Below, one piece after another: positions 1-13,568 of a stretch of 13,568 nt of DNA; positions within the stretch are counted from its first letter, which is position 1; the number at the start of each line of letters is the position of its first letter. The notes beneath the pieces are model-generated. The model was not told the DNA's origin and made no database searches. It worked only from the letters and a program-made list of their open reading frames with translations. The DNA is from Nitrospirota bacterium. GTDB taxonomy: Bacteria > Nitrospirota > Thermodesulfovibrionia > Thermodesulfovibrionales > Dissulfurispiraceae. The stretch spans positions 1 through 13,568 of the forward strand of contig JBFLWF010000048.1 in the NCBI GenBank assembly GCA_040758355.1, given 5' to 3'. A program made the position numbers and the translations under genes.

Positions 1-62
1 ACAAGTTTTACTGCCTCCTGCCGAAATTCCTTCGTGTACCTTCCATACGGTAACCTTTCCAT
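1..62 (-). CDS. IS3-family transposase OrfA, N-terminal fragment (partial)
   Basis: Hand translation gives MERLPYGRYTKEFRQEAVKL, matching the 'Y(S/T)xEF(K/R)xEAV' HTH_Tnp_1 start. Not in the ORF track because it is truncated. Confidence 0.8.
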   Translation of the reverse strand, partial: MERLPYGRYTKEFRQEAVKL

Positions 63-126
63 CTGAACACCTCCGTTAACTTATTTTACCTCAACTTTTG
101 GTGTCCACTTTTCTTATCCTACCTCA
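1..126 (-). mobile_element. IS3-family insertion sequence, left end (partial, runs off the window edge)
   Basis: Minus strand from 126 reads TGAGGTAGGATAAGAAAAGTGGACACC, a TG-initiated end typical of IS3 terminal inverted repeats. It is followed by RBS GGAGGT and an OrfA-like start. Confidence 0.8.
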
Positions 127-139
127 CAATAGCCAAAGC

Positions 140-264
140 GGAAGACAAAGTATTGGAGCGACTTGGACAGCCCAAGCGTAACCATGGATGGTGGAGCGGG
201 CTGTCTTTGCTTCGGAGGAAGGCTGGATGCCTTCCGAGAATGAAGCGGAAATACTTTGTCTTCC
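140..264 (+). ncRNA. Structured repeat element, copy 1 (candidate ncRNA or non-autonomous mobile element; family unknown)
   Basis: Perfect 15-bp closing stem 140-154/250-264. Inner stems 166-173/198-205, 181-184/189-192 and 217-223/229-235. Core 153-251 matches the reverse complement of 4886-4983 at 88/99 positions. Strand is tentative, based on G-U pairs. Confidence 0.6.
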
Positions 265-320
265 AGCATAACAAAGTTTATGAATAATCTGACTTTGAAG
301 CCGTGCCTGCTTTGACATGA

Positions 321-770
321 TTATCTGCGTCCTTTGAAAAACTTCTTTAAGAGCGCAGCACTCTCCTCTTCCAGCACCCCTGAAACAACCTCCACCTGAT
401 GATTCAACCTTTTGTCCGAAAGAAGCTGATAAAGGCTCTGAACTGCGCCAGCCTTTGTGTCCCCACAGCCATACACGAGCCTTCCCAATCGGGCATTCAC
501 CATAGCGCCTGCACACATTATGCAAGGCTCTTTCGTCACATAAAGGGCTGCACCAGTCAGTCTCCAATTTTTAATCTTCTGTGCGGCTTCTCTCAAGACG
601 ATTACTTCTGCATGGGCAGTCGGGTCAAAAACCGATTCCCTCTTGTTGTGGGCACGTGCAATTATTTCGCCTTTTATGACAAGGACGGCGCCGACAGGGA
701 CTTCATCTTCATTAAATGCCTTTTCTGCCTCCTTCAAGGCAAGCCTCATGAAATCAATATCTGAAGCCAT
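321..770 (-). CDS. tadA: tRNA adenosine(34) deaminase
   Basis: EVPVGAV, PTAHAE and EPCIMCAGA zinc-deaminase motifs; 149 aa. Confidence 0.95.
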   Translation of the reverse strand: MASDIDFMRLALKEAEKAFNEDEVPVGAVLVIKGEIIARAHNKRESVFDPTAHAEVIVLREAAQKIKNWRLTGAALYVTKEPCIMCAGAMVNARLGRLVYGCGDTKAGAVQSLYQLLSDKRLNHQVEVVSGVLEEESAALLKKFFKGRR

Positions 771-778
771 TTTGTCAG

Positions 779-1126
779 TTAACTCTCCACTTCCAGTTCC
801 GCTAACTCCACACCATTGCCGGCTTTTATTATAACCGAATCACTCCCACAGCATGGACATTGAAAGATGAAGTCTCTATCCACGCTGAACTCGCCATTAC
901 AGGTCTTACAGCATCCGGTTGTAGGTATTTCTTCGATTATCAGGGATGCTTCGCTTGCAATGCTTCCTGTCTTTAGTGCGTCAAAAACAAAAATTAAGGC
1001 CTCGGTTGATACTGCCGAGGCCTTTCCAATCTTCACTTTTATATTTTTTATCTGGCCGAAACCGTTATCTCTACATTTCCATATGGCTGTTTCAAGAATG
1101 CTTTCGGCAATGTAAACTTCGTGCAT
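779..1126 (-). CDS. hypA: Hydrogenase maturation nickel metallochaperone HypA/HybF
   Basis: N-terminal MHE nickel site and two CxxC zinc motifs (CKTC, CPCC); 115 aa. Confidence 0.9.
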   Translation of the reverse strand: MHEVYIAESILETAIWKCRDNGFGQIKNIKVKIGKASAVSTEALIFVFDALKTGSIASEASLIIEEIPTTGCCKTCNGEFSVDRDFIFQCPCCGSDSVIIKAGNGVELAELEVES

Positions 1127-1129
1127 TTC

Positions 1130-1432
1130 CTACTTATGCACTTCCTTCTCGTAAGCCTCTTTGCCTGCCTCAAATGCTGCTGTTAACGCAGATTTTTTCT
1201 CTTCGACAAGATGTTTGCCTTTTTCCACTGTTGAAACAACCTTTTCCTTGGTCTGACCGACATATTCGGTTGCCTTCTCCCTTACATCATCTGTAAATTC
1301 CCGGATTCTTTTCCTTGTTTCCACACCAGATTGCGGCGCAAGAAGCAGCGCCAGTCCAGCGCCCACCATACCGCCCAAAAGGAATGATAGCAATACAGAA
1401 CCCGCACTGAAACCGCCTTCTTCGTGTCTCAT
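1130..1432 (-). CDS. YtxH domain-containing protein
   Basis: FLLGGMVGAGLALLLAPQSGVETR signature followed by a charged helical tail; RBS AGGAGG. Confidence 0.85.
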   Translation of the reverse strand: MRHEEGGFSAGSVLLSFLLGGMVGAGLALLLAPQSGVETRKRIREFTDDVREKATEYVGQTKEKVVSTVEKGKHLVEEKKSALTAAFEAGKEAYEKEVHK

Positions 1433-1451
1433 GTTGTCCTCCTTTCTTTAG

Positions 1452-1856
1452 TCATCTACTCATCAACTCTTTAAGTAGTACATTCAGGGCTGTTTTAATG
1501 CCCGCCTTTACACCCAGAACCCTTAATGACATCCCTTCTCTTACATCATGTACAATACTGCTGAGCGCCCTGAGATTATCCACAATTTCATACAGTGCCC
1601 CTGAAAAATTCCTTGCATTCTCTGTAACTGTTCCCACATCATCGCTCACCTTTCTGAGGCTTTTTAGGGTCTGTTCCGTCTCCTCAAGTACAGGATTAAT
1701 CCTTTCCTCGGTATTTTTCAGAAATTCTTTGAATGTCTGTGCCGCCCTCCTTATCTCCAGAGAGGCATAGATAAGAAAACCGATGGCAGCGATAAAGCCG
1801 AGCGTCATTATGAAAAAGCCTACGCTCATAATCAGTATCCATGACTGGCTGTTCAT
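1452..1856 (-). CDS. DUF948 (YoxC-like) membrane-anchored coiled-coil protein
   Basis: One N-terminal TM helix followed by an amphipathic helical region. Lies directly upstream of the YtxH-like gene, the usual pairing. RBS AGGAGG. Confidence 0.7.
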   Translation of the reverse strand: MNSQSWILIMSVGFFIMTLGFIAAIGFLIYASLEIRRAAQTFKEFLKNTEERINPVLEETEQTLKSLRKVSDDVGTVTENARNFSGALYEIVDNLRALSSIVHDVREGMSLRVLGVKAGIKTALNVLLKELMSR

Positions 1857-1901
1857 CCTGCCTCCTTTTCAAGAAAAGTATATCATATTTAGCCCTGATT
1901 G

Positions 1902-2000
1902 AAAATTACATGCAGCAAGCTGCATGTAATTTTAATGCAAGGAATTATTGTTTTTACTATTCGCTCGCTAAACCGCAGCAAGCTGCGGGTAAGCTCGCTA
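1902..2000. repeat. REP/PATE-like double palindrome element
   Basis: AAAATTACATGCAGC-AA-GCTGCATGTAATTTT (1902-1933, perfect 15-bp arms) and CCGCAGC-AA-GCTGCGG (1973-1988) share the core GCAGCAAGCTGC. Direct repeat GCTCGCTA at 1963-1970 and 1993-2000. Confidence 0.7.
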
Positions 2001-3563
2001 TCCATTTAATATGCCTACGAATAATCTCACCAGCGTGGGATCAAACTGCGTTCCTGCTCCGGACTTCATCTCTTCTACGGCTTTCTCGCTGGTCATTGCG
2101 CTTCTGTAAGGTCTGTCTGCTGTTATCGCATCGTATACATCAGCCACGGCTAAAATACGCGCCTCGAGGGGAATATCATCACCTGCAAGGCCGTCAGGGT
2201 ATCCTGAGCCGTCATATCGTTCATGGTGATGCTTCATTATAGGTATTATATCCCTGAGCGATTTCAGGGGCATAAGAATTTCAGCCCCCTGTGATGGATG
2301 TTTGTGGATCAACTCAACTTCTTCCGATGTCAGATCGCCTGGCTTATCAAGTATTGCCTCGTATGTACCTATCTTTCCGATATCGTGCAGTATTGCTGCC
2401 AACTGGAGTTTCTCAAGGGTGTCCTTTTTAAGTCCAACCCTGCTCCCGAGTTTCATGGCATAATCCGCCACCCGCAAGGAATGTCCCTTTGTCCATCTGG
2501 ACTTTGCATCAATGGCAGATACCAGAGATGTAACAGTACCAAGGAATATCTCTTCGATATCCTCCATTAGCCGTGCATTTTCCAATGCTATGCCAACCTG
2601 TGTGGCGACCTTTTCGGCGGTTGTTATATGTATCTTTGTGAACCATGCTGGTCGTACGCTGGACAAAATTAATACTCCCAGAAAGTCGCCTTTGACGCTT
2701 ATCGGTACGCAAAAATAAGAAATTACATTTTTCTCGCTTGTCCACTCCGCCTGCTTTGGATACTCCCTGAAGTCGAGGGTTATATCGTGCTGATAAAAAG
2801 ATTTTCCACTTTTTGAAACCGTGTAAAAGGGTGTATCGTCCTTCCCTATTTCCACACCCTTATCAATACCGGTGCCCCATGATGTGATCACACGAAAAAC
2901 ATCCTTCGCACCCTCAAACAGTGCCGCAGTAGCGCCATCACATGGGATTACCCTTCTTATCATCTGGACAACGGTTTCTACTATCTCCTCGGTTTTGAGG
3001 TTCGCGAGTATCTCCTTGCCGATCTCGTACATGAGCTGCAGGGTTTCTATTTCGTGGACCAGTTCCACACGGTTTTCTATTCCCTCCCTGTAGAGTATCT
3101 GGTTTTCTATGCCGAGAGAGAAGTATTTTGTTATGGCATCTATAAATTGGATATCCGAATCATCAAGGTCAGCAGACTCTGCTAACAGCACACCCACCCC
3201 TTTCCCCCTGCTGGTTATGGGACTCACAATGGCCTTTGCCTTATTTGATGATACGCCTAATTCTTCGGGTATGCCGCAGATAGCTATCGTATCTTTATTC
3301 TTTAAAACATCTTTTATAAACGATGTGCTGTCCTCTGTGCATCTTGCATATAGGGATTCAAGAATTTTGGCTCTGTGGTTTCCGGATATCGCAACTATAT
3401 TAAACTCCTCATACTCTCCTTTCATAACGATAATGCACCTCTGAAAATGCAGGAGAGATGTAACCAGACCGGTAACCGCACTACACATATCCTCTATGGC
3501 CTTCGAATCGCCAACAATTCGGGATAATTCAAAAAAAACCTCATTTATATTCCTTGGTCTCAT
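1998..3563 (-). CDS. Tandem GAF domain + HD-GYP cyclic di-nucleotide phosphodiesterase
   Basis: HS...RVA, LHDIGK and HHERYDGSGYPDGL motifs, plus ADVYDA and DRPYR. Two GAF-like segments ending in 'LGIEN' and 'IALENARL'. Confidence 0.92.
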   Translation of the reverse strand: MRPRNINEVFFELSRIVGDSKAIEDMCSAVTGLVTSLLHFQRCIIVMKGEYEEFNIVAISGNHRAKILESLYARCTEDSTSFIKDVLKNKDTIAICGIPEELGVSSNKAKAIVSPITSRGKGVGVLLAESADLDDSDIQFIDAITKYFSLGIENQILYREGIENRVELVHEIETLQLMYEIGKEILANLKTEEIVETVVQMIRRVIPCDGATAALFEGAKDVFRVITSWGTGIDKGVEIGKDDTPFYTVSKSGKSFYQHDITLDFREYPKQAEWTSEKNVISYFCVPISVKGDFLGVLILSSVRPAWFTKIHITTAEKVATQVGIALENARLMEDIEEIFLGTVTSLVSAIDAKSRWTKGHSLRVADYAMKLGSRVGLKKDTLEKLQLAAILHDIGKIGTYEAILDKPGDLTSEEVELIHKHPSQGAEILMPLKSLRDIIPIMKHHHERYDGSGYPDGLAGDDIPLEARILAVADVYDAITADRPYRSAMTSEKAVEEMKSGAGTQFDPTLVRLFVGILNG

Positions 3564-3574
3564 CTTATCCCTCC

Positions 3575-4432
3575 CTATAAATACACGGAAAATGTCTTGT
3601 CCGCCTGTATGATGTCCATAACTTCCACAATTATATCAACAAGATCGCTCTCAGACAATGAGAGGATATTCCATCCGGCCTCGTCGAGCATGGGAACAAA
3701 AGGGTCTCCGATGCAAGAAACACCTATGCCCTTTACAATGATATCGGAAAGATGCACAATGGCCGTCTCTTTCTTATGTCCACCGCACATGCCGGGCTTA
3801 TGGTGGTATGCAATGATGTCCTTTATTATCCCCGGCAGGTTCCATGTCTCGGCAAGCCATAATCCGGCATCGTCATGGGTAATATTAATAACCGCTTTCT
3901 CAGCATCCAGCGTGGTTATCCCGCTATTCTTTACCGCTGCCTCTATCTCCTTTGACTCCTCCGGCAGTTGTTTTTTTATCAAGACCTTGCCTATATCGTG
4001 GAGCAGCGCCCCTGTCATTATTTCCTCGATGGTTATGAGGTTAAATCTCTTTGCTAGAAAACCGGCGACAGTGGAGCAACAGTACGAATGATCCCATAGC
4101 CCCGGAAGCGTCTTATCCGCAACATCAAAAAGCGACGTGCTTAATATTATGCCCCTGATAAGGTTTGAACCAAGCAGTATTACGGCCCTCCTGATGGTTG
4201 CCACGTCGCTGTAAAGCCCGTAGAAGGGAGAATTAACCAGTTTCAATACCTTGCTGGATAACACCTGATCCTTCTCGATATGTTTGCTCACATCATCGAC
4301 AGAGTAGTTTATATCCTCCATTATTTTCAGTATCCTGCTGTGAATTGCAGGAATGGTGGGAAGGTCTTTTATGTTAAAGAGTCTATCGTTAATTGATGAA
4401 TGTGTGTTAGTCCGCATATCGACCGTATTCAA
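3575..4432 (-). CDS. HDOD domain-containing protein
   Basis: LPTIP, D.VL..KVLKLVNSPFYG, W.HS, LLHDIGK and W.LP...YHH motifs. The start codon (TTG or a downstream ATG) is uncertain. Confidence 0.9.
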   Translation of the reverse strand: MNTVDMRTNTHSSINDRLFNIKDLPTIPAIHSRILKIMEDINYSVDDVSKHIEKDQVLSSKVLKLVNSPFYGLYSDVATIRRAVILLGSNLIRGIILSTSLFDVADKTLPGLWDHSYCCSTVAGFLAKRFNLITIEEIMTGALLHDIGKVLIKKQLPEESKEIEAAVKNSGITTLDAEKAVINITHDDAGLWLAETWNLPGIIKDIIAYHHKPGMCGGHKKETAIVHLSDIIVKGIGVSCIGDPFVPMLDEAGWNILSLSESDLVDIIVEVMDIIQADKTFSVYL

Positions 4433-4719
4433 AACAAGAGTTCCTTTATGATGTCCTTTATTTTTAAGACCATCGGGTGTGAGCCTGCGGTACTGAACCG
4501 CCTGTCTATCTCCTTAAAAGAGCTTTCAGCCGCACCGGTTTCCCTCTTTACCGGGCATCCTTCCACAACCACCTTCTTTATGTCCCTGTTATTCAATATG
4601 ATAATATGTCTTTCGGTGAGTTCCACTCCCTTAAGAAACAGGATATTGCCGTCTTTGTCCTTTACTGTGGCAGCAAGTATCATGGAGGGCTTTACCTCAT
4701 CTATATCCAATTTCTGCAT
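4429..4719 (-). CDS. Small hypothetical protein, resembling the N-terminal module of HD-GYP proteins
   Basis: 'I.EVKP.M.LA..V.D..G..L..KG.ELT' pattern; its stop overlaps the start of the HDOD gene. Confidence 0.75.
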   Translation of the reverse strand: MQKLDIDEVKPSMILAATVKDKDGNILFLKGVELTERHIIILNNRDIKKVVVEGCPVKRETGAAESSFKEIDRRFSTAGSHPMVLKIKDIIKELLF

Positions 4720-4749
4720 ATAAGACCTTCCCCTTAAAAATAATAATAA

Positions 4750-4777
4750 ATTTTACCATTTCTTAACAAAAAAGCAA
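4750..4777 (-). promoter_or_regulatory. Putative sigma70 promoter for the HDOD/HD-GYP operon
   Basis: Minus strand TTGCTT-16 nt-TAAAAT, with an extended -10 TG motif. Confidence 0.4.
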
Positions 4778-4800
4778 TAAAAATATGCAGTCCACGAATT

Positions 4801-5106
4801 CAGCGATAAGGATGTGGCTCTGAAGTGAATAGCGATGTTTTGGTAACAGTTCTTTGCGACTGGAGCGTCAGGCAATGGTATAATCTTTCCGCTTCATTCT
4901 CGACAGGCATCCAGCCATTCTCCGAAGCAAAGACAGCCCGCTTAGGCATCCATGCCACGCTTGGGCTGTCCAAGTCGCTCCAAGACCATACCATTGCCTG
5001 ACAGCCGCAACTGTTTGAGCGAAGCGAGTTTTGCGGATGTAGCGGAAGGAGCATTAGAACTGTCAAAACATAGCTCCTGAACGAAAGAGACTTATCCTTA
5101 TAGCTG
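4801..5106 (-). ncRNA. Structured repeat element, copy 2 (apparently full length, about 305 nt)
   Basis: Nested inverted repeats: 4801-4813/5094-5106 (12/13), 4831-4853/5056-5075 (bulged), 4867-4881/4988-5002 (perfect 15 bp) and 4932-4939/4963-4970. Side hairpin 5005-5010/5031-5036. Core shared with 153-251. Strand is tentative. Confidence 0.65.
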
Positions 5107-5117
5107 GATATCAATAC

Positions 5118-5690
5118 TCATCCACTGATGCGTGTCATCTTATAGACGTGGATGATTCTCTGGATTGCAGTGGCATGGCTGAAGAAAAACAGCATGACAA
5201 TTACCGGAAATAACCATCCTGCTATACAGCCGAAGGCTAAGAGCACCACCCTCTCAGGCCTTTCCATGAGCCCGATGGTGCATGCAACGCCAATGCCTTC
5301 TGCCCTTGCCCTCACATAGCTTATGAGCAATGCCCCCACGAGGCTGCCCGCAGTAAATATCACGCCTGCAAGATCGTCCATATCGAAAAAGTACCATGCA
5401 ACAGCAATAAAAATAAGGGAATCGGAGTATCTATCGAGGGTTGAGTCGAGAAGCGCACCGAATTTGGTGCTCTTTCCGTTTGTGCGGGCAACGATGCCGT
5501 CGAGCATGTCAAAAAAGCCGCCGAGGAGTATTAAAAGCCCGCCGGTCAAAGGGTTAAATGGTATGCTGACGGCAGCGGCTGCTGTAATCAGGAAACCGAG
5601 TATGGTAAGGATATTTGGACTTATGGATATTTTCTTTGCTATAGGTGCAAGGGGTTTATCGAGGAAATGCCCCAGTTTAGCACTTATCAC
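5118..5690 (-). CDS. CDP-alcohol phosphatidyltransferase, probable phosphatidylinositol-phosphate synthase type
   Basis: Family motif DxxDGxxAR...GxxxDxxxD (DMLDGIVAR...GALLDSTLDRYSD), ISPN.LT, SYVRARAE and ERPER; adjacent to ino1. Confidence 0.88.
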   Translation of the reverse strand: MISAKLGHFLDKPLAPIAKKISISPNILTILGFLITAAAAVSIPFNPLTGGLLILLGGFFDMLDGIVARTNGKSTKFGALLDSTLDRYSDSLIFIAVAWYFFDMDDLAGVIFTAGSLVGALLISYVRARAEGIGVACTIGLMERPERVVLLAFGCIAGWLFPVIVMLFFFSHATAIQRIIHVYKMTRISG

Positions 5691-5691
5691 G

Positions 5692-6837
5692 CTATCTCTC
5701 CCTCTTACCCGTTATAAATTCCTCCACCATTTCCCGTGCTTCTTCATCCGAAAACTGGGTCCTCGGATGCTTCATAAAATAGGCTGAGGGGGAAATGAGG
5801 AGACCCCCTACACCCCTGTCCTTTGCGATCTTGCAGCACCGTATGGCATCTATCACGACTCCCGCACTGTTGGGAGAGTCCTCAACCGATAATCTCAGCT
5901 CCACATGCATCGGGATGCTGCCAAAGCCCTGTCCCTCCATCCTCAAAAAGCATACCTTGTTATCATTCATCCACGGCACATAATCCGAGGGGCCTATGTG
6001 TATATCATCGTCGGTTAACCGGTGCGCAACCTGCGACTGTACTGCCTCTGTCTTTGATATCTTTTTTGACTTAAGCCTGCTGTGGTTGAGCATGTTGAGA
6101 AAATCCGTATTGCCTCCAACATTCAACTGATACGTATGGTTTATCTTTACCCCCCTGTCCATGAAGAGCTTTGCCAGAGTCCTGTGAATGATGGTTGCGC
6201 CTATCTGTGATTTTATATCATCTCCGATTATGGGTATGTCTCGCTCCTCAAAACGTTTTATCCATCCGTCTTCGGATGCCACAAAAACAGGGATGCAGTT
6301 AATAAAAGCGACACCAGCTTCAAGGCAGGCATTTGCATAATACCTTGTAGCGTTTTCCGACCCTACGGGCAGGTAGTTGATGAGCATATCTGCGCCGCTG
6401 TCCTTCAAAACCTTCACGACATCGCACGGGTTTTCGCCAGATGCAATAAACCTCCTGTCATCAGGATAATCGTCCATATGAGGCGATATGCCATCGAGGA
6501 CTTCAGCCATCTGAACAGTGACATGGTGATCAGGAAGCGCAGGGAAAAAAGCCTTTGTGCAATTGGGTTTTGCAAAAATAGCCTCCTTCAGAGGCTTATT
6601 TACCTTTCTGACATCCACATCAAAGGCAGCCACCACGTCTATATCTCCCGGCAGGTATCCGCCGAGATTATAGTGCATCAGTCCATTGGATATTTCGGGG
6701 GACCTGTCAGTATTGTCTTCTGTTAATGCCTTGTAATAGGCTATCCCCTGAATCAGGGAGCTTGCGCAATTACCTACGCCGGCAATCGCAATTCGTATCC
6801 TCCCTGTATTTTTTTGGCCCGTATTATCTTGTCCCAT
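5692..6837 (-). CDS. ino1: myo-inositol-1(3)-phosphate synthase
   Basis: GVGNCASSL, YLPVGS, GDDIKSQIGAT, QLNVGGNTDFLNM and DSPNSAG motifs. Confidence 0.95.
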   Translation of the reverse strand: MGQDNTGQKNTGRIRIAIAGVGNCASSLIQGIAYYKALTEDNTDRSPEISNGLMHYNLGGYLPGDIDVVAAFDVDVRKVNKPLKEAIFAKPNCTKAFFPALPDHHVTVQMAEVLDGISPHMDDYPDDRRFIASGENPCDVVKVLKDSGADMLINYLPVGSENATRYYANACLEAGVAFINCIPVFVASEDGWIKRFEERDIPIIGDDIKSQIGATIIHRTLAKLFMDRGVKINHTYQLNVGGNTDFLNMLNHSRLKSKKISKTEAVQSQVAHRLTDDDIHIGPSDYVPWMNDNKVCFLRMEGQGFGSIPMHVELRLSVEDSPNSAGVVIDAIRCCKIAKDRGVGGLLISPSAYFMKHPRTQFSDEEAREMVEEFITGKRER

Positions 6838-6856
6838 AGTATTGCAATCTCCTAAA

Positions 6857-7264
6857 TTATTTTATCTCTATATGCCTCGGCAAGTCTTTAACCTTCTTGG
6901 GAAGGACTATCTTAAGAATGCCGTCATTAAGAACTGCTCTTATATTCTCCTGATCCGCATCCGAAGGCAGGTGGAATGACCTCGAAAATGTACCGTAAGC
7001 CCGCTCCACCTGATAATAGCTCCTTCCCTCGCAATGAAATTTCCTCTCACCGCTTATCCTGAGGACATTTCCTTCAACCGTGATATTAAGGCTGGATTCG
7101 GAGACTTCAGGCAGTTCTGCCTTTACCACAAAATCTTCTGATGTTTCATAAATGTCGACAACAGGCGCCCATGTGGGTGAATCAGTCAGCCCCCTGCTCG
7201 TCTGAGAAACCTCAAAGAGTTTGTTTATCCTTTCCCTTAGTGAAAAGGGATCCCATTTTTCCAT
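6857..7264 (-). CDS. Hsp20/alpha-crystallin family small heat-shock protein
   Basis: W.P.VDIYE, AELP, ER.YG.F.RSF.LP and A...GIL.I.LPK motifs. Confidence 0.93.
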   Translation of the reverse strand: MEKWDPFSLRERINKLFEVSQTSRGLTDSPTWAPVVDIYETSEDFVVKAELPEVSESSLNITVEGNVLRISGERKFHCEGRSYYQVERAYGTFSRSFHLPSDADQENIRAVLNDGILKIVLPKKVKDLPRHIEIK

Positions 7265-7315
7265 CCCTGTCTAACCTCCCTATCCGGCTCCCGACCTGTC
7301 AACCATAAACAGATT

Positions 7316-7345
7316 TTTATAAATTAACTCATGCCCTTATGTCAA
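7316..7345 (-). promoter_or_regulatory. Putative sigma70 promoter for the hsp20-ino1 operon
   Basis: Minus strand TTGACA (7345-7340), 18-nt spacer, TATAAA (7321-7316). Confidence 0.45.
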
Positions 7346-7422
7346 GGCATATTGCTGGAATCGGAGAAGTTAACAAAAGTTTAACCTCGCTTTCCCTCTT
7401 ATTTATCTGATACCATAAGATT

Positions 7423-7998
7423 ATGCTCTTCTTACTTGCCATTATTATAATTTTTCTACCATGGCAGACCTCATGGGCAGAGACAAACCACTCGCCCTTC
7501 AGCCACGCCGAATGCACCAACTGCCATAAACTATCGCCCACAAACCATGTGATGGGCAAACCCACGGATATGTACGACAGCCTGCCACTCGAAAACGGGA
7601 AAATGACATGCATAACATGCCACGACTGCTCATCCGGGACATGCAGGCTAAGAATCCCGAAAGGAAAAATCTGTATCGCATGCCATGAATGTGATAAGAC
7701 ATGCATGGCATGCTCCATAGATACGCCTCATCTTGGATCTTCAAAAAACATAAGCAAATATGCAGAAATGTGCATTACCTGCCATGACGGCGTTACAAGC
7801 AAGATCCATGTCAGGCACCCGTCTTTCGTGCCTTATAAAAACGGCAGGAAGTTCAGAATAATAACAGACAATCGGGTCATTATCACCAATGGCCAGATTA
7901 CATGCCTGTCGTGTCATAATCCCTTCTCAACGCAGAAGAAAAGATTGGTGATGGATAATCGCGGAAGCAAGCTCTGCCTTTCTTGTCATCTCAAATAA
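7423..7998 (+). CDS. Exported multiheme cytochrome c (doubled-CXXCH type, 6 heme motifs)
   Basis: Hydrophobic signal peptide ending near SWA. Six CxxCH motifs: CTNCH, CITCH, CIACH, CITCH, CLSCH, CLSCH. Confidence 0.88.
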   Translation: MLFLLAIIIIFLPWQTSWAETNHSPFSHAECTNCHKLSPTNHVMGKPTDMYDSLPLENGKMTCITCHDCSSGTCRLRIPKGKICIACHECDKTCMACSIDTPHLGSSKNISKYAEMCITCHDGVTSKIHVRHPSFVPYKNGRKFRIITDNRVIITNGQITCLSCHNPFSTQKKRLVMDNRGSKLCLSCHLK

Positions 7999-8720
7999 CA
8001 ATCGACCGATTTCTGTGGTCCTGCAATATATGCAATATGGGAATTTATGACATTGTTCACTTCCGAAAGGAAGTATTCAGGAGCCCTTACCCTGTTTATA
8101 TTCGATAGACTCCATTTAAGAAGACTTTTGTAAAACTTGAGCGTACCATCTGTCATCCTTATGGAGCCTTCCCTGTCGCCAATACATCTTTCACACATTA
8201 TGGATCCGTGGGAGACGTAGAAGTGATGATGCCCATTTCCGTTCGCACCGCATCTGCCGCATGCATCGAACCTCGGCGAATAGCCTGTGATCTCAAGGAA
8301 TCTTATCTTGTAATAGAGATAATACAGCTTATTACTGCAATCGGACTCAAGTCTCAGCAGAGTATCAAGGAGCAGCTTGAAGGCCTTAAAATTAGGCTCC
8401 TTCTCTGGAAGAAACCTGATGCTGAGTTCGAGCATCTCGGAAACACCGAGGAAGCATTTCAACTCATCCCTCAATAGGTGAAATGCCTTTATGATATCCG
8501 ACTGGGTTAATCTGGGAAGGTTTGCATCCTCTTTGCCGACAAATGAGATACTGGAATACGTGAGCGGTTCGAGACTGCTCCCGAACCTGCTCTTTATCTT
8601 TCTTGGACTTTTTGCAAATACCTTTAATAACCCGTAATCGCGGGTGAGATAGGTAACTATGAGGTCAGCCTCTCCAAATGGAGAACTCTTTAAAACAATC
8701 CCTTCCGTTCTCTTTAACAT
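7986..8720 (-). CDS. recO: DNA repair protein RecO
   Basis: T.GIVL....GEADLIV..LT...G OB-fold start; zinc finger CGRC...CERC; era-operon context. Confidence 0.93.
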   Translation of the reverse strand: MLKRTEGIVLKSSPFGEADLIVTYLTRDYGLLKVFAKSPRKIKSRFGSSLEPLTYSSISFVGKEDANLPRLTQSDIIKAFHLLRDELKCFLGVSEMLELSIRFLPEKEPNFKAFKLLLDTLLRLESDCSNKLYYLYYKIRFLEITGYSPRFDACGRCGANGNGHHHFYVSHGSIMCERCIGDREGSIRMTDGTLKFYKSLLKWSLSNINRVRAPEYFLSEVNNVINSHIAYIAGPQKSVDCYLR

Positions 8721-9173
8721 CTACATAATATTCCCAAAGTCTTCTGGCTTGAGGTTTTTAAGCCATTCTTCAAGCTCATCGGCCATCTTCACCTCAAGGA
8801 CGCCTTCCTCCACAAAAATGGGTGCACTTACCCTGAGCGCTACTGCAACCGCATCAGAAGGCCTTGAGTCAATGGTTATCTCCCTCTTTCCGTCATTTAC
8901 ATGGATAAGGGCATAGTAGGTGTTGTCGACTATCTCTGTGATAACTATCCTCGTGACTTTGACATTAAATCCATCGAATACATTCTTTATGAGGTCATGT
9001 GTGAGCGGTCTCGGTGTAAGCACCTTGCCGAGGGCAAGGGCAATGGCATCCGCCTCTGGCTTGCCTATCCATATGGGAAGAGTCTCGTTGCCGTCTATCT
9101 GATGCAAAAGCAGGATATACATGCCGCTTCTCGGATCGAACAACAGGCCTTCAACCTTCATCTGTATGAGCAT
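8721..9173 (-). CDS. Bifunctional nuclease family protein (DUF151)
   Basis: LPIWIG..EA.AI, RPLTHDL and DSRPSDA motifs. Start re-assigned to the ATG at 9173, which overlaps the era stop (TAATG); 150 aa. Confidence 0.9.
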   Translation of the reverse strand: MLIQMKVEGLLFDPRSGMYILLLHQIDGNETLPIWIGKPEADAIALALGKVLTPRPLTHDLIKNVFDGFNVKVTRIVITEIVDNTYYALIHVNDGKREITIDSRPSDAVAVALRVSAPIFVEEGVLEVKMADELEEWLKNLKPEDFGNIM

Positions 9174-10063
9174 TACCGAAACCCCAATTCCTTCAGGATG
9201 CGCTCGCTGCTGCGCCAATCCTTCTTTATCTTTACCCACAACTCCAGAAAGACCTTTGTCCCGAGGAGTTTTTCTATTTCGAGCCTTGCATTCGTTCCGA
9301 TGGTTTTCAACCTCGCACCGCCTTTCCCTATTATAATACCCTTCTGCCCCTCTCTTTCAACATAAATATTCGCCTGTATGAAAACCACTCCGTCCTCTCT
9401 CTCAGACCACTGGTTTATCTCTATCGCAACAGAATAAGGTATCTCATCCTCTGTCTGCTGGATAATCTTTTCCCTGATTATCTCAGAGACCATGAAGCGC
9501 TCAAGCTGGTCGGTCAGAATATCATCGGGGTAATATTTAGGACCCTCCGGTAGATAATCCACGATAGTCTTAATCAATGCATCAATTCCGTCTCCGGCGA
9601 GTGCAGATATAGGAATAATTTCTTTAAATGGGTAGAGCTTGCTATATGCCTCAATAACAGGAAGCACCAAAGGTTTTTTTACGGTATCTACCTTGTTTAT
9701 CAGCAGGAATACGGGCTTCCCCATATCCTTCAAAATATCGATTATAAATTTATCGCCGCTGCCAGGCTCTTCAGGCTCGACCATAAAGAGGATGACATCC
9801 ACTTCCTTCACAGATTCCTTAGCCTGTTTGACCATAAGCTCTCCCAGCTTATGCTTCGGCTTATGAATGCCCGGCGTGTCTATGAATACTATCTGGGCAT
9901 CAGGCATTGTCTTTACGCCAATTATTCTGTTTCGCGTGGTCTGGGGCTTGGGCGAGACAATGGCAACCTTTTCGCCTAAAATAGTGTTGAGCAAGGTAGA
10001 CTTGCCCACATTAGGCCTTCCTGTCAATGAAACATAACCGCTTTTAAATTTTTCTGATTGCAT
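9173..10063 (-). CDS. era: GTPase Era
   Basis: GRPNVGKSTL, QTTR, DTPG and NKVD motifs; KH domain with IIIGKGG. Confidence 0.97.
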   Translation of the reverse strand: MQSEKFKSGYVSLTGRPNVGKSTLLNTILGEKVAIVSPKPQTTRNRIIGVKTMPDAQIVFIDTPGIHKPKHKLGELMVKQAKESVKEVDVILFMVEPEEPGSGDKFIIDILKDMGKPVFLLINKVDTVKKPLVLPVIEAYSKLYPFKEIIPISALAGDGIDALIKTIVDYLPEGPKYYPDDILTDQLERFMVSEIIREKIIQQTEDEIPYSVAIEINQWSEREDGVVFIQANIYVEREGQKGIIIGKGGARLKTIGTNARLEIEKLLGTKVFLELWVKIKKDWRSSERILKELGFR

Positions 10064-10074
10064 GATTTAATATC

Positions 10075-10362
10075 TTACCTGTTTTCCTCAATACGTTTCT
10101 TCATCAACCCGTAGACTTCTTTTCTATGCCGGATGCCGATGATTAGCACATTCTGTTCCTCTATTAAAAATACCACCCTATAGTCGCCGACTCGCAGCTT
10201 CCAGTATCCTTTAAGTGTTTTCCTGAGCGGTTCTCCATATTCATAAGGAGCTACAGATAAGCGCGTTTCTATCGCGGTCCTGATACGCGATTTGATATCG
10301 GCATTTAAAAGCGGAATATCATCGGTTCTGACGGCCTGATGATATTTAAGGGTATAAGGCAT
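10075..10362 (-). CDS. Type II toxin, RelE/ParE family
   Basis: G.PLR..LKGYWKLRVGDYRVVF and IGIRHRKEVY motifs; 95 aa. Confidence 0.9.
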   Translation of the reverse strand: MPYTLKYHQAVRTDDIPLLNADIKSRIRTAIETRLSVAPYEYGEPLRKTLKGYWKLRVGDYRVVFLIEEQNVLIIGIRHRKEVYGLMKKRIEENR

Positions 10363-10590
10363 TTAGCCCCACGCTTCATCGTGCGATAATGCCTTTTTCC
10401 TGTTAAATGACTTCATCCGCTCATCAGCAAACGCCGCGAGGGCCGCGTCTTCTTTTAATTCCAAAGCTTCCTTGATCAGATCCCGCACCACCATCGCCAT
10501 AGAAATACCGCTGTCTTCCGCCATGTCATGAATAGCGGTATATAGCGGACGCTCAACAACTATATTTATTCTCGGATTCTTTGCCGGCAT
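10363..10590 (-). CDS. RHH-type antitoxin
   Basis: Beta-helix-helix N-terminus (PRINIVV...LY.AI..MA..SG.SM..VVRDLI) and a C-terminal SHDEAW. Start re-assigned to ATG 10590 (RBS AAGGAGGT); abuts the toxin start. Confidence 0.85.
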   Translation of the reverse strand: MPAKNPRINIVVERPLYTAIHDMAEDSGISMAMVVRDLIKEALELKEDAALAAFADERMKSFNRKKALSHDEAWG

Positions 10591-10619
10591 AATTTTTACC
10601 TCCTTTGACCCTTGAATAT

Positions 10620-10648
10620 AGTGTAACACAGGTGGAACACTCTGTCAA
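10620..10648 (-). promoter_or_regulatory. Sigma70 promoter with overlapping operator for the TA operon
   Basis: TTGACA-17 nt-TACACT. Boxes GTGTAACAC (10621-10629) and GTGGAACAC (10632-10640) lie over the spacer and -10. Confidence 0.75.
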
Positions 10649-10656
10649 TTGGGGGC

Positions 10657-10791
10657 TTAAACCTCTTCCCTCCACTCTACCAATCGCTCCCACCTTCCTA
10701 CACTCTGCCAGACGGATGATGTGTTTGTGTTTTTTATTTTCAGGATAATAAGGATTGTTTGCGAAATCCCCATGTCAGCAATAAATTTCAT
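10657..10791 (-). pseudogene. Truncated DUF5615 PIN-like toxin remnant
   Basis: Begins MKFIADMGISQT, a DUF5615-type N-terminus, just downstream of DUF433. It then runs into unrelated repeat sequence and stops at 44 aa. Confidence 0.65.
10690..10736. repeat. Degenerate 47-nt direct repeat, copy A
   Basis: 10704-10735 matches 11235-11266 at 26/32 positions, ungapped. Confidence 0.55.
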
Positions 10792-10796
10792 GCTGT

Positions 10797-11024
10797 TTAA
10801 TTAAGCGCGGGATGTAGTTCTTCTTTGGCAAGCCAAGAGCCGTACTGAAGGGCTTCCTTTATGTCTTCAGGCTCGAGGTCAGGATATTCCTTGATTATCT
10901 TTTCAGAGGTCATGCCGTTTGCAACAAGATTTATTATCAGGGAAACGGGTATCCGCATTCCCCTTATACATGCCTGCCCGCCCATAATCTCTCTGTTGAA
11001 TGTTATTCTCTTGAATTCCTTCAT
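10797..11024 (-). CDS. DUF433 domain-containing protein (antitoxin-like)
   Basis: RIT...IMGGQACIRGMRIPV, YPDLE.EDI.EAL.Y motifs; RBS GGAGGT. Confidence 0.92.
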   Translation of the reverse strand: MKEFKRITFNREIMGGQACIRGMRIPVSLIINLVANGMTSEKIIKEYPDLEPEDIKEALQYGSWLAKEELHPALN

Positions 11025-11118
11025 ATCATACCTCCAAGAAAACCTTGATGAATTTATTATATAACAGCTTACCGCCTTTTACATCTTACATCTTCCCTTT
11101 CCGCCCTATTAACCAATA

Positions 11119-11165
11119 TCAATCTCCAGCCATCTGCGCGAGGGATGATGAGCCTGTCATTTTTT
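11119..11165. repeat. Degenerate 47-nt direct repeat, copy C
   Basis: 37/47 ungapped identity to 11221-11267. Confidence 0.65.
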
Positions 11166-11220
11166 GTTCTTCCGAAACTGGTCGCTGACCCTATTATTTA
11201 CCTTGAAATCTTCCACAATC

Positions 11221-11267
11221 TCAATCTCCTGCCATCTGCCTGACAGATAATGTGTGTGTCCTTTTTT
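11221..11267. repeat. Degenerate 47-nt direct repeat, copy B
   Basis: 37/47 identity to 11119-11165; contains ATCTG-N5-CAGAT; overlaps the stop codon of the 242-aa ORF. Confidence 0.65.
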
Positions 11268-11994
11268 ACATTTTTCTTATTACAATTTCTTTATCCATCA
11301 TATCACTATCGGTATCTTTCCAGTTACCGGACCAGTAAAGCTCAAAATCTGCTTTAGCCGGAGCAGCGTTACTAGCTGTAGCTGTAATTTTGAATCTATA
11401 TGTCCCCGGTAGTAGATAATTTGGCTTTGCAAACGGTTGAATCGCAAAATCAAACCAGAATAAAAGTTTTTCGTCTTTTTTAGGAAAAACTGGACCAGTA
11501 TTGATATTCATTTGTTGTGCATTAGGTTCCAGTATAAAACCTAAATCACAAAACTTATATATTCCAAACGGCTGGATATTTTGTTTTATCCCTTTGAAAT
11601 GGCTCCAAACAAGATTGAGCGGTAAAAACTCAGCGTCTTGCTTATATGTACTGTCAGCTACTTTTTTGGACAGTTCTTCAACTATTACCTCGACATCTTT
11701 TGCAAGGCTCTTTCCATTATTAATGATTCTAAGTCGAAAATAATATGTCCCTATCTCTCCTCCGAACCATGTTCTATGACAATCAGGCGGTTTTAGCCAG
11801 AAACCAATTTCAAGTTCTGGCTTTTTCAGCCAATTCCAAAAACGTTCTTGAAATAGGGCTATGATCCCGAGGAACAAAGTAGTGGCAGTTGCTGTCCAAG
11901 CCATAGCCCAAGATGGCACTGGTTCCCACACCCAAGGAATTGCTATCAATTCCAATAAAAAGAGAGATGCATAAATTACAAAACGAACTTTCAT
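11266..11994 (-). CDS. Hypothetical membrane protein (two N-terminal hydrophobic helices, beta-rich soluble domain)
   Basis: 242-aa ORF whose ATG overlaps the TGA of the upstream RM gene (ATGA, 11991-11994); AT-rich. Confidence 0.75.
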   Translation of the reverse strand: MKVRFVIYASLFLLELIAIPWVWEPVPSWAMAWTATATTLFLGIIALFQERFWNWLKKPELEIGFWLKPPDCHRTWFGGEIGTYYFRLRIINNGKSLAKDVEVIVEELSKKVADSTYKQDAEFLPLNLVWSHFKGIKQNIQPFGIYKFCDLGFILEPNAQQMNINTGPVFPKKDEKLLFWFDFAIQPFAKPNYLLPGTYRFKITATASNAAPAKADFELYWSGNWKDTDSDMMDKEIVIRKM

Positions 11995-13529
11995 CTTTCT
12001 ATTAACCTGACTTCTTCCTCATTTAGTCCATACAGTTTATAAACTATCTGGTCTATCAAGTTATCGGTTGTCTTTATCTTTTCTTTCAACGGCTCAAGAA
12101 CTGACATGCTTTTTGTGAAATGCTTTTCGAGGAGTTCTTGAACTTTACGATCTGAAGGGTCTATAGATATTTTGTTTTTATTTTTTTTGAGGACATCGAG
12201 GAGATGCTCAAAGCTATGGTCATGATATTCTTTGATTGCGGTTTTGTTTGTTAAGTCCTCAATCTCTGCGCCGATTTCCCTTTCAAGCCATTTGAGGAAG
12301 CCTTTAATTTCCTCATTTTTCGTTTTATTTAACTCAATCATCTGCTCTGCAAGAAAGGCAAGGAAGTCGTGGATTGTGTCTGTCCTCTTTAAAGCGATCT
12401 CAGCGGATGTCCATTTTATAATGTCCTCGTATCTTGAATCATCGTATAACTCGATAGCTTCCTCGGCAAATTCCTTTCGCTCCATTGATGGGGTGATAAA
12501 TGAAATAGGCGGCATGGGCATTGAGTCAATTTCGTAAGAATTAACATGATTGTTTGTGCTTGTGAGTCTGAATCTCCACTCCCATAAGGATGAATTCAAT
12601 AAGGCAAGAATAGCAAAGAGATTGTATTCTTTTGGTTTAACAATATAGTTAATGGTATCTGAACAAAAATTGTTCTTCTCAATAATAGTAGCAATGATTC
12701 TACGCCAGTTATCTATTGCTGCTCCTCTCTGATAACCGATGCGAATATATTTATAGTCGTATGCTTTTGTATCTTTGCCATGAGCGTCAAGAAACCTTTT
12801 AACATCAAGATACATCGGGCTTCCTTGTTTCGGTTCTTCCTGAAATTCATAACGATTTATATGCGCTCCTCTCAGAATAATTTGTCCTTTTTCTTCATCA
12901 GTTAGATATTCGGAGTGTGATGTTAGATTAACCTCTCCCTGCTGAGATGAAACAAAGTGTTTAAGCATTACCCCATCAGAAACTTTATTCAGCTTCAGAG
13001 CAAGAGCAAAATCTTTTGTAGTCATTGTCGGATAGCTCGGGATGCTGAGATTTTCCTTGTCGAATTCTTCGATCTGAGACGGCTTTATCGTTAAGTGCGT
13101 AGAGGAGTCAAGAATATCTCTCCCCTGATGAATTCTGACATTAAACAAAGATGGCTTTTGTTTACAAAGGATGTATATACAGGTGGAAAGCTTTGCCTCA
13201 GGAAATACTCTATTTGTAGGATCATCCTTTTGAGGTAAGGCTTCTACCTTCTGCAAACTATTCTTTTTGAGCATAAATTCCCGCAAAGGTCTTGCTTGTT
13301 TATCCGCTAATAAAGCCATAGGAACGATAAAGCCATGCATACCTTTGCTCTTGAGTAAATCTAAAGATATGACACTGAAAAGACGGTATAAATTAAGCTT
13401 GCTTCCAATGGCAGGCCTATATACAATCTGATGCGAAAAAAATTCTGGCTCATCGTGGAAGAGAGTGGGTAAACCGATGGACTTGAAGCGGTATAACATG
13501 GCTTCAAATAATGGGGAAAGAGCTTTCAA
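11991..13529 (-). CDS. Type IIG (Eco57I/TaqI-like) restriction-modification enzyme, C-terminal part; 5' end missing or disrupted
   Basis: NLYRLF...G..GFIVP...L...A..LR gamma-MTase segment; TaqI_C-like LALLNS.L..W.F...S....V....I..MP.P; terminal IDQIVYKLYGL.EEEV..IE. No NPPY motif is visible. Confidence 0.8.
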   Translation of the reverse strand: MKALSPLFEAMLYRFKSIGLPTLFHDEPEFFSHQIVYRPAIGSKLNLYRLFSVISLDLLKSKGMHGFIVPMALLADKQARPLREFMLKKNSLQKVEALPQKDDPTNRVFPEAKLSTCIYILCKQKPSLFNVRIHQGRDILDSSTHLTIKPSQIEEFDKENLSIPSYPTMTTKDFALALKLNKVSDGVMLKHFVSSQQGEVNLTSHSEYLTDEEKGQIILRGAHINRYEFQEEPKQGSPMYLDVKRFLDAHGKDTKAYDYKYIRIGYQRGAAIDNWRRIIATIIEKNNFCSDTINYIVKPKEYNLFAILALLNSSLWEWRFRLTSTNNHVNSYEIDSMPMPPISFITPSMERKEFAEEAIELYDDSRYEDIIKWTSAEIALKRTDTIHDFLAFLAEQMIELNKTKNEEIKGFLKWLEREIGAEIEDLTNKTAIKEYHDHSFEHLLDVLKKNKNKISIDPSDRKVQELLEKHFTKSMSVLEPLKEKIKTTDNLIDQIVYKLYGLNEEEVRLIER

Positions 13530-13568
13530 AGGGGCGAGAAAATCCGTATGATTACCGTATGGGAAAAA

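Follow-up and report, generated by a model that had tools for sequence, protein, structure and literature searches.

A dispersed intergenic repeat of Nitrospirota with a conserved three-way junction and arm loops that track host csrA

Results

We analysed a 13,568-nt stretch (the window) of contig JBFLWF010000048.1 from a Nitrospirota genome (assembly GCA_040758355.1), labelled G000 here; other G-numbers denote compared genomes. The window contains two copies of a structured element, each nested in its own, different, larger palindromic carrier. The features are as follows (coordinates, strand, description).

1..126, −, end of a multi-copy IS-like element inserted in the carrier B 5' arm; 16 matches, 15 near contig ends
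140..264, +, copy 1, whole element (closing stem P1, junction, arms P2 and P3); covariance-model match 135-269, 113.5 bits
140..154, +, copy 1, P1 5' arm, paired with 250-264; 15/15 complementary, perfect inverted repeat
155..162, +, copy 1, conserved 5' junction GGAGCGAC, whose GC pairs with GC near the 3' junction
183..190, +, copy 1, P2 apical loop CATGGATG with predicted CsrA-type CANGGANG (consensus: PMC7652899)
209..247, +, copy 1, junction GCTTCGGAG, arm P3 (loop CTGGATG, 223-229) and junction CGAGAATGAAGCG
250..264, +, copy 1, P1 3' arm
265..288, +, carrier B (outer, copy 1), 3' arm, ending in TTTATGAATAAT
321..770, −, tadA-like deaminase gene, flank of copy 1; copy 1 lies 3' of the gene, antisense
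4429..4719, −, 96-aa ORF, beyond copy 2 as read from the CDP-alcohol phosphatidyltransferase gene
4797..5110, no strand assigned, carrier A (outer, copy 2), long nested hairpin of ~310 nt whose terminal repeats are imperfect, with a side hairpin CTCGCTTCGCTC at 5017-5028
4866..5003, −, copy 2, whole element; covariance-model match 4868-5001, 116.7 bits
4982..5003 paired with 4866..4887, −, copy 2, P1; 22 bp with G-T pairs, or 21 nt at 90% as an inverted repeat
4947..4954, −, copy 2, P2 apical loop CATGGATG
4890..4928, −, copy 2, junction GCTTCGGAG (4920-4928), P3 loop CTGGATG (4908-4914) and junction CGAGAATGAAGCG (4890-4902)
5118..5690, −, CDP-alcohol phosphatidyltransferase gene, flank of copy 2; copy 2 lies 3' of the gene, sense

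The cores at 153-251 (+) and 4886-4983 (−) are identical at 88 of 99 positions, with exact runs of 27, 23 and 17 nt; our recomputation returned the values of the preliminary description, and its report of one copy antisense and one sense to the flanking genes likewise holds. The perfect 15-bp closing stem is confirmed in copy 1; the stem of copy 2 is longer and includes G-T pairs. The 5' arm of carrier B survives only as a remnant at ~127-139, interrupted by the repeat at 1-126, which Pfam relates only to a transposase HTH (E=0.22) and which may comprise an IS3-like start and an OrfA N-terminus. Carrier B also occurs without a core in G000 (C1:118694-118777), carrier A is found both without the core and in shorter forms, and contigs of four DNA sequencing runs contain carrier forms lacking the core.

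The family is a multi-copy, polymorphic and apparently non-autonomous repeat of ~130 nt that is dispersed between genes: the studied genome, for which a two-copy element had been described, has 22 nhmmer matches and 21 full-length covariance-model matches; a loop-neutral model finds the family in 53 of 91 relatives, and it extends to some anaerobes of other phyla (hosts are Nitrospirota, Desulfobacterota and Latescibacterota, and a Desulfurivibrio dismutans genome is among the carriers), with 1-70 copies per genome; the copy-2 site is empty in all three congeners that have both flanks, and the copy-1 site in five of five relatives; and among the 21 syntenic sites listed, the core is missing in G000 at 14, shared at 4 and inverted at 3. 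Empty and unshared syntenic sites support the earlier suggestion of a structure-recognised non-autonomous mobile element. A stand-alone functional ncRNA, suggested beside it, is less likely, because 53 of the 76 copies between co-directional genes are antisense and many copies are unshared between congeners. The genes beside copies are unrelated housekeeping genes (part of the neighbouring ORFs were identified by eye from their N-terminal sequence). Copies show no leading/lagging strand bias (11:11, on contigs with weak GC skew), and viral contigs searched with the GGA-type pattern gave 0 matches. Flanking direct repeats are slightly in excess (4.6 vs. 4.4 nt, p=0.02), with no fixed duplication.

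Each copy folds as a three-way junction, as first proposed: two arms leave a fixed junction that is closed by a ~21-bp stem of free sequence. Compared with dinucleotide shuffles, fold energies reach z = −8.8 for copy 1 and −8.1 for copy 2, and none of 200 shuffles does as well; the core alone gives z = −4.8. Covariation is strong: 29 of 34 pairs are compensatory and 93% of cells are paired (0/500 shuffles; slid controls 37-48%), in agreement with the earlier claim of a conserved fold with replaced stem sequence. The junction purine (161 in copy 1) covaries with the pyrimidine of GCYTC, as G-C in 95 copies and A-T in 61, with no other combination. Template switching, too, can produce compensatory changes in long stems, with no need for selection. 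The stems do turn over, as had been stated; they are not wholly unrelated, since the inner part of P1 follows a loose consensus across the family (by eye). On the GGA strand, P1 contains 237 G-T vs. 79 A-C oppositions (159 of 169 copies), and the ratio is alike in sense (32:12) and antisense (76:23) copies, which indicates that the constraint follows the element and not host transcription.

The P2 loop, which was not part of the search pattern, reads A(N)GGA in 133 of 159 copies, and ACANGGATGT is carried by 64 of the 159; the SELEX consensus for CsrA is given in PMC7652899. A(N)GGA occupies both loops in 36/159 copies and at least one in 154/159. P3 loops without an A before GGA make up 109/169 in the pattern-found set and 118/159 in a second count. 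Among 150 listed P3 arms, whose loop was not fixed in the search, 12 depart from GGATG; 11 of these keep GGA and 9 change only the next base, which is the free position of ANGGAN (all by eye). A P3 site is present in 21 of the 26 copies without a P2 site vs. 36 of 133 otherwise, a distribution that is structured by subfamily.

The scaffold is independent of CsrA, whereas the loops track csrA. With the loop-neutral model, the CA(N)GGANG loop is found in 44/60 copies from csrA+ hosts vs. 13/81 from csrA− hosts, the copies being top model matches and thus a non-random set with 10 of 151 loci unparsed, and it dominates in 25/31 csrA+ genomes vs. 2/15 csrA− genomes. cG(N)NAg tips show the reverse (30/81 csrA− vs. 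2/60 csrA+ copies); these are DNA mini-hairpin loops, far less stable in RNA form (PMC13037366). GGA-less copies do not form one clade (AU p=0.0008), and independent loop-csrA contrasts on supported branches of a 72-column tree number about three (3:0, p=0.25). Among the 53 carriers found by the loop-neutral model, 15 lack csrA, so that host CsrA is not required family-wide, and several csrA− genomes hold 12-30 scaffold copies. Exceptions to the loop association are G016 (no csrA or flagellin, yet 28 copies, with loops kept in 11/11 parsed), G017 and G041 (one copy each, csrA−, loops kept) and G055 (csrA+, A(N)GGA loop in 0/6 copies read). csrA and flagellar genes travel together, so the association may reflect a different linked factor.

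Our first table of element against csrA (20/22 vs. 30/69) was dropped as evidence that element presence follows csrA, because its search pattern required GGATG and the comparison was circular; given the csrA− carriers, it is retained only as a statement that the GGA-looped form goes with csrA. The distant carriers (5/5 with csrA) were also found by the GGA pattern, and the comparison among G151 relatives (9/10 vs. 83/101) is uninformative. A GGA-free carrier motif, used as a control repeat, has no link to csrA (10/19 vs. 50/91).

The studied genome encodes a FliW-type CsrA (at C5:56134) with N55 and an extended C terminus, and 19 of the genome's 21 non-coding CANGGATG hairpins lie within this element; CANCCATG, being the complement of that hairpin, is invalid as a reversed-loop control. 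A GGGC-AGGAT-GCCC hairpin with the element's loop type occurs in the putative flagellin leader.

Searches for a mobiliser via Y1, GIY-YIG and reverse transcriptase genes, repeat-flanked genes, or distant half-elements around an ORF found none. Y1/HUH genes occur in 7/8 high-copy genomes (a weak link, p=0.09), the exception being G035, which carries 20+ copies without any Y1 match; only 1 of the 31 Y1 loci read (of ~230 matches) is close to a core, having inserted into that core. The two Y1 genes of the studied genome have their own short inverted repeats, unrelated to the element; no element-flanked RAYT was found in G000, and none of three GIY-YIG matches is close to any listed copy.

Discussion

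Our analysis establishes a strand-specific fold, its covariation and an association of loop type with csrA. It partly supports the interpretation in the preliminary description, which did not recognise how many copies there are, their nesting in carriers, the CsrA-type reading of the TGGA(T) loops or the dependence of these loops on host csrA. The occurrence of the CsrA signal in the tips mainly in csrA hosts points to a mobile element adapted to a regulator of its host. The reading that we favour, and hold to be somewhat more probable than its negation, is that of a repeat with a structure-recognised scaffold and exchangeable arm tips that are kept as CsrA/RsmA-type loops in csrA hosts. The scaffold (~21-bp free-sequence stem plus sequence-fixed three-way junction) would fold on one particular strand and be recognised by a host or element factor during copying into further intergenic positions, frequently ones inside other palindromic repeats. 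The element is probably copied as a folded single strand of DNA; a single-stranded DNA intermediate seems likelier than RNA, in view of the cG(N)NAg tips of csrA− hosts and the lack of a reverse transcriptase in all eight high-copy genomes. In csrA hosts both tips would be kept as GGA loops 31-46 nt apart, and at this spacing one CsrA dimer could clamp the transcript; in csrA− hosts the tips would drift or turn into DNA mini-hairpin loops. CsrA binding might benefit the element by protecting its RNA or by damping effects on host mRNA.

A bolder version, which we advance tentatively and consider doubtful, is a selfish hairpin with a dual code, in which a copying machinery with no HUH, DDE or RT partner reads the junction as ssDNA and the tips repeatedly adapt to the host, as CsrA operators where CsrA is present and as DNA mini-hairpins where it is absent.

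The repeat could instead be a host-maintained multi-copy CsrA sponge that is co-transcribed and cut by RNase III in the ~21-bp stem, releasing a ~110-nt RNA that titrates CsrA beside FliW, with mobility secondary. P1 is 17-25 bp long in 120/159 copies and free in sequence, and stems of this length suit RNase III. The genome contains rnc, the Correia MITE repeats are cut by RNase III (PMC10969869), the loops and their spacing suit CsrA, and some sites are common to congeners. However, the antisense majority among co-directional copies is as well conserved as the sense copies, the majority of sites are not common to relatives, and several csrA− genomes keep 12 or more scaffold copies; moreover, neither window copy adjoins a promoter-like consensus site, and such sites are in no excess over shuffles. 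We therefore judge this explanation unlikely.

Rather unlikely, too, is that the loops are not CsrA sites at all, but DNA-level signals for a lineage-specific mobiliser or mere markers of subfamilies, the csrA link reflecting shared lineage or a motile lifestyle. The small number of independent contrasts, the four exceptional genomes, the upstream A missing from many P3 loops and a strand bias independent of transcription are consistent with this proposal; the retention of GGA in nearly all P3 arms (by eye, among those listed) that depart from GGATG, the enrichment of P3 sites where P2 lacks one, the loop shared with the flagellin leader, the polyphyletic loss of GGA and the lack of a csrA link in the control repeat argue against it.

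It is very improbable that the element is SINE-like and moves via a folded, CsrA-protected RNA with reverse transcriptase supplied in trans: strand-specific G-U pairing, CsrA loops kept in antisense copies and imprecise junctions without target duplications would fit, whereas csrA− hosts show DNA mini-hairpin loops, the eight high-copy genomes contain no RVT_1 match, and reverse transcriptase is not associated with the element (9/22 vs. 26/69). A classical terminal-inverted-repeat MITE moved by a DDE transposase is largely refuted: its size, inverted ends, intergenic position and variable copy number agree, and the genome has several multi-copy IS ends, but the ends are the least conserved part (150 distinct P1 5' arms among 159 copies), flush direct repeats of 4, 5, 8 or 9 bp flank 0/159 copies, and conservation sits in the internal junction.

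Rfam scans of the window, of 16 GGA-type loci and of 15 mixed loci returned nothing relevant, and the preliminary description had likewise assigned the element to no family; it overlooked a likeness to the published TwoAYGGAY (RF01731), which lowers the novelty. We found no description of the family or of its loop-csrA association in the literature, mostly open-access. A retron or RT-linked ncRNA was rejected for want of an adjacent or co-occurring reverse transcriptase, and a riboswitch or self-cleaving ribozyme is not indicated, given no Rfam match and mixed orientations and neighbours, not 5' of one gene class. Likenesses to hammerhead, HDV, kink-turn, attC and retron were dropped because the core motifs are missing.

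The closest known kind is TwoAYGGAY (Rfam RF01731; PMC2864571; PMC4333381; bioRxiv 10.64898/2026.09.22.753630). As far as the accessible portions of these sources go, both have two sequential GGA-loop hairpins on a shared basal stem, a poorly conserved outer stem, a GA/GA motif at the base of the second arm (by eye) and widely varying copy number, and for both CsrA binding and mobile-like spread have been proposed. The RF01731 model, however, has 0 matches in G000 at E<=10 (77 candidates scored) and none in the window or 31 other loci; the junction sequence here is unlike the alignment rows compared; the TwoAYGGAY hosts named there are Gammaproteobacteria and Clostridia; P3 here is often YGGAT without A; AYGGAY-type loops in both arms are confined to the 36 copies noted above and mostly absent in csrA− hosts; and the GGA-free forms of csrA− hosts have no counterpart in the accessible TwoAYGGAY literature.

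With CsrB/CsrC/RsmX-Y-Z and the hag CsrA operator, the element shares, in csrA+ hosts, a hairpin-loop GGA matching the SELEX consensus, and two sites inside the 10-63-nt bridging range (PMC7652899; PMC13407953). In contrast to these, it is dispersed, polymorphic and found in either orientation, with two sites only and no promoter or terminator of its own seen. Like REPIN/REP sequences with RAYT and TIRtrons, it is a non-autonomous intergenic hairpin with compensatory changes, inserted in or beside other repeats, for which an ssDNA intermediate is proposed (PMC3116915; PMC3733652); unlike them, it has no conserved terminal REP, GTAG/CGTC tag or flanked RAYT, and its conserved part is internal. 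It shares size, stable fold, multi-copy intergenic spread and possible RNase III processing with ERIC, Correia and other MITEs (PMC10969869; PMC3184786), but not their conserved terminal repeats and flush target duplication.

The proposal that TwoAYGGAY-type loops are CsrA sites dates from 2014 and is not validated in the accessible TwoAYGGAY literature, and the available text of a 2026 preprint describes how mobility relates to regulation as unresolved (bioRxiv 10.64898/2026.09.22.753630). The present family is a natural control for this problem, in which a single scaffold bears or lacks GGA loops according to host csrA. Whether FliW and RNA antagonists act jointly in any species is not known, according to a 2020 review, and no sponge RNA for FliW-type CsrA is described in PMC7652899 or PMC13407953; a FliW-type host in which nearly all non-coding CANGGATG hairpins lie in the repeat makes this question testable. 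If the dual-code reading were true, the transcripts would be the first RNA antagonists of FliW-type CsrA, and such repeats would be a source of Csr sponge RNAs. The conserved junction, in turn, offers a bait for whatever moves long-hairpin repeats without a known transposase.

Results

The window covers contig C48 from end to end; the genome it belongs to (G000) measures 2.77 Mb. Its features are as follows:

140..264 (+), element copy 1, core 153-251
4866..5003 (−), element copy 2, core 4886-4983
4797..5110, carrier A, an outer hairpin of ~310 nt round copy 2
286-320, fragment of a third hairpin family
1893-1942, a 24-bp inverted repeat and, after it, another small palindrome, in the gap separating two genes; missing in one run contig
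10075-11994, genes for a ParE-type toxin, a small partner upstream of it and a DUF433 protein, plus an unknown 242-aa ORF, next to the restriction-modification gene
11991-13568 (−), type IIG restriction-modification ORF

The two cores agree at 88/99 positions, include exact blocks of 27, 23 and 17 nt, and have closing stems of their own, in agreement with the preliminary description. Both copies are strongly structured (z about −8 against shuffles), and Rfam has no match over either at E ≤ 5. The description's view of a two-copy element must be given up: the genome contains 22 profile hits and 21 full-length covariance-model hits. A right-arm pattern occurs at 121 loci or more of a species collection, in Nitrospirota, Desulfurivibrio and other Desulfobacterota, Latescibacterota and Handelsmanbacteria (where carriers are named, near-identical elements come from Nitrospirota, the probable phylum of this host too), at zero positions in viral contigs, and in 29/151 relatives at 1-70 copies each; a rebuilt, loop-neutral covariance model, applied to no more than 36 candidates in each genome, finds the element in 53/91 relatives. 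The family is real and widespread and apparently undescribed so far.

All copies share one order: closing stem P1, GAGCGR junction, arm P2, CYTCGGAG, arm P3, CGAGAATGA(A)GCG, and the 3′ stem arm P1′. Among 48 copies hand-picked for diversity, scored on the predicted structure plus one pair added by hand, 93% of cells are paired and 29/34 pairs show two-sided changes; 0/500 shuffles were as good, and slid controls reached 37-48%. The added pair joins the purine of GCGR to the pyrimidine of GCYTC (G-C in 95 copies, A-T in 61, never mixed) and may mark just two subfamilies. P1 measures 17-25 bp in 120/159 copies, and its arm sequence differs almost everywhere (150/159); the fold is kept while stem sequence turns over, as had been proposed. 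On the strand whose arm loops read GGA, P1 holds 237 G-T versus 79 A-C pairs under symmetric scoring, and this bias is equal in copies where that strand runs sense to the neighbouring genes and in copies where it runs antisense, so the folded strand is the element's own property. The tips of P2 or P3 can hold other inserted small palindromes with the junction intact (G000 C8:35289-35453; loci L271, L320, L331, L332 and L357).

Sites lacking the element were found for both copies: copy 1 is missing in 5/5 relatives, and copy 2 in 3/3 congeners with both flanks (almost nothing in one, a different long hairpin in the next, an IS-like insert in the third). From a comparison of 28 loci of two congeners with G000, 21 of the 26 rows listed are syntenic, and the core is absent in G000 at 14, shared at 4 and in opposite orientation at 3; among these sites, locus L196 and contig C9 differ by a clean core inversion between the P1 arms. 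Element junctions lack precision, and flush duplications of 4, 5, 8 or 9 bp occur beside none of the copies. At C45:9134-9268, compared with locus L208, a new copy adjoins what is left of the 3′ part of an older one, in opposite orientation to it, indicating that insertion sites are re-used. Between co-directional genes, 53 of 114 classifiable copies are antisense and 23 sense (22 are divergent, 16 convergent), and this deficit suggests that sense copies are not neutral.

Carrier A exists in nested stages, the simplest a bare terminal repeat and the fullest the whole composite, and one locus holds different stages in two genomes (L184, L191). A different carrier surrounds copy 1; its left arm is interrupted by an IS-like end. 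Six carrier-A copies of G000 retain the closing stem, but in place of the core they have a loop of 7 nt, the reverse complement of the core 5′ junction:

C13:70760
C1:126557
C1:63831
C1:115815
C10:13885
C7:48454

This form occurs in two carrier subtypes and in sequencing-run contigs too, and looks like an inversion-plus-deletion footprint.

The third hairpin family (~230 nt, e.g. C25:31751-31981 and C7:9436-9665) is present in roughly 45 copies as judged from BLAST depth, and no GGA loops were seen in it; genome G002 has a similar hairpin at the copy-2 site. In three congeners (L142, L144, L145) a tRNA gene, identified by eye, lies directly downstream of tadA; at window 265-320, that place is taken in G000 by the element together with an IS-like end at the contig edge. 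The segment 10075-11994 has the look of a small island; a 52-nt repeat also occurs in it, at 10685, 11114 and 11216. At 13430-13568 the window matches a 25-copy sequence confined to contig ends; the stretch is in frame with the restriction-modification ORF and may be a multi-copy gene segment that has collapsed, or a phase-variable restriction-modification cassette.

A search for a mobiliser in G000 found two Y1 transposase genes, each with its own short inverted repeats, which resemble the TIRtrons described in PMC3733652. Y1 is present in 7/8 high-copy genomes, and a reverse transcriptase (RVT_1) in 0/8. Only 1/31 Y1 loci examined touches a core: at L202 (G001:C73:22319-22800) a Y1 gene with its own inverted repeats is inserted in, and truncates, an element copy, and an adjoining duplicated stretch carries a second full copy. 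In G000 no enzyme-like gene has cores or carriers on both sides, the four flanked ORFs being judged by N-terminal sequence.

The target of CsrA is a GGA placed in a hairpin loop, with RUACARGGAUGU as SELEX consensus, and one dimer spans sites 10-63 nt apart (PMC7652899). A(N)GGA is present in the P2 loop, which lies outside the search pattern, of 133/159 copies, and ACANGGATGT in 64/159; the two GGAs are 31-46 nt apart (33-37 in 117/134). Of the non-coding CANGGATG hairpins of G000, 19/21 lie within the element. This genome encodes a CsrA with R44 and N55, between what we take to be flgL-like and fliW-like genes. The leader of its putative flagellin gene, assigned by a sequence motif, combines a GGGC-AGGAT-GCCC hairpin with another site at the ribosome-binding site.

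Our first table of element against csrA was circular, because the right-arm pattern itself required GGATG. By covariance model, genomes in which csrA was not found (csrA−; drafts, so absence is not proven) have the same stem and junction with other loops. In a non-random sample of 151 loci, taken from the top hits of 47 genomes (10 loci unparsed and one genome dropped out), loop type is associated with csrA at the genome level:

Loop forms by host csrA status
Form; csrA+; csrA−
CA(N)GGANG, copies; 44/60; 13/81
CA(N)GGANG, majority form in genomes; 25/31; 2/15
cG(N)NAg P3 tips, copies; 2/60; 30/81

GGA-less copies are not one clade (AU p=0.0008, on a weakly resolved, loop-masked tree of 72 columns), and supported independent contrasts number about 3:0 (p=0.25). 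A GGA-free carrier motif showed no link with csrA. Against loops that track CsrA stand G016, which lacks csrA and flagellin yet has intact loops, G017 (66% complete) and G041 with one GGA copy each, and the csrA+ genome G055, where the A(N)GGA loop is absent; most Nitrospirota P3 loops, moreover, lack the upstream A.

Discussion

The element is dispersed, polymorphic and folded in a strand-specific manner. It fails the membership tests for REPIN, MITE, retron and riboswitch. TwoAYGGAY has a pair of GGA-loop hairpins set on a basal stem; its outer stem is poorly conserved, its copy number varies, and CsrA binding has been proposed for it (PMC2864571; PMC4333381; bioRxiv 10.64898/2026.09.22.753630). 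Our element works alike; membership is contradicted by RF01731, which finds nothing in G000, by a different junction, and by loops that mostly do not both carry AYGGAY. It is best filed among GGA-loop structured repeats (also compared: PMC13407953, PMC3116915, PMC10969869, PMC2996986, PMC3184786).

Outer stems that vary but stay complementary, inverted cores and collapsed carriers fit template switching in long palindromes; P1 covariation alone is therefore a weak sign of selection, and the fixed junction and loop pattern are stronger evidence.

We propose that the element would be copied as a folded single strand, with the junction as recognition signal. As DNA, GCGNAGC and GCGNNAGC form extraordinarily stable mini-hairpins, and as RNA much weaker ones (PMC13037366); given such tips and the lack of an RVT_1 match in the high-copy genomes, the strand is more likely DNA. 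In csrA+ hosts, GGA-strand transcripts would bind CsrA, and binding would be retained in spreading lineages, conceivably because a fragment released by RNase III is protected or an effect on host mRNA is softened. What the family adds is a CsrA-independent scaffold that is separable from CsrA-tracking loops.
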